The notes under the pieces: model-generated
What the model was told of the DNA's origin: nothing
What the model saw: the letters and a program-made list of their open reading frames with translations, nothing else
Databases searched by the model: none
Translations under genes and position numbers: made by a program
Source of the DNA: Nitrospirota bacterium
GTDB lineage: Bacteria > Nitrospirota > UBA9217
Direction: 5' to 3'
Assembly: GCA_963754875.1 (NCBI GenBank)
Contig: CAVWHO010000020.1
Span: 192,001-256,000 of the forward strand
DNA: 64,000 bases
Part shown: one piece after another, positions 1 to 64,000 of the stretch
How positions within the stretch are numbered: the first letter of the stretch is position 1
Layout of the letters: every line of letters starts with the position of its first letter

Positions 1-605
1 CAGTTGATGGCAAAGAAGGGGCCTTCCATGCGCTTGCTGTTAAGGTGGATGTATCGCGCGAAGAGTTCTTTGCCGGTTCCACTTTCTCCGGTGATCAGCA
101 CATTGCAGTCCGTGGGCGCGATTTGGCGCGCGGTCTCAAGCAGCTTCTGCATCGACGGGTCCTGGGTGATGATCTTGACCTTGCCCTGGTAGCTTTCGAG
201 TTGCTCGCGGAGGTGACGGTTCTCGGTCTTGAGCCTCACCTTATGCACGGCCTCCGACACGACCTTTCGCACTTCCTCCAGTTTAAACGGTTTCGCAATG
301 TAGTAGAACGCCCCATCCTTCATGGTCTCAACGGCAGAGTCGAGCGTTGCATAACCCGTGATCATGACGACTTCCGTGTCCGGGTAAAGCTCGCGGGTCT
401 TTTTTAGGATCTGCATGCCGTCTACTTTTTCCATACGGAGGTCTGTGAGCACGACGTCGAACTGCCGGTCTTCGAGAAGTTTAAGGGCGTTTGTTCCGCT
501 CTGCGTGGCCGTAACGTCGTATCCTTCTTTTTTCATCACGTGCTCAAGGTTCCTGAGGGCTATCCGTTCGTCGTCGATGATGAGCAACTTACCTGAATCG
601 GGCAT
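1..605 (-). CDS. Sigma54-dependent (NtrC/AtoC-type) response regulator, 3' end runs off the window
   Basis: Manual translation MPDSGKLLIIDDERIALRNL...VLTDLRM (receiver), then GESGTGKELFAR...GPFFAIN (sigma54 activator Walker A region); AAGGAG RBS upstream. Confidence 0.9.
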   Translation of the reverse strand, partial: MPDSGKLLIIDDERIALRNLEHVMKKEGYDVTATQSGTNALKLLEDRQFDVVLTDLRMEKVDGMQILKKTRELYPDTEVVMITGYATLDSAVETMKDGAFYYIAKPFKLEEVRKVVSEAVHKVRLKTENRHLREQLESYQGKVKIITQDPSMQKLLETARQIAPTDCNVLITGESGTGKELFARYIHLNSKRMEGPFFAIN

Positions 606-722
606 GAATATGACTCCTTGTCAAATCTTGTGAGGACCAGAGGAACGTCTATCTGGTTCATGATGCAATCTCTGTACTTCCCCTGCCTGTAACTGAGACA
701 TCTTCTGTGATTCGTTTCTTCT

Positions 723-2247
723 TTAGTACTTCATCGGCAGCCGGATTAAAAAGCTCGTCCCTTTACCGGCCTCGCTGTCAACGGCGATACACCCGTCATG
801 TTCCTCGATGATCTCATGGACGATGTACAGGCCGAGGCCCGAACCCTTTCCCACGTCTTTGGTAGTGAAGAAGGGGTCGAAAATCTTGGGAATGATGTCG
901 ACCGGGATGCCGGGACCGGTGTCCCTGATCTCGATGTCGACGGTGTCCTGGTCAAGCGTGCACTTGCCGCCGTATTTCAGGTAATTATAAATACCGATCT
1001 TTCCGTCTTCAACGTCGTCCAGTGCCCTGCGTTTCTCCGCCTTGATCGTTACCGACCCTTCGGCAGACGTTATGGCTTCAATAGCGTTCTTGATCAGGTT
1101 CAGGAACGCCTGCTGGATCCGCTGCTTGTCCGCGAAGATCACGATATCGTCGGGAACTGCAACGGTGATTGCGATCCTGGTCGGGACCTGGCCCTTGATG
1201 AACTGGATCGTTTCCTCAAAGATCTTTTTGAGTACCAGCGACTCTTTCGTGAACTCCCGGTCCCGGGAAAAGTCGAGCAGGGAGCGGACGATATTTCGCG
1301 CCCGGTCTGTTTGATCGTTGATCTGATTGATCAGTTCCTGAACAAAATCAGGGTCTACGGGCCAGGAGACGTCCGCCTGTTTGCCGCGTGCTTCTTTCAC
1401 TTCTTCCGCCAGGATCTGGTTCGACGTCGAGATGTTCGAAAGCGGATTGTTCAGCTCGTGGGCCACGCCGGAGAGGAGCGTGCCCAGGGACGCGAGCTTC
1501 TCGGACTGGATGAGGTGCCGCTCGTGCAGCTCCAACTCCTTCAGCATCTTATTGAAGGCCCGTGTCAGCGAGGCGATTTCCCGGTCTTTCGAGTCAATGG
1601 CAATGCGTTCAAACTTGCCTTCCGCGATGATGCCCATGCTCTCTTCAAGAGATTTCAACGGCTTCACCACCATCCGGGACAGGATCTGGCCGATGACGAT
1701 CACGGCGACGGACAGGATCAGGATCGAGATGACCAGGATGAGCTGAGAGTTCTTCAGCAGCAGCTGCAGGCTCCTCCGTTCGGTTTTAGCGATATCTTCC
1801 GCGGCCGTGATGATGTCCTTGCCCGTAGCACGGATATTGCCGGCGAGCATGAGCTTCCGTGCACTGCTATGCCTGCCTGCGAGTGCGTACTCTTCCATGA
1901 GCTCCCGATAGGTTTTCAAGCCGACCTGAAGCGACGATATCTGTTGCGACGAAGCAAAAGCCCTGAACCCGCGGATGTTGCGGTCGATGAGGTCCTGTGC
2001 CCGGGCAACGTACTGCACGTTTTCGTCATAGTCCGATTGCTGCTCGTAGAGAAAGAAATTCTTCTCGAATCGCCTGATCTTCGAGCGTCGTATCGAAAAA
2101 CTCGGAGATCGCCTCGCCGACGATGATCTTCCGTTCCACGAACCGGAGTTCGAGATAGGTGAAGATCGTCAGACCGATGATCAGGGCGACGATCGCATAG
2201 TAGCCCAGGGTGATCTTCTGTCGTATGCTGGGTTGATAATTGAACAT
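723..2247 (-). CDS. Membrane sensor histidine kinase (HAMP, HisKA, HATPase), split by a +1 frameshift near 2080
   Basis: ORFs 2026-2247 and 723-2018 join through ...TLEIRRFEKNFFLY; H-box GVAHELNNPL, N-box LNLIKNA, G-boxes DTGPGI and GSGLGL. Confidence 0.88.
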
Positions 2248-2270
2248 GGTTTTCGCAAAGAGAGCTTTAC

Positions 2271-2328
2271 GTCTCAGGTCTCAAGTTTCTGGTTTTAAAC
2301 TTGAGACTTGAAACTGGAGACTTGAGAC
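2271..2328. repeat. Heptamer tandem repeat (TTGAGAC/TTGAAAC) arranged as an imperfect inverted repeat
   Basis: ttgagac ttgaaac tggagac ttgagac at 2301-2328, complementary to gtctcag gtctcaa gttt at 2271-2288. Confidence 0.7.
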
Positions 2329-2330
2329 AT

Positions 2331-4328
2331 CTAAATCAGCACCGCATGTACGGCGTCCATCACGTTGTCGACCAGGCGAAGCTCGATGTCCTTTTTTACT
2401 TCTTCATCCAGTTCATCCACGTCGTCGCGGTTGCGGGCGGGCACGATCATGGTCTTGACCTTTGCTCGCTTGGCTGCCAGGACCTTTTCCCTGATGCCGC
2501 CCACCGGAAGTACCCGTCCCGTGAGAGTGATCTCGCCGGTCACGGCGATGTCCTTTCGCGCCGGGCGCCCGGTGAGCAGCGAGGCAAGGGCAAGGAGGAT
2601 GGTGATGCCGGCCGACGGGCCGTCTTTCTGGATCGCGCCGGAAGGCACATGGACGTGGATGTCTTTCTGCTCAAAAAAATTGTCAGGGATGCCGAAGGCC
2701 TCGGCATTGCTCCTGATATAGGATAGGGCCGCCTGCGCCGACTCACGCATGACGTCGCCGAGGGATCCGGTGATGATCAACTCTTTCGTGCCGTTCATTT
2801 TTGCTGCTTCCACGAAAATGATGTCTCCGCCTGTTTCGGTCCGCACGAGTCCTGTTGCGACGCCGATGCGGTCTTGCTCCTCGACCACGTCGAAGTGGTA
2901 CTTCCGTTTGCCGAGATACGTCTCGACCGCGGCCGGCGTAATCACGACGGTTTCCGGCAGACCATGCCGGTCGACAGAGGATTTGGCGATCTTTCTGCAG
3001 ATGGTAGCGATCGTGCGCTCGAGGTTCCGGATGCCTGCTTCCCGGGTGTACTCCCGGATGATTTTTGCTACGGCGTCACCGGTAAAAACGACGTCGTCCG
3101 GAGACAGACCTTTCTCGCGGATCTGTTTCGGACAGAGGAACCGTGAAGCGATAAGCGCTTTTTCCTCCTCTGTGTAACCCGAGAACTCGATTACTTCCAT
3201 GCGGTCCCGAAGCGGGGCCGGGACGGTTTCAAGCACGTTCGCGGTCAGGATAAACATGACGCCTGAAAGGTCGAAGGGAGCGTCCAGATAGTGGTCCACG
3301 AACGCGCGGTTCTGCTCCGGATCGAGCACTTCGAGCAGCGCCGATGCAGGGTCGCCCTTGAAGTCACGTCCGATCTTGTCAAGTTCGTCGAGCATGATCA
3401 CCGGGTTGGCCGATTCGACGCGGCGGATCTCCTCTATCACCCTGCCGGGCTTCGCCCCGACGTACGTGCGGCGGTGCCCCCGGATGTCTGCTTCGTCCTT
3501 GAGGCCGCCGAGGGCGATGCGGGTGAACTTTCTGCCGAGGGCCCGCGCAATGGAACGGCCGAGGGACGTCTTGCCTGTACCCGGAGGACCGGCGAAACAG
3601 AGGACCGAGCCCTTCGTGTTTGCCCGCACTGTCTTTGTATCCAATGCCTTCTTGATGGTGTCACGGACTTCATCGAGCTTAAAGGGCTTCGCAATATAGT
3701 GGAAAGCCCCTTTTTGCATTGCCTCGATGGCGGAGGGGACCGTGGCAAAGCCGGTTATCATGACGACCCGGGCGTCCGGGTACCGGACCTTGATCCGGTC
3801 CAGGAGGTCCATGCCGTCGATTTTCCCCATGCGAAGGTCGGTCAGCACTACATCGAACTCGTCCATGTCGAGCTCTTTGAGCGCATCTTCGCCGCCTGCT
3901 ACGGCAACCACGTCATACTCTTCCTTCGTAAGCACGTGAGCAAGGTTCTTTCGCGCGATCTCTTCATCATCGACGATCAGGATTCGTGCCTTTTTGCTCA
4001 TCCTGAGCACCTTCACGGCCAGGTGCTCGAGGACCCGCTCCTTGATCGTGCTGAGGCCGTAGTGGTTTTCGTTCAGGATACGCTCGGCACGGGAGAGGTC
4101 GAGATTGTCTTCGGTCTTTTTGTTCCACGGCAGACAGGCGAGGTAGTCGATGTAGGTCACACCGATGGTGTATTCGGCAGACGATGGGCTGATCTTTGCC
4201 AGGATCGAGAGCTCCTGATCAGCGATCTTCTCCACCGGCCCGGGCATGCCGGCGCGAGATATTTTCTGGCGCAGCTCGGCAATGATAAGTTCGTGCTCGT
4301 TGTCGTCCGATTTTTTAAAAAATTTCAT
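2331..4328 (-). CDS. lon: Lon (S16) ATP-dependent protease lacking the N-terminal domain, with an inserted receiver domain
   Basis: HYGLSTIKERVLEHLAV, Walker A GPPGTGKT, GHRRTYVGA, Walker B LDELDK, catalytic KDGPSAG and REKVLAA; REC motifs ILIVDDEE, VLTDLRM, IAKPF. Confidence 0.92.
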   Translation of the reverse strand: MKFFKKSDDNEHELIIAELRQKISRAGMPGPVEKIADQELSILAKISPSSAEYTIGVTYIDYLACLPWNKKTEDNLDLSRAERILNENHYGLSTIKERVLEHLAVKVLRMSKKARILIVDDEEIARKNLAHVLTKEEYDVVAVAGGEDALKELDMDEFDVVLTDLRMGKIDGMDLLDRIKVRYPDARVVMITGFATVPSAIEAMQKGAFHYIAKPFKLDEVRDTIKKALDTKTVRANTKGSVLCFAGPPGTGKTSLGRSIARALGRKFTRIALGGLKDEADIRGHRRTYVGAKPGRVIEEIRRVESANPVIMLDELDKIGRDFKGDPASALLEVLDPEQNRAFVDHYLDAPFDLSGVMFILTANVLETVPAPLRDRMEVIEFSGYTEEEKALIASRFLCPKQIREKGLSPDDVVFTGDAVAKIIREYTREAGIRNLERTIATICRKIAKSSVDRHGLPETVVITPAAVETYLGKRKYHFDVVEEQDRIGVATGLVRTETGGDIIFVEAAKMNGTKELIITGSLGDVMRESAQAALSYIRSNAEAFGIPDNFFEQKDIHVHVPSGAIQKDGPSAGITILLALASLLTGRPARKDIAVTGEITLTGRVLPVGGIREKVLAAKRAKVKTMIVPARNRDDVDELDEEVKKDIELRLVDNVMDAVHAVLI

Positions 4329-4532
4329 GTGCCTTCGTAAAAAACAATAAAGTGGTTGCATTTTACAACGTTCAGATTATCAATGCAACACTCAAAAAAT
4401 CTTTTTTATTCAACGCGTAGCATGACTTTAGAGATAAAGCATTGCATTCTAAAACAATGGTGGACGAAAGTACGATTTTTTATATTTATGTATTGTATCA
4501 TTTTTTCAATGCATTATGCCGAGAAAAGGTTT

Positions 4533-4548
4533 TGGCACGAAGGTTGTA
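4533..4548 (+). promoter_or_regulatory. Sigma54 -24/-12 promoter (variant) for the TauE/USP operon
   Basis: TGGCACGAAGGTTGTA (GG-N10-GT); AT-rich upstream region with repeated TGCA half sites; sigma54 activator encoded divergently. Confidence 0.65.
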
Positions 4549-4602
4549 ATTAGGAATAGTGAAAGAGCACAAGAAAACATCACGGGAAAGGAGGAACAGA
4601 GT

Positions 4603-4779
4603 ATGAAAACCTTAATGGAGAAATTAGAAACCACCATGGCGGCAGCTGCATTTGCAGAGGAAGGCGAGTTCGAGACCGCCCTCCAGATCCTGAGGGAAGA
4701 TCAGCCGAGAAAAACCGACAGGCCGTCTGTTCATGATTATAAGAGACCATCTGCCAGAAAAGAACTGCGAGCCGACTGA
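4603..4779 (+). CDS. Small hypothetical protein with AAFAEEGE motif (58 aa)
   Basis: AAGGAGG RBS; MKTLMEKLETTMAAAAFAEEGEFETALQIL. Confidence 0.75.
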   Translation: MKTLMEKLETTMAAAAFAEEGEFETALQILREDQPRKTDRPSVHDYKRPSARKELRAD

Positions 4780-4837
4780 TATTGCTGGCAACGCCTCAAG
4801 CGACTGTGAAAAAGCTGCATTCGTCAATAGAGGGACC

Positions 4838-5344
4838 ATGGAAACGACAAAGATCAAAAAGATGATGAAAATGGTGGAGCAGGCCCTGACAGCAGCATCA
4901 TTTGCCGAAGAAGGGGAAGCGGAGACCGCCAATGCATTACTGTGGGAATCGCGGCGGGTGCTGCTGGGGCTCAAGGCAGGGCAGATAGATCCCAAAACAC
5001 TGAAATACGCTCTCAACTCAGCCAGGCGGATCAATGCGCATCTCGACATTCTCTACGTTACCGGAGCGGTCAGCCAGAGTAAGGGTACGATTGATCCCGT
5101 ACTTGAGCCATTTGTGTCGGAACTAACTGCAGCAGGGATTCCTTTTCGCCTGATCCCCCGGTCCGGTTGTCTTAAACAGCAGATAATCGACTACTCGAAC
5201 AGTGAGAAGGAAATCCTGTTCGCCGTCATTGAGTCCCCGGCTACATTGGACGATGACTGCAATAAGCGCGACAAGGTGCTTGCTGAACTGTGGCGCCAAC
5301 TGAAGTGTCCGCTCGTCGTGGTTATGGACGGGGCTGGGGCGTAA
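4838..5344 (+). CDS. Hypothetical protein, AFAEEGE-type motif plus USP-like domain
   Basis: ASFAEEGEAETA, then beta/alpha pattern ending LKCPLVVV as in universal stress proteins. Confidence 0.7.
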   Translation: METTKIKKMMKMVEQALTAASFAEEGEAETANALLWESRRVLLGLKAGQIDPKTLKYALNSARRINAHLDILYVTGAVSQSKGTIDPVLEPFVSELTAAGIPFRLIPRSGCLKQQIIDYSNSEKEILFAVIESPATLDDDCNKRDKVLAELWRQLKCPLVVVMDGAGA

Positions 5345-5353
5345 TTAAGATAA

Positions 5354-5397
5354 GTCTCAAGTTTCATGTCTCAGGTCTCAAGAAACTCAAGTTTCAA
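5354..5397 (+). repeat. Heptamer tandem repeat (GTCTCAA-like)
   Basis: gtctcaa gtttcat gtctcag gtctcaa ... gtttcaa, same unit as 2271-2328. Confidence 0.65.
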
Positions 5398-5449
5398 GTC
5401 AAACCAGAAAACTCAATACAATATTATTTCAATTCAAGGAGGATTTATC

Positions 5450-5701
5450 ATGGCACACAGCACCACGAAGAAAAAGCCGGTCGCTGCGATGATCGTTATG
5501 GGCATCATATCCCTGGCGCTCTATGCGGCGCTCCTGCTCAAACAGGATATGGTAAACAGTATTTTTGCCAAGGGCGGGCTGTACGCGCTGCTGCCGATCA
5601 TCACGGCATTCATTTTTTCGTTTTTCCACGGCTCGTTTACCGGGCATTTCTGGACCGTACTCGGCGTAGAAGCGTCAAAGAAAAAAATGGAGGTAAAATA
5701 A
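5450..5701 (+). CDS. Small two-helix membrane protein
   Basis: AAGGAGG RBS; two hydrophobic segments, FSFFHGSFTGHFW motif; abuts the TauE gene. Confidence 0.8.
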   Translation: MAHSTTKKKPVAAMIVMGIISLALYAALLLKQDMVNSIFAKGGLYALLPIITAFIFSFFHGSFTGHFWTVLGVEASKKKMEVK

Positions 5702-5702
5702 C

Positions 5703-6785
5703 ATGGACGATATCGTGACGAATTTCATCAATCTTGACGCTATTACCATCCTCTATCTGTTCGGTGTCGGATTTGTCGGCGGTCTGGTCAGCGGATTTAT
5801 CGGTTCGGGCGGCGCTTTTGTTCTCACGCCGGGCATGATGAGCCTGGGCGTCCCTGGTCTCGTTGCAGTGGCGAGCAATATGTGCCACAAGTTTCCCAAA
5901 GCGCTCGTGGGTTCAATCAAACGTGCAAAATACGGGCAGGTTGACGTAAAGCTCGGCATTGTACTGGGTATTTCGGCTGAAGCCGGCGTGCTCTACGGCG
6001 CCCAGATCCAGGAAAACATCAAAAAAGCCTTCGGTGATGCCGGTTCCAATCTGTACGTGAGCGTGGCTTTTGTTGTGATTTTGGCAACGGTCGGCGGCTT
6101 CGTTCTTTATGACGCGTGGAAAACCTACAAGGCCGGAAACTCCCATGCCGTGGAAACGACCGGGAAACTGGCCAAGTGGGTGCAGTCCATCAATATCCCC
6201 GGCACCATGGTCTATTTCAAGAGCATCAATGCACGCGTATCTATCCTCTTCACGATCCCCCTCGGGTTTGCCACCGGCATGCTGGCAGCCACGATCGCGG
6301 TCGGCGGCTTCATCGGCGTCCCCTCTATGATCTACGTCCTCGGTGCACCCAGCCTCATGGCCTCGGCCACGGAGCTGGTGATCGCTTTCGTCATGGGCCT
6401 CGGCGGTTCGCTCAAGTATGCCATGCACGGCATGGTCGACATCCGCCTTGCCATGATCATCCTCGCGGGATCGCTCTTCGGCATTCAGCTCGGAGCAATC
6501 GGCACAACCTATGTGAAGCCCTTCATGATCAAGGTCGTCATGGGCCTGATCATGGTAATCGTATTGTTCAGCCGGGGCCTCATGGTCCCTGTGTATCTTG
6601 CCCAGCTCGGTCTCATTGATAAATTGGGCGAGGGAACGGTGTCGTTGCTCAAGACCACGAGCTTTGCGATAATGATCTTTGCACTGATGCTCGGTGCCTT
6701 CATCGTCCTTCGTGCCATGTGGCAGGGACGCCAGGCCGAGAGATTACAGCATGCGACTGGAGCCCTGGAACGTGGGGAAGTATAG
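5703..6785 (+). CDS. Sulfite exporter TauE/SafE (TSUP) family permease
   Basis: Multi-TM; GFVGGLVSGFIGSGGAFVLTP and the repeated AVGGFIGVP motif. Confidence 0.85.
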   Translation: MDDIVTNFINLDAITILYLFGVGFVGGLVSGFIGSGGAFVLTPGMMSLGVPGLVAVASNMCHKFPKALVGSIKRAKYGQVDVKLGIVLGISAEAGVLYGAQIQENIKKAFGDAGSNLYVSVAFVVILATVGGFVLYDAWKTYKAGNSHAVETTGKLAKWVQSINIPGTMVYFKSINARVSILFTIPLGFATGMLAATIAVGGFIGVPSMIYVLGAPSLMASATELVIAFVMGLGGSLKYAMHGMVDIRLAMIILAGSLFGIQLGAIGTTYVKPFMIKVVMGLIMVIVLFSRGLMVPVYLAQLGLIDKLGEGTVSLLKTTSFAIMIFALMLGAFIVLRAMWQGRQAERLQHATGALERGEV

Positions 6786-7626
6786 GAAGATCCTTGTTGC
6801 TGTAGACGGATCGGAATCGAGCCGGAACGCCCTTCACCAGGCGTTCCGGTTTGCTATTGATGAGAAATGCTGGATCACCGTGACGTCGGTGGTGCCCCCG
6901 TACGAGGGGGAGATAGAGATCCTTGGCGTCAGGGACATCCGCGCTGCCTTGCGGAAACCTTGTGAAGAGGCCCTGGATGATGCCCAACGGTTCGCGGACG
7001 AGGAGCGCGCTCTCATCAAGACGGTTTGCGAAGAAGGGGAGGCGCATGAGCGCATTGTCGAACTTGCCGACGCGGAGAACTGTGACCTCATCATCATGGG
7101 GCGGCGGGGGCTCCGGCCCGTCGAGCGCATGCTGGTCGGGCGCGTCACGGCGCGGGTCATCGGCCATACGCATCTCGATGTCCTGGTTGTCCCGAACAAT
7201 ACGACCGTCGGCTGGAAAAAAATCGTGCTGGCGACCGACGGTTCGAAGTACAGCGCGGCAGCGGCAGAACGGGCGATCGCCTTTGCCAAATCCTACGGCG
7301 GGGAACTGAAAGTCCTGTCGGTTGCTGACCTGCCTCCGGAATTTTATGCCGAAGCCCCCCAAGCAGTAGAGGATCTTGTGCACAAAGCGAAAGGGTTCGT
7401 GTCTGCTGTAAAAAAACAGGCCGAGGCTGTGGGAGTGCCGGCAGAGACCTTTGTGGGGGAGGCGGAAGCGTATCAGGCGATCAATAACCTTAGGTGGGAT
7501 CAGAAGGCCGACATCATCGTCCTGGGGTCGCATGGCAGGACCGGTCTGCGCCGTCTCCTCATGGGAAGCGTCACTGAAAAAGTCATCGGATATGCGTCCT
7601 GTCCCGTGCTCGTTGTCAAAACGTAA
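6772..7626 (+). CDS. Tandem-domain universal stress protein
   Basis: Two USP domains: KILVAVDGS...IIMGRRG and KIVLATDGS...VLGSHGRTG...GSVTEKV; GTG start. Confidence 0.9.
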   Translation: MGKYRKILVAVDGSESSRNALHQAFRFAIDEKCWITVTSVVPPYEGEIEILGVRDIRAALRKPCEEALDDAQRFADEERALIKTVCEEGEAHERIVELADAENCDLIIMGRRGLRPVERMLVGRVTARVIGHTHLDVLVVPNNTTVGWKKIVLATDGSKYSAAAAERAIAFAKSYGGELKVLSVADLPPEFYAEAPQAVEDLVHKAKGFVSAVKKQAEAVGVPAETFVGEAEAYQAINNLRWDQKADIIVLGSHGRTGLRRLLMGSVTEKVIGYASCPVLVVKT

Positions 7627-7868
7627 TGCCATTTAGATGTTAATCTCATGGATCCCGCAACTTGCAATCCCCCGGCTCCTGCCTGCCGGAGGGTGCCCCA
7701 TTCGCACTCCCTGCTTATCCTGAATTTATTTGTCAGAACGATCTCTGTCAATGGGTACAACGACGCCGAAGGCTGGCTGGGAATAAAAAAAATCGGTTAT
7801 GCTCTCTGCCTCATGTTCGTCGAGTAACCGTGAACAGGCGCCGGAGGCCTCCTTCGCCCATTTATGAA

Positions 7869-7897
7869 TTGACAGCATGAAGAAAGGCCGGTATAAT
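7869..7897 (+). promoter_or_regulatory. Perfect consensus sigma70 promoter for tatA
   Basis: TTGACA-17 nt-TATAAT, followed by AAGGAGG RBS. Confidence 0.85.
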
Positions 7898-7923
7898 AAA
7901 TTGTCGTTAAGGAGGGGAACACC

Positions 7924-8124
7924 ATGTTTGAAGGCCTGTTTCAGCCCATGCATCTGATTCTTATCTTGCTTATTGTGCTCATCATTTTTGGACCCGGCAA
8001 GCTTCCCGAACTCGGCGAGGGGCTCGGAAAAAGCATTAAAGCTTTTAAGAAGGCCATGAAGGACGAGAGCAGCGAAAAAACCGAAATACCAACCATAGAG
8101 CACAAGGAAGAAAAAAAGGCGTAG
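7924..8124 (+). CDS. tatA: Twin-arginine translocase subunit TatA/E
   Basis: N-terminal TM, IIFGPGKLPELGEGLGKSIKAFKKA. Confidence 0.93.
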   Translation: MFEGLFQPMHLILILLIVLIIFGPGKLPELGEGLGKSIKAFKKAMKDESSEKTEIPTIEHKEEKKA

Positions 8125-8168
8125 CCTACACCCCGCCATATCAGTTCCTTTTGAATATTCAGCATACC

Positions 8169-8212
8169 AAAGACACGGGTTGAGGTAGTGATCCTCAATC
8201 CGTGTCTTTTTT
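8169..8212 (+). terminator. Intrinsic terminator after tatA
   Basis: aaagacacgggttgagg / cctcaatccgtgtcttt stem followed by T run. Confidence 0.75.
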
Positions 8213-8303
8213 GTGTTTATCCCGTTGTTTACCGGCAACTCCAGGAACAACGATAGTAAACCGGATAGATTCGGTCATTGAATACTGTTTGTCCATTATC
8301 TTT

Positions 8304-10118
8304 ATGCCTGACACAACCTCCTCGTTCAGAGGAATCATAAAGTCTCTCGGCCTGGTCTTCGGCGACATCGGCACAAGCCCGATCTACACCCTCACGGTCA
8401 TTATCCTGCTCACCCCGCCGACGATGGAAAACGTGATCGGCGTACTATCGCTCATCGTCTGGACTCTCATCATATTGGTGACCGTGGAGTATGCATGGCT
8501 CGCCATGAGTCTGGGCAAGCGCGGCGAGGGCGGGACCATAGTGCTTAGGGAGCTACTGGTGCCGCTGCTGAAGACAGGCCGGCAGGTGAGCCTTGTAACG
8601 CTGCTCTCCTTTATCGGCATTTCGCTCATCATCGGAGACGGTGTCATCACTCCTGCCATCAGTATCCTATCCGCTGTGGAAGGCATGCTTCTGATCAAGG
8701 GGCTTGAGGGGATAAGCCAGACGTCCCTCGTGGTCATCGCCGGTGCCATCGCCATCCTGCTCTTTTCATTTCAAAAAAAGGGAACCGAGCGCGTTGCCGG
8801 CGCTTTTGGCCCCCTGATGCTGGTTTGGTTTGCTGCCTTGAGTGTGTCGGGCCTGGCCTCCATCGTCCAGGTACCTGTGGTGATCAAGGCGATCAACCCT
8901 TACTACGCCCTTGTCTTCCTCGTCAAAAACGGAATAGGCGGGTTCTTCGTACTCTCCGAGGTTATTCTGTGCGCAACGGGCGGTGAAGCACTTTATGCCG
9001 ACATGGGCCATCTCGGCCGTGAGCCCATCGTCCGGGCATGGTACTTCGTTTTCATTGCACTCGTGCTCAATTATCTCGGCCAGGGCGCCTTTTTGATCCA
9101 GCATCCCGATGCCAAGAACGTGCTGTTCGAAATGGTCTATCACCAGGCACAATTCCTCTACATCCCGTTCCTTGTCCTCTCCATCATTGCAACGGTCATT
9201 GCGTCACAAGCGATGATCAGCGGCATGTTCTCGATCGTCTATCAGGGTATCACGACGCGGATCATGCCCATGTTCAAGGTCGATTACACGTCCGAAGAAC
9301 GACACTCCCAGATATATATCGGCTTCGTAAACTGGTTCCTGCTCTTCTGTGTGCTCTACATTATCAAAGAGTTCCGCGAATCAAGCAAGCTGGCTGCCGC
9401 CTACGGTCTGGCTGTCACCGGCACCATGACCCTTACCGGCATCTTCATGACCTGGATTTTCATGCTCCGGAAAAAATACGGACATGCGGCCGTTTCCCTG
9501 CTCGTCACGTTCGTAACTTTCACCTTTCTGTTGTCCAATACCTACAAGATACCGCACGGCGGGTATTGGTCCATCATTATTGCAGCCATCCCGTTTTCTA
9601 TCATCATGCTCTACCGCGTGGGGCAGCGGAAGCTCTACAATGCGCTCCAACCTCTGCCGATCGATGTTTTTTTGCTGAGCTACAATCAAATTTATCAAAG
9701 GGCGAGCAAGATCAACGGTACGGCGCTTTATTTTGCCAAGGATGCCAAAGAAATACCGCCCTACATCGTCCATACGATGTTCAAGAACAATATCCTTTAC
9801 GAAGACAATATTATTGTTTCAATCGTAAAGCGGGAAGACCCCTTCGGCGTTACCGGATTTTTCAAAGGGGAGCTTGCCCAGGGCCTGCGCGCCTTCGAGA
9901 TTCAGATGGGATACATGGAAGTGCCCGATGTTGAGGAGATTCTTAGGGAGGCGGGGATCCAGGAGAAGACGATTTTCTACGGCGTCGAGGACATCCTGCC
10001 GAGCAACCTTATCTGGCAGATTTTTTCGTTGATCAAGAGGCTGACGCCGAACATCGTCCAGTTCTACAAACTTCCTTACAATAAACTTCACGGTGTCGTG
10101 ACGAGGATTGAGTTATAA
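8304..10118 (+). CDS. kup: KUP/HAK/KT potassium transporter
   Basis: LGLVFGDIGTSPIY, GEGG, GDGVITPAISILSAVEG, TGGEALYADMGH, LAAAYGLAVTGTM. Confidence 0.95.
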   Translation: MPDTTSSFRGIIKSLGLVFGDIGTSPIYTLTVIILLTPPTMENVIGVLSLIVWTLIILVTVEYAWLAMSLGKRGEGGTIVLRELLVPLLKTGRQVSLVTLLSFIGISLIIGDGVITPAISILSAVEGMLLIKGLEGISQTSLVVIAGAIAILLFSFQKKGTERVAGAFGPLMLVWFAALSVSGLASIVQVPVVIKAINPYYALVFLVKNGIGGFFVLSEVILCATGGEALYADMGHLGREPIVRAWYFVFIALVLNYLGQGAFLIQHPDAKNVLFEMVYHQAQFLYIPFLVLSIIATVIASQAMISGMFSIVYQGITTRIMPMFKVDYTSEERHSQIYIGFVNWFLLFCVLYIIKEFRESSKLAAAYGLAVTGTMTLTGIFMTWIFMLRKKYGHAAVSLLVTFVTFTFLLSNTYKIPHGGYWSIIIAAIPFSIIMLYRVGQRKLYNALQPLPIDVFLLSYNQIYQRASKINGTALYFAKDAKEIPPYIVHTMFKNNILYEDNIIVSIVKREDPFGVTGFFKGELAQGLRAFEIQMGYMEVPDVEEILREAGIQEKTIFYGVEDILPSNLIWQIFSLIKRLTPNIVQFYKLPYNKLHGVVTRIEL

Positions 10119-10248
10119 AGTTCGAATGCCGGTTGGGACCGTTTCAAGTTGAACCAGAGTGGTCATCAGTCCAATCGGGGGTCGTTTTCTGACCCATAGT
10201 AATCTTTTTTCGGCTGTGGTATAGTATTCTCGAAGGTGGTGAACTTTT

Positions 10249-10554
10249 ATGGTGGACAACATCAATAATGCACCGTTAACAGCGCTTAATGCTTATAGCA
10301 CTCTGCTGAACAATACGGCCAATAATGTTGCCAATATGAATACCGATACCTATCGACCTCTTGAAACCACCATGCAGGATTCCACTCCTTCAGGCGTCAC
10401 GGCAATAACGTCGCGGAACGAAAATGGAGACCGTGTCGATCTTTCAAGGGAGGCGGTGAGTCTGATCACCGCGGAGACCGGTTTCAAGGCAAACATCGAC
10501 GTTTTAAAAACCGTTCAAAAAATGCAGAAGAGCGTTATTGACATAATTGCATAG
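10249..10554 (+). CDS. Stand-alone flagellar basal-body rod-like protein (FlgC/FlgE terminal motifs)
   Basis: ANNVANMNT near the N-terminus; VDLSREAVSLI...FKANIDVLKT...IDIIA C-terminus. Confidence 0.75.
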   Translation: MVDNINNAPLTALNAYSTLLNNTANNVANMNTDTYRPLETTMQDSTPSGVTAITSRNENGDRVDLSREAVSLITAETGFKANIDVLKTVQKMQKSVIDIIA

Positions 10555-10588
10555 GTTCGTGAGAGGGTAGGCGTTGTTGGGGAAGGGG

Positions 10589-11689
10589 TTATAGCGGAAG
10601 TTTCGTTGTCTCCTCGATTACGGCGTGGGATTCCGTCCCGCTTAAAGACTGCAGCCGGTCCCCGAACTTTTCCAATCTCTTGTCCGCATCATCGTATTTC
10701 GATTTCGTATTTGTCAGATGTTTTCCCACCAGTTCAAAATCCGCCCTGAACTTCTCAAAATCACCGGACAGTCTCGCCAGGCTTTTCAGGATCTCCTGCG
10801 CCTGTTCTTCGACGTGCATTCCTTTAAGACCGAGAAGTATCGTCTGGAGATAAGCATAGAAACTGTTCGGCGACACGGGGATAACGCGTTTCGTAAAAGC
10901 GTAGTTCAGCAGAGCCTTGTCCGTGTCCACTGCCTCGTCTTTAATGATGAGCTCGTAATAGACATTTTCCGCCGGGATGTACATAAGTGCGAAGTCAAAG
11001 GTCCCTTCGTCGGGCAGGATGTACTTGCCTGCAATGGCATCGATATGTTTTTTCACGTCGCTGATGAACTTCTTTTTTGCGGCCTTGCGATCCTCTTCCG
11101 TGGCCGTCTCCACGACGCGCTTGAAATTCTCCAGAGGAAACTTGGCGTCAATCGGCACAAGGTTGTGGCCGAGCCTGATGACGGCGTCTACGGCCTCGCC
11201 GCTCTTGAACCGGTGTTGAAGCGAGTAGTGGGCCGGCGGAAAGATTTGCGCCAGCAGGTCGCCGAGGAACAACTCCCCGAGCCCGCCGCGAAGTTTTGGC
11301 GACCGCAGGATCTCCTGCAGGCTTGCGATGTCCTTCCCCACGTCGAACACCTTTTTCGTGGCCTCAGAGAGGCTGCCCAGTCCCTTGCTTACCTCCTGGA
11401 CCACGCGCGCCGCGTTATCGAGCCGCGTATTCAGGTCTCCCGTTGATTTCTGGAGTTGCTGCGTCACCTGGCCGAGCTGCGAGTTGACCTGGAGCGTTAT
11501 TTGGCCGAGTTGCTGGTTCACGGTCTCCTGGCTTTTGAGCATGGCCTCCGTCAGCTGACCGCGGAGGGATTGCACTTCCTGTTGGAGCATCCCGACCGTA
11601 GGATCGATGCTCTTCTTCTGCGACTGGAGTACGAGCCAGAGAAGGATGAAGACGACTGCTGCAAGGAGTATGAGGATGGCGGTAAGCAT
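10589..11689 (-). CDS. rmuC: DNA recombination protein RmuC
   Basis: N-terminal TM, coiled coil, RGGLGE, PIDAKFP, DFALMYIPAE, VSPNS. Confidence 0.92.
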   Translation of the reverse strand: MLTAILILLAAVVFILLWLVLQSQKKSIDPTVGMLQQEVQSLRGQLTEAMLKSQETVNQQLGQITLQVNSQLGQVTQQLQKSTGDLNTRLDNAARVVQEVSKGLGSLSEATKKVFDVGKDIASLQEILRSPKLRGGLGELFLGDLLAQIFPPAHYSLQHRFKSGEAVDAVIRLGHNLVPIDAKFPLENFKRVVETATEEDRKAAKKKFISDVKKHIDAIAGKYILPDEGTFDFALMYIPAENVYYELIIKDEAVDTDKALLNYAFTKRVIPVSPNSFYAYLQTILLGLKGMHVEEQAQEILKSLARLSGDFEKFRADFELVGKHLTNTKSKYDDADKRLEKFGDRLQSLSGTESHAVIEETTKLPL

Positions 11690-11771
11690 AGGTACGTTCG
11701 GAGTATTACCTTCGGAGTGATGAGTGCCGAGTCTGGAGCGCTGATTAAATTTGCTCCGAACTCTGGACCGC

Positions 11772-12982
11772 TAGTGTAGTGTCTCACAAACGACTGGTGT
11801 TATCAGCCTTTTTCTTGCGAGAGCGAGGTAATGTGCAGCCTGGCTGAATTTTCTCCAATGTTTGTTTGCAGCGTCCAAGTTTCTTAACGATCGATTCAAC
11901 GGTTGCGGTCCATACAAACGGTTTTGGGTCTTTGTTCCAAGCAGCCAAATACTCTTCGATAGCGCTCTTGAGCGCGTCCACGCTGACAAAGACTCCGCGA
12001 CGTATTCGTTTTCCCGTCAGTTCTCCGAACCAACGCTCAACAAGGTTCAACCAGCTTGAACTGGTCGGGACGAAGTGGGAAACAAAACGTGGATGCCGTG
12101 TTAACCATCTCTGGACTTTGGGGTGCTTATGCGTGCCATAGTTATCCATCACTATGTGCAGCTGCTTTTCGACCGGGAATTCAGCATCCAGTTGCTTTAA
12201 AAACTTGAGAAATTCCTGATGGCGATGCCGAGCATAACATTGACCGATCACTTTACCTTGCGCCAATTCGAGCGCAGCAAAAAGGGTTGTCGTGCCGTTA
12301 CGCTTATAGTCATGAGTCATGGTACCGCAACGCCCTTTTTTTAAAGGAAGTCCCGGTTGTGTACGATCTAACGCTTGAATCTGGCTTTTCTCATCCACAC
12401 ACAGCACTAATGCTTTTTCTGGAGGATTGAGATAGAGCCCGACGACATCGGTAAGCTTTTCCAAGAACCGTGGATCGCGTGACAACTTAAATCCCGTGGT
12501 TCTGTGCGGCTGAATATGATGACTTTGCCAGATCCTATTGATCGTTGCTTTGCTCACGCCCTGCTGTTCAGCCATCGTTCGGCAACTCCAATGGGTGGCT
12601 CCAGCAGGCTTCGTTTGCAGTGTGGCATTAATTATTTTATTAATTTTGGTTGCCGTTAACTCTGGCTTACGTCCGCGACCTGCCGCAACTTCCCAAAGGC
12701 AGTCCGGACCTTCACTACAGAACCGCTGCCTCCATAATGCAGCCGTTTTATAATTGATTTGCATTTGCTTTGCGATGGCCTTGTCTTGTTGGCCATTCGC
12801 AGCGGCTAGAATAATTCGACACCGTTGAGCAACTTGTTGCGGGGTGCGATGAGCCCGCACCCATTGCTCTAGTTCTTGTCGATCAGACTCAGTAAGGTTT
12901 ATGGTTAAAGCGTGTCGTGCCATGAACAGCATCCTATCACAAATCATGACATAACACCAGTTAATTGAGAGACACTACACTA
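11772..12982 (-). mobile_element. IS630-family element, copy 1 (1211 bp including both TA)
   Basis: Terminal inverted repeats TAGTGTAGTGTCTC...GAGACACTACACTA; TA duplication within CTAG. Confidence 0.93.
11784..12923 (-). CDS. IS630 transposase
   Basis: HTH N-terminus; CVDEKSQIQAL, VMDNYGTHK, SWLNLVERWF DDE motifs. Confidence 0.95.
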   Translation of the reverse strand: MARHALTINLTESDRQELEQWVRAHRTPQQVAQRCRIILAAANGQQDKAIAKQMQINYKTAALWRQRFCSEGPDCLWEVAAGRGRKPELTATKINKIINATLQTKPAGATHWSCRTMAEQQGVSKATINRIWQSHHIQPHRTTGFKLSRDPRFLEKLTDVVGLYLNPPEKALVLCVDEKSQIQALDRTQPGLPLKKGRCGTMTHDYKRNGTTTLFAALELAQGKVIGQCYARHRHQEFLKFLKQLDAEFPVEKQLHIVMDNYGTHKHPKVQRWLTRHPRFVSHFVPTSSSWLNLVERWFGELTGKRIRRGVFVSVDALKSAIEEYLAAWNKDPKPFVWTATVESIVKKLGRCKQTLEKIQPGCTLPRSRKKKADNTSRL

Positions 12983-13978
12983 GTGTATCTCCAGCATCCT
13001 GTCCAGCGCACGCTTGGCAGGGATACGAATGTCTTCCGGTACTTTTATCACGTACTGCATCTTTTCCATGGCCGCGAGCACGCTTTCGAGTTTGGTCCGT
13101 TTCATATTGGGGCAGACCATTTCCTTGTTCAGGACATAGAACCGTTTGTCAGGGCTTTCTTTTTTGAGACGATGGAGGATTCCTTCTTCGGTGCCGATAA
13201 TGAATTCTTTATGATTTGACTCTCTGCAGAAACGGAGCATGCCCGACGTGCTCGTGATCTGATCAGCCATGTCCTGGACTTCAGGCGGGCATTCGGGGTG
13301 TACGACCAGGACCGCGTCGGGGTGTTCCGCCCTGGCGCGTTTCACATCGTCCACATCGAGATGAGCGTGATGCACGTTGCAGAACCCGTCCCAGGAAATG
13401 ATTTTCTTTTTTGTCCGCTTCGCTGCATAGGCAGAGAGGTTGCGGTCGGGGATGCAAATGACGGTGTCTGCCTTCAGGGATTCGACGACCTTGACGACAT
13501 TGGAAGAGGTGCAGCAGATATCGCTTTCGGCCTTGACCGCCGCCGATGTGTTCACGTAGGCCACGACGGGCACGCCGGGATATTTTTTCTTCATGTCCAG
13601 GAGCGTGAAATCATCGGCAAACTGAAAGGTTATTCCCATGACGTCCGAGTAGAGGTCTCTCCGCGTCTTGCGCGGTCCTTTGACCGTGACCATGTCCGCC
13701 ATGGGACAACCGGCACTTATCTCCGGGAGCAACACGGTCTTGTCCGGGGAGAGAATCGATGCGCTTTCGGCCATGAAATGTACGCCGCAGAACACGATCA
13801 CGTCGTAGTCAGTCTTCGCAGCTGCGCGCGACAGTTCCAGGGAATCTCCGGTGATGTCGGCGATGTCCTGCACCTCGGGGCGCTGATAATTGTGGGCGAG
13901 GATGACGGCATTCAGATCTTTTTTCCGTTTCCGAATTTTGTCGTGGAGGATGTCGATGTCCGATGCATGGGCAGTCAT
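12980..13978 (-). CDS. nadA: Quinolinate synthase A
   Basis: [42 protein letters not shown]. Confidence 0.95.
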
Positions 13979-14104
13979 AAGTACGCTGATAATACCGATA
14001 ATCGCTGCCGCTTGTCAAATGGAAAGTACTGAAGAGAAGTTGAATGGCAGGGCTTGCACGTCCGCCCGAAAGGAGGCGTTTTCCCGCGTTTATAAAAACA
14101 TCCT

Positions 14105-14648
14105 GAAATACCCAGCAGCTCTGCTGCTGGGATGAAAAGGATATCCTGACGAAGTCAGGATGAGAATCTGTTACAATACGGGCCATGAGCCCATTGAGAA
14201 GAAGCAAACATAGCGTCTATGATCTGAAGTACCATTTTGTATGGATACCAAAATATCGAAGGAAGCTGTTCAGCGATCGAATGACGACGAGACTGAAAGA
14301 GATATTTCGTGAGATCGCAGAGCGATATGAATTTGAAATAGATACGATGGAAGCAATGGATGATCATGTGCATTTGTTTTTGGTTGTGCCACCGAAGTAT
14401 GCTCCAGCGAGGGTAGTACAGATAATCAAAAGCATATCGGCAAAGATGATGTTTCGAGAATTCCCCGAGATAAAGAAAAAACTTTGGGGAGGAGAACTCT
14501 GGAATGACGGCTACTTTGTCCGTTCGGTTGGCGACAAAGTAACGGCAGAAGTTATAAGAAAGTATATTCGGTATCAGCATGATGAGCAAGTTGGCTTTAG
14601 GTTCTAGCGCATTTAGGATGCCCCGCAGCTCTGCTGCGGGGTAATTCA
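14105..14648 (+). mobile_element. IS200-like element (tnpA only) with subterminal hairpins; exact ends approximate
   Basis: Hairpins CCCAGCAGC-TCT-GCTGCTGGG (14111-14131) and CCCCGCAGC-TCT-GCTGCGGGG (14621-14641) flank a Y1 transposase. Confidence 0.85.
14185..14607 (+). CDS. tnpA: IS200/IS605 HUH Y1 transposase
   Basis: YHFVWIPKYRR, DHVHL (HUH), LWNDGYF, KYIRYQ catalytic Tyr. Confidence 0.95.
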   Translation: MSPLRRSKHSVYDLKYHFVWIPKYRRKLFSDRMTTRLKEIFREIAERYEFEIDTMEAMDDHVHLFLVVPPKYAPARVVQIIKSISAKMMFREFPEIKKKLWGGELWNDGYFVRSVGDKVTAEVIRKYIRYQHDEQVGFRF

Positions 14649-17129
14649 CTCGCGAACCTTTCCGGATGCATCAGCCGGGCCGGCCGCGGATTTCGTGCGG
14701 AGCGGAACCGTGACGCGGACGCACGTCCCCTCATCCGTCGAGACAGTGACTGTCCCCCCGATCTCATTTGCCCGGTTTTTCATATTGGTCAACCCCCTGC
14801 CTCGGTTCAGGGTGGCAGAACGATCCCGTCCCCGGCCGTTGTCCTGCACGGTCAAAGTCAGGTCCTCCATGCCGATCCGGAAACTGACGACGACTTTGGT
14901 TGCCTGAGAATGCTTTACGATATTGGTGAGCGCTTCACGGTAAATCCTGAATAGGTTCAAATATAAAATGCTTCCGGGCTCGCCGCTGACGTCATCAATT
15001 TGTGAAGTCATGTCAAAGGATATCTTGTGGGCCTTGACGATCGACATGCCCTGGTTTCTCAATTCCGCGACGCAAGCATGCCAGCTCAGGTCCTTACTGT
15101 CAAGGCTGTGCATGAGGCTTCTTATCTCTCCCAAACCCTCCCGCGACAGGCTCGCGATGGTGGCGAGCGCCCTGTTGACGTCTTCCGGGGACTGCGCCTT
15201 CCGGGCGACCTCGGACAGCAGGCTGATATTGGTCGTTATGCCGCCGATCCCGTCATGAATGTCCATGAGTATCTTCTCTTTCTCCCGCTGGTGTCTCTTT
15301 TCCTCTTCGACCCTCTCACGGTATTGACTGACATTTTGTTCGTTCAGGCGTGCACGCTCATCATCCGCCTGTTTGTGCTCCGTGATGTCTAGGAGCGCCG
15401 CGATGGTCGCGGGTTCCCGCCCAAAATCGATGAGCCCCGCCGTGGCCAGCAGCCACCGTTCTTTGCCGTTTTTCCTGATGATCTTGAACTCATACTGGCT
15501 GGGGACGGGCTCCCCCTGGAGCCGTGCGATGACACGCTGGCGCACCAGGTCCAGATAGTCCGGATGGATGATATTGCTGAAGTTCAGCCCGAGGAATTCT
15601 GCATGAGTATACCCCGTAATGGATTCAGTTGCGGGATTGATGTAGAGGAACTTATCGTCCCGGTAGATAACGATCCCCACCTTAATGGTTTCCGCAAGGG
15701 TCCTGAATTTCTGTTCGCTCTCCTTGAGTGATTCCTTCACAAGACGGGCCTCTTCGTACAGCGCTGCATTTTCGATAGCCAGGGCCGCTTGCCCGGCCAG
15801 CGTCTGCAGGAGGTCGACGTCGCTTTTCACATAGGGTCTCCCGTTTCCCTTCGGTCCAAGCGCCAATATCCCCTGTATCTTACCCTTATAAATGAGGGGG
15901 ATGAGGATTTCAGCGCCCATCTGCACCATCGCGGCGTGCAGTCTGGCTGGCTCCCCCTCGCCGGAGGCTCCTTCGAGTTCCTCCCTGATGATGATTTCGC
16001 GGACCTTTCCCAACCACAGCATGATCTCGTTGGTCCGGGCCTCAGTATTCGAGACACCGTCACCTTGCAGGGGTGTACTACGACCGGCCTCGTTCATCAG
16101 AAAAAGGTGGACCGTAACGACCTTCAGGCTCTTTTTGATGCTGTCGATGATGGTATTCAGAAGGATATCCCGGTCGAGGATCGTGATGATTGCCTGGGTG
16201 GAGTCTTTCAAAATCTGTTGATAGTCATACCTGCCCCGAAGGACAAGCGCATTTATCCAGACGATGATGGTTTGCGCAAAAGGCGTTGCAATCAAAACCA
16301 GGCCGATAAGGGTGAGCGAAACCAGGTCAGCCGGCATGTCACCCATGGCCGGTCCTAAAATTCTGTCCAGTCCGAGATGGATGCTCTCAAAGAGAGACAG
16401 AAGCAGTACGACACTGATGACTTTCGAGACCATAAGCGGTATGTCGAACAGGCGGTAGCGGGTTATAGCGTAGAACGTAAGCAGCACCCAGGGGAAGCTG
16501 AAATAGGAGGAGAGGGTAGGGTCGAACTTCCCCCAACCGAAGACGTGCAGAAAAGCGCCGATCATCGATCCGCCGAGGGCGAATACGAGGGTGCCGTAGA
16601 AAAAGTAATCGAGCTGCGCTTTTTTCATGCCGCTGACTTTTTTCCTGAACAGATATATCTCGACGATCAACCACAGAATCAGGCTCCCGTCGAGGATACG
16701 GGCCGGTGTATCGAGGAAACCGGGATTGTAAATGAAGGGTACCAGCGTATACGGGCCGGCAACGATCCAGTTCGTCAGGAGCGAGATCAGCAGGATAAGC
16801 GACATGAGGGGATACAGGACCAGTCCGATAATCCGCGCCTTCCGGCTCTTTTCATTCTTGAGATAGGAGATAAACTGGAGCGCGGGAGGGATGCAGAGCC
16901 AGCCGACCCACGTCGCTTTGGCGAAGGGAAGGAAGTCGAGGCCGAGGGAAGCTCGGAGGTACATGATTGCCGTCAACAGAGAAAAGGCGGACGAGAAAAA
17001 GGAAAAAGCGGCGACCGCTTTATTGATGGGGCTGTTGCGCGGATTGTGCCTGATGAGAATGATCCCGAGGACGATCTCCAACGCCGCAACGAAAAACAGC
17101 GGATATCCGATTATTTCATGCAGGTTCAT
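14646..17129 (-). CDS. Membrane sensor histidine kinase (multi-TM N-terminus, GAF, PAS, NarX-like HisKA_3/HATPase)
   Basis: Many TMs, GAF ending ALAIENA, PAS (YINP...IHPD...DITE), DIHDGIG, EALTNIVKHS, DNGRG, GRGL. Confidence 0.88.
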   Translation of the reverse strand: MNLHEIIGYPLFFVAALEIVLGIILIRHNPRNSPINKAVAAFSFFSSAFSLLTAIMYLRASLGLDFLPFAKATWVGWLCIPPALQFISYLKNEKSRKARIIGLVLYPLMSLILLISLLTNWIVAGPYTLVPFIYNPGFLDTPARILDGSLILWLIVEIYLFRKKVSGMKKAQLDYFFYGTLVFALGGSMIGAFLHVFGWGKFDPTLSSYFSFPWVLLTFYAITRYRLFDIPLMVSKVISVVLLLSLFESIHLGLDRILGPAMGDMPADLVSLTLIGLVLIATPFAQTIIVWINALVLRGRYDYQQILKDSTQAIITILDRDILLNTIIDSIKKSLKVVTVHLFLMNEAGRSTPLQGDGVSNTEARTNEIMLWLGKVREIIIREELEGASGEGEPARLHAAMVQMGAEILIPLIYKGKIQGILALGPKGNGRPYVKSDVDLLQTLAGQAALAIENAALYEEARLVKESLKESEQKFRTLAETIKVGIVIYRDDKFLYINPATESITGYTHAEFLGLNFSNIIHPDYLDLVRQRVIARLQGEPVPSQYEFKIIRKNGKERWLLATAGLIDFGREPATIAALLDITEHKQADDERARLNEQNVSQYRERVEEEKRHQREKEKILMDIHDGIGGITTNISLLSEVARKAQSPEDVNRALATIASLSREGLGEIRSLMHSLDSKDLSWHACVAELRNQGMSIVKAHKISFDMTSQIDDVSGEPGSILYLNLFRIYREALTNIVKHSQATKVVVSFRIGMEDLTLTVQDNGRGRDRSATLNRGRGLTNMKNRANEIGGTVTVSTDEGTCVRVTVPLRTKSAAGPADASGKVRE

Positions 17130-17500
17130 GTCCTCTCCGATCGCGGGAGTACTATTACTGTTACTATCGCAAAAGACAGGCTAAGCGTCAAGAGGATTCT
17201 TCACCGGGGCCGCGATTTCAGCGGTTGTTGCGCTCAAGCCGCGTGTCATCGGAGCGCCGCTCACTCTTGCGGAGTGCGTCTCATCTGGGGAAGATCTTAC
17301 CGTGGAATACGATTGGTTCCGGTCTGCCCAGTCAGGCACACCGTCAAAGATACTCCTCGAAGCTCTTGCAATCGTGAAACGATTGTAGTACGCTCGACGC
17401 ACTGGGAAAAGCATCGGCCTGAAGGGCTTTTCACAGACCGTAGACGACCTGTCATGAACGATACAGTCATGCAAAATGGAATCAGCATTCGAACGTTGCC

Positions 17501-18019
17501 ATGCGCAAGATCATTCTTTTCATAGCGTCAAGCCTCGACGGGTTCATAGCAAGGAAGTCCGGTGGGATCGACTGGCTGTTCACTGACCAGGATTACGGGT
17601 ACACTGAATTTTTCAAGACCATCGGCGTAGTCATCATGGGAAGAAAGACCTATGATCAGACCTTGACCTTCGGCGAATATCCCTTCAAAGGGAAAGAGGC
17701 CTTCGTCTTCTCACGGTCCCGCGCAGGAGCAACGGATGGGAACGCGAGGTTCATTTCCGGAGATGTGGAAATCTTCATGGACTCTCTCAAGTCCAAACAA
17801 GGGAAGGATATCTGGCTCGTAGGCGGGTCCGAACTCATTCAGCAATTCCTAAAGCATGATCTCATTGATGAGTTCGTTATCTCCATCCATCCCATTATCC
17901 TCGGCGAGGGCATTCCCCTGTTTCTTGCCCCGACCCCCCAGAAAGCATTGCATCTGGAGCAGTGCAAGACATTTGACACGGGACTCGTCCAGATAACGTA
18001 TAGCCGGAAATCTTTTTAA
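17501..18019 (+). CDS. Dihydrofolate reductase / RibD C-terminal family protein
   Basis: IASSLDGFIA, MGRKTY, IWLVGGSEL, LIDE...PIILGEGIPLF. Confidence 0.88.
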   Translation: MRKIILFIASSLDGFIARKSGGIDWLFTDQDYGYTEFFKTIGVVIMGRKTYDQTLTFGEYPFKGKEAFVFSRSRAGATDGNARFISGDVEIFMDSLKSKQGKDIWLVGGSELIQQFLKHDLIDEFVISIHPIILGEGIPLFLAPTPQKALHLEQCKTFDTGLVQITYSRKSF

Positions 18020-18045
18020 TTATCACATAAACGGGAAAAACCTCT

Positions 18046-18522
18046 ATGCTGCGCTCAAAGTTCATGATAGCGTTTCTGTTCCTAAGTTTGTCTCTTTTGA
18101 CCCACGGCCAGGCATCCGCTGCCGGGCTGGGCGATTTCACCAGCGACGGCTGCAGTCTGTTCCCCGATGGAACGATCGCGGACCGTGTGCTCTGGTGCGA
18201 CTGCTGTCTTGCTCACGATATCGCTTACTGGCAGGGAGGAACTAAGAAAGAACGCCTGGCTGCGGACCGGATGTTGAGCGAATGCGTGTACGATCGTACG
18301 CACAACAAAGCTCTGGCAGACATGATGTATGACGGCGTCCGTGCAGGCGGTCATCCCGCATTTCCCACCTGGTACCGTTGGGCCTACGGCTGGAAATACG
18401 GCAAGGGATATGCTCCTCTTACGGAGGAGGAGAAAAAACAGGTCCAGGAAAAGCTTGGCGCTTACCATGCAAAACATCCGGCTGGCTATTGCCGTGAAAA
18501 GCACGGCGAGACGAAGCAGTAG
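18046..18522 (+). CDS. Exported Cys-rich helical protein with a PLA2-like CCxxHDxxY motif
   Basis: Signal peptide; FTSDGCSLFPDG, CDCCLAHDIAYWQGG, RWAYGW. Confidence 0.7.
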   Translation: MLRSKFMIAFLFLSLSLLTHGQASAAGLGDFTSDGCSLFPDGTIADRVLWCDCCLAHDIAYWQGGTKKERLAADRMLSECVYDRTHNKALADMMYDGVRAGGHPAFPTWYRWAYGWKYGKGYAPLTEEEKKQVQEKLGAYHAKHPAGYCREKHGETKQ

Positions 18523-18645
18523 TGCGGCGGGAAAAGGAAATCAACGCTTTTTTCTGGGGTGATTCGTTATTACGTTAAAAAACAGGCCGGCGGATTTGGA
18601 CAACGCCGGCCTCTGCGAAAGGAAATCAGCAACGGACCACGCTTA

Positions 18646-18984
18646 CTACGACGGCCCGTCCATCGGCCCCATGTGCTGCCTGCCTGGTCCGCCATTGCGC
18701 CTGCCGCCGGGACCCATTCCTTCAGGCCGCTCGGGACGGCATTTTCTCAATGCGTCATTGTTCGTTGCAGCTTCTATGCATGTCTTTGCCTGATCGAGCT
18801 TCGCCCTGCGCTCCTCAATCATCTGGAGGATGCGGGCTTTTCTCTCCTGGAATTGCTCCGGCGTGACCGTCTTCCCGGTCCCTCCCGGCGCTGCTTGGGA
18901 GCCGGGGCCCTGCTGGGCCAGCGCGACCTGCGAAATCCCTGCTAAAAAAAGTATAATAACAGCAAAACGCAATATGCCTCTCAT
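18646..18984 (-). CDS. Exported hypothetical protein
   Basis: AAGGAGG RBS, signal peptide ending ALA, helical core with two Cys, Gly/Pro-rich tail. Confidence 0.75.
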   Translation of the reverse strand: MRGILRFAVIILFLAGISQVALAQQGPGSQAAPGGTGKTVTPEQFQERKARILQMIEERRAKLDQAKTCIEAATNNDALRKCRPERPEGMGPGGRRNGGPGRQHMGPMDGPS

Positions 18985-19174
18985 CGTATGCCCCTCCTTT
19001 TCAGATGAATGCCTTGTGCTGTATGAGACTCTCGATCAAGAAAAAGGTTGAACGCGTGGTTTGAGAAATGGCTAAAGATGACCGGAAAACCCCGGGCATA
19101 CGGTATTCTTATAAAAGACCTTCGCGTCGCTGAGCTTTTTATGCTTTTTACAGTTGTTTACATGCGTACAACAA

Positions 19175-19474
19175 TCATCCTTTGTTTTTGTAGATAAACC
19201 CGAGAAATATCCGGTAGGGACCCGGTGTGCCCCATGGTACGAATGCCACGCGGTCTCCCGGCTGGATAGCATAGCTCAAAGACTGGGTGTAACCGTTGAC
19301 AATTATTACTTCAATTTCTTCCCGGGCAAGTTCCAGCTTGTGGGCCAAAGCAGTACCCGTGATCGGCCCTTCGATGTCAAGCAGGAGAGGGGTTGGTAAA
19401 CCTCTTTTCTCGAAGATCCCGGATAAATGACCGAATGCTCTCACTTCAACTGGTTTCTTTGCAGGTTCTGGCAT
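19175..19474 (-). CDS. MoaD/ThiS-like beta-grasp protein with C-terminal extension
   Basis: EVRAFGHL...IIVNG...IQPGDRVAFVP, then WGTPGPYRIFLG in place of a terminal GG; GGAGG RBS. Confidence 0.75.
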   Translation of the reverse strand: MPEPAKKPVEVRAFGHLSGIFEKRGLPTPLLLDIEGPITGTALAHKLELAREEIEVIIVNGYTQSLSYAIQPGDRVAFVPWGTPGPYRIFLGFIYKNKG

Positions 19475-19625
19475 TGATTGAAAACCCTCCGATCTCGTAA
19501 TGTACACCTCTAGTATAGCAAACGAAATCCTGCGCAATTTCGAAATCGCACATTGGAAGGTTCATTGCATACACCTTGGTCGGAACGCAACGCATCTGTA
19601 TATTCCGTTGGTTCCGGCTTTTCTG

Positions 19626-19654
19626 TTGCGTGCAGCATGCATTTCGGGTATTCT
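19626..19654 (+). promoter_or_regulatory. Sigma70 promoter for era (leaderless arrangement)
   Basis: TTGCGT-17 nt-TATTCT, ATG 7 nt downstream, no SD. Confidence 0.6.
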
Positions 19655-19661
19655 GTCTTCC

Positions 19662-20561
19662 ATGGCAGGGGAAAAACCATTCAAATCAGGATTCATCTCG
19701 ATCATCGGCAGACCGAATGTGGGCAAGTCCACGCTTTTGAACGCCCTTCTCGGCGAGAAGATCGCCATCATCTCCGACAAACCCCAGACAACGAGGAACC
19801 GTATCCTCGGCATCGTGAACAAGCCGGGGGCGCAGATGGTGTTCATGGACACGCCGGGCATCCACAAGCCCATGCACAAGATGAACGAGTTCATGGTGCA
19901 GACCGCGCTCCGGACGTACAACGAAGTCGACATCATCCTCATGCTTGTTGAGGCAACCACGCCGGCCGGGTCAGGGGACCAGTTTATCATCGAGACTCTA
20001 TCGAAGGTGAAGACGCCGGTCTTTCTCTTGATCAACAAAATCGATCTTATCAGTAAAGAAGCGCTCCTACCGCTTATCCAGCAATACAGCAACCTCTATC
20101 ATTTCGCCGAGATCATTCCGATTTCCGCGCTCAAGAACGATCTCAGCAGCCTCCTTGACGCGATCCTGAAACGCCTTCCGCAGGGGCCTCAGTATTTCCC
20201 CGACGACCAGCTGACGGACCAGCCTGAACGGTTCGTCGTGGCTGAACTTGTCCGAGAGAAGGTCTTCGAACTCACGAAAGAGGAGATTCCGTATTCCACG
20301 GCCGTGGTCATCGAGGAAATGAAAGAGGAACCGGACATCACGCGCATCCATGCGATGATCATCGTGGAACGGGACTCGCAAAAGGGCATCCTGATCGGCA
20401 AGGGCGGCGGCATGCTCAAGCAGATCGGAACGCTTGCCCGGCAGGACGCGGAAAAACTGCTCGGGACCAAGATATTCCTGAAACTCTACGTCAAGGTCAA
20501 AAAGGGGTGGCGCGAAGACGAGCGGCTGCTCAAGAACTTCGGGATTATCGAAGAAAAATAG
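19662..20561 (+). CDS. era: GTPase Era
   Basis: GRPNVGKST, QTTR, DTPG, NKID, KH domain SQKGILIGKGG. Confidence 0.96.
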   Translation: MAGEKPFKSGFISIIGRPNVGKSTLLNALLGEKIAIISDKPQTTRNRILGIVNKPGAQMVFMDTPGIHKPMHKMNEFMVQTALRTYNEVDIILMLVEATTPAGSGDQFIIETLSKVKTPVFLLINKIDLISKEALLPLIQQYSNLYHFAEIIPISALKNDLSSLLDAILKRLPQGPQYFPDDQLTDQPERFVVAELVREKVFELTKEEIPYSTAVVIEEMKEEPDITRIHAMIIVERDSQKGILIGKGGGMLKQIGTLARQDAEKLLGTKIFLKLYVKVKKGWREDERLLKNFGIIEEK

Positions 20562-20696
20562 AAAGCGGATGAGGGAGATGCGGCCCTGCGTAGCCGCCTA
20601 TTTCAGGACAACACCCTGCTCTTGCGAAGGCGCGGGTGCGAGACCACACAGGGTTGCCTCTCCATTCGGATTTCGTACCTGGAAGGGAATAAATAA

Positions 20697-21320
20697 ATGC
20701 ATGAACTGATCAACTGGCTCGTTCAAACCATCGGCGCCCTGGGCTATCCCGGTATCTTCCTCCTTATGGCCTTGGAGAGCTCGGTCATTCCGATCCCGAG
20801 CGAGTTGGTGATGCCGCCGGCTGGATATCTTGCCCAGCAGGGGCAGATGAACATGGCGATCGCTATCCTCTGCGGCACTGCCGGCAGCCTCATCGGCGCT
20901 TACGTGAATTACTTCGCGGCCCATTATCTCGGCAGACCACTCATCCTGAAATACGGCAAGTACGTCTGGATCACCGAGGAGAAATTCTCCCGGGTAGAGG
21001 GTTTTTTCAAGGACCACGGCGAGATATCGACCTTCATTGCGAGGCTCCTGCCGGTGGTTCGGCACCTTATTTCGCTCCCTGCAGGACTCGTCGGCATGAA
21101 CCACCTGAAGTTCTCGCTCTACACCGTGCTCGGAGCCGGCATCTGGGTCACCGTGCTCTCGTATATCGGCTATATCATCGGCGCGAATCAGGAGCTCATC
21201 ATGAAGTATTCTCACCAGGCGGTCATCGGCGTGGTAATCGTGAGCGGATTCATCATCGCCGTGTATGTCCGGAACCACCGGAAAAAAAAACAAAAGGCCG
21301 GAGTTGTTGATAGCCAGTAG
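20697..21320 (+). CDS. DedA family membrane protein
   Basis: LESSVIPIPSE, RLLPVVRHLISLPAG. Confidence 0.92.
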   Translation: MHELINWLVQTIGALGYPGIFLLMALESSVIPIPSELVMPPAGYLAQQGQMNMAIAILCGTAGSLIGAYVNYFAAHYLGRPLILKYGKYVWITEEKFSRVEGFFKDHGEISTFIARLLPVVRHLISLPAGLVGMNHLKFSLYTVLGAGIWVTVLSYIGYIIGANQELIMKYSHQAVIGVVIVSGFIIAVYVRNHRKKKQKAGVVDSQ

Positions 21321-21591
21321 GCGGTCTTCTTGTATGACTCTCCAAAATATGATGCGTTCAAATAACGTCATGATACAAACGAACCCAGTTCTGGATAAAT
21401 TCCATGCTTCCATTTCAGTATCTCCTGGCGTGAACGAATCAGGGGAAAACTGTGACAGAATGCCAAGTGGGGATGGGCCTCGACAATAAGCGCAATCCCC
21501 GATACCTGCGTCAGGGAAGAGGTCTTGAAAAACATCTCCAAAAGATAGCAGCCCGGGATTCGGATCGCGCGGTTGGGTTCTTTTACCTGGA

Positions 21592-21626
21592 ACTCTGTAC
21601 TCTGAACGCTGTACTCTGTACTGCAG
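21592..21626. repeat. Heptamer tandem repeat (ACTCTGT-like, five units)
   Basis: actctgt actctga acgctgt actctgt actgcag. Confidence 0.6.
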
Positions 21627-21852
21627 TAAGCTCCTACCCCGAAAATACCCCATTTTTCCCCTTTATCTCCTTTCGAAAATTCATTATACTTTACACAATC
21701 TTTCCAGCAGCACGTTCTAGCCTTTTTTACCCTGCATGCAGTATCAATGCAGAGATGATAGCAGCTCATTTCTGCTCGTAACTGAAAAACCAAGTCTCGC
21801 CGTTATTGCGTTAACAACACAACCGACAGCAGCCAAACAGGAGAGATATATC

Positions 21853-24800
21853 ATGAATGTCAAAACAGTCTTGGGAGTGATTCTGGGATTTTGCATCACC
21901 CTGGGGCAGGCAGGCGCGGAAGAAGCGTCAATCGATATGTTCAGCCCTCAGGGAGAAGTGAAGAACGTACGCCAAGTGACAGCCCGATTCACTGAACAGA
22001 TGGTACCCTTCGGAGAGCCACGGCTTACGGAGCCTTTTGACATCACCTGCCCGGGAAAGGGGCAAGGCAGGTGGGTTGACGGCAGAAACTGGGCGTACGA
22101 CTTCGATCGCGATCTTCCCGCAGGGGTCGTCTGTGAATTCACCATCAAACCTGATCTCAAAACACTTGCCGGCAAAAAGATCGGCGGGCAGCAGAGGTTT
22201 ACTTTTACCACGGGAGGGCCGGCAGTGAAGCGATCCAACCCGGCCGAAGGATGGCAAATTGACGAGGAACAGGCGTTCGTGCTGGCACTCGATGCAGAAG
22301 CGAAAGAAGAATCAATGCTCCAGAACGCTTACTGCTCCGTGGACGGGATCGCGGAGAGGATCGGGATCAAAATCCTGAAGGGCGACGACCGTGAAGAAAT
22401 ACTCAAGAACGAGGGGCGGCATTTCAGCTTCGGAATTTCCCGCGAAGAAGCAAAGGGCTTTCCGCTTGTGGTCGTTCAATGCAAGCAGCGTTTCCCCAGC
22501 AACGCAACGATGCGACTTGTCTGGGGCAAGGGCATCGAATCCCTGAACGGCGTGAAAACGTCGGCTGATCAGGTGCTGTCCTACAAGGTCCGCGAGCCGT
22601 TCAGGGCAACCTTCAGCTGTGACCGCGAGAATGAAAAGGCCGACTGCATTCCTATTCTGCCTTTTCAAATATATTTTACGAGCGCGGTCTCCGGTGAATA
22701 CGCAGAAAAGATCGTCATGCGGGGCCCGAACAATACCATCTTCAAACCTGTGCAGTCCAGGTCTGGAGAGGAGGGCGAGGGCACTGCAAAAAAGCCGGAT
22801 TTCGTGAACCGCCTTGTGTTTGCTGCGCCGCTGCCGCCTCTTGCCTCGTTCACCATCGAGTTCCCGAAGGATCTTAAGGATGATGCGGGTAGGTCTCTGT
22901 CGAACGCGGACAAGTTCCCGCTTACGGTGAAGACAGCGGACTATCCGCCGCTTGCCAAATTTGCTGCGGACTTCGGCATTGTCGAACGGGCAGATCCGTT
23001 CCTTCCGGTGACCCTGCGTAACATCGAGGCCGAAGTTAAGGCGCATGTGTTCGATGCACGAGATGCCAAGAACATCGCTGAGAAAGCTGCAGATGGCGTC
23101 TCCGGCACTATCAAGAATTTGATTTCCGGCCAAGTCACGGGCAAGGTCAGGACCTTCGCTGCTGATACAGACATCATGATCTGGCTGGACCGTGTGGAAG
23201 GCAAGTGGGAACGACCTGGACAAACCCTGTTTCCTGGTACCGAGGCGGAAACCAAGGCAACGGAGCTGACTCTGCCCAAACCCAATGGGCCCAAGGCATT
23301 CGAAGTGATCGGCATCCCGCTCAAACAACCGGGGTTCTACGTTGTCGAATTGGAGAGCCGTATCCTCGGTGAATCGCTGTTAGCAGAACCAAGACCCTAC
23401 TATGCTTCCGCGGCCGCGCTGGTGACGAACCTTTCAGCGCATTTTAAACGCGGCCGTGAATCGTCCCTGGTCTGGGTCACGACGCTCGATAAAGCGGAGC
23501 CGGTGAAGGACGCCCAGGTCACTATCCGTGACTGCGGGGGCACGGTCCATTGGGAAGGAAAGACCGATGCATCCGGCGTCGCGTACGTGAATAAGGAACT
23601 GCCGCAGGAGAAAAGCTGCAGGAACTCCCGGACGTGGGGGTACTACATTTTTGCTCGAACGTCCGATGACATGACCTTTGTGCGTTCTGATTGGAACAAG
23701 GGCATCGAATCCTGGCGTTTCAATCTGCCGGAGGCGTCTTACGAGGGGCCGGTGATCGCCCACACAATCCTCGACCGCAGCCTCTTGCGCGCGGGCGAAA
23801 CAATCTCCATGAAGCATCTCATCCGAAAACACACGACCTCGGGCTTCTCACAGGTGAAGGATTTGCCCAATGCCGTCGTGATCCAGCACCAGGGCAGCGA
23901 TCAACGATACGAGTTTCCCCTGGCATGGGACCAGAGCGGCATCGCCGAGACGACCTGGCAGATCCCGAAAGACGCAAAGCTCGGGACTTACACCATTACT
24001 CTGCTTAAGAAGGCGAGTGCTAAGACGAAGCAGAGGACATCAGTGGGAGGTTATGAAGAGGGCGACGAGGAGTATTTCAGCGCCGATGGCTGGCAATCCG
24101 GCACCTTCCGGGTGGAGGAATTCCGGGTGCCGCTCATGAAAGGGATCATCCAGCCGCCCAAAGAGCCGCTCGTGAATGCGCGTGAGGCAACGGTTGATCT
24201 CTTCGTAAAGTATTTGGCCGGAGGAGGTGCCTCCAATGCTTCGGTCAAGTTCAGGACACTGACTTCACCGAAACAGGTGAGCTTCGACCAGTATGAGGAT
24301 TTTCTGTTTGCCAACGGAAAGGTCAAGGAAGGGCTCACCAGCCGCGAGCAAGAACGGAATTATGAGGAAGAATATGAGGGGGGTGAAGGCGAAGCTGAGG
24401 AGGTGTCGCCCCGCACAAGAAGGATTGCGGTCCTTAAGGAGGCAAGGACCAGAGAACTTATGTTGGATATGACCGGCGCTGTAAGAACGACGATCATTGA
24501 TCTGCCGAAGGCTGCGGTTCCGCAGGACATCCAGGCTGAGATGGAGTTCAGGGACCCGAACGGAGAGGTGCAGACCGTGTCTTCACGCATTCCTCTCTGG
24601 CCCTCGGCCATTCTCGTGGGCATCAAACCCGACTCCTGGGTCGCATCGAAAGAGTCCTTCAAATTCCATGTTCTTGTCGTTGACCTGGCAGGCAAGCCGC
24701 TGTCGAACCGCCCGGTAACAGCCGACCTCTTCGAACGAAAGACCTATTCTCATCGCAAGAGGCTGATCGGAGGCTTCTATGCCTATGAGCATACAACCGA

Positions 24801-27652
24801 AACAAAAAAGGTAACGCAGGTCTGTGAAGGGAAGACTGATTCCAAAGGTCTTCTTATCTGCGAGTCGAAGTCTCCCGTGTCCGGGAACGTGATCATCCAG
24901 GCGCGGGCAACAGATGATGCCGGCAACGAATCAATCAGCCACCGGGACATCTGGATAGCGGACAAGGGCGAGTGGTGGTTCGATGTGTCCGACAACGACC
25001 GCATCGACCTGCTGCCGGAGCAGAGACACTATGAACCGGGCGAGACAGCGCGATTCCAGGTCCGGATGCCATTCCGCGAGGCAACGGCCTTGGTGACCGT
25101 GGAACGAGAGGGAGTCATGGAGACCTTTGTCAGACACCTTTCGGGAAAGATGCCCGTAGTAGAAGTTCCTGTCAAAGGAAACTATGCACCGAATGTATTC
25201 GTTTCCGTACTAGTCGTGCGCGGACGGGTCGGAGACATAAAACCTACGGCATTGGTGGATCTGGGAAGACCTGCATACAAACTCGGCATCGCCGAGATCA
25301 ACGTGGGCTGGCGCGCGCATGAGCTCAGGGTTTTCTTAACCCCGGAAAAGCAGGTCTACCGCATTCGCGACAAAGCAAAGGTCTTCATAAAAGTCCGTCA
25401 GAGGGACAGAAATAATCCCTGGCCCCCGAAAAGCACGGAACTGGCAATTGCTGTCGTGGATGAGGGACTTCTGGAACTCATGCCGAACAAAAGCTGGAAG
25501 CTTCTCGATGCCATGATGGGACGCCGGGGCTATGAGGTGCATACGTCCACTGCCCAGATGCAGGTCGTGGGCAAGCGGCATTACGGGCTCAAGGCATTCC
25601 CGCCGGGCGGCGGAGGCGGCAGGACGGTAACGCGCGAAATGTTCGACACGCTGCTTTTATGGAAAGGCAGGGTCAAGCTGAACGAGAACGGAGAGGCAAC
25701 TGTCGATATTCCTCTGAACGACGCACTCACCAGTTTCAGGATCGCTGCGGTCGCGAACGCCGAATCAGGACTCTTCGGCAGCGGCGAAACCTCGATCCGC
25801 ACGACCCAGGACCTGATGCTCCTTTCCGGTCTGCCGCCGGTCCTCCGTGAAGGGGATAAATATAAAGCAGGGTTTACGGTCCGGAATGCCTCGGACCACA
25901 AGATGGATGTCGACATCACAGCATCGGTAAGCGGCGCATCGATCAAGCCTGAATTGAAAACAGAAAGCCTCGGCCCCGGCGAGGCTCGGGAGATTTTCTG
26001 GGACGCAACAGCGCCGCTCAATATCGACTCGGTCCTCTGGGAAGTTTCTGCGACAGAGAAGAATGGCGGAGCAGCAGACAGGCTCAAGATCAAGCAGAAG
26101 ATCGTCGAAGCAGTACAGGCTCGCGTGTTCCAGGCAACTATCACTCAGGTGGACAAGGTCCATACGCTCACAATCGAAAAGCCGAAAGACGCGATGCCGG
26201 GCAAGGGTGGCGTGAACGTCTCGTTTAGGAAGAAGTTGTCGAACGGCCTTGGCGGTGTAACGTGGTACATGAAGAACTATCCTTACACGTGCATGGAGCA
26301 GAAGACTTCCCGTGCGATTGCTCTCCGGGATGAAGCGCTCTGGAAAGCGGTGATAGCGGAACTACCAGCGCATCTCGACAGTGACGGCCTGGTCAAGTAC
26401 TTCCCGACCTGTCTTGTGGGGAGCGATACCCTTACCGCATATATGCTATCGATTTCAAACGAGGCAGGCTGGGCAATACCCGACGATCTCCAGAATAAAA
26501 TGATTGAAGGCCTGCGCGGGTTCATCGAGGGAAAGGTCATCCGCTGGTCTGCGCTTCCCACTGCCGATGTCTCGATCAGGAAGATGGCGGCGCTTGAGGC
26601 CCTTTCCCGCTATAACAAAGCAGAGTCGGGTCTCCTGAGCTCGATCATGCTCGAACCGAACCTGTGGCCGACGTCAGCGGTGATCGACTGGCTGAATGTG
26701 CTCGTGCGCGTGCCGGACATGCCGGACCGCGAAAAGCGCATCAACGAGACTGAGCAGATCATCCGCTCGCGCCTCAACTTCCAGGGGACCACGATGGGCT
26801 TCTCAACGGAGAAGACCGACTACTTCTGGTGGCTCATGGTATCGACAGACGTGAATGCAGTCCGCACCGTGCTCACCTTCCTCGACAGGGACCAGTGGAA
26901 GGACGACATTCCGCGGCTTGTGCGCGGCGCCATCAACAGGCAGTACCACGGCGCGTGGGGCACGACCACTGCAAATGCCTGGGGCGTTCTGGCCATGGAA
27001 AAATTCTCGAGGAAATTCGAGAATGTTCCGGTTACGGGCAAAACATCTGCCAAAATTGGGGACAAAGCAAAAAGCGTTGACTGGCAGGCTGCCGCAGAAG
27101 GAGCGGCATTGATGTTCAACTGGCCGGCCAAAGAGACCGATCTCACGGTAAACCACCAGGGCACGGGCAAGCCCTGGGCCACGATCCAGAGTATCGCAGC
27201 GATCCCGCTTGAAGGAGCCGTTCTCGAGCGGGTATACGATCAAGAAGACAGTGACGCCCGTAGAGCAGAAACAGCAGGGTGTCTGGTCGCGCGGCGACGT
27301 AGCGCGCGTCAAGCTTGAGCTCGATTCCCAGGCGGACATGACCTGGGTAGTGGTGAACGACCCGATTCCTGCGGGATCGACGATCCTCGGAAGCGGTCTG
27401 GGCGGAGATTCAAAAATGCTCACGAGCAATGAACAGAAAGCCGGTTGGGCCTGGCCGGTCTTTACGGAACGCACTTTCACGGCATACCGCGCCTATTATG
27501 AATATGTCGCAAAAGGCAAGTGGTCACTGGAATACACCGTGCGTTTGAACACGAGCGGCGCCTTCCAACTTCCCGAGACCCGCGTGGAGGCGCTCTATGC
27601 CCCGGAAATGTTCGGGGAGATGCCGAATGCAGGAATGACGATCAATCCTTAA
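21853..27652 (+). CDS. Bacterial alpha-2-macroglobulin, frameshift near 27210
   Basis: MG domains (FRVEEF, YAPNVFV, VVDEG), thioester motif YPYTCMEQ; ORF 27209-27652 supplies the C-terminal domain (DPIPAG, VEALYAPE); followed by pbpC. Confidence 0.92.
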
Positions 27653-27777
27653 TGATACGATGGATGTGTCTTCGCTGGTTCAGGCGTGCAGCCCGAACCG
27701 GTTGTTAATGTGTGGTTCAATCTTCAAGATTGAACCAGCGAAGAGTCCATAGCAACGCATTGTATGGGTAAAAGAAC

Positions 27778-29865
27778 ATGAGATACACCTGGACCATAAT
27801 AGTTTTGTTCCTGCTGGCCGGCCAATCCTTCGGGATGTCCTCGTTTGACGAAGTGAATGCCGCCTATCATTCGTCCGACGCGGTCCTTCTTGACCGTCAC
27901 GGCGAGGTGATCCATGAACTGCGCGTTGATCCGAATTCCCGAAAGCTTCAGTGGACGAGGCTTGCTGATATTTCTCCGGCGCTCGTGAAGGCGGTTATCA
28001 GGTCCGAGGACAAGCGGTTCTACCTGCATCACGGCGTTGACTGGACAGCCTTGTCGTCTGCTGCAGTAGGGAGCATATTCTCGGGCAGGCCGCGTGGCGC
28101 GAGCACGATCACGATGCAGCTTGCTTCACTCATTGACGCGAAGGTGAAATCGAGGAGAGGCCGGCGCACCATCGGTGAGAAGTGGGAACAGATAAAGGCT
28201 GCTCAATCGATCGAAACTACCTGGACAAAAGACCAGGTGCTCGAAGCCTATCTGAACCTCGTGAGCTTTCGGGGAGAACTGCAGGGGATCGCGGCTGCGT
28301 CGCGCGGTATTTTCGACAAGGCACCGGCTGGATTGGATGATACTGAGTCGGCGATTCTTGCTGCGTTGATCCGGTCACCCAATGCTTCTCCTGAAAAAGT
28401 CGGAGAACGGGCCGAGCAGCTTGCCGCGTCCCTGGGGAACTCTCTCCCGGCAGGAAAGATCAGACAACTTGCAATTGACCGGTTGTCCAAAGCATATTCT
28501 GTGCGAAAGAGCATTGACCTTGCGCCGCATGTCGCGAAGATGCTCTTGCGAAAAAGTGTCAGGACTGCAAAAACGACGCTTGATGCCTCTATCCAGCGTT
28601 TCGCGGGGGAAGCTCTCAGCCAGGCAATCAGAGCCCTTGCTGAACAGAATGTGCAGGACGGCGCCGCCCTGGTCGTGGACAACAAAACCGGCGACGTTCT
28701 CGCCTATGTCGGCAATGTAGGCAGTGGTTCTTCGGCCGCCTATGTTGACGGCATTCAAGCGAGGAGGCAGGCAGGTTCTACGCTTAAACCGTTTCTCTAC
28801 GGTCTCGCCATCGAGAAGAAGATTGTTACAGCAGCCTCGCTCATCGAGGATTCTCCGCTGGACTTGCAGACCGGGCGCGGCGTTTACCGGCCTGAGAACT
28901 ACGACAAAAACTTTCGCGGCTTTGTTCCTGTCAGGACCGCTCTTGCCTCGTCCCTCAATATCCCGGCAGTAAAAACGCTGAATCTCGTGGGGGTGAGTGA
29001 ATTCGCTTCAAAGCTTCGCCAGTTCGGATTCAGCGGGCTTAGGGATTCGGAATACTACGGCCCTTCTCTTGCGCTCGGAAGTGCTGATATCACGCTCCTT
29101 GAACTGGTGAACGCATACAGAACGCTTGCAAACGACGGGGTCTGGAGCAGGCTGCGGATGTCGCCCGGCGATAGCAGACATCTTCGCAGACGCGCTCTTT
29201 CCCCGGAGGCGGCCTTTATTATTTCCTCCATCCTCTCCGACCGCGAGGCAAGAAGCGCGACCTTCAGCCTCGAAAGCCCGCTCTCCACGCGCTTCTGGAC
29301 TGCGGTAAAGACCGGTACGAGCAAGGACATGCGGGACAATTGGTGTGTGGGCTTTTCCGACCGCTACACCGTGGGCGTCTGGGTGGGGAACTTTTCAGGC
29401 GCAGCCATGTGGAACGTATCAGGGGTGAGCGGGGCAGCGCCGGTATGGCTCGAGATCATGAATTTTCTCCATCAGGACTCTCCGAGCCGCGCGCCTGCTG
29501 TTCCTGCCGGCGTTACATCACGGCTCGTCACGTTCGCTGATAAGGGATCGTCCGTGCGAAAACAAGAGTGGTTCATCAAAGGTACGGAACAGGACCGGGT
29601 CAGGACCGACGTCGCACTAGTGCAACCGAAGATCATCTATCCCGCACCGGATATGGTGATTGCTCTTGATCCGGACATCCCGCATGATGTGCAGAAAATC
29701 TTTTTCGAAGCATCATCAGATTCAACCATGCGATTCGTTCTGGACGACCGCCTCATCGGGTCAGCGCCTCTCGCATCGTGGCGGCCCGTACGAGGCATGC
29801 ATAGAATTTCGCTTACAGGCGGGAATGGCGCTGTTATTGACCGGGTTACTTTTGAGGTGCGATGA
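27778..29865 (+). CDS. pbpC: Penicillin-binding protein 1C
   Basis: EDKRFY, GASTITMQL, GSTLKP (SxxK), SLN, KTGTS; position after alpha-2-macroglobulin. Confidence 0.93.
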   Translation: MRYTWTIIVLFLLAGQSFGMSSFDEVNAAYHSSDAVLLDRHGEVIHELRVDPNSRKLQWTRLADISPALVKAVIRSEDKRFYLHHGVDWTALSSAAVGSIFSGRPRGASTITMQLASLIDAKVKSRRGRRTIGEKWEQIKAAQSIETTWTKDQVLEAYLNLVSFRGELQGIAAASRGIFDKAPAGLDDTESAILAALIRSPNASPEKVGERAEQLAASLGNSLPAGKIRQLAIDRLSKAYSVRKSIDLAPHVAKMLLRKSVRTAKTTLDASIQRFAGEALSQAIRALAEQNVQDGAALVVDNKTGDVLAYVGNVGSGSSAAYVDGIQARRQAGSTLKPFLYGLAIEKKIVTAASLIEDSPLDLQTGRGVYRPENYDKNFRGFVPVRTALASSLNIPAVKTLNLVGVSEFASKLRQFGFSGLRDSEYYGPSLALGSADITLLELVNAYRTLANDGVWSRLRMSPGDSRHLRRRALSPEAAFIISSILSDREARSATFSLESPLSTRFWTAVKTGTSKDMRDNWCVGFSDRYTVGVWVGNFSGAAMWNVSGVSGAAPVWLEIMNFLHQDSPSRAPAVPAGVTSRLVTFADKGSSVRKQEWFIKGTEQDRVRTDVALVQPKIIYPAPDMVIALDPDIPHDVQKIFFEASSDSTMRFVLDDRLIGSAPLASWRPVRGMHRISLTGGNGAVIDRVTFEVR

Positions 29866-29953
29866 TCAGTTGCCTCCTGGTTGATTCCGCAGTATTGGGT
29901 TGTTTTTTTCCTTCTTTGCTCTCTTCCCCCGACAGTGTATAATGTCGTCACCC

Positions 29954-30706
29954 ATGAAATCCAAAACCGAAGCCATCATTATCAGCAGCATGAACCTGGG
30001 CGAAGCGGACAAGCTCGTTACGTTCTTCTCCCTTGACCGGGGCATGCTCAAAGGCGTAGCCAAGAACGCGCGAAAATCGTTCAAACGCTTCGGTGCAGGG
30101 CTCGAGAGTTTTACCCTCGTCCGGCTCCATCTCTACGAACGCGAGCACCAGGAACTTGCACGGATCGAATCTGCCGATATCATCGAGCAGCACTCCGGGA
30201 TCAGCGCAGACCTCGGCCGCACTGCCGCCGGGGCAGTGATGCTGGAAATGGTGCGGGAAATGTCCCCGCTCGGCGAGCGGAATGCCGCGGCATTCCTGCT
30301 CCTCTCCCACGTGTTCCATCTTCTCGACGAAAGCGTAGACCCGCTTTTTCTGCTCAGCATCTTCAAAATAAAGTTCCTGTCGCTTTTGGGATATCAGCCC
30401 AAGCTCGACCACTGTCTGTCCTGCGGGAACCAGCCGAAAGGGGAGATCATTTTCCTCAGCATGAAGGGAGGCATTCTCTGCCCGGACTGCATGGTGTCTT
30501 CCGGCGAACCGCAGGTGAAACTGTCTCCCGGAGCGGTCGGCTTTTATTACCAGGCGCTCAGGATGGAGATGGACAAAATATCCCGGCTCAAGCCTTCATT
30601 GGGCATCGTGCAGGAGCTTGATAAGACGTTCACTGCCCACACCTTCCACATTCTCGGCAAACGGCTCAAAGCAACGGAGTTTCTGAAAACAATAACGGCA
30701 TTGTAA
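29954..30706 (+). CDS. recO: DNA repair protein RecO
   Basis: LGEADKLVTFFS...GVAKNARKS.KRFG; Zn finger CLSCG...CPDC. Confidence 0.92.
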   Translation: MKSKTEAIIISSMNLGEADKLVTFFSLDRGMLKGVAKNARKSFKRFGAGLESFTLVRLHLYEREHQELARIESADIIEQHSGISADLGRTAAGAVMLEMVREMSPLGERNAAAFLLLSHVFHLLDESVDPLFLLSIFKIKFLSLLGYQPKLDHCLSCGNQPKGEIIFLSMKGGILCPDCMVSSGEPQVKLSPGAVGFYYQALRMEMDKISRLKPSLGIVQELDKTFTAHTFHILGKRLKATEFLKTITAL

Positions 30707-30737
30707 GGTTAGTTTCGCCACGGAGTCGCTGCGAATG

Positions 30738-32312
30738 TCAGGATGCTTTTTCCCGAATTTTTGCGGCCTTTTTGGAGAGGGCAGTGGCTTTTCTCGGGAT
30801 TTTTGCCAGCAGGATCAGGCTTAAAATCACGCAGGCATAGGAGAAGAGGTCGCCGTACCGGGTATAGAAGGAGTGTTCGGTCCCCGGTACGAGCTTGTGC
30901 GTAAGGTATGCTTCGGTGAAGATCCCTGAGGTTTCGAGGATCCTTCCCCGTGAATCGATAAACCCCGAAATGCCGGTATTCGCAGCTCGGGCGACCGGCA
31001 CGCGGTTCTCCACGGCACGGAAAACCGCCATAGAAAAGTGCTGGTAGGGGGCCGCGGTCCTGCCGAACCAGGCATCGTTCGTGATCGTTGTCACGATCTC
31101 GGCCCCTCGATCGACAAATCTTCTGACGAGATCGGGGAAAATGATCTCATAACAAATGACCGTACAGAGCTTTGTTTCTTTCCGCTGCCCCGGCTCTCCA
31201 TAAGGCAGCGTCATCACCGTGTACTCGTTTCCGCCCTGGAAGTCGCCGATTGCCTGCACCATCTTTTCGATAAAGAACAGGACTTTTTTGAGCGGCACGT
31301 ATTCACCGAAGGGGACCAGGTGCATCTTATGGTACACGGCGTCGATGTTGCCGTCTCCCGAGATTAGAAACGCTGAGTTCCTTCCGATGATCCGCCTGTT
31401 GGGTTGTATTTCGTACGTCGGGCTGCCCGTGAGCAGCGGCACATGGTTCTGCCTCACGAATTCAATGAGGTCGGCAGTCATAACGCGGTCGGTCGTACCG
31501 ACTCCCGTGAAGTAGAACGGTGTAGCGGTCTCAGGCCAGATGACCAGATCAGGACGCTGCCTGAGTGCTTCCTGCGTGAGCCGCTTGTAGGTCGAGATCA
31601 CTTCTGACTGGTAGGCAGGGTCCCATTTTTTGTCCTGCTCGATGTTTCCCTGAATGACGGAGATCGAAACCCCATCGGACGCCTGAGGAGCGCGAAGCTT
31701 CGCGAACCCGTAGCCCAGAACGAGGATCACCACGAGGGAAGCCGTGATGATAGGAACATGGTTTTTCCTGTCCATGATGGCTGACGCCAGGGCGGCATTC
31801 ACCAGTACGATAAAAAACGAGACCCCGTACACGCCGGTGATGTCAGAGATCTGTATGACCGGAAGCACGGAGTATTGCGAGTAACCGAGCAATGACCAGG
31901 GGAAGCCGCTGAATACATAAGTCCGCGCAAGTTCAAGGGCGGTCCAGATCAAAGGTGCTGCGACGAAAAACAGTTTCGGATGATTGTACCTGATGTTGAC
32001 CATGCAGGCGCCGAACAAGGCCGGGTAGAGCGCGAGATAAGCGCAGAGGGACAAGGTGATGAGGGATGCGGGAATGAGCGGAAAACCGCCATAAAAATGA
32101 ATTGAATTCGTGACCCAGTGGACGGTGCCGCTAAAGAACACTATTCCCGTAATTCCGCCGAGCCAGAAGCCGGTCTTGACGTTCAGTTCCCTGAGCGCAA
32201 AGAAAAGCGGAATAAAGGCAATCCAGGCAAGGAAATGGAGATTGAAGAGAGGGAAGGCTGCGGCGAGGAGAAGACCGGACAGCGCGGCGAGGGCCGTGGA
32301 ACGGAGGTTCAT
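30738..32312 (-). CDS. lnt: Apolipoprotein N-acyltransferase
   Basis: GFPW, QGNI, WPETA, KMHLVPFGEY, ICYEIIF, TNDAWFG, RAANTGIS. Confidence 0.95.
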   Translation of the reverse strand: MNLRSTALAALSGLLLAAAFPLFNLHFLAWIAFIPLFFALRELNVKTGFWLGGITGIVFFSGTVHWVTNSIHFYGGFPLIPASLITLSLCAYLALYPALFGACMVNIRYNHPKLFFVAAPLIWTALELARTYVFSGFPWSLLGYSQYSVLPVIQISDITGVYGVSFFIVLVNAALASAIMDRKNHVPIITASLVVILVLGYGFAKLRAPQASDGVSISVIQGNIEQDKKWDPAYQSEVISTYKRLTQEALRQRPDLVIWPETATPFYFTGVGTTDRVMTADLIEFVRQNHVPLLTGSPTYEIQPNRRIIGRNSAFLISGDGNIDAVYHKMHLVPFGEYVPLKKVLFFIEKMVQAIGDFQGGNEYTVMTLPYGEPGQRKETKLCTVICYEIIFPDLVRRFVDRGAEIVTTITNDAWFGRTAAPYQHFSMAVFRAVENRVPVARAANTGISGFIDSRGRILETSGIFTEAYLTHKLVPGTEHSFYTRYGDLFSYACVILSLILLAKIPRKATALSKKAAKIREKAS

Positions 32313-32313
32313 G

Positions 32314-32718
32314 CTACTTTGCCGCTTTCTGTTCCTGCATCCATTTCAAGAGTCCGTCCTTCATGCTGCTGTTGATGGGCTCGCCCGCAGATGCTGAAAG
32401 CGCCGGTTGCTGGTGCATTGGCCGCGGTTTGCGTGCAACACTTTTCCCAGATTTTGGATTTGGAGCTACGGACGGTTTCCTCGCCGCGGGCCGCTGCTGC
32501 GCCGGCGGCCGTTTCTGCTCCTCCTGCACAGCGGGGCTGAGCGTAGAAATCGCATGGCGATACAGAATTTCCCGCTTCGGGCCTTCCATGATAATGACGT
32601 AGCCGTCGAATGCCTTGATTTTTCCCGAAACACGGATCTTGTTCTGGAGCGTTACGGTTACGGGCGTCTGCTCGGTCAGATAGGTATTCAGCATCCGGTC
32701 GAGGAGATTTGTTTCCAT
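32314..32718 (-). CDS. Hfq-like protein with a long basic, Pro-rich C-terminal tail
   Basis: PVTVTLQNKIRVSGKIKAFDGYVI...ILYRHAISTL (Sm1/Sm2); GAGGTG RBS. Confidence 0.8.
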   Translation of the reverse strand: METNLLDRMLNTYLTEQTPVTVTLQNKIRVSGKIKAFDGYVIIMEGPKREILYRHAISTLSPAVQEEQKRPPAQQRPAARKPSVAPNPKSGKSVARKPRPMHQQPALSASAGEPINSSMKDGLLKWMQEQKAAK

Positions 32719-32736
32719 GGAAAACACCTCATGCTA

Positions 32737-33222
32737 CTACCGATTGATCGTTGTGATCGAATGTTTATAGTACAAGTGCTGCTTGCCGCTTTCTTTCAGA
32801 AGGAGCGTGAAACTGTCATATGCTTCTATATTCCCCTTGATTCGTTGCCCGTTGATCAGATACAGCGTAAGGACCTGGTTTTCTCTGATAGCTTTATCGA
32901 GAAACTCCTGTTGAATGTTCGGCCGTCCTGACGCCGCCTCGGATGAGGATTGCGTCTGATCAGAAACTGCCGGGACCGCTTGTGATGCGGGAAACGTGAG
33001 GAGCGTCTGCGGAGCGGTGAGGTAGGATATTTCCTGTTTCAAAAGAGTGATGATCTTGCCGCCTGCGTCAAGATTTATTTCGTACCTGCCGATCTCGCGG
33101 ATGATTCCCTCAAATTCGGTTTTGTTCATCTGGCCGATACGAAGCTTGATGCCGCTTGCTAAAGCCTGAGACAGGAACTGAGGTTCGACGGTTGCCTTTG
33201 TTTCTTCCTTCAATACTTCCAT
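32737..33222 (-). CDS. hfq: RNA chaperone Hfq with an additional degenerate N-terminal Sm-like domain
   Basis: C-terminal NIQQEFL...LYLINGQRIKGNIEAYDSFTLLL...HLYYKHSITTI; N-terminal QFL...FEGIIREIGRYEINL...LLKQEISYL. Confidence 0.82.
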   Translation of the reverse strand: MEVLKEETKATVEPQFLSQALASGIKLRIGQMNKTEFEGIIREIGRYEINLDAGGKIITLLKQEISYLTAPQTLLTFPASQAVPAVSDQTQSSSEAASGRPNIQQEFLDKAIRENQVLTLYLINGQRIKGNIEAYDSFTLLLKESGKQHLYYKHSITTINR

Positions 33223-33229
33223 TGAGAAA

Positions 33230-33258
33230 ATCATATCTGAAATTATTTACTTTTGCAA
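33230..33258 (-). promoter_or_regulatory. Sigma70 promoter for hfq (leaderless arrangement)
   Basis: TTGCAA-17 nt-TATGAT, ATG (33222) 7 nt downstream. Confidence 0.65.
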
Positions 33259-33471
33259 GAAAATTGTGCGGACCGCTTTTTCTTCTCCTTCAAGAAAAAT
33301 GACCCGTCACGGTCGTTCGCGATGAAGGTCGAAATATGGCACGATCATTCTTCCGGGGTGCCGGCTTTCCTCTGGTTCAGCGCGAACCGAAAGTGAAAAA
33401 GAACATCCCCCGCGTTCAATATTCATGCGGAAAATATCACTTTTCCGCCGCGGCAGAAAGCTTTTTCCTTA

Positions 33472-33500
33472 TTGACTTTTCGACGTGTATGGCCTATTAT
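33472..33500 (+). promoter_or_regulatory. Sigma70 promoter for queD (leaderless arrangement)
   Basis: TTGACT-17 nt-TATTAT, ATG 8 nt downstream, no SD. Confidence 0.7.
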
Positions 33501-33508
33501 CCAACGCT

Positions 33509-33877
33509 ATGTATGAACTTATGGTTGAATCAAAATTTGCAGCGGCCCATCAACTGCGGGGATATCAGGGCAAGTGCGAAAAACTCCACGGCCACAACTG
33601 GCGCGTGACGATTGCCGTGACCGCCGAACGGCTGGACGAAGTTGGGCTTGCAATCGATTTTCACGAATTGAAAGATTCGCTCCGCGAAGTGCTCGACCAG
33701 CTCGAACATACGTTTTTGAACGAAATATTCCCTTTTACGCAGATCAACCCGTCATCGGAAAACCTGGCCAAGTGGATCTACGACAACATGGCGAAAAAAA
33801 TCGATGACGAGAATGTCGAAGTCGCGAGCGTGACTGTCTGGGAGTCCGACACGGCGTCGGCGAGTTACTTCGAGTAA
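33509..33877 (+). CDS. queD: 6-carboxy-5,6,7,8-tetrahydropterin synthase
   Basis: FAAAHQL, KCEKLHGHNW, NPSSENLA, VWES. Confidence 0.93.
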   Translation: MYELMVESKFAAAHQLRGYQGKCEKLHGHNWRVTIAVTAERLDEVGLAIDFHELKDSLREVLDQLEHTFLNEIFPFTQINPSSENLAKWIYDNMAKKIDDENVEVASVTVWESDTASASYFE

Positions 33878-33916
33878 GATCCGTTATGCTTTACCGCAGG
33901 GCGCAGAGGAGGCACC

Positions 33917-35254
33917 ATGGAAAGAAACACTGCGGAAAAGATTCTCTCTTTTGCCCGATCCCATAAGGCCGATGCAGCTGAAGTCTTTCTCCGGGCCTAT
34001 TCCTCCACATCCATTGAAGTAAAAGACCAAAAGGTTGATGCCTTCGACCGCGCTAAGGACATCGGGGCCGGGCTCCGTCTCCTCGTCGGGACGCGCATGG
34101 GTTTTGCCTTCACGACCGACCTCTCCGAAAATTCGCTCAAGACGCTTGCCCAGGCTGCGGTCACGAACGCGCAAAACACGGAGCCCGATCCGTTCCATTC
34201 TCTCCCCAACAAACCTGCAACGGCTTATCACAAGGTAAATATCTTTGATTCCGAAATCGTCAACCTGGGCGAGAAGGAAAAAATTGAACGGGTGATGGCC
34301 ATGGAACGGGAAGCTTTCGCCGTCGATGCGCGGATCAAGCGCATCCGCAAAGCATCAGCAACCTTCTCTGATGCCGAGACCCTGATCATGAATACCAATG
34401 GCGCTGAATCGTCGTACCGGAGCACTGCATGCTCATCGAGCATCGAGGTCGTTGCCGAGGACAAGGGCGAAGCGCAGGCGGGTTCCGACTTCGACGTAAA
34501 CCGCTTTTACCGGAAACTCCGGATTGAGGAAGTAGGCCGGAAGGCCGCGCAGAATGCCCTCGACCTGCTCGGCGCAAAGCACATCGATTCAATCAAAGCT
34601 CCCGTCATCCTTGAAGCGACGGTGGCCCAGGAGTTCCTCTCGATGATGGCAAGCGGCTTCTCTGCGGAGAGCGTACAGAAGAAGCGGTCGCTCTTCATGG
34701 GCAAGCTTGACCAGGAGGTAGCATCTTCGGTCATCACGGTGTTCGATGACGGGCTGCTTGAGGGCGGGCTCGGGACCGCGCCATCGGACGACGAGACCGT
34801 GCCGATGATAAAAAAAACCGTGATCGAACGGGGCTGGCTGGCCATGTTCCTTTATAATACGTACACGGCGAACAAAGACAAGACCGTATCAACGGGAAAC
34901 GGCATGCGCGGCGGGTTTAAGGGCATCCCCGGCGTGGGTCTGACGAACCTTTATGTTGATCCGGGAAAGCAATCTCTTGAAGACCTGATCGGTTCAATCG
35001 ACAAGGGCCTTTACGTGACGGAAGTCATGGGCATGCATACCGCCAATCCGATCTCCGGGGACTTTTCCGTGGGGGCGATCGGGTTCTGGATCGAGAAGGG
35101 CAGGAAAGCCTATCCCGTGCGCGAGATCACGCTCGCAGGAAACATCCTCGATCTCATGAAACACGTAGATGCCGTGGGCAGCGACCTTCGCTTTTCCGGA
35201 AGGCTCGGCAGCCCGTCGCTTCGAATCAGGGAACTTTCGATAGGCGGGAAGTAG
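33917..35254 (+). CDS. pmbA: TldE/PmbA family protein
   Basis: GLRL...GFAFT, STGNG.R, ANPISGDFSVG, YPVREITLAGN, SPSL; no HExxxH. Confidence 0.85.
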   Translation: MERNTAEKILSFARSHKADAAEVFLRAYSSTSIEVKDQKVDAFDRAKDIGAGLRLLVGTRMGFAFTTDLSENSLKTLAQAAVTNAQNTEPDPFHSLPNKPATAYHKVNIFDSEIVNLGEKEKIERVMAMEREAFAVDARIKRIRKASATFSDAETLIMNTNGAESSYRSTACSSSIEVVAEDKGEAQAGSDFDVNRFYRKLRIEEVGRKAAQNALDLLGAKHIDSIKAPVILEATVAQEFLSMMASGFSAESVQKKRSLFMGKLDQEVASSVITVFDDGLLEGGLGTAPSDDETVPMIKKTVIERGWLAMFLYNTYTANKDKTVSTGNGMRGGFKGIPGVGLTNLYVDPGKQSLEDLIGSIDKGLYVTEVMGMHTANPISGDFSVGAIGFWIEKGRKAYPVREITLAGNILDLMKHVDAVGSDLRFSGRLGSPSLRIRELSIGGK

Positions 35255-35295
35255 GTTGCGTCCTGAACCAGCGTTTTGTTCCATAATTAAGTTGA

Positions 35296-35430
35296 GTGAT
35301 CTACCCCACGCCTGAAGGCGGGGGCTTCTCAGGTCAACGAAGGGCTTTAGTACGCCGATTCTCACTGAGCGTTACTTTCGGGCGATCCGCCCGTAGTTAA
35401 ATTTGTCCGAAAAGGAGAATGTTTTGAGCA
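35296..35430 (-). ncRNA. Putative TnpB omegaRNA/reRNA scaffold (5' boundary uncertain)
   Basis: Structured segment between the tnpB 3' end and the right end (cgggcggatcgcccg hairpin, gaagcccc...gggg hairpin), the position known for IS605 reRNAs. Confidence 0.55.
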
Positions 35431-36500
35431 GCATTGAAATCACGGTCAACGATTTCTCTGCAACCTTGACAAGTCCACTCTCGATCTTTGAGTGTAAGCC
35501 CGTCGTTGATCCAGCCGCACGTTGCATGCCGCTTAGACGATGGGAAAAACCTGTCGATTTGACCGAACATGGTTCCACTCCATTCGGATTTGTACGCAAC
35601 CTGACGGATGAATTCAGACCAGCCAGCATCGCAAACGCTTTTTGCAATGCAGTGGTTCGCCGTCATGCCCTTCACATTCAAGTCCTCGGCAAAGATAGCT
35701 TGGTTCTCGCTTACCAGCCGGGAACTCAATTTGTGAAGGAAATCTTTTCTTTGATTCGCAATTTTTTCATGAAGCAGCGCGACCTTGTGACGCGCTTTGT
35801 TCCGGTTCGCGCTGCCCTTTACCTTGCGGGAAAGACGGCACTGAAAGAACTTCAAGCGATCTTCGGACTTGCGGAGAAACTTTGGGGACTCAACCCGTTC
35901 ACCATTGGAGGTTACGAGAAACGATTTGAGCCCCAGGTCGATGCCGATCTGATTACCAGACTTTTTCGGCTTTATTTTCTTTTCGACTTCACAAAGAACG
36001 GAGGCAAAATACTTTCCGGTCGTTGTCTTCGAGATCGTAATGCTCTTCAATGCGCCTTCAATCTTGCGGTGAAGAACGGCCTTGATCGGAGCGAACTTCG
36101 GAATACTGATAGTCCCAGAGTCAGTATCGACGGAAAAATGTTGAGGCACCAGAAACGATTGTCTGTCATGCTTGCTCTTGAACTTCGGGAACTCCGATCG
36201 CTTGTTAAAAAAGTTGTTGTATGCAACATCAAGACGACGCAGGGACTGTTGAAGCGCCTGAGAATTTACAGCGTTCAGCCACACAAATTCAGGGCTCTTT
36301 TTGAGATCAGTCAGCATCTTCGCCGTGTCATTGTACGTCAATCCCTGTTTCTTCTTGCCCTTATTCGTAGCGTAGTAATCAATGCGCTCACGCAGAAATC
36401 GGTTGTAGACGAAACGGCAGGACCCGAAATGATGAGCGAGAAATTCGGACTGCTTCGCTGTCGGGTTAAGCCGAAAACTGTAAGCTTTATTGATGAGCAT
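35397..36500 (-). CDS. tnpB: RNA-guided endonuclease TnpB
   Basis: AYSFRLNPT, FGSCRFVYN, RuvC GIDLG / AEDL / DRDFNAA, Zn ribbon HATC...CQGC. Confidence 0.93.
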   Translation of the reverse strand: MLINKAYSFRLNPTAKQSEFLAHHFGSCRFVYNRFLRERIDYYATNKGKKKQGLTYNDTAKMLTDLKKSPEFVWLNAVNSQALQQSLRRLDVAYNNFFNKRSEFPKFKSKHDRQSFLVPQHFSVDTDSGTISIPKFAPIKAVLHRKIEGALKSITISKTTTGKYFASVLCEVEKKIKPKKSGNQIGIDLGLKSFLVTSNGERVESPKFLRKSEDRLKFFQCRLSRKVKGSANRNKARHKVALLHEKIANQRKDFLHKLSSRLVSENQAIFAEDLNVKGMTANHCIAKSVCDAGWSEFIRQVAYKSEWSGTMFGQIDRFFPSSKRHATCGWINDGLTLKDREWTCQGCREIVDRDFNAAQNILLFGQI

Positions 36501-36769
36501 GATTTACAATATATCATGGTTTAATGTAAAAGGCAACTAAATTCTTAGCCCGCTTTGCGGGATGCGGCTTATATCCCCATAGCTAAAGCAAGGGGTCTTA
36601 CGCCGCGAGGTGATAAATAAGTATGAGATAGGCCAATCGTACTTCGAGCCGTTTAACCCCGCCCGTCACACGTCACGTATATCCAGATCACTGAGGGAAG
36701 CCCCCGAAGCGAGGCGTAGTTGTGGTTCCGCCTAACCTGTGCTTAACTATCCAGTGCGGCGGCCCCATG

Positions 36770-37143
36770 ACATGGAGTCGCTTATACCGCGGCCACTGGT
36801 GACAGTTCTGCCGCCAGCAGTTGCTGGATTTCCAAAGAAGCATGGCCGAATTCGAGTAGAAGAACATTCGGATCATCGCGGCTTCGTCTGATCCCTTGAA
36901 TAAGCTGCCAAGACTGTCGAACATTACGGTTTGACCTTTGCCGTGGGGTACGGCCTCGTCCCTAGAGCAGTGTCATCAATCACCGGGGCTTTCTGCAATC
37001 CCGCGAAAAACTTCCTCCATGCAACTGGATTTATCATCAGCCCGGGAGGAAAGATTGAGAACGCAGTATACAGCAGCAGGTCTATTGGAAGGCTCAGGCC
37101 CAAGTCTGCCTCGCTTTTATCAATACTTAGCACACCTCGATGA
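36770..37143 (+). pseudogene. Decayed AhpC/TSA peroxiredoxin-like selenoprotein gene; 5' end not recognisable
   Basis: LYRGHW-TGA(36800)-QFCRQQL, in-frame TAG at 36857, frameshift near 36905, then LTFAVGYG...FLHATGFII...AVYS..IGRL. Confidence 0.75.
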
Positions 37144-37217
37144 ACAAAGGACGAATTTTCCCCCAAGGACCGCTAATGTATTCTCGAAGGAAAGTTTGTA
37201 CCCACCGCAGAAGAATC

Positions 37218-38428
37218 TAGTGTAGTGTCTCACAAACGACTGGTGTTATCAGCCTTTTTCTTGCGAGAGCGAGGTAATGTGCAGCCTGGCTGAATTTTCT
37301 CCAATGTTTGTTTGCAGCGTCCAAGTTTCTTAACGATCGATTCAACGGTTGCGGTCCATACAAACGGTTTTGGGTCTTTGTTCCAAGCAGCCAAATACTC
37401 TTCGATAGCGCTCTTGAGCGCGTCCACGCTGACAAAGACTCCGCGACGTATTCGTTTTCCCGTCAGTTCTCCGAACCAACGCTCAACAAGGTTCAACCAG
37501 CTTGAACTGGTCGGGACGAAGTGGGAAACAAAACGTGGATGCCGTGTTAACCATCTCTGGACTTTGGGGTGCTTATGCGTGCCATAGTTATCCATCACTA
37601 TGTGCAGCTGCTTTTCGACCGGGAATTCAGCATCCAGTTGCTTTAAAAACTTGAGAAATTCCTGATGGCGATGCCGAGCATAACATTGACCGATCACTTT
37701 ACCTTGCGCCAATTCGAGCGCAGCAAAAAGGGTTGTCGTGCCGTTACGCTTATAGTCATGAGTCATGGTACCGCAACGCCCTTTTTTTAAAGGAAGTCCC
37801 GGTTGTGTACGATCTAACGCTTGAATCTGGCTTTTCTCATCCACACACAGCACTAATGCTTTTTCTGGAGGATTGAGATAGAGCCCGACGACATCGGTAA
37901 GCTTTTCCAAGAACCGTGGATCGCGTGACAACTTAAATCCCGTGGTTCTGTGCGGCTGAATATGATGACTTTGCCAGATCCTATTGATCGTTGCTTTGCT
38001 CACGCCCTGCTGTTCAGCCATCGTTCGGCAACTCCAATGGGTGGCTCCAGCAGGCTTCGTTTGCAGTGTGGCATTAATTATTTTATTAATTTTGGTTGCC
38101 GTTAACTCTGGTTTACGTCCGCGACCTGCCGCAACTTCCCAAAGGCAGTCCGGACCTTCACTACAGAACCGCTGCCTCCATAATGCAGCCGTTTTATAAT
38201 TGATTTGCATTTGCTTTGCGATGGCCTTGTCTTGTTGGCCATTCGCAGCGGCTAGAATAATTCGACACCGTTGAGCAACTTGTTGCGGGGTGCGATGAGC
38301 CCGCACCCATTGCTCTAGTTCTTGTCGATCAGACTCAGTAAGGTTTATGGTTAAAGCGTGTCGTGCCATGAACAGCATCCTATCACAAATCATGACATAA
38401 CACCAGTTAATTGAGAGACACTACACTA
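37218..38428 (-). mobile_element. IS630-family element, copy 2
   Basis: Same IRs, length and CTAG target as copy 1; one difference noticed (38112 T vs 12666 C, synonymous). Confidence 0.93.
37230..38369 (-). CDS. IS630 transposase
   Basis: Protein identical to the copy 1 transposase in the ORF track. Confidence 0.95.
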   Translation of the reverse strand: MARHALTINLTESDRQELEQWVRAHRTPQQVAQRCRIILAAANGQQDKAIAKQMQINYKTAALWRQRFCSEGPDCLWEVAAGRGRKPELTATKINKIINATLQTKPAGATHWSCRTMAEQQGVSKATINRIWQSHHIQPHRTTGFKLSRDPRFLEKLTDVVGLYLNPPEKALVLCVDEKSQIQALDRTQPGLPLKKGRCGTMTHDYKRNGTTTLFAALELAQGKVIGQCYARHRHQEFLKFLKQLDAEFPVEKQLHIVMDNYGTHKHPKVQRWLTRHPRFVSHFVPTSSSWLNLVERWFGELTGKRIRRGVFVSVDALKSAIEEYLAAWNKDPKPFVWTATVESIVKKLGRCKQTLEKIQPGCTLPRSRKKKADNTSRL

Positions 38429-38463
38429 GGAAATTACACAGCGACCAGAGCAAGAAATTGTGC

Positions 38464-38512
38464 TTGACATTTATGTAAAAGTATAATAATATTTGCATAC
38501 TTTTATGTAAAT
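38464..38512 (+). promoter_or_regulatory. Sigma70 promoter overlapped by a putative ArsR operator
   Basis: TTGACA-17 nt-TAATAT; inverted repeat ATTTGCATA-CTTT-TATGTAAAT (38491-38512) over the expected TSS. Confidence 0.7.
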
Positions 38513-38545
38513 TGTTTTTCGTTTCGATATAAGGAGAAAAACAAA

Positions 38546-38887
38546 ATGCTCCCCATGGACAAGAGAATCGATCTCCTCAAAGTCATCGCCCACCCCATGC
38601 GCATCAAGATTCTCGAAGAGCTTACTCAAGGTGTGAAATGCGTAAGCGATTTCGAAGACTCCCTCGACATCAGCCAGCCGAATGTGTCACAGCACTTGAC
38701 CCTCCTCCGAACGAACGGAATCATCGATTTCTTCGTTGACGGAAGGCTCAAGTGCTATTTCCTCAAAGAACCTCTCATCCCTGATCTCCTGGGACTTCTC
38801 AAAAAAAAGTATAAAGAAGACATACCCGCACCGGCCTGTTGTCCGGTGACGAAAAAAGGAACTTACCCTGGCGAAAGGAGAAGATAA
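38546..38887 (+). CDS. ArsR/SmtB family repressor with a Cys-rich tail
   Basis: LKVIAHPMRIKIL, KCVSD, ISQPNVSQHL, C-terminal PACCP; AAGGAG RBS. Confidence 0.92.
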   Translation: MLPMDKRIDLLKVIAHPMRIKILEELTQGVKCVSDFEDSLDISQPNVSQHLTLLRTNGIIDFFVDGRLKCYFLKEPLIPDLLGLLKKKYKEDIPAPACCPVTKKGTYPGERRR

Positions 38888-38893
38888 GTCTGC

Positions 38894-39163
38894 ATGAAAA
38901 AGCACACAATTACTCTCTACGTGAACGACCCCATGGGCAAGCGCTGATTGTCCAATATGGATGCCGCTCGTGTGGCGGAGAAAGAGTTCGGCGCAGAAGT
39001 CGTCGTAATCAAGAAGACCTCGAAGGAGTATCAGGGGCAGCGAGACCCGCTTCCCTGTCCTTCCGTTGTCTTGAACGGGCGGCTCATCGCAAAGAAAGAT
39101 ACCATTACGTACCAAAGCTTGAAGACATCGATCATGTGCGACTGTGAAATAACACTCGTATAA
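38894..39163 (+). CDS. Small thioredoxin-fold putative selenoprotein (89 aa, Sec18 at TGA 38945-38947)
   Basis: MKKHTITLYVNDPMGKR-U-LSNMDAARVAEKEFG...PLPCPSVVLNG; ATG 7 nt after the arsR stop; hairpin CCGCT-CGTGT-GGCGG downstream of TGA. Confidence 0.75.
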
Positions 39164-39174
39164 AGGAGGGTGCC

Positions 39175-39531
39175 ATGCCAAAAACCGTAACTCTATATTT
39201 ATCAACATCGCCGTATTCCTACGAGAACACGCTGACGAGCGCCCGCATTGCCGAATCCGCTTTGAACAAGGGCCATACCGTCAACCTCATCGCATCGGCT
39301 GACGGCATCTACTGCTTTCTGACAAAGCAGAAGGCGAAAGGGATCCTGAATGCCGAAGAGGAATTCACCAGGCTCATACAAAAAGGCTTGAAGGTGTATC
39401 TCTGAGGCGGGTGCCTCAACTTTCGCCGTGCGGCGAAAGACGACTATCTTGCAGGTACAGAAGTAGGCTCGCTTAAAGGCCTGTTTGCAACCATGGGCGA
39501 GACGGACGTGTGGATTAATCTAGGTGCATAG
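39175..39531 (+). CDS. DsrE/TusD-like sulfur-transfer selenoprotein (118 aa, Sec77 at TGA 39403-39405, UGGC)
   Basis: Read-through gives ...KGLKVYL-U-GGCLNFRRAAKDDYLAGTEVGSLKGLFATMGETDVWINLGA, ending at the next RBS; hairpin CTTTCGCC-GTGC-GGCGAAAG. Confidence 0.88.
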
Positions 39532-39540
39532 GAGGAGCAT

Positions 39541-39894
39541 ATGTCAAATGTTGCGATGATCTTAAAGAGATCTCCCTACGGCGATATCAACGCGGCCGAG
39601 GCTGTACGCCATGCCCTTGGCGCTGTGTCCGGTGAACTTAGCGTTGATCTCATCCTGATCGACGGCGGGGTGCTGCTTGCAAAGAAGGGGCAGGACGACA
39701 AGGGTACGGGTTTCACAAATCTCGAAGGCACTCTCAAGGACTGCGTCGAAATGGGAGTCGCCGTCTATGCCGACACTGCTTCGCTCAAAACGCAGGGTGT
39801 CCCGTCAAACGAGGTCGTCGAAAACGTCAAACTGGTCGGTGCCAAAGAGATCGCGGGACTGTTGAAGGAAGCAAAATCGACCATGATATTCTAG
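39541..39894 (+). CDS. DsrF/TusC-like protein
   Basis: ILKRSPYG...AEAVRHA, ILIDGGVL, VYADTASL; lacks the DsrE active Cys. Confidence 0.82.
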   Translation: MSNVAMILKRSPYGDINAAEAVRHALGAVSGELSVDLILIDGGVLLAKKGQDDKGTGFTNLEGTLKDCVEMGVAVYADTASLKTQGVPSNEVVENVKLVGAKEIAGLLKEAKSTMIF

Positions 39895-39905
39895 AGGAGG
39901 CTGCT

Positions 39906-40187
39906 ATGTTCGTGATGATAAAGAGCGCGCCGGATACGACTGATGGAGCACTCGGATTGACCCTTGCGAAAGAAAGCGGGGCCGATCTTATCCTGCTGCA
40001 GAACGGCGTGTATTTTGCGAAAAAAGAACGGCTCGGCGATTTTGCCAGGACAGTGTATGTCCTGGATGACGACAAGAGGCTCCGGGGTCTCAAGGATTCC
40101 GAAATGGATGGGCGTGCAAAAAACATCGACTACGACAAGCTGACCGACATCATTACGGGCGGCGACAAGGTGGTCGGGATGTTTTAA
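39906..40187 (+). CDS. DsrH/TusB-like protein
   Basis: LILLQNGVY, VYVLDDD..LRGL, IDYDKL. Confidence 0.85.
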   Translation: MFVMIKSAPDTTDGALGLTLAKESGADLILLQNGVYFAKKERLGDFARTVYVLDDDKRLRGLKDSEMDGRAKNIDYDKLTDIITGGDKVVGMF

Positions 40188-40212
40188 ATCTTGTTGTACA
40201 GGGGAGGTTATT

Positions 40213-41403
40213 ATGTCAAGGATCGTTGTGGTAGGGGGATCGTTCGGGGGATTGACAGCGGCCTTCGAGCTTAAACGACTGCTTGGGAAGAAAGCCGACG
40301 TGACCGTGGTGAGCGACGATGACCGGTTTGTGTTCCTGCCGTCGCTGCCGTGGCTCATCATGGGGTGGAGAAAGCCGGAAGATATTACCCTTAAGGTGAG
40401 CGAGATCCTGAAGCCCAAGGGGATCGAGTTCGTTCATGACGCGGCAAAGCAGATCGACGCCGATTCATCGAAGGTAACAACCTCAAAAGGAAAAGAGCTG
40501 CCCTATGACTTTCTCGTAATATCTACGGGACCGTATCTTTCCTTTGATGAGATTCCCGGGCTGGGACCTGATAAGGGCCATACCGACTGTACGTTTACAC
40601 TTGATCATGCATTAAGAGCCAGAGAATCGTGGAAAAAGATCCTGGAGAACCCCGGTCCGATAGTCGTCGGTTCGTCGCAGATGGTGAGCTGTTTCGGCCC
40701 GTCCTACGAGCTGGCGTTTGAGATGGACACCGAGCTTCGCCGTCGAAAAATGCGCCACAAAGTACCCATCCTCTATCTCACGTCTGAACCCTATCTCGGC
40801 CACATGGGGGTCGGTGGTCTCGGCAAATCAAAGCGCTTCATGGAAGACGAATTTGCCGAGCGGGACATCAAACCCGTCATCAGCCAAGCCATTGAAGAGG
40901 TAACGCCCGGAGAAATCAAACTCAAGGACGGCACAAAGCTACCCTTCAAACTTGCCATGATCGCGCCGCCGTTCAAAGGCGTGCCTGCCGTCATGCCGTT
41001 GGGAAATCCCCGCGGGTTCATCCCGGTTGACAAGAACTATCGTCATACGAAATTTAAAAATATTTTTGCCATCGGTGTTACCATGGCCATCGCACCGCCG
41101 GAGGCGACGCCGGTGCCGACGGGCGTTCCCAAGACCGGATTTATGACGGTGAAGATGGCGAAGATTGCCGCGGCAACTATCGCTGCCGGCATCACCGGGA
41201 AGACCCCGCCTCCTCCGTCGGAAATCGGCGTGGTTTGTCTCATGGACATGGGAAACACAGCCGCATACATGAAGGCCTATCCCGTGCTTCCGCCGCGCCA
41301 GAGTTCCTATACGAGGAAGACCATCTGGGCGAAGTGGATGAAGGTCCGGTTCGAGAAATACTTCCTCTGGAAGATGAAGAGGGGGCTCAGCAATCTGCCA
41401 TGA
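40213..41403 (+). CDS. sqr: Sulfide:quinone oxidoreductase family flavoprotein
   Basis: VVGGSFGG FAD site, SCFGPSYE, GVPKTGFM, VCLMDMG, C-terminal amphipathic helix KVRFEKYFLWK. Confidence 0.85.
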   Translation: MSRIVVVGGSFGGLTAAFELKRLLGKKADVTVVSDDDRFVFLPSLPWLIMGWRKPEDITLKVSEILKPKGIEFVHDAAKQIDADSSKVTTSKGKELPYDFLVISTGPYLSFDEIPGLGPDKGHTDCTFTLDHALRARESWKKILENPGPIVVGSSQMVSCFGPSYELAFEMDTELRRRKMRHKVPILYLTSEPYLGHMGVGGLGKSKRFMEDEFAERDIKPVISQAIEEVTPGEIKLKDGTKLPFKLAMIAPPFKGVPAVMPLGNPRGFIPVDKNYRHTKFKNIFAIGVTMAIAPPEATPVPTGVPKTGFMTVKMAKIAAATIAAGITGKTPPPPSEIGVVCLMDMGNTAAYMKAYPVLPPRQSSYTRKTIWAKWMKVRFEKYFLWKMKRGLSNLP

Positions 41404-41546
41404 AGAAAGAGATATTGAAGCTGCACGCTGATTTTTGCAAGATATTTTCCAATCCCACGAGGCTTGAGATACTCTGCCTGCTTAGAGAAGGCGAACTGAC
41501 TGCCGGCGAGATCACTGAGAAGCTCGGCGTGTCACATGGCTATTAA
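41400..41546 (+). pseudogene. Second ArsR regulator, truncated by the adjacent IS
   Basis: MKKEILKLHADFCKIFSNPTRLEILCLLREGELTAGEITEKLGVS stops before the recognition helix; ATGA overlap with the sqr stop. Confidence 0.8.
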
Positions 41547-42265
41547 ACTTACATCATAGGTGCAGGGCCAGGCGGTTATGTCGCCGCGATACGTGCAGCG
41601 CAGGCTCTTTCGTTCTTTGAGCTTCGGTGTAGATTTCATGGCTGAAAAGGTCAATGACATGCAGCGCATAGAACCTACGGTCATCTTTGATGTAGCGCGG
41701 CCCCACCAAGCCCATCTGGTGGATATTGTTGCACCCCAAGGCCTCGGTGAAGTAAGGGTATTCGACTCCTTTGGACGCATAGGCTGTTTTTTTAACGAGC
41801 CCTTTGCGTTTCAGCACTCGGTTTATCGTGCTGTCCGAAGGAAATGGTAGCCCCTGCTTCTTGAGCTCCCATTTGATGGCGGAAACGCCGATCTGGGCAT
41901 AAGGCGCATCCACCAGTTGCTGCCTGGTCAAAAGGATGCGCTTTTTCGCTCCCTCGTCGATCTCCGAGGGCCTTGTTTTGGGAGCCCGAGATTGTTCTTT
42001 GAACCAGCCTGCTGCTCCGGTTCGATATCGTATCAGCCATTTGAAGAACCACTTCTTGGATCGGTTCAGGCTGGTATAAACATCTTTGGGTGATTCGCCT
42101 CTTTGGATGTGTCGTTTGATAGGGGTCTGTCTGAGTGCGCTCTCCTTTAGTAATCTGAATAAGGAGAGCATGAATTGGGCCGAGAAGATGCTCTAGCCTA
42201 ATAAACACGATTTCGGGTAACCGATGTCTTGACCAGCCGGGTAACCGATGTCCTGAAACTTGTCA
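41530..42265 (-). mobile_element. Internally deleted IS481-like element (transposase fragment)
   Basis: HTH RSKKWFFKWL.RY, SRAPKTRP, PSDSTINRVL, incomplete integrase core; tandem end repeats gggtaaccgatgtc(t/c)tga at 42215-42256. Confidence 0.65.
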
Positions 42266-42285
42266 GCTATACCATAATCCCTGCA

Positions 42286-43926
42286 CTACGAGTCTTGTTT
42301 CTTTTCATCCTCCCACACTTTTTTCTCGATCTCTTTTAACAAGCCTTCGAACGAACCCTGATTGATCGCTGAACAGACAACGCCCCTGAACCGGTTTGCC
42401 ATGGCTTTTGCCCAGAGGGGGTTTACGAGGTCCACCTTGTTCAGAACAACAATCTGGGGAATGTGTTCAAGGCCGATCTCCCTCAAGAGATTGTTCACCG
42501 AGTCCATCTGCTGCTCGAACCGGGGATTGCTGATATCAACTACGTGCAGGATCAGGTCGGCGTCCTGCATTTCGTCGAGCGTGGCACGGAACGCTCCGAG
42601 CAGGTCCTTCGGCAGGTCCTTGATGAATCCTACGGTGTCGGTGATGACGACCTCTCGGTCGCGCGGAAAGCGTAGTCTCCGCGTGGCCGTGTCGAGCGTG
42701 GCGAATAAAAGGTTTTCCGCCTTGACCTCCGATTTCGTCAGCGCATTAAAGAGCGTTGACTTGCCGGCATTGGTGTACCCGGCAATCGAAACGATGGGGA
42801 TCTCGCTTTTGATGCGCCGCTCGCGCCGCTGGTCTCTGGCCTTCCCGAGGGCATCGAGCTGCTTCTCCAGCCTCCGGATCTTGTCCCGCGCCCTGCGCAT
42901 GTCGACCTCGAGCCGCGTTTCGCCCGGGCCTCTTCCGCCGATGCCGCCTGTGAGCCGGGAAAGGGCAGTGGAACGTTCCGATAATCTCGGCAGGCGGTAT
43001 TTGAGCTGGGCAAGCTCGACCTGCACCTTGCCGTCGCCGCTGTGGGCACGGCGCGCGAAGATGTCGAGGATGAGCTGGGTGCGGTCGATGACGCGCATCT
43101 CGGTGATGTCGCCGATGGCCTTGACCTGGGCAGGAGACAGGTTCTGGTCGAACACGATCAGGTCCGCGCCGAGTTGCTGAGAACGGATGATGAGCTCCTT
43201 GAGTTTTCCTTCACCGAGCAGATACTTCGGGTTGATGTCATGCAGCCGCTGGATCACGGTATCCAGCACCGTGATGCCGTCCGTTCGTGCGAGTTCCTTC
43301 AGTTCCTCGACGGATTCCTCCTGCTCGTGCCTGCTCTTTTTCGATACGCTCACGAGGATGGCGCGGTCTTTTTTGGCTACTTCACGTGCTTCCTGTGCCC
43401 TCTCCATCTGGCGCTCGATGTCCGCGATGAATTCCGCGGCATCCAGCGCGATCGCATGTACGGAACGCGGCGGCATGACCTCATAAATTTTCTCTTCGGG
43501 ATTGGGCGGGACGAGATAGGCGATCGAGATGTTTCCGGGCAGCCCGTCGGCCTGGACCGCGAGTGCAGCCATGAAATCCAGCCGGAGCAGGGCAAGGTCC
43601 GTCAGGTCTTCCTGGTTCAGCGGCTGGCCCTTAAGATGGGTGTGGATGAAGCGGACGCCCCGCAGCCGTTTCGCGCCCAGGCGGTGCTCGGACAAGTCGG
43701 GAATGAGGATGTCCTTGTTCGTGCCGACAAGCACGTTGCGAACGCTGCCGGAGCGGTCGATGATGAGACCGATCTGCCTGCCCGTCTCTGCAGAGGCCTC
43801 GGAAAGAGCCCTCGCTGCCTCGGGAGTGATAACCGCGTCCGGCGGCATTCTCCTTCGATAGAGACGCTCGAGCAGTTTTACTTCAGCAGGTTTAAGACCT
43901 GTTGTTTCGCCGTGAATAGTTGGGAT
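42286..43926 (-). CDS. hflX: GTPase HflX, long form; probable ATC start
   Basis: DRTQLILDIFA, GGIGGRGPGET, GYTNAGKST, LFATLD, DTVGF, NKVD. Confidence 0.93.
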   Translation of the reverse strand: MPTIHGETTGLKPAEVKLLERLYRRRMPPDAVITPEAARALSEASAETGRQIGLIIDRSGSVRNVLVGTNKDILIPDLSEHRLGAKRLRGVRFIHTHLKGQPLNQEDLTDLALLRLDFMAALAVQADGLPGNISIAYLVPPNPEEKIYEVMPPRSVHAIALDAAEFIADIERQMERAQEAREVAKKDRAILVSVSKKSRHEQEESVEELKELARTDGITVLDTVIQRLHDINPKYLLGEGKLKELIIRSQQLGADLIVFDQNLSPAQVKAIGDITEMRVIDRTQLILDIFARRAHSGDGKVQVELAQLKYRLPRLSERSTALSRLTGGIGGRGPGETRLEVDMRRARDKIRRLEKQLDALGKARDQRRERRIKSEIPIVSIAGYTNAGKSTLFNALTKSEVKAENLLFATLDTATRRLRFPRDREVVITDTVGFIKDLPKDLLGAFRATLDEMQDADLILHVVDISNPRFEQQMDSVNNLLREIGLEHIPQIVVLNKVDLVNPLWAKAMANRFRGVVCSAINQGSFEGLLKEIEKKVWEDEKKQDS

Positions 43927-43953
43927 GACGGTCTCCTCGGGATTTTCCTGTGT

Positions 43954-43987
43954 AAAAAGATACAGCGCAGGCAAACACCTGCGCTGT
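43954..43987 (-). terminator. Hairpin (terminator or leader structure) upstream of hflX
   Basis: acagcgcagg-6 nt-cctgcgctgt perfect stem followed on the minus strand by atcttttt. Confidence 0.5.
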
Positions 43988-44020
43988 TTTCATTGTATCA
44001 TAGTTTTGTGCGACGCAACG

Positions 44021-44497
44021 TTACTTCACAAGAAACACGATATCATGTTCCCGGGCGTGGTCTTTTACTTTGAGGCCGACGCTCTGGCCTGCCGAGGCCT
44101 GGTCTACGTGCTGGTGTTCATACTCCATGGATTCCACTGCTTGCGTAAAGTCTGTCACGTGTCCTTTTATGTGGATGGTAGCGCCGGTTTTGAGCTCTCC
44201 TTTATTGAGCTGGACAACCGCCACGCTGAGATGGCTGTAATAATGGGTCACCGTGCCGATGGCCTCCTCATTGGAGACAGGTTCTTCCAAAGGCGGCATG
44301 CTGCGCGGAGGCGGGCCTGGCTCTACGGTGGTCGGCTTCAGCGGAACAGCTTGCTCGAGCGAAGGCACTCTCTTTTTCGCAGCTTTTTTCTTAATGATTT
44401 TCTTTTTAGCAAGTTTTTTCTTGATTGTTTTCTTGGCGGGTTTTCGGGAAGCGGCTTTCTTTTTTGTTTTCTCGCCTTTTACTTTTTTTTTCGGCAT
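44021..44497 (-). CDS. Lys-rich N-terminal tail fused to an EF-Tu domain II-like beta-barrel
   Basis: KKKAASRKPAKK-type repeats; IGTVTHYYSHLSVAVV...IHIKGHVTDFTQ.VESM...GQSVGLKV; GGAGG RBS. Confidence 0.8.
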   Translation of the reverse strand: MPKKKVKGEKTKKKAASRKPAKKTIKKKLAKKKIIKKKAAKKRVPSLEQAVPLKPTTVEPGPPPRSMPPLEEPVSNEEAIGTVTHYYSHLSVAVVQLNKGELKTGATIHIKGHVTDFTQAVESMEYEHQHVDQASAGQSVGLKVKDHAREHDIVFLVK

Positions 44498-44862
44498 TCG
44501 ATAACCTCCTCCGTATTCTTTCTCGCATTACAAGAATTCTACGTCATGAATCTTCTGATTGTTTTGCGTGGTTGTGAGCCACATCCAGTCGAGATATCTC
44601 CTGACAGAAAAACTGTCAGAATTCTAGCAAAAAAACCGCAAAATGCAAGTGCAAAAGAAGTTAAAATCGTAAGTTGAGGGCCGTGAATGTTAGCTTGACA
44701 GCTTCTGATAAATGTGAAATAATCGCCCAACAAATAGGAGGCCTCTCCCGCCGAAGTTCGACGGGGAGCTTTTTTTTGGTCCATATAGTTTAGTAGTATC
44801 GAAACATCATTACGAGTAGGGGTACTGGCCGAGTGCCAGATTGAGAAAGGAGAGGAGGGCGT

Positions 44863-46344
44863 ATGAAAAAAGGGATATCTGTAATGTTGTTTGCTCTGAT
44901 CGTTGGAAGTGTGTCACTGTTTGTGCCTGCTACAGTCTTTGCAACCGATGGTATGAATCTTGAGGGATACGGTCCGATTGCGACGGGTATGGGCGGCGCG
45001 TCCATGGCCTACGACAACGGCACCGCGGCAATGATGAACAACCCTGCAACACTCGGCCTTATGCCGGAGGGGAACCGGCTCGATGTGGCTTTTGGTTATC
45101 TGGGACCGAACATCAAGGTGAGTGTGCCCGGTCAGGAGACCACATCGCAATTGAATGCCTTCTATATGCCGGCCATCGGTTGGGTACAGAAGAGTGGGCA
45201 GTCGTCATACGGCGTTGGTGTGTTCGCTCAGGGCGGCATGGGAGCGCAATATTCGGCGGATTCATTCATGGCGGCGGGATCAGGTGACAAAGTCCGTTCC
45301 GAGTTGAGTGTCGGACGACTGATCATTCCGTATGCCTATCAGGTAGACAAGAACTTGATTTTGGCCGCGTCCGTTGATTATGTGTGGGCCGGTCTGGACC
45401 TGAAGATGGCGCTTCCGGGGGCAGCATTTCTTGACATGGCCGCTTTTCCGGGATCAACGCAAACCTACGGTACGGTGTCAGGAAGCATGATGGACGCCTT
45501 TGGCAGTCTGGTTTTTGGCGGCGGCGCGTTTCCAGCTGGTACGGTCAATCCTGCCAACCCGGTGAACTATGGTCGCTTTGATTTCTCCGATAACGACCCA
45601 TTTACTGGCAAGGCCATGGGATCCGGCTTTGCCGGCAAGCTCGGCGGCGTCTACAAGATAAACGATGCAGTATCCGTTGGTTTGACTTATCACAGCAAAA
45701 CCTGGCTCGGAGATCTGGAAACAAATGGCGCTCAGGTAAGCTTTAATGCGAATGTCGACTCGGGTGTTGCCGGCGGTGGTGCGCCAAACGGCGTATACGT
45801 CCCTGCCACAATCCCGCTCACGGGCAAGATCCAGATCAAGGATTTTCAGTGGCCCCAGATGATAGGCGCCGGCGTCTCTTATCAAGCGTCAGACAATCTG
45901 ATGGTCGTATTCGATTATAAGTGGATCAACTGGGCAGACGTGATGAAGAACTTTAAAATGGTTTTCACCGCGGACTCGACTCAGTCCAATCCTATGGCGC
46001 AGGCGGCTTTTGGCGGTACGGAACTTGATGCCACTCTGTTCCAAAAATGGAGGGACCAGCATGTGTTCATGATCGGCGCAGGCTACAAGGTTAGTCCCGA
46101 CTGGATACTGCGCGCGGGGTTGAATATCACCAACAATCCGATCCCTGACACCTATTTAAATGCATTGTTCCCGGCCATCGAAAAGAACCATGTGACGTTG
46201 GGCGCGGGCTATATGATCACCAAGGCCTCGAGCGTAGACGCATCCTTCACCTATGCTCCCGAGGTCAAGGCGACCAACGGTCAGGGCCAGACCATAACCC
46301 ACAGTCAGACCAATTCACAGGTCATGTACAGCTATCGTTTCTAG
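44863..46344 (+). CDS. FadL/OmpP1 family outer-membrane channel
   Basis: Signal peptide, GMGGAS...NNPA hatch motif, beta-strand pattern, terminal YSYRF. Confidence 0.88.
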   Translation: MKKGISVMLFALIVGSVSLFVPATVFATDGMNLEGYGPIATGMGGASMAYDNGTAAMMNNPATLGLMPEGNRLDVAFGYLGPNIKVSVPGQETTSQLNAFYMPAIGWVQKSGQSSYGVGVFAQGGMGAQYSADSFMAAGSGDKVRSELSVGRLIIPYAYQVDKNLILAASVDYVWAGLDLKMALPGAAFLDMAAFPGSTQTYGTVSGSMMDAFGSLVFGGGAFPAGTVNPANPVNYGRFDFSDNDPFTGKAMGSGFAGKLGGVYKINDAVSVGLTYHSKTWLGDLETNGAQVSFNANVDSGVAGGGAPNGVYVPATIPLTGKIQIKDFQWPQMIGAGVSYQASDNLMVVFDYKWINWADVMKNFKMVFTADSTQSNPMAQAAFGGTELDATLFQKWRDQHVFMIGAGYKVSPDWILRAGLNITNNPIPDTYLNALFPAIEKNHVTLGAGYMITKASSVDASFTYAPEVKATNGQGQTITHSQTNSQVMYSYRF

Positions 46345-46379
46345 TAGAAAATAGTTTTGTAAAGACTGGTTTAGCAAAG

Positions 46380-46417
46380 GAGCAATCCTCCCGAAAATGG
46401 AGGATTGCTCTTTTTTT
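46380..46417 (+). terminator. Intrinsic terminator
   Basis: gagcaatcctcc / ggaggattgctc stem plus T7. Confidence 0.85.
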
Positions 46418-46505
46418 CTACTCTTAATCCGAATCGGGTGTCTTGCGTCTGTTTTCGAGTTGACTGCGTCCAGTGATTGGATTATCATTGCTGAACGTCC
46501 GCACT

Positions 46506-47534
46506 ATGAAAATTCTTATCATCAAACTTTCCGCGATCGGCGATGTTGTCCAGACTTTGCCTGCACTCGAAGCAATCAAAAAAACCTATCCCGACAGCGA
46601 AATAACGTGGGTGGTCGAGGAGGCCGCGGCAGGCATTCTGGAAGGGCATCCGCTCATCGACCGGCTGCTGGTATCGCACAGGAGAGCCTGGCTGCACTTG
46701 TTCAAAAATCCCTTCACTGCATGGCGGGGCCTGAGCGGTATCACCAGGTTCGTCCGCGAGCTGCGCAGCATCCGCTTCGACATCGCCATAGATTTCCAGG
46801 GGCTCTTCAAGAGCGGCGTCCTTATCGGTCTTGCCCATGGGGACCGAAAAATCGGATTCGACCGTACGCGCGAATTTTCTTACCTGTTCCTGAATGAGCG
46901 CTTGCCGGCCTATGACATCGAAAAACATGCGCTCGAGCGGTATCTCGACATCGCGCGGTACCTCGGCGCGAGGGATGTTTCTACGGCCTGTGCGCTGCCG
47001 ATCGAAGGGGAGCGGGAAAAGATCAAGCGGCGAATTGACGCAGTGAAGCCGGCGGGACGGCGTTTCGTGGTCATGAATCCCGGAGCGCGCTGGACAACAA
47101 AGCTCTGGCCGGAGAGAAACTTCGCAGAACTTGCGGACCGGTTGATTCAGGAAAAAAATGCAGTAGTCATCTTTACCGGAGGTCCGGACGACCGCAGGAT
47201 GATCGAGCGGGTAATTACTCTGATGAAGCACGGTGACGCTTTGAACTGGGGAGGGGAAACTACGCTCAAGGAACTGGCAGCGCTCGCGTCGCTATCCGAT
47301 CTGTTTATCACGACGGATACCGGCTCCATGCACCTTGCGGCGGCTGTCGGAGCGAAGGTCCTTGCGCTCTTCGGGCCCACGGCCCCGTGGAGAACCGGAC
47401 CCTATGGGAGCTCCAATACGGTTGTGCGCTCGGAGGTTGATTGCTCACCGTGTTTTCAGCGTACCTGCGGGAAAAACGTGAAGTGCATGACGGGAATTAC
47501 CGTAGCGGATGTCATGAAAAAACTGCCACTGTGA
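46506..47534 (+). CDS. LPS heptosyltransferase (GT9, WaaC/WaaF-like)
   Basis: KLSAIGDVV, DFQGLFKS, KLWP, DTGSMHLAAA, LFGPT. Confidence 0.9.
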   Translation: MKILIIKLSAIGDVVQTLPALEAIKKTYPDSEITWVVEEAAAGILEGHPLIDRLLVSHRRAWLHLFKNPFTAWRGLSGITRFVRELRSIRFDIAIDFQGLFKSGVLIGLAHGDRKIGFDRTREFSYLFLNERLPAYDIEKHALERYLDIARYLGARDVSTACALPIEGEREKIKRRIDAVKPAGRRFVVMNPGARWTTKLWPERNFAELADRLIQEKNAVVIFTGGPDDRRMIERVITLMKHGDALNWGGETTLKELAALASLSDLFITTDTGSMHLAAAVGAKVLALFGPTAPWRTGPYGSSNTVVRSEVDCSPCFQRTCGKNVKCMTGITVADVMKKLPL

Positions 47535-47709
47535 ACTAAAAATGCAGAATGACGAACGAGGGGGCCTCTCGCATTCTGCATTTTTTAATGTGTCAGTAAC
47601 GAACCAAATTCTTTTTCAATATGCGTTAGAAAAATTCTCGCAGCGGCGCAGAGTTCCGGCAACTCCAAGCCTGAACTCGGCTGCTTACGTGTCGATTACC
47701 GCTACCGTT

Positions 47710-48159
47710 TCAGCAGAGACCGATCCCGGCCGTCCTGTCGATATACTGCACGATCTGCTCCAGCGCCAAGCGCCGGTCATCGAGTGCCCAGAAAAAAAAG
47801 TCGTCCAGCGACTTAAAGGGACCAGCGGCCGAGCGATGGGATGCGAGGACGTCTGCAGCCGCTTTATCTGCAACCACCTGGCCTGAAGACATCAACTGGT
47901 CCATCTCCTTCGGGAAGCCGGCGTACCAGGCAGCGTAGCTTTTCCCTTTCATTTTGCTGATGCGGTCCTTGACCAGGTGCAGCACGAAATGATAGAGGTC
48001 CTTCTGGTCGGCCATCATGTGCTGCGAATCGATAAGTATGGAGTACATCCCGATGGCCAGGGTCATGTCCGAGTAGCGTCCTTTCTTGAATAGTTCCTCC
48101 AAATAGCCGTTGAGCTTCTCTTTTTTTTCAACGCTCGATACCGTTACAAGTTCGGGCAT
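47710..48159 (-). CDS. Hypothetical protein
   Basis: 149-codon ORF with AAAGGTG RBS and host-like codon usage; no motif recognised. Confidence 0.65.
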   Translation of the reverse strand: MPELVTVSSVEKKEKLNGYLEELFKKGRYSDMTLAIGMYSILIDSQHMMADQKDLYHFVLHLVKDRISKMKGKSYAAWYAGFPKEMDQLMSSGQVVADKAAADVLASHRSAAGPFKSLDDFFFWALDDRRLALEQIVQYIDRTAGIGLC

Positions 48160-48618
48160 AGCACCTTTCCTCCCCAGTGAACACAAGTGATCAATATATT
48201 GATCGTATGATCATATACCAAGTCCCGGGGGGAAGCAATATTTTTCTCAACTCTGCTCATAAAACCAAAGCCATAGCCTCCCTTCGGCATCTCAAACCTG
48301 TCGAAGATTAGTCCCGTCAACTATCGTTTTGTGTAGAGATGAGGCGGGAACTTGCATCTTCGTTTACGTTGTATCAAATCAGACTGTTCCTCTTCAATCG
48401 AAAATCGGCGGCACGCAGAAAAATCACAAAAAAATGTATTTCTATCTTGAATAAAAAGCAGCTCAAAGTTATTTACTGCAATTTCTTTCACGGGTCGGAA
48501 CTTTGGTGCTTATATTTGTCCAACGTCCGACCCTTTTTACCTCTAGTTTGTTTCAAAAACGACTCGGCTATTAATAATTGTAATTGTTAATTGCTTGATT
48601 CGTTGAAGAAAACGATAC

Positions 48619-48634
48619 TGGCAAACATATTGCT
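48619..48634 (+). promoter_or_regulatory. Sigma54 promoter
   Basis: TGGCAAACATATTGCT (GG-N10-GC) after a long AT-rich region. Confidence 0.75.
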
Positions 48635-48778
48635 TTTACAATCTTAAACAAAGGTAAACAGATTAGAAACTAAATACATAGTTACGCCTCATCATTATTG
48701 AATTCCAAAACCACGGAACAAAAAAAAGAATATTGCGGCTTTCAATTACAAAGACCAAATAAGAGAGGGAGGTGCTGT

Positions 48779-49951
48779 ATGGTTGCTATTTGCAAGGAGA
48801 GATATATGCTGTTTGCCGGTATTGTCCTTGCCGGATTCATTCTCGTCGCAGGAGGCCCGATGTCAGCCAGTGCAGCTGAGAAGGGGGTCACGGACCATGA
48901 GATCGTGATCGGAATGTCAAATGCACTAACCGGCCCGGCATCGGCCCTCGGCAGCGGAGTCAAAGCCGGGGCCATGGCGTATTTCAAAATGATCAACGAT
49001 GCCGGTGGGGTGAATGGCCGTAAGATCAAACTTCTTAGTTATGACGATGGGTACGAACCGAAGAGGACGGTTGAGAATACGAACAAACTGATTGCCGAGG
49101 ACAAAGTCTTCGCCCTCTTCGGTTACGTCGGGACGCCGACGTCGTCGGCTATTCTGCCGGCCGTCAATAAGGAAAAGATCGTGTACTGGAGTCCCTTTAC
49201 TGGAGCTGAGTTCCTGCGTACGCCGGTAAGCAAAACAATTTTCAACGTGCGGGGAAGCTACTTTGATGAGGCGGAGACACAGGTAAAATACCTGACTGAG
49301 AAATTGGGAAAAAGCAGAATCGGCGTGTTTATCCAGAATGACGCCTACGGCCTGGCAGTCAAGGGAGGCGTCGCAAAAGCGCTTAAGAGCCGTCACCTGG
49401 ACATTGTTGGAGAGGGCACATACGAACGGAACACCGAAAACGTCGATGCCGGTCTGGCCAGCCTCAAGCCTTCTCATCCAGATGCGGTCATTATGGTGGG
49501 AACCTACAAGGCCATGGCTGCTTTTATAAAAAAGGCGAAAGCGCAGGGGTTCAACCCGCTCTTTCTGAATGTCTCCTTTGTGGGCACAGCGGCGCTGGTC
49601 AGGGAACTTGGCAACGAAGGAGAGGGCGTGATGATTACCCAGGTCATGCCGTCCCCTCATGACAGTTCGCTGGCCATTATCCGTCAGTACCAGAAGAACC
49701 TGAAAGCTGCGGGCCGCCAGGAATTGGATTATACCGATCTCGAAGGATATATCGATGCAGTCGCATTCGTTGAGGTGTTGAAGAAGGTGAACGGCCCGCT
49801 GACGCAGGACTCTTTCATTGCTGCGGCGGAGAAGCTGAACGTGACCACCGGCGGGCTGACATTCGCTTTTTCGCCATCGAATCATCAGGCCATGTCAAAA
49901 ATTTACCTGACGAAAATAGCAGGTACGAAGGTAGTTGATGTCAAGCACTAA
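48779..49951 (+). CDS. Periplasmic binding protein (LivJ/type I family)
   Basis: Signal peptide, IGMSNALTGPA, GGVNGRKI, DDGYEP, VGTPT. Confidence 0.88.
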   Translation: MVAICKERYMLFAGIVLAGFILVAGGPMSASAAEKGVTDHEIVIGMSNALTGPASALGSGVKAGAMAYFKMINDAGGVNGRKIKLLSYDDGYEPKRTVENTNKLIAEDKVFALFGYVGTPTSSAILPAVNKEKIVYWSPFTGAEFLRTPVSKTIFNVRGSYFDEAETQVKYLTEKLGKSRIGVFIQNDAYGLAVKGGVAKALKSRHLDIVGEGTYERNTENVDAGLASLKPSHPDAVIMVGTYKAMAAFIKKAKAQGFNPLFLNVSFVGTAALVRELGNEGEGVMITQVMPSPHDSSLAIIRQYQKNLKAAGRQELDYTDLEGYIDAVAFVEVLKKVNGPLTQDSFIAAAEKLNVTTGGLTFAFSPSNHQAMSKIYLTKIAGTKVVDVKH

Positions 49952-49964
49952 GGAGGACTTTTCT

Positions 49965-51482
49965 GTGAGTACGCATCGAGGACAACAGGCAGCGTCCGCG
50001 CCGCAAGAACGCACAGGTACCCGGAAGCAGTCGATCGGTAAAACGTTTCAGCTTTCCAGCCTGATTTTCGTGGTTTCGCTGGTGTCTATTTTGGCACTCA
50101 TCGGTTTCAAGACGACGCGGGATCAAATTCGGGAACAGATGGATGCGCGAGGGGACGCCATGGTGAAATATATGGCGAAGACGAGCATTTACTATTATCG
50201 TAACTTCGACCTCGGTGCGCTCGACGGGTTTGTCAAGGAGATCATTAAAACGCCGGACGTCGTCTACGCCGTGTACTACGACGAAAAGAAAAATCCCGTC
50301 ACCATCTCGTCGAAAGAGCCGGCGAGCACGTCGGACCTCCTGATTTATGAAACGCCGGTGAAAGACGAGGCCGATAACCTTTTGGGCTACCTCTCGCTCG
50401 GGTACAGCAAGCGGGCCCTCATGGTAAGCGCACGGAAATCTTTTCTCATCATGGGGGTCAGCACGATCCTGGCACTGCTCGTGGTCGCTCTCGGCGTCCG
50501 TTATCTGATCAACAGGGTCGTTGTGCGGCCGATCAAGCAGGCAGTGACTGCGGCCGAACGGCTATCTCGCGGCGACCTTGCAGTGGCGATCGAGATTGAG
50601 AAGCAGGATGAATTGGGATATCTCCTGACAGTCATGCAAACGATGGTGGTCAAGCTCAGGTCGGTTGTGACCACCGTGAAGACGACGACCGACCACGTGG
50701 CATCGGGGAGCCAGTCGGTGCAGGCCAGCGCCGAACAGGTGTCTCAGGGGGCCTCCGAGCAAGCTGCTGAGGCCGAGCAGGTTTCGGCGTCCATGGAACA
50801 GATGGCTTCGAATATCGGACACAATGCCGAGAATGCCCGTGAAACAGAGAAGATCGCATTACAGGCTGCACAAGCGGCCCAGGAGGGAGGTCGGGCCGTG
50901 TCATTGACCGTATCAGCCATGAAGGAGATCGCCGGCAAGATAGGCATCATTGAGGAAATCGCCCGCCAGACGAACTTGCTGGCCCTCAACGCGGCGATCG
51001 AGGCCGCGCGCGCAGGGGAACACGGCAAGGGCTTCGCGGTCGTTGCGACGGAAGTAAGGAGACTTGCGGAGAAGAGCCACACCGCGGCCATCGAGATTCG
51101 GGATGTATCGGCCTCCAGCGTAGAAGTCTCCGAGAGAGCGGGGGAACTTCTGTCAAAGATCGTACCGGATATCCAGAAAACTGCCGGATTGGTCCAGGAG
51201 ATTTCCAGCGCCAGCAGCGAGCAGAAGATCGGAGTTGAACAGATTCGCAGTGCGGTGTCTCAGATGGATATGCTGATCCAGCAATTCGCAGGCACCGCAG
51301 GATCCATGTCCTCGACTGCCGAGGAGTTGGCTTCCCATGCGGAACAACTGCAACAGGCGATCGCGTTTTTTGCGATCGGTACGAAACAGACAAAGATTGC
51401 CGAAAGCCGGTTTACGGCGTATCCCATTGCGGGAAAGGAGGGAATGCCGCTTTCGTCTGAGGTCGATGTGAGGGTGGCGTAA
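49965..51482 (+). CDS. Methyl-accepting chemotaxis protein
   Basis: Two TMs, HAMP, IARQTNLLALNAAIEAARAGEHGKGFAVVA; GTG start after AGGAGG. Confidence 0.93.
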   Translation: MSTHRGQQAASAPQERTGTRKQSIGKTFQLSSLIFVVSLVSILALIGFKTTRDQIREQMDARGDAMVKYMAKTSIYYYRNFDLGALDGFVKEIIKTPDVVYAVYYDEKKNPVTISSKEPASTSDLLIYETPVKDEADNLLGYLSLGYSKRALMVSARKSFLIMGVSTILALLVVALGVRYLINRVVVRPIKQAVTAAERLSRGDLAVAIEIEKQDELGYLLTVMQTMVVKLRSVVTTVKTTTDHVASGSQSVQASAEQVSQGASEQAAEAEQVSASMEQMASNIGHNAENARETEKIALQAAQAAQEGGRAVSLTVSAMKEIAGKIGIIEEIARQTNLLALNAAIEAARAGEHGKGFAVVATEVRRLAEKSHTAAIEIRDVSASSVEVSERAGELLSKIVPDIQKTAGLVQEISSASSEQKIGVEQIRSAVSQMDMLIQQFAGTAGSMSSTAEELASHAEQLQQAIAFFAIGTKQTKIAESRFTAYPIAGKEGMPLSSEVDVRVA

Positions 51483-51667
51483 ACTCGCTCTGCCTGTTTT
51501 TTACTCTCTTCATCACGGCGGGCGACGAACCGGCTGGGCACGCTCGCGGCGCAACTTGGTTCGTGCTCGGACCGGTCTTTTCCGCTTCGGAAGGCCTCTT
51601 GACTGCGCTGCGTCGATAGTTTAAAACTTGAAAAAAAAACATAAATCGGGTAAAGTCTCCAGTACTT

Positions 51668-52897
51668 ATGACGGAAACGGAGACACAACCCGCAGGCTGG
51701 CGCAAGGGGCTCACGCGAAACGTCGTGATCCTCGGCTTCGTCAGCCTTCTGAACGACGGCGCATCCGAGATGATCTATCCGCTGCTGCCGGTCTTTCTCA
51801 CGTCGGTGCTCGGAGCGGGGCCGGCGGCGCTTGGCGTGATCGAAGGGATCGCAGAGTCGACCGCATCATTGCTTAAGCTCTACTCCGGGTATGTCTCGGA
51901 CCGGGTGAAGAAGCGCAAAGGATGGATCGTTGCCGGTTATTCCATCTCGAACATCATTCGGCCGCTCATAGCGTTTTCTACGTCATGGCTCCACGTCCTT
52001 GCGCTTCGTTTCTCCGATCGCGTGGGGAAGGGGCTCCGGACTTCGCCGCGCGACGCAATCATTGCCGATTCGACACCCGCGGAATTCCGGGGTAAAGCGT
52101 ACGGGTTTCACCGTGCCATGGACCACAGCGGCGCAATCATCGGACCTCTTGCCGCGACAGCCCTGCTCCTTGTCTATCACGACAACCTGAAAACCATATT
52201 TCTGCTTTCCGTCATTCCTGGCGTTCTCGCCGTCGGCATGCTGCTTTTCGGACTCAAAGAAAAACCGGCGGAAGCCCCGAAATCCGCTGCCCCCGCGGCG
52301 GTGTTTAATTTCCGTTCTTCACTCCGTGAAATGCCGGGAGGTTTCCAAAAATTTCTCATTATCGTACTCGTTTTTACGCTCGGCAACTCAACCGATGCAT
52401 TCTTGCTGCTTCGGGCGCAGCAGCTCGGCGTTCCGGTCACGCTCCTTCCCCTGATCTGGGTAGTACTCCATATCGTCAAGATGATATCCTCGGTCCCCGG
52501 CGGGACCCTCTCGGACCGCATCGGCAGAAAGAAGGTGATTGTCGCCGGGTACGTTGTTTATGCTTTGGTATACGCCGGGTTCGGTGCAGCGACCCAGCAT
52601 TGGCATGCGTGGACGCTCTTCGGCCTGTACGGCATTTATTTCGGCTTTACCGAAGGCGTTGAGAAGGCGCTCGTGGCTGATTTTGCTCCCGTGCATTTAC
52701 GGGGATCGGCCTTCGGTCTCTATCATTTGGTCGTCGGTGCCGGCGCCTTTCCGGCGTCCTTGTTGTTCGGGTTCGTCTGGCAGCGTTTCGGCTCAGCCTC
52801 GGCCTTCGGAATGGGCGCGGGCCTTGCATTGCTGGCGGGCGTGATGCTTTCGGCCCTGGTCGTGAGGAAGCCGGGGGAAAACATCGCCCCTCAGTGA
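51668..52897 (+). CDS. MFS transporter
   Basis: About 12 TMs; SDRVKKRK and SDRIGRKK loop motifs, DRVGKGLRTSPRDA. Confidence 0.9.
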   Translation: MTETETQPAGWRKGLTRNVVILGFVSLLNDGASEMIYPLLPVFLTSVLGAGPAALGVIEGIAESTASLLKLYSGYVSDRVKKRKGWIVAGYSISNIIRPLIAFSTSWLHVLALRFSDRVGKGLRTSPRDAIIADSTPAEFRGKAYGFHRAMDHSGAIIGPLAATALLLVYHDNLKTIFLLSVIPGVLAVGMLLFGLKEKPAEAPKSAAPAAVFNFRSSLREMPGGFQKFLIIVLVFTLGNSTDAFLLLRAQQLGVPVTLLPLIWVVLHIVKMISSVPGGTLSDRIGRKKVIVAGYVVYALVYAGFGAATQHWHAWTLFGLYGIYFGFTEGVEKALVADFAPVHLRGSAFGLYHLVVGAGAFPASLLFGFVWQRFGSASAFGMGAGLALLAGVMLSALVVRKPGENIAPQ

Positions 52898-53072
52898 GGA
52901 AAGGAGACGGGGCAGCCGAGGTTGCCGTCTCCGACCCTGGTGCGAGGACTGTGTTTTCTCTCCCGTGCCGGCCTTTTTCGTCTGATGGCCATCAAGAGCG
53001 GGCATCAATTTCCCAACGCGATTGCCTGAGTGCCGTATCCGACAGGAATACTAGTCCCGATGGTTGTGAACT

Positions 53073-53630
53073 ATGCAAAATATTATAAAACTCTTGGCAT
53101 TTCTGTCAGCATCGATCGTAATCGTCCGCTTTTCACGTCTTTCTATGCGGAGTACCCGCTTTCACGGTTTTTACCGGTTTTTTGTCTGGGAATTCCTCTC
53201 AGCGCTCATTGTGCTGAATATCCAGTATTCGTTTCACAAGCCTGCAAGTGCGTACCAGATCATTTCGAAGTTTTGTCTTATTGTTTCGCTGCTCCTGGCA
53301 ATTCACGGGTTTCAGTTGCTGCGCAAGATCGGGAAGCCGGACAACCGGCGGTCGGACCCCGCCCTGTTCTGGGTCGAGAAAACGACCGTGCTGGTTGCTG
53401 AGGGGGCGTATCGATATATCCGGCACCCGCTTTATTGTTCGCTCATTTTTTTGACGACAGGAACATATCTTGAGTCCCCGACTAAGGCGGCCGGAGCACT
53501 GGCACTTCTGACGTTACTCAGTTTAATCATTGCTGCCAAGGTGGAAGAAAACGAGAATATTCAATTTTTCGGCGCTTCGTACCGAGAATACATGAAGCGG
53601 ACCAGGATGTTCATCCCTTTCGTGATTTGA
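53073..53630 (+). CDS. Isoprenylcysteine carboxyl methyltransferase / PEMT family membrane protein
   Basis: GAYRYIRHPLY, EE...FG..Y..Y...T.MFIP. Confidence 0.85.
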   Translation: MQNIIKLLAFLSASIVIVRFSRLSMRSTRFHGFYRFFVWEFLSALIVLNIQYSFHKPASAYQIISKFCLIVSLLLAIHGFQLLRKIGKPDNRRSDPALFWVEKTTVLVAEGAYRYIRHPLYCSLIFLTTGTYLESPTKAAGALALLTLLSLIIAAKVEENENIQFFGASYREYMKRTRMFIPFVI

Positions 53631-53691
53631 CCGGCAATTTCACGAGATTGAACTAATGGCGTCAACCGGCACCAAAAAGAAAGAGGTCTTT

Positions 53692-54293
53692 ATGGGAACC
53701 TATACCGTAGCCATCAGCGGCGCAAGCGGAGCGCCTTATGCGCTCAGGCTGCTCCAGGTGCTGATTAAAAGCGGCCACTCTGTGAATCTCTCGATCTCGG
53801 GAGATGGGCTGTCGATCCTGAAGGATGAAACGGGTCTCATGCTCAAGGGTACTGAGACGGACATCCGGTTTTCACTTGGAGAGGCACCTCGATGCGAAAG
53901 AAGGGCAGATCAGTTATTTCGATGAGAACAACATGTACGCGGCAATCGCAAGCGGCTCCAACAAGGTGGATGCCATGGTGGTGATCCCCTGTTCCATGAA
54001 GACGCTTTCCGCCATTGCCCACGGCTATGCATCGACGTTGATCGAACGCGCGGCAGATGTAACACTCAAGGAACAACGCAAACTCATCCTTGTCCCGCGC
54101 GAGACGCCGCTTTCCGCCATTCATCTCCGGAATATGCTGACGCTTGCTGAACTCGGATGCTGCTATTATTCCCGCAATGCCGGCGTTTTACCAGCATCCC
54201 AAGACGGTCGCGGATATGGTCGATTTTATCGTAGGGCGCGTGCTTGATGCTATGGGGATCGAAAACGATTTGTCGCGGCGCTGGGGCATGTAA
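53692..54293 (+). CDS. ubiX: Flavin prenyltransferase UbiX, two frameshifts (near 53878 and 54163)
   Basis: [46 protein letters not shown]...RRWG spread over three frames. Confidence 0.88.
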
Positions 54294-54416
54294 AATATTT
54301 GCGTGAGGCAGGTTGGACGCTGCGTTCTTGCACCACATCCTCCTGCAGGCTCGGTCCTCCGCGCTGCGTCTTCTCGTCCTGCTCCTGGGGCCCGCCCCTT
54401 GTTACGCTGCTTCCGA

Positions 54417-54806
54417 TTAATGAAGGGCCGCCTTGACGAGGTGTTCGAACTCCTTTTTCCCGATCGGCTTATTGATGTACTCGAACACACCAAGACTCAG
54501 CGAACGGAAATAATTTTCTATGTCGCCATGGGCGGTCATCATGATGACCGGAATCGAAGGCCGGACCTGCCGGAGGGTCGTTACAAGATCGAGGCCGTTC
54601 ATATCGGGCATGCGATAATCGGTGATCACGAGGTCGATCGGAACGCCCTGACGGATGACGGTAAGCGCGGATAGTCCGTCCGGTTTAACAATGACGTTGT
54701 ACCCCATGTCGCTCAGTACTTCGCTGAATGTTCTTCTCGCTTCCGTTTCGTCATCCACGAACAAGATCGTCTTGCAGCTGCTATTCACCTTAGTTTCCGC
54801 ATTCAT
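54417..54806 (-). CDS. Single-domain response regulator
   Basis: ILFVDDE, ITDYRMP, MTAHG, INKP. Confidence 0.88.
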   Translation of the reverse strand: MNAETKVNSSCKTILFVDDETEARRTFSEVLSDMGYNVIVKPDGLSALTVIRQGVPIDLVITDYRMPDMNGLDLVTTLRQVRPSIPVIMMTAHGDIENYFRSLSLGVFEYINKPIGKKEFEHLVKAALH

Positions 54807-55108
54807 GCAATTTCCCCCACTAGACCCCGGGTTGCTTCCGCAAACGTGACGATCCGGCAACCGGAATACAATTAAAGCCTTATTTATTTTATTACACTTG
54901 GCGGAAATAAAAGTCAACACGGATGCGATAAAAATTAATCATACCCATGCTAATAGCGACTAAAGAAGCAGTAAAGTTTTTCGATCAGGATAGTTTTCGA
55001 AGGGAGGGATTGCTTGCAGATGGCCCGCGGTGCAACTCCTTGCATGGCTGAATCTGTTATACTAAATACAGAACCCAGGGATAGGCATAAAAACGTGGGG
55101 AAGACCGA

Positions 55109-56809
55109 ATGAAAACATCAGCTGCTGAAGATCCTGAAATGAAATGTGTCGGAGAAGCAGCGAACATGGTCGATCAGAATTATCGGCTCGTCTTCGATTC
55201 GGCAGCTGACGGCATATTGCTCGTAGACGCTGATACCGGAGAAATCACGAATGTAAACCGTACTTTTGTGAAGCTGTCCGGCTATCCTCTCGATGAGGTT
55301 TTGGGAAAAAAGCTCTGGGAGATCGCAGCACTAAGAGCTACTGACACAAAATTCATTCTCGCTCAGATCAGGGAGGGACGGAAACGTGTTTATTCGGCCG
55401 ACCAGCAGATCGAAACACGTGACGGGAAACAGGTTAACGCTGAAATCCTGTGCAGTGTTTACGTTGCTGGGAGCGGCAAAGTAATCCAGTGCAACATCCG
55501 AGACGTAACGGAACGGAAATCGATAGAGCGGGCGCGGCCCAGATCAGAAGATCAGTTTCGCCGCATATTTGAAGGAAATCCGCAGCCGATGTGGATATTC
55601 GAGGGGGATTCTCTCGCCTTTCTGGCCTTGAATGACGCGGCAATCCAGATGTTCGGCTATTCGCGGGAAGAATTCATCACCATGACCATGCACAACGTAC
55701 TCAGTCCCTCGGAAGTTCCCGACTTTCTCGATAGTATCGGGAATGTCCACTCGCCGCTCCTGAAGCCCGATGTCTGGCACCTGCGAAGAAATAACGGTGA
55801 AGCGATAGAAGTTGAGATTGCATCGAATGAACTTCCATTTAACGGCAGGAAGGCCCGCTTTGTTGTGGCGACGGACGTTACGGCGCAGAAACAGGCGGAG
55901 CAACTGCTGAGGGAGAGCCGGCGGCTTCTCCAGGAAATGCTGAACGCGTTGCCGATCGGGGTCATGCTGACGGAAAGCACGGGGAACATCATCATCAAGA
56001 ACCCGGCAATGAAGCAGATCTGGGGAGGTGAACAAAGCTTCGGGAGGGACCGGTACGACGAATACAAGGGCCATTGGTCGGATTCGGGAAAAGAGATTGC
56101 AGCCAAAGAATGGGCTGTTACGCGGGCATTGCTTGAGGGGAAAACAACTCTCGATGAAATGATCGACATCAATATCTTCGATGGGACTCATAAAACGATT
56201 TTGTACTCCGCTGTCCCACTGAAGGATTCCGGAGGGAATATTGCGGGCGCCATTGTTGTGAATCAGGACATTACCGAGCGCAGACGCCAGGAAGAAGAAC
56301 TGAAACGGGTGCACGCCCTGCTGGAGCGCCAGGCGACCACCGATACGCTTACCGGCATTTTCAACAGGCTAAAATTCAACGAGTTGCTGGACATCGAAAT
56401 ACGGGGGGCTATGCGGTACAGGCATCCTTTGTCGTTGATCATGTTCGATATTGACCATTTCAAGTCCATTAATGATACCTATGGCCACTTGGTCGGCGAT
56501 GCCGTACTGAAGGAGATCACCAGCCTGGTAACGGGCAACATCAGAAACGTGGATGTTTTCGCACGCTGGGGAGGGGAAGAATTTGTCATCCTCTCGCCGG
56601 ACAGCTCGTTGAAAGCCGCGAACCAGGTGGCGGAAAAACTGAGGCGATTGATCGAGGTGTCGTCTTTCAGTAGCCCGTGCAAGGTAACGGTCAGCTTCGG
56701 ATTAGCGCAGTTCCAAGAGGACGATGTGGCTAACAGTTTCCTGAATCGGGCGGATGCAGCCCTCTACAGGGCAAAAAGCCTCGGCAGGAATCGGGTTGAA
56801 CCGTGCTGA
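55109..56809 (+). CDS. Diguanylate cyclase with three PAS domains
   Basis: Three PAS repeats ending DVTE/DVTA/DITE; DTLTGIFNR, DIDHFKSINDTYGH, RNVD I-site, GGEEF. Confidence 0.92.
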   Translation: MKTSAAEDPEMKCVGEAANMVDQNYRLVFDSAADGILLVDADTGEITNVNRTFVKLSGYPLDEVLGKKLWEIAALRATDTKFILAQIREGRKRVYSADQQIETRDGKQVNAEILCSVYVAGSGKVIQCNIRDVTERKSIERARPRSEDQFRRIFEGNPQPMWIFEGDSLAFLALNDAAIQMFGYSREEFITMTMHNVLSPSEVPDFLDSIGNVHSPLLKPDVWHLRRNNGEAIEVEIASNELPFNGRKARFVVATDVTAQKQAEQLLRESRRLLQEMLNALPIGVMLTESTGNIIIKNPAMKQIWGGEQSFGRDRYDEYKGHWSDSGKEIAAKEWAVTRALLEGKTTLDEMIDINIFDGTHKTILYSAVPLKDSGGNIAGAIVVNQDITERRRQEEELKRVHALLERQATTDTLTGIFNRLKFNELLDIEIRGAMRYRHPLSLIMFDIDHFKSINDTYGHLVGDAVLKEITSLVTGNIRNVDVFARWGGEEFVILSPDSSLKAANQVAEKLRRLIEVSSFSSPCKVTVSFGLAQFQEDDVANSFLNRADAALYRAKSLGRNRVEPC

Positions 56810-57220
56810 AAGATAGGAGAATGGCTTTCGCTGTCGGAAAGCGCGAATTACCCGGCCGGTTCGTTAATTACTTTATATTCCAGCTCGCTGAGTGCTTCGG
56901 TCACTATTTCCCCGTTCCCGGATCGTTCTTCACGAGTGAGGATCGTTTTTGCATTGATGATATTTTCGCTTGCGGTTCTCATGCTCTCCCTTTTCCTGAC
57001 TCCAGCTTTCCTGGTAACAAATAATTATAGAAGAGCAAATACAGTGCCATTTGTTTGTTCCCGAGCATCATTACCGCATGTCGCTGAAATGTCGAAGAAG
57101 TTTATAAACGGTATATGGACTATTTCGGGAAAAAGATGAAAGATGACGGAACTGGCGTCTGTCCGATGGACGCTGGTCGTTTGCCTGAAGGGGCTGCGTC
57201 GTCAATTGACCGTCTGCCAT

Positions 57221-57676
57221 TTACGCGTTGAATTCCGTGCCGCCGCTCTCGCCGAGGTTTTTTATCCAGGTGTCGATCATAGACGAATCCTGTTTTGCAA
57301 TCACGTCCTCCTCAACGAAGACGGGTGCCCCGATGCGGATTGCGATGGCGATCGCGTCGCTGGGCCGGGAATCGATATGGAACTCCTTGTTGTTGTGGAG
57401 CAGATAGAGCGATGCGTAGAAGGTGTTTTCGATCAGGTCGCTGATGACCACGCGGGCGATTTCAACTTCCAGGCGGTCGAACATGCTGACGATCAGGTCA
57501 TGGGTGAGAGGGCGGGCGGCTTTGACGTTGCTCAACGCCATGGCTATGGAGTTGCCCTCCGCTGCCCCGATCCAGATAGGGAGTATCTTTTTCCCTGATT
57601 CATCCTTCAGCACCACAATGTAACTGCTGTTCCGGCTGTCGAAAAGAATCGTATTAACATTCATCTGGACCCACAT
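57221..57676 (-). CDS. Bifunctional nuclease (DUF151) family protein
   Basis: LPIWIG, RPLTHDL, IDSRPSDAIAIA. Confidence 0.9.
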   Translation of the reverse strand: MWVQMNVNTILFDSRNSSYIVVLKDESGKKILPIWIGAAEGNSIAMALSNVKAARPLTHDLIVSMFDRLEVEIARVVISDLIENTFYASLYLLHNNKEFHIDSRPSDAIAIAIRIGAPVFVEEDVIAKQDSSMIDTWIKNLGESGGTEFNA

Positions 57677-57806
57677 TGCGTCACCCCGATTGTGATAATA
57701 AAATACCACACCCTAAATGGCAAGTAAAGGGATTATTTTATTGACATTTTTCAAAGATACGATATACTTTCTTGCCTGAAAACTGCGGGGGAAATGCTGA
57801 CCATTC

Positions 57807-59471
57807 ATGAAGCAAACGCTGACCGAAATCCTGCTCCAAGCCCTCGGTAGGGCTAAAGAAAAAGGCGAACTAAAGCTCGAAACGCAACCGGCAATTTCGC
57901 TCGATACGCCCCGGGACAAAAGCCACGGCGACCTTGCCACGACCCTTGCCATGACTTTGGCAAAACCCGAAGCCAAAGCACCGCGTAAAATCGCCGAGAT
58001 CATCGTCAGCAATATCCAGGATGAAGATGGGATCATCGAAAAAACCGATATAGCGGGCCCAGGTTTCATCAATTTTGTCTTCAGGCAAGACCGCTGGAAA
58101 AAGACGCTCTTTGAAATAGATGCTGACGGCGACGCCTATGGTCTTCAAAATATCGGCAAGGGTGAGAAGGTCCTCGTCGAATTCGTGAGTGCGAATCCCA
58201 CAGGGCCGCTTCACGTCGGCCACGGACGCGGCGCTGCAGTGGGAGATGCGCTCGCAAATCTGCTGGCAGCCGTGGGGTATGATGTCGCGCGGGAGTTTTA
58301 TATAAATGATGCCGGAAGACAGATACGTCTTCTCGCGCTGTCCGTGTACGCACGGTACCAGCAGGCGCTCGGCAAAGAATTTCCGTTCCCCGAGGACGGT
58401 TACCACGGCAGCTATATCGAGGAGATCGCCCAGGAATTTTTAAAGGTCCATGGCAATACCTTCCTGAATGTCCCTTTTGAAAAGTGCGAGCGCCAGTTCG
58501 GAGATTACAGCAAGGACGCCATGCTCGCCGATATCCGGACCGACTTGGAGGCTTTCGGCGTCCGATTCGACACGTGGTTCAGCGAGGCTTCGCTTCTTTC
58601 AGACGGATCGGTACAGCGCTCTCTCGACGAATTGATGGAGAGCCGGAACCTCTACGAGCAGGACGGGGCGTTGTGGCTTCGTTCCACTGCGTACGGTGAT
58701 GATAAAGACCGGGTTGTGGTGAAGAAGGACAAGAGCTACACTTATCTGGCAACGGACATCTCCTATCACCGGAACAAGCTGGCCCGGGGGTTCAAAACGC
58801 TCGTCAATGTCTGGGGAGCCGACCATCACGGCTACATTCCTCGCGTACAGGCTGTGATCCAGGCCTTCGGGCATTCCAGGGATTCGCTCCACGTCGTGCT
58901 CGTACAGCTGGTGGCAATACTGAGGCACGGCAAGCCGGTGCCCATGTCCAAGCGGGCAGGGACGTTCGTGACGCTCCGGGACGTGGTCCAGGATGTAGGA
59001 AGCGATGCTGCACGATACATTTTCCTCACGCGGCGCTCGGACAGCCACCTGGACTTTGACCTCGATATCGCCAAGGAACAGTCCCGGGAGAACCCGGTCT
59101 ACTATGTACAGTACGCGCATGCGAGGTTGGCGAGCCTGTTCCGCGAGGCGGAAACGAGAAATATAGCGATGCCCAAAGGCGATGCAGTCGATCTGTCGCT
59201 GCTCGACCTCGAGGAAGAGCAGAACCTCATCAAGATGCTTGCAAAATATCCCGAGGTCGTCGAAGAAGCCGTGTTGTCCTATGAGCCGCACCGGCTTGAC
59301 GTTTTATCTTCAGGACCTGGCCGGGCTGCTGCATAACTATTATTTCAAACACCGGGTGATCACCGAGGATATGGCCCGGACGGCAATAAGCTGTTTCTCA
59401 TGAAGCAGGTCAAGACCGTGATCCAGAGCGCGCTCACGATACTCGGCGTCAAAGCGCCGGAGAGAATGTGA
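57807..59471 (+). CDS. argS: Arginyl-tRNA synthetase, with two compensating indels (near 59297 and 59387)
   Basis: SANPTGPLHVGHGR, WGADHHGY, MSKRAG, YVQYAHAR; C-terminus LGVKAPERM recovered across the frameshifts. Confidence 0.93.
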
Positions 59472-59570
59472 AAACAACAGGAGATAGGAGCCAGCTGTCA
59501 GAAGACAGAAGAACGGAACAGGCATTCGTGATCTTTTTCATCCTGGCTTCCGACTCCTGAAATCTGCTGA

Positions 59571-60710
<1,140 letters not shown>

Positions 60711-60789
60711 AGCACCGTGATGAACCGGGGTTTTTCATGTGTGCATCCTGCATCGTGCACAGAACCCATATTTCAAGGAGGAGCAGATC

Positions 60790-61128
60790 ATGTTTATCGC
60801 AACAGCATATGCAATGGGAGCACCGGGCGGTGCCGCAGCCCCGGGGGGTGGCGGAGGAGGATATTCGAGCCTCATCATGATGGCCGTCATTTTCGCGATC
60901 TTCTATTTCATCCTGATCCGGCCGCAGCAAAAAAAGATGAAAGAACACAAGAAGATGGTCGAAGATCTGAAAAAAGGCGACCGGATCGTTACCTCCGGCG
61001 GCATGTATGCCACGGTCGAGAACGCCACGCCTGACACACTGACGGTCAAGATTGCCGAAGGCGTCAAAGTGAAGATCACGCGCGGGTCCGTCGGCGCGGT
61101 GGTGAAGCCCGAAGAAGAAAAAGAATAG
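60790..61128 (+). CDS. yajC: Preprotein translocase subunit YajC
   Basis: FYFILIRPQQK, GDRIVTSGG; AAGGAGG RBS. Confidence 0.95.
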   Translation: MFIATAYAMGAPGGAAAPGGGGGGYSSLIMMAVIFAIFYFILIRPQQKKMKEHKKMVEDLKKGDRIVTSGGMYATVENATPDTLTVKIAEGVKVKITRGSVGAVVKPEEEKE

Positions 61129-61262
61129 AACACCCGTAAAGCTTTCTTACCCAAAGGTCGCAGAAGAAATGTCCAGATACGGCATTCAGGATTCACTATG
61201 CTGAGTTCTCGGCGATCTCCAGGTAAAAATTTTGAACTAAGAATCAGCAGGAGGCAAGGATA

Positions 61263-62837
61263 ATGAAGAAAAGTATCCAGTGGAGACTTGCGATCATCGC
61301 GTTATCGGTCCTGATCGCGCTGTTTTTATTTCTGCCGTCGACGCCGCTTTCACCGAAACTGCCGGGGTGGTGGCTCCAGAGCGTTCCCAAGATATCGCTC
61401 GGCCTCGACCTGCGGGGCGGGAGCCATTTGGTAATGGAGGTGGAAACGGACAAGGCCGTTGAGTCGTCCGTGGACAATATCGTCGCGGATCTTCAGACAA
61501 CGGCGGCATCGCAGCAGCTTGCCATCACGTTTAACAGGGCGGGCCTGGACATCACGGCAAAATTCGATGAGGCGCTTGGTGATAAAGCGGAGAAGCTCGT
61601 TAAGGACAGCTATGCCATCCTTGATCTTAAGTCCCAGGACAAAGGCGGACTGGTCTACAGCCTGAAGCCTGCCGAGGTGAGGCGACTGAAAGAGTCGGCG
61701 GTCCAGCAGGCGCTCGAGCGGACCCGCCGGAGGGTGGACAAGTACGGCGTTGCGGAGCCCCAGATCTATAAGCAAGAAAACGACCAGATCGCGCTCCAGC
61801 TTCCCGGCGTTAAAAATCCGCAGGAGGCCATCGCCTTCATCAAAACGGCGGGCAGGCTCGAGTTCAAGCTGGTCGATTCGGATTCCAACGACCTGCAGAA
61901 GGCCCTTGCCGGCAAGCCGCCGGAAGGGACCGAGGTCCTTTATGAAGAACGGGAAGGCGAGACCGGCAAGATATCAAAACAGCCGGTCCTGGTCTACAGC
62001 AAGACGCTGTTGACCGGCGACCGCCTGAAGGAAGCCAGGGTAGGGATCGACCAATACAATAAACCGGCGGTCTCTATTTCCTTCGACGGCGAAGGCGCGA
62101 AGGTTTTCGACCGCATCACCGGAGAGAACGTAGGCAAGCAGCTTGCAATCGTGCTGGACGGCGTGGTGCAGTCGGCGCCAAGGATCCAGGACCGGATCGG
62201 CGGCGGCAACGCCCAGATCACGGGGAACTTCACGCACGAAGAGGCCGCGAAGCTCGCCATCGTTCTGCGTGAATCGCTCCCGGCGCCGGTGAAGATCATC
62301 CAGAACATTACTGTCGGCCCGTCGCTCGGCCAGGATTCAATTGACAAGGGCGTCCATTCCGCGCTCATCGGCTGCCTTATCGTCATTATTTTCATGGTCG
62401 TATACTACCGGATGTCGGGACTCATTGCCGACTATGCCATCGTGCTGAACCTTGTCCTCCTCCTCGGAGCGATGGCGCTTTTGAACGCCACCCTCACGTT
62501 GCCCGGTATCGCCGGCATCATCCTGACCATCGGTATGGGCGTGGATTCGAACGTGCTTATGTTCGAGCGCATTCGTGAGGAGGTCCGCGCAGGCAAGCAG
62601 CCGCGTCCGGCCGTCGACGCCGGGTACGACAAGGCGTTTCTTACGATCCTCGATTCGCACGTGACGACGCTCATCACCGCCGCAGTGCTGTTCATGTTCG
62701 GCACCGGCCCTATTAAAGGTTTTGCTGTTTCGCTCAGCCTCGGCATCATCATCAACCTGTATTCCGCCCTCGTAGGCACGAAGGTGATATTCGACATCAT
62801 CAATACGCGGTGGAAGCTGGAAAAGCTGAGCATATAA
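61263..62837 (+). CDS. secD: Protein translocase subunit SecD
   Basis: LGLDLRGG, VGPSLG, TLPGIAG, GMGVDSNV, GPIKGFA. Confidence 0.96.
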   Translation: MKKSIQWRLAIIALSVLIALFLFLPSTPLSPKLPGWWLQSVPKISLGLDLRGGSHLVMEVETDKAVESSVDNIVADLQTTAASQQLAITFNRAGLDITAKFDEALGDKAEKLVKDSYAILDLKSQDKGGLVYSLKPAEVRRLKESAVQQALERTRRRVDKYGVAEPQIYKQENDQIALQLPGVKNPQEAIAFIKTAGRLEFKLVDSDSNDLQKALAGKPPEGTEVLYEEREGETGKISKQPVLVYSKTLLTGDRLKEARVGIDQYNKPAVSISFDGEGAKVFDRITGENVGKQLAIVLDGVVQSAPRIQDRIGGGNAQITGNFTHEEAAKLAIVLRESLPAPVKIIQNITVGPSLGQDSIDKGVHSALIGCLIVIIFMVVYYRMSGLIADYAIVLNLVLLLGAMALLNATLTLPGIAGIILTIGMGVDSNVLMFERIREEVRAGKQPRPAVDAGYDKAFLTILDSHVTTLITAAVLFMFGTGPIKGFAVSLSLGIIINLYSALVGTKVIFDIINTRWKLEKLSI

Positions 62838-62847
62838 GATACAAAAT

Positions 62848-62930
62848 CCACCACAGAGGCACGGAGACACGGAGAAAGACTTACTGCCTATTCAAGGACC
62901 AACTCTGTGATTTCCGTGATCTCTGCGGTT
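62848..62930. repeat. REP-like imperfect palindrome of 9-mer units between secD and secF
   Basis: cacagaggcacggagacacggag versus ctctgtgatttccgtgatctctgcgg. Confidence 0.55.
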
Positions 62931-62955
62931 AAAAACAGAATTTCTGGAGGAGACA

Positions 62956-63864
62956 ATGCTTCAAATTTTGCATAAGACCAATATCGATTTCATGGGCTGG
63001 AAGAACATATCCTTTACGTTCTCCTCCCTGCTGATTATTCTCGGTCTCGTCGGCATAGTGCAGATCGGACGGGGCAAAGCGAACCTGGGCATCGACTTCG
63101 TGGGTGGCACCACTGTCCAACTCAGTTTTAAGGAGCCCATCCCCATTGACAAGGCCCGGGCTGCACTCGAGAAGAGCGGCTTTCAAGGATCGACGATCCA
63201 GCAGGTCGGCGAGGGCGGGAACAGTATCATGATCAAGCTCAGAGAGTCGGAAGGCACATCGGACAAGGTCCAGACTATGTTCAAGCAGGAATTTTCGGCT
63301 AATCCTTTCGAAGTCGTCAGCATCCAGGAGATCGGGCCGGTGATCGGCCAGTCGCTCCAGCGGCAGGCGTTGTGGGCCGGCGCGATCGGCATTCTCGCGA
63401 TCATAACCTATATCGCCTTCCGGTTCCAATTCAAGTTCGGCGTCGCCGCAGCCATCGCGACGGTCCATGACGTTCTTGCCGTACTCGGCATCTTCTTTAT
63501 ACTGCACAAGGAGATCAACCTGCTGATCGTTACGGCGCTCCTGACGCTCGCCGGATATTCACTGACAGACACGGTCGTGGTCTTCGACCGGATCAGGGAG
63601 AATCTGAAGCGGAACAGGAGAGACCCCCTGCCGAAGCTCGTAAACGACAGCATCAACGAAGTGCTTTCCCGGACCATCATTACGTCGTTTACGGTGGTGC
63701 TCGTGCTCATCCCGCTCGTGCTGTTCGGCGGCGACGTGCTGCATGACTTTTCCGTCGCGCTCCTCATGGGCGTGATCGTGGGCACCTATTCATCGGTGTT
63801 CGTCGCGAGCCCGATCCTGGTGGTGTGGCATGCGAAAGCGGGTGGAAAGTTGATCTCGAAGTAA
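62956..63864 (+). CDS. secF: Protein translocase subunit SecF
   Basis: GIDFVGG, HDV, GYSLTDTVVVFDRIRE, GTYSS. Confidence 0.96.
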   Translation: MLQILHKTNIDFMGWKNISFTFSSLLIILGLVGIVQIGRGKANLGIDFVGGTTVQLSFKEPIPIDKARAALEKSGFQGSTIQQVGEGGNSIMIKLRESEGTSDKVQTMFKQEFSANPFEVVSIQEIGPVIGQSLQRQALWAGAIGILAIITYIAFRFQFKFGVAAAIATVHDVLAVLGIFFILHKEINLLIVTALLTLAGYSLTDTVVVFDRIRENLKRNRRDPLPKLVNDSINEVLSRTIITSFTVVLVLIPLVLFGGDVLHDFSVALLMGVIVGTYSSVFVASPILVVWHAKAGGKLISK

Positions 63865-63921
63865 GAAGAAGGAAGATCATTAAACGCAGAGCTCGCAGAG
63901 AACGCGTTAGAAAAACTTACC

Positions 63922-63962
63922 AGGACACGGATTTGTTATAGAATCCGTGTTCTGTTTGTTTT
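63922..63962 (+). terminator. Probable terminator after secF
   Basis: ggacacggatt / aatccgtgttc stem followed by a T-rich tract. Confidence 0.55.
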
Positions 63963-64000
63963 ATAATATCACCTCATGGTAAAGAAACTTTCAGTTTCCA

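Follow-up and report, generated by a model that had tools for sequence, protein, structure and literature searches.

The window analysed here is a 64,000-nucleotide stretch of contig CAVWHO010000020.1 (positions 192,001 to 256,000), assembled from a Nitrospirota bacterium. It contains an operon whose genes run in the order ArsR, TsoC-like selenoprotein, DsrE-like selenoprotein (E), DsrF-like subunit (F), DsrH-like subunit (H), sulfide:quinone oxidoreductase (SQR) and a truncated second ArsR. The features of this region, in window coordinates, are the following.

38464..38492, forward strand: sigma-70-like promoter match upstream of ArsR (10/12, a consensus match only)
38546..38887, forward strand: ArsR-family repressor at the head of the operon, with conserved Cys32, Cys70, Cys98 and Cys99
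38894..39163, forward strand: second predicted selenoprotein, TsoC-like, 89 aa, TGA at 38945-38947, start codon inferred
39164..39169, forward strand: AGGAGG ribosome-binding site of the DsrE-like gene, from sequence
39175..39531, forward strand: predicted DsrE-like selenoprotein gene, 118 aa, U77-G-G-C80, E subunit of a DsrEFH-like trio
39403..39405, forward strand: in-frame TGA, predicted Sec77, at the position of A. vinosum DsrE Cys78
39412..39414, forward strand: codon of Cys80, the second position of UxxC, invariant in the alignment
39420..39439, forward strand: bacterial SECIS-like hairpin, 8-bp stem and GUGC loop
39541..39894, forward strand: DsrF/TusC-like subunit, 117 aa, from a family without a conserved Cys
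39906..40187, forward strand: DsrH/TusB-like subunit, 93 aa, no Cys
40213..41403, forward strand: SQR, 396 aa, active-site Cys C160 and C342
41400..41546, forward strand: second ArsR, truncated near an IS fragment to 48 aa, against about 100 aa in relatives

The E gene opens with an ATG at 39175, is interrupted after 76 codons by a TGA and continues in the same frame for 41 more codons, giving 118 aa. This frame, first proposed in a preliminary description of the locus, can be read directly off the sequence, as can the overlap of its TAG (39529-39531) with the AGGAGG of the next gene. Reading through the TGA raises the score against the Pfam DsrE family from 32 bits for the truncated product to 53.7 bits and moves the end of the match from position 76 to position 114 of the 116 in the profile. 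A lack of DsrE similarity beyond the TGA, which the preliminary description had named as grounds for abandoning the idea, was not found; the 41 codons show protein-level conservation and supply the rest of the DsrE fold. The codon was also said to occupy the place of the reactive Cys78 of DsrE, at the end of a strand, and both parts of that claim hold. In the profile alignment it faces the Cys of 2HY5_A (A. vinosum DsrE), whose residue number 78 was counted on that same alignment, and in an AlphaFold model (pLDDT 87.9) residue 77 closes strand E73-77 and is followed by a short helix. The model superimposes on 2HY5_A (DsrE) with a TM score of 0.88 and on 2D1P_A (TusD) with 0.85. YchN is the best match by both sequence and fold, and the TGA site also aligns to the first Cys of its CxxC. 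All 41 aligned sequences have Cys80. Matches to PPR and ribosomal S11 proteins in these searches were discarded as chance matches. A plasmid search returned only distant haloarchaeal DsrE proteins, and no fused form was seen among 8000 longer candidates, a weak line of evidence. Three RNA runs gave no cover over the gene and are uninformative on its expression.

The TGA at 39403-39405 is almost certainly read as selenocysteine. It is retained in all 34 relative loci that cover the site: 33 of the 35 related loci have the TGA in an intact frame, L035 retains it ahead of an 8-nt deletion, and the L034 sequence stops short of the site. The 8 nt missing right after the DsrE TGA in L035 (L035:4446-4450) reflect either decay or a sequencing error. 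Among the database matches listed (120 of 401), every homolog terminates at the residue preceding the TGA. A search with the natural Cys form returned 108 proteins, of which 72 are full-length, and all 72 carry CxxC at the Sec site. Across 301 sampled genomes of the phylum Nitrospirota, the TGA form occurs in 81 (the window genome included) and the Cys form in 4. The TGA form itself splits into two subgroups, UGGC and UTGC, which are about 42% identical. Because the selA and dsrA matches of the window genome (454 and 396 positions) contain no TGA, TGA is not a general sense codon in this organism.

A hairpin downstream of the TGA had been reported earlier, and CTTTCGCC-GTGC-GGCGAAAG is indeed present at 39420-39439. 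Taken alone it folds with -11.3 kcal/mol, its GUGC loop begins about 22-23 nt past the UGA, and the loop G is invariant (33/33 sequences). It also agrees with the bSECIS model as given in the available text of PMC13188914. Such hairpins are not rare: an equally good one accompanies 123 of 3618 TGA-ended frames of at least 150 codons in the window genome (3.4%), and 56 of the 3618 combine it with a read-on of at least 40 codons. A 60-nt fold gives z = -2.3 and is equalled by 7 of 200 shuffles. The hairpin alone is modest evidence; chance is excluded by conservation. Under the hairpin, synonymous codons are frozen in a set of 42 distinct ungapped genes from which cut, frameshifted and duplicate loci were excluded (Arg84 CGC in 42/42, Arg85 CGT in 41/42, Ala87 GCG in 39/40); 39 other degenerate conserved sites, serving as control, average 0.54 and none reaches 0.95. 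Over 33 sequences from both subgroups, 89.6% of stem cells pair, against at most 59% in slid controls. Twenty stem cells are changed on both sides, a value found in 0 of 500 shuffles; counted as stem pairs, the two-sided changes number only 3, a figure also reached in 233 of 500 shuffles, and the sequences used for covariation are related to each other. The four Cys-coding genes do not form this hairpin.

Termination at the TGA, with the gene a truncated or decayed dsrE, is very improbable: the 76-aa product of the database annotation and the frameshift just after the TGA in L035 would agree with it, but the 41 downstream codons are conserved at the protein level and supply the remainder of the fold, the stop at the Cys position is always TGA and never TAA or TAG, and the hairpin is constrained at the RNA level.

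A genome-wide scan for TGA plus hairpin, run as a register control, returned 80 frames that are mostly spurious. Two of its frames are candidate selenoproteins with family labels assigned by eye, a DsbA-looking UxxC frame at G000:C22:23849 (-) and a CxxU frame at G000:C19:12143 (+). The window genome encodes selA, selB, a TGA-containing selD and tRNA-Sec (selC). Among the other TGA genomes, selA is present in 73 of 80, and in 57 of 58 of the good ones. Because selA is also present in 4/4 Cys-form genomes, its co-occurrence with the TGA form does not discriminate, and the idea that the Cys form marks loss of the Sec machinery is ruled out on the same count.

Phylogenetic trees place the Sec sequences together on one side of a branch with support of 98/94, which remains 97/93 after removal of the Sec site and the residues encoded by the hairpin. 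This placement fits a single switch from Cys to Sec, the root of the tree being unfixed. Hosts of the Cys form include Moorella, Spirochaetota, Aminicenantales, Chloroflexota, Bathyarchaeia and Nitrososphaerota. Two database proteins, P0195 and P0196, group with the Cys forms yet stop immediately short of the Cys site; judging from these protein sequences, Sec may have arisen there a second time, independently. One locus of the Sec set (L004) is titled Betaproteobacteria; its protein is 95% identical and its operon resembles the Nitrospirota ones.

The claim that the trio is DsrEFH-like is borne out by its partners, as profiles identify the two genes after E as specifically DsrF-like and DsrH-like. 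The F profile has DsrF as its best match (E 5e-18) and the H profile has DsrH (E 1e-10), and no Cys is conserved in the H family. A complex prediction for the natural Cys-ortholog E-F-H trio of L088 scored 0.92 with a control at 0.80, and was counted neither way. The SQR encoded downstream is closest to the Aquifex and Acidithiobacillus enzymes (3HYV, E 1.4e-97). Its Cys160 and Cys342 align with theirs, its N-terminal Cys is shifted by two residues, and its C-terminus is about 30 aa shorter. The Aquifex and Acidithiobacillus structures are of type I, and the window SQR is type-I-like.

Upstream of E, the TsoC-like gene appears as a mere 71-aa ORF when its TGA is taken as a stop. A hairpin at about 38963-38976 lies in the same register as that of the DsrE gene, the TGA is kept in 24/24 copies, and a G stands at +23 in 22/24. 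The family matches a thioredoxin-like model, TIGR00412, and the MTH895/ArsE-type model. The leading ArsR scores 50 against a BigR cutoff of 155; its Cys ligands resemble those of metalloid sensors.

The distal genes of the operon are broken in the window genome. Upstream of the operon is an IS630 element (window 37217-38429), of which the genome has several near-identical copies, and downstream is part of another kind of IS (window 41605-42270). Since two IS elements flank it, the window copy of the operon may have moved, or the assembly may be at fault. The 3' part of the SQR gene (window 40903-41534) has a 98% identical copy adjoining aspS (G000:C16:101221-102259); this copy is frameshifted and is accompanied by a full-length second ArsR and by what remains of DsrE2 and MMPL. 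In the relative L006, the whole operon adjoins aspS. Farther upstream in the window, on the reverse strand, are an IS200/IS605-type TnpB (35397-36500, NF040570 above cutoff), with no TnpA among the neighbouring ORFs scanned, and two tandem Hfq-domain genes (32314-33234), one with a long N-terminal extension.

Conservation of the cluster was tallied over 59 Sec loci, each gene being counted at the loci with enough flank. F is present in 56/57, the one miss being a cut gene whose F is visible, and H in 55/55. SQR lies downstream in 47/53 and is missing nearby in the other 6, ArsR lies upstream in 47/55, the TsoC-like gene occurs in 22/55 and TauE in 16/55. Genes for DsrE2, MMPL, a YeeE-like protein, rhodanese and selD stand beside subsets of the Sec loci; within the first 35 loci, only L029 and L031 have the YeeE-like gene next to the operon. 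At 38 Cys loci, some of them near-duplicates, F is found in 34/34 and H in 29/30, SQR is nearby in 16/26 and missing in 10/26, and the TsoC-like gene is found in 0/25. The accompanying SQR is type-I-like at 49/49 Sec loci, whereas at 20/21 Cys loci it is type-III-like and about 28% identical to the window SQR. The link between E-F-H and SQR thus outlasted a change in the type of SQR.

Individual loci show further arrangements. Two tandem TsoC-like TGA genes lie upstream of the Sec dsrE at L061:1897-2558 (-), one of which passes the TsoC cutoff (50.7 vs 45). In L012:2837-3092 and L078:6519-6772 the TsoC-like genes are frameshifted, by decay or sequencing error. At L002:8867-10608 and L032:7488-9208, selD and then TauE directly follow the operon.

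The window genome also holds a full dsr operon on a separate contig (C19), which includes a dsrH-dsrE-dsrF trio (L131:5477-6630, corresponding to G000:C19:105976-107132). The DsrE of that operon carries CxxC, is 28% identical to the Sec DsrE, and falls below the NCBIfam cutoffs (TusD/DsrE score 21.7 vs 89.25); from its sequence, the H-E-F trio is likely DsrEFH type II-like. Among the 80 other Sec genomes, 76 have dsrA and 74 have an intact Cys paralog of the dsr-operon type. Because this intact Cys dsrE and dsrA coexist with it, the Sec trio is an additional system and not the DsrEFH of the dsr operon. Thermodesulfovibrionia have been reported to possess "dsrFH, but no dsrE", according to the available text of PMC11033732. 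Truncation at the Sec codon as the sole cause of that report was rejected; divergence explains the missing dsrE equally well, since the intact paralog in 74/80 genomes is also far below cutoff.

Selenoproteins of this kind have been predicted before. The accessible part of a 2005 Sargasso Sea survey lists DsrE-like UxxC proteins among redox motifs (PMC1088965), a DsrE-like selenoprotein was predicted in Desulfovibrio vulgaris (PMC1794560, as far as its available text goes), and a 2026 review lists the family with the representative WP_014524487.1 and, in its accessible portion, calls such families largely uncharacterised (PMC13188914). With 53.7 bits against a PF02635 gathering score of 22.7 bits, together with the UGGC motif, the predicted protein is a member of this already catalogued family by Pfam and motif. 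In the available texts, the published proteins share with it PF02635, UxxC, a single Sec and a SECIS downstream of the UGA, but are given no operon, partner or function, whereas the window protein belongs, as E, to an E-F-H trio next to SQR. The word DsrE does not occur in the accessible BSepDB text (PMC13326102). The literature searched, mainly the freely accessible part, yielded no account of a DsrEFH trio that contains Sec and lies with SQR.

Among characterised systems, DsrEFH type I (A. vinosum, 2HY5) and TusBCD (E. coli, 2D1P) have the fold, the E-F-H order and the reactive Cys78 position in common with the window trio. In the window trio, E, F and H are adjacent and each matches its own subunit. 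They differ in that A. vinosum DsrE and E. coli TusD have a single Cys at the Sec-equivalent site, where the window protein has Sec plus a second Cys, and structural identity is only 12-15%. Unlike both, the window trio lies outside any dsr or tus cluster, and it stays under the TusD, TusC and TusB cutoffs (TIGR03012 15.4/89.25, TIGR03010 40.6/94.15, TIGR03011 35.6/49.2).

In DsrEFH type II of the YTD cluster, the equivalent Cys is the proven sulfur-carrying residue, according to the available text of PMC13293266. Type II shares with the Sec trio the occurrence of a divergent DsrEFH in dsrAB genomes, Nitrospirota included, but is described there as adjoining yeeE/tusA or dsr genes and as having Cys in 99.3% of cases. 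The window operon lacks synteny with yeeE/yedE plus tusA or with dsr. The text of PMC13293266 does not mention selenocysteine, and its supplement holds no trace of the motif of the Sec DsrE family.

The upstream selenoprotein and the leading ArsR are distant relatives of components of the Tso system, TsoC (NF045708, E 2.5e-8) and TsoR (NF045707, E 2.5e-7), but remain under the respective cutoffs (33.8/45 and 30.6/115). Neither TsoA nor TsoB was found among 26 window proteins. The source paper on Tso, the three selenoprotein operon, is reportedly Haft and Tolstoy 2025 (mSystems). The SaoD model gave no NCBIfam match for the Sec DsrE at E up to 10, and the DsrE-like SaoD homologs of SAO were "never detected as selenoproteins", as worded in the available part of the preprint (bioRxiv 10.1101/2022.07.06.499078). 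A related gene set in Synechocystis, suoRSCT, combines ArsR, a type I SQR and arsenite transport, as set out in the accessible text of PMC4307280. Both suoRSCT and the Staphylococcus cst operon have in common with the operon described here an ArsR-type or sulfur-sensing repressor, an SQR, and TauE or another transporter. Neither suoRSCT nor cst is known to include a DsrEFH-like trio or a selenoprotein.

A role in handling sulfide or polysulfide, separate from that of the dsr-operon DsrEFH, is likely. More specifically, we give roughly an even chance to a DsrEFH-like trimer that would take SQR-made sulfane sulfur on Sec77. SelB would read the hairpin and insert Sec77, and E, F and H would assemble as in DsrEFH and TusBCD. 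Since F and H lack a conserved Cys, U77xxC80 would be the sole reactive centre. SQR would oxidise sulfide to polysulfide, the Sec77 selenolate would accept the sulfane sulfur (Se-S-), and the sulfur would then pass from Sec77 to a Cys carrier such as TusA, DsrE2, rhodanese or DsrC. Which of these serves as acceptor is a guess, because neither a TusA nor a DsrC gene was seen in the window operon. Cys80 could resolve the Sec77 adduct to an Se-S ring, which the optional TsoC-like selenoprotein might re-reduce. Membrane transport of sulfur species would fall to TauE or YeeE, and induction of the operon to the ArsR proteins. Every step of this chemistry is inferred from DsrEFH types I and II. The other neighbours belong to sulfur-handling families (TauE, DsrE2, YeeE-like, rhodanese), which favours the relay, while the YchN-like second Cys speaks against it in suiting redox cycling as well as carriage. 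Also weighing against it are the loci that lack a nearby SQR (6/53 Sec and 10/26 Cys), the low BigR score and metalloid-sensor-like Cys ligands of the leading ArsR, and the broken distal genes of the operon in the window genome.

That second Cys leads to the alternative that U77xxC80 is an oxidoreductase centre and not a carrier, cycling between selenol-thiol and an Se-S ring. Substrates of such an enzyme would be protein persulfides, polysulfide or peroxides, and the TsoC-like partner of thioredoxin type would regenerate it. The invariant Cys80, the CxxC of all 72 Cys orthologs, the best match to the CxxC protein YchN, the affinity of the upstream selenoprotein family to TIGR00412, and the placing of DsrE-like UXXC among redox motifs in the available text of the 2005 survey (PMC1088965) all agree with it. 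However, CxxC also occurs in the DsrE that this genome encodes in its dsr operon, so the motif is compatible with a carrier role, and F and H are kept (56/57 and 55/55) while the proposed reductant is found at 22/55 Sec and 0/25 Cys loci. We consider this alternative unlikely.

Less probable again is that the operon handles metalloids along with sulfide (arsenite and thioarsenic species, or selenide and selenite), with the Sec site binding or transferring As or Se. The four conserved Cys of the leading ArsR, which include a C-terminal Cys-Cys pair, point this way, as do the MTH895/ArsE-type match of the TsoC-like family, the selD and TauE genes that follow the operon in L002 and L032, a YeeE-like gene whose best score is to a selenium-metabolism model, and the suoRSCT precedent in the available text of PMC4307280. 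Yet no arsenate reductase, ArsB/Acr3 or ArsP occurs among 28 neighbour or 26 window proteins, and the Cys operons, which have no TsoC-like gene (0/25), retain E-F-H and SQR. A TusBCD-type relay for tRNA 2-thiolation or cofactor sulfuration is highly unlikely: fold and gene order are the same (TM 0.85 to 2D1P_A) and some database labels read TusD, but the three Tus cutoffs are far from reached, the trio is patchy even inside one family and is linked to SQR and ArsR, and neither tusE nor mnmA is among the scanned neighbours.

The sulfane-sulfur relay can be carried one step further, to a bolder proposal that we regard as doubtful. The trio would belong to a third, SQR-coupled class of DsrEFH that predates its selenium form and ranges from archaea to Bacillota. 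A single Sec switch in one Nitrospirota lineage would have placed the sulfane sulfur on selenium, and the system would feed SQR-derived polysulfide into DsrC/DsrAB.

The conserved operon ArsR-[TsoC-like selenoprotein]-E(Sec)-F-H-type I SQR seems to be undescribed. It leaves knowledge of Sec decoding unchanged. DsrE-like selenoproteins have been listed as predictions for 20 years. The operon now gives them partners and a probable substrate, so that function can be tested with the assays used for DsrEFH type II; natural Cys orthologs are available as controls. DsrEFH serves as a marker for the direction of sulfur metabolism. Marker counts for Nitrospirota need correcting, because this E-F-H branch is truncated in databases and would drop from HMM surveys. 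If the third-class reading is true, a quarter of the sampled genomes of the phylum would gain an inducible entry route for sulfide oxidation, one that is invisible to annotation because the E subunit is cut at the UGA.
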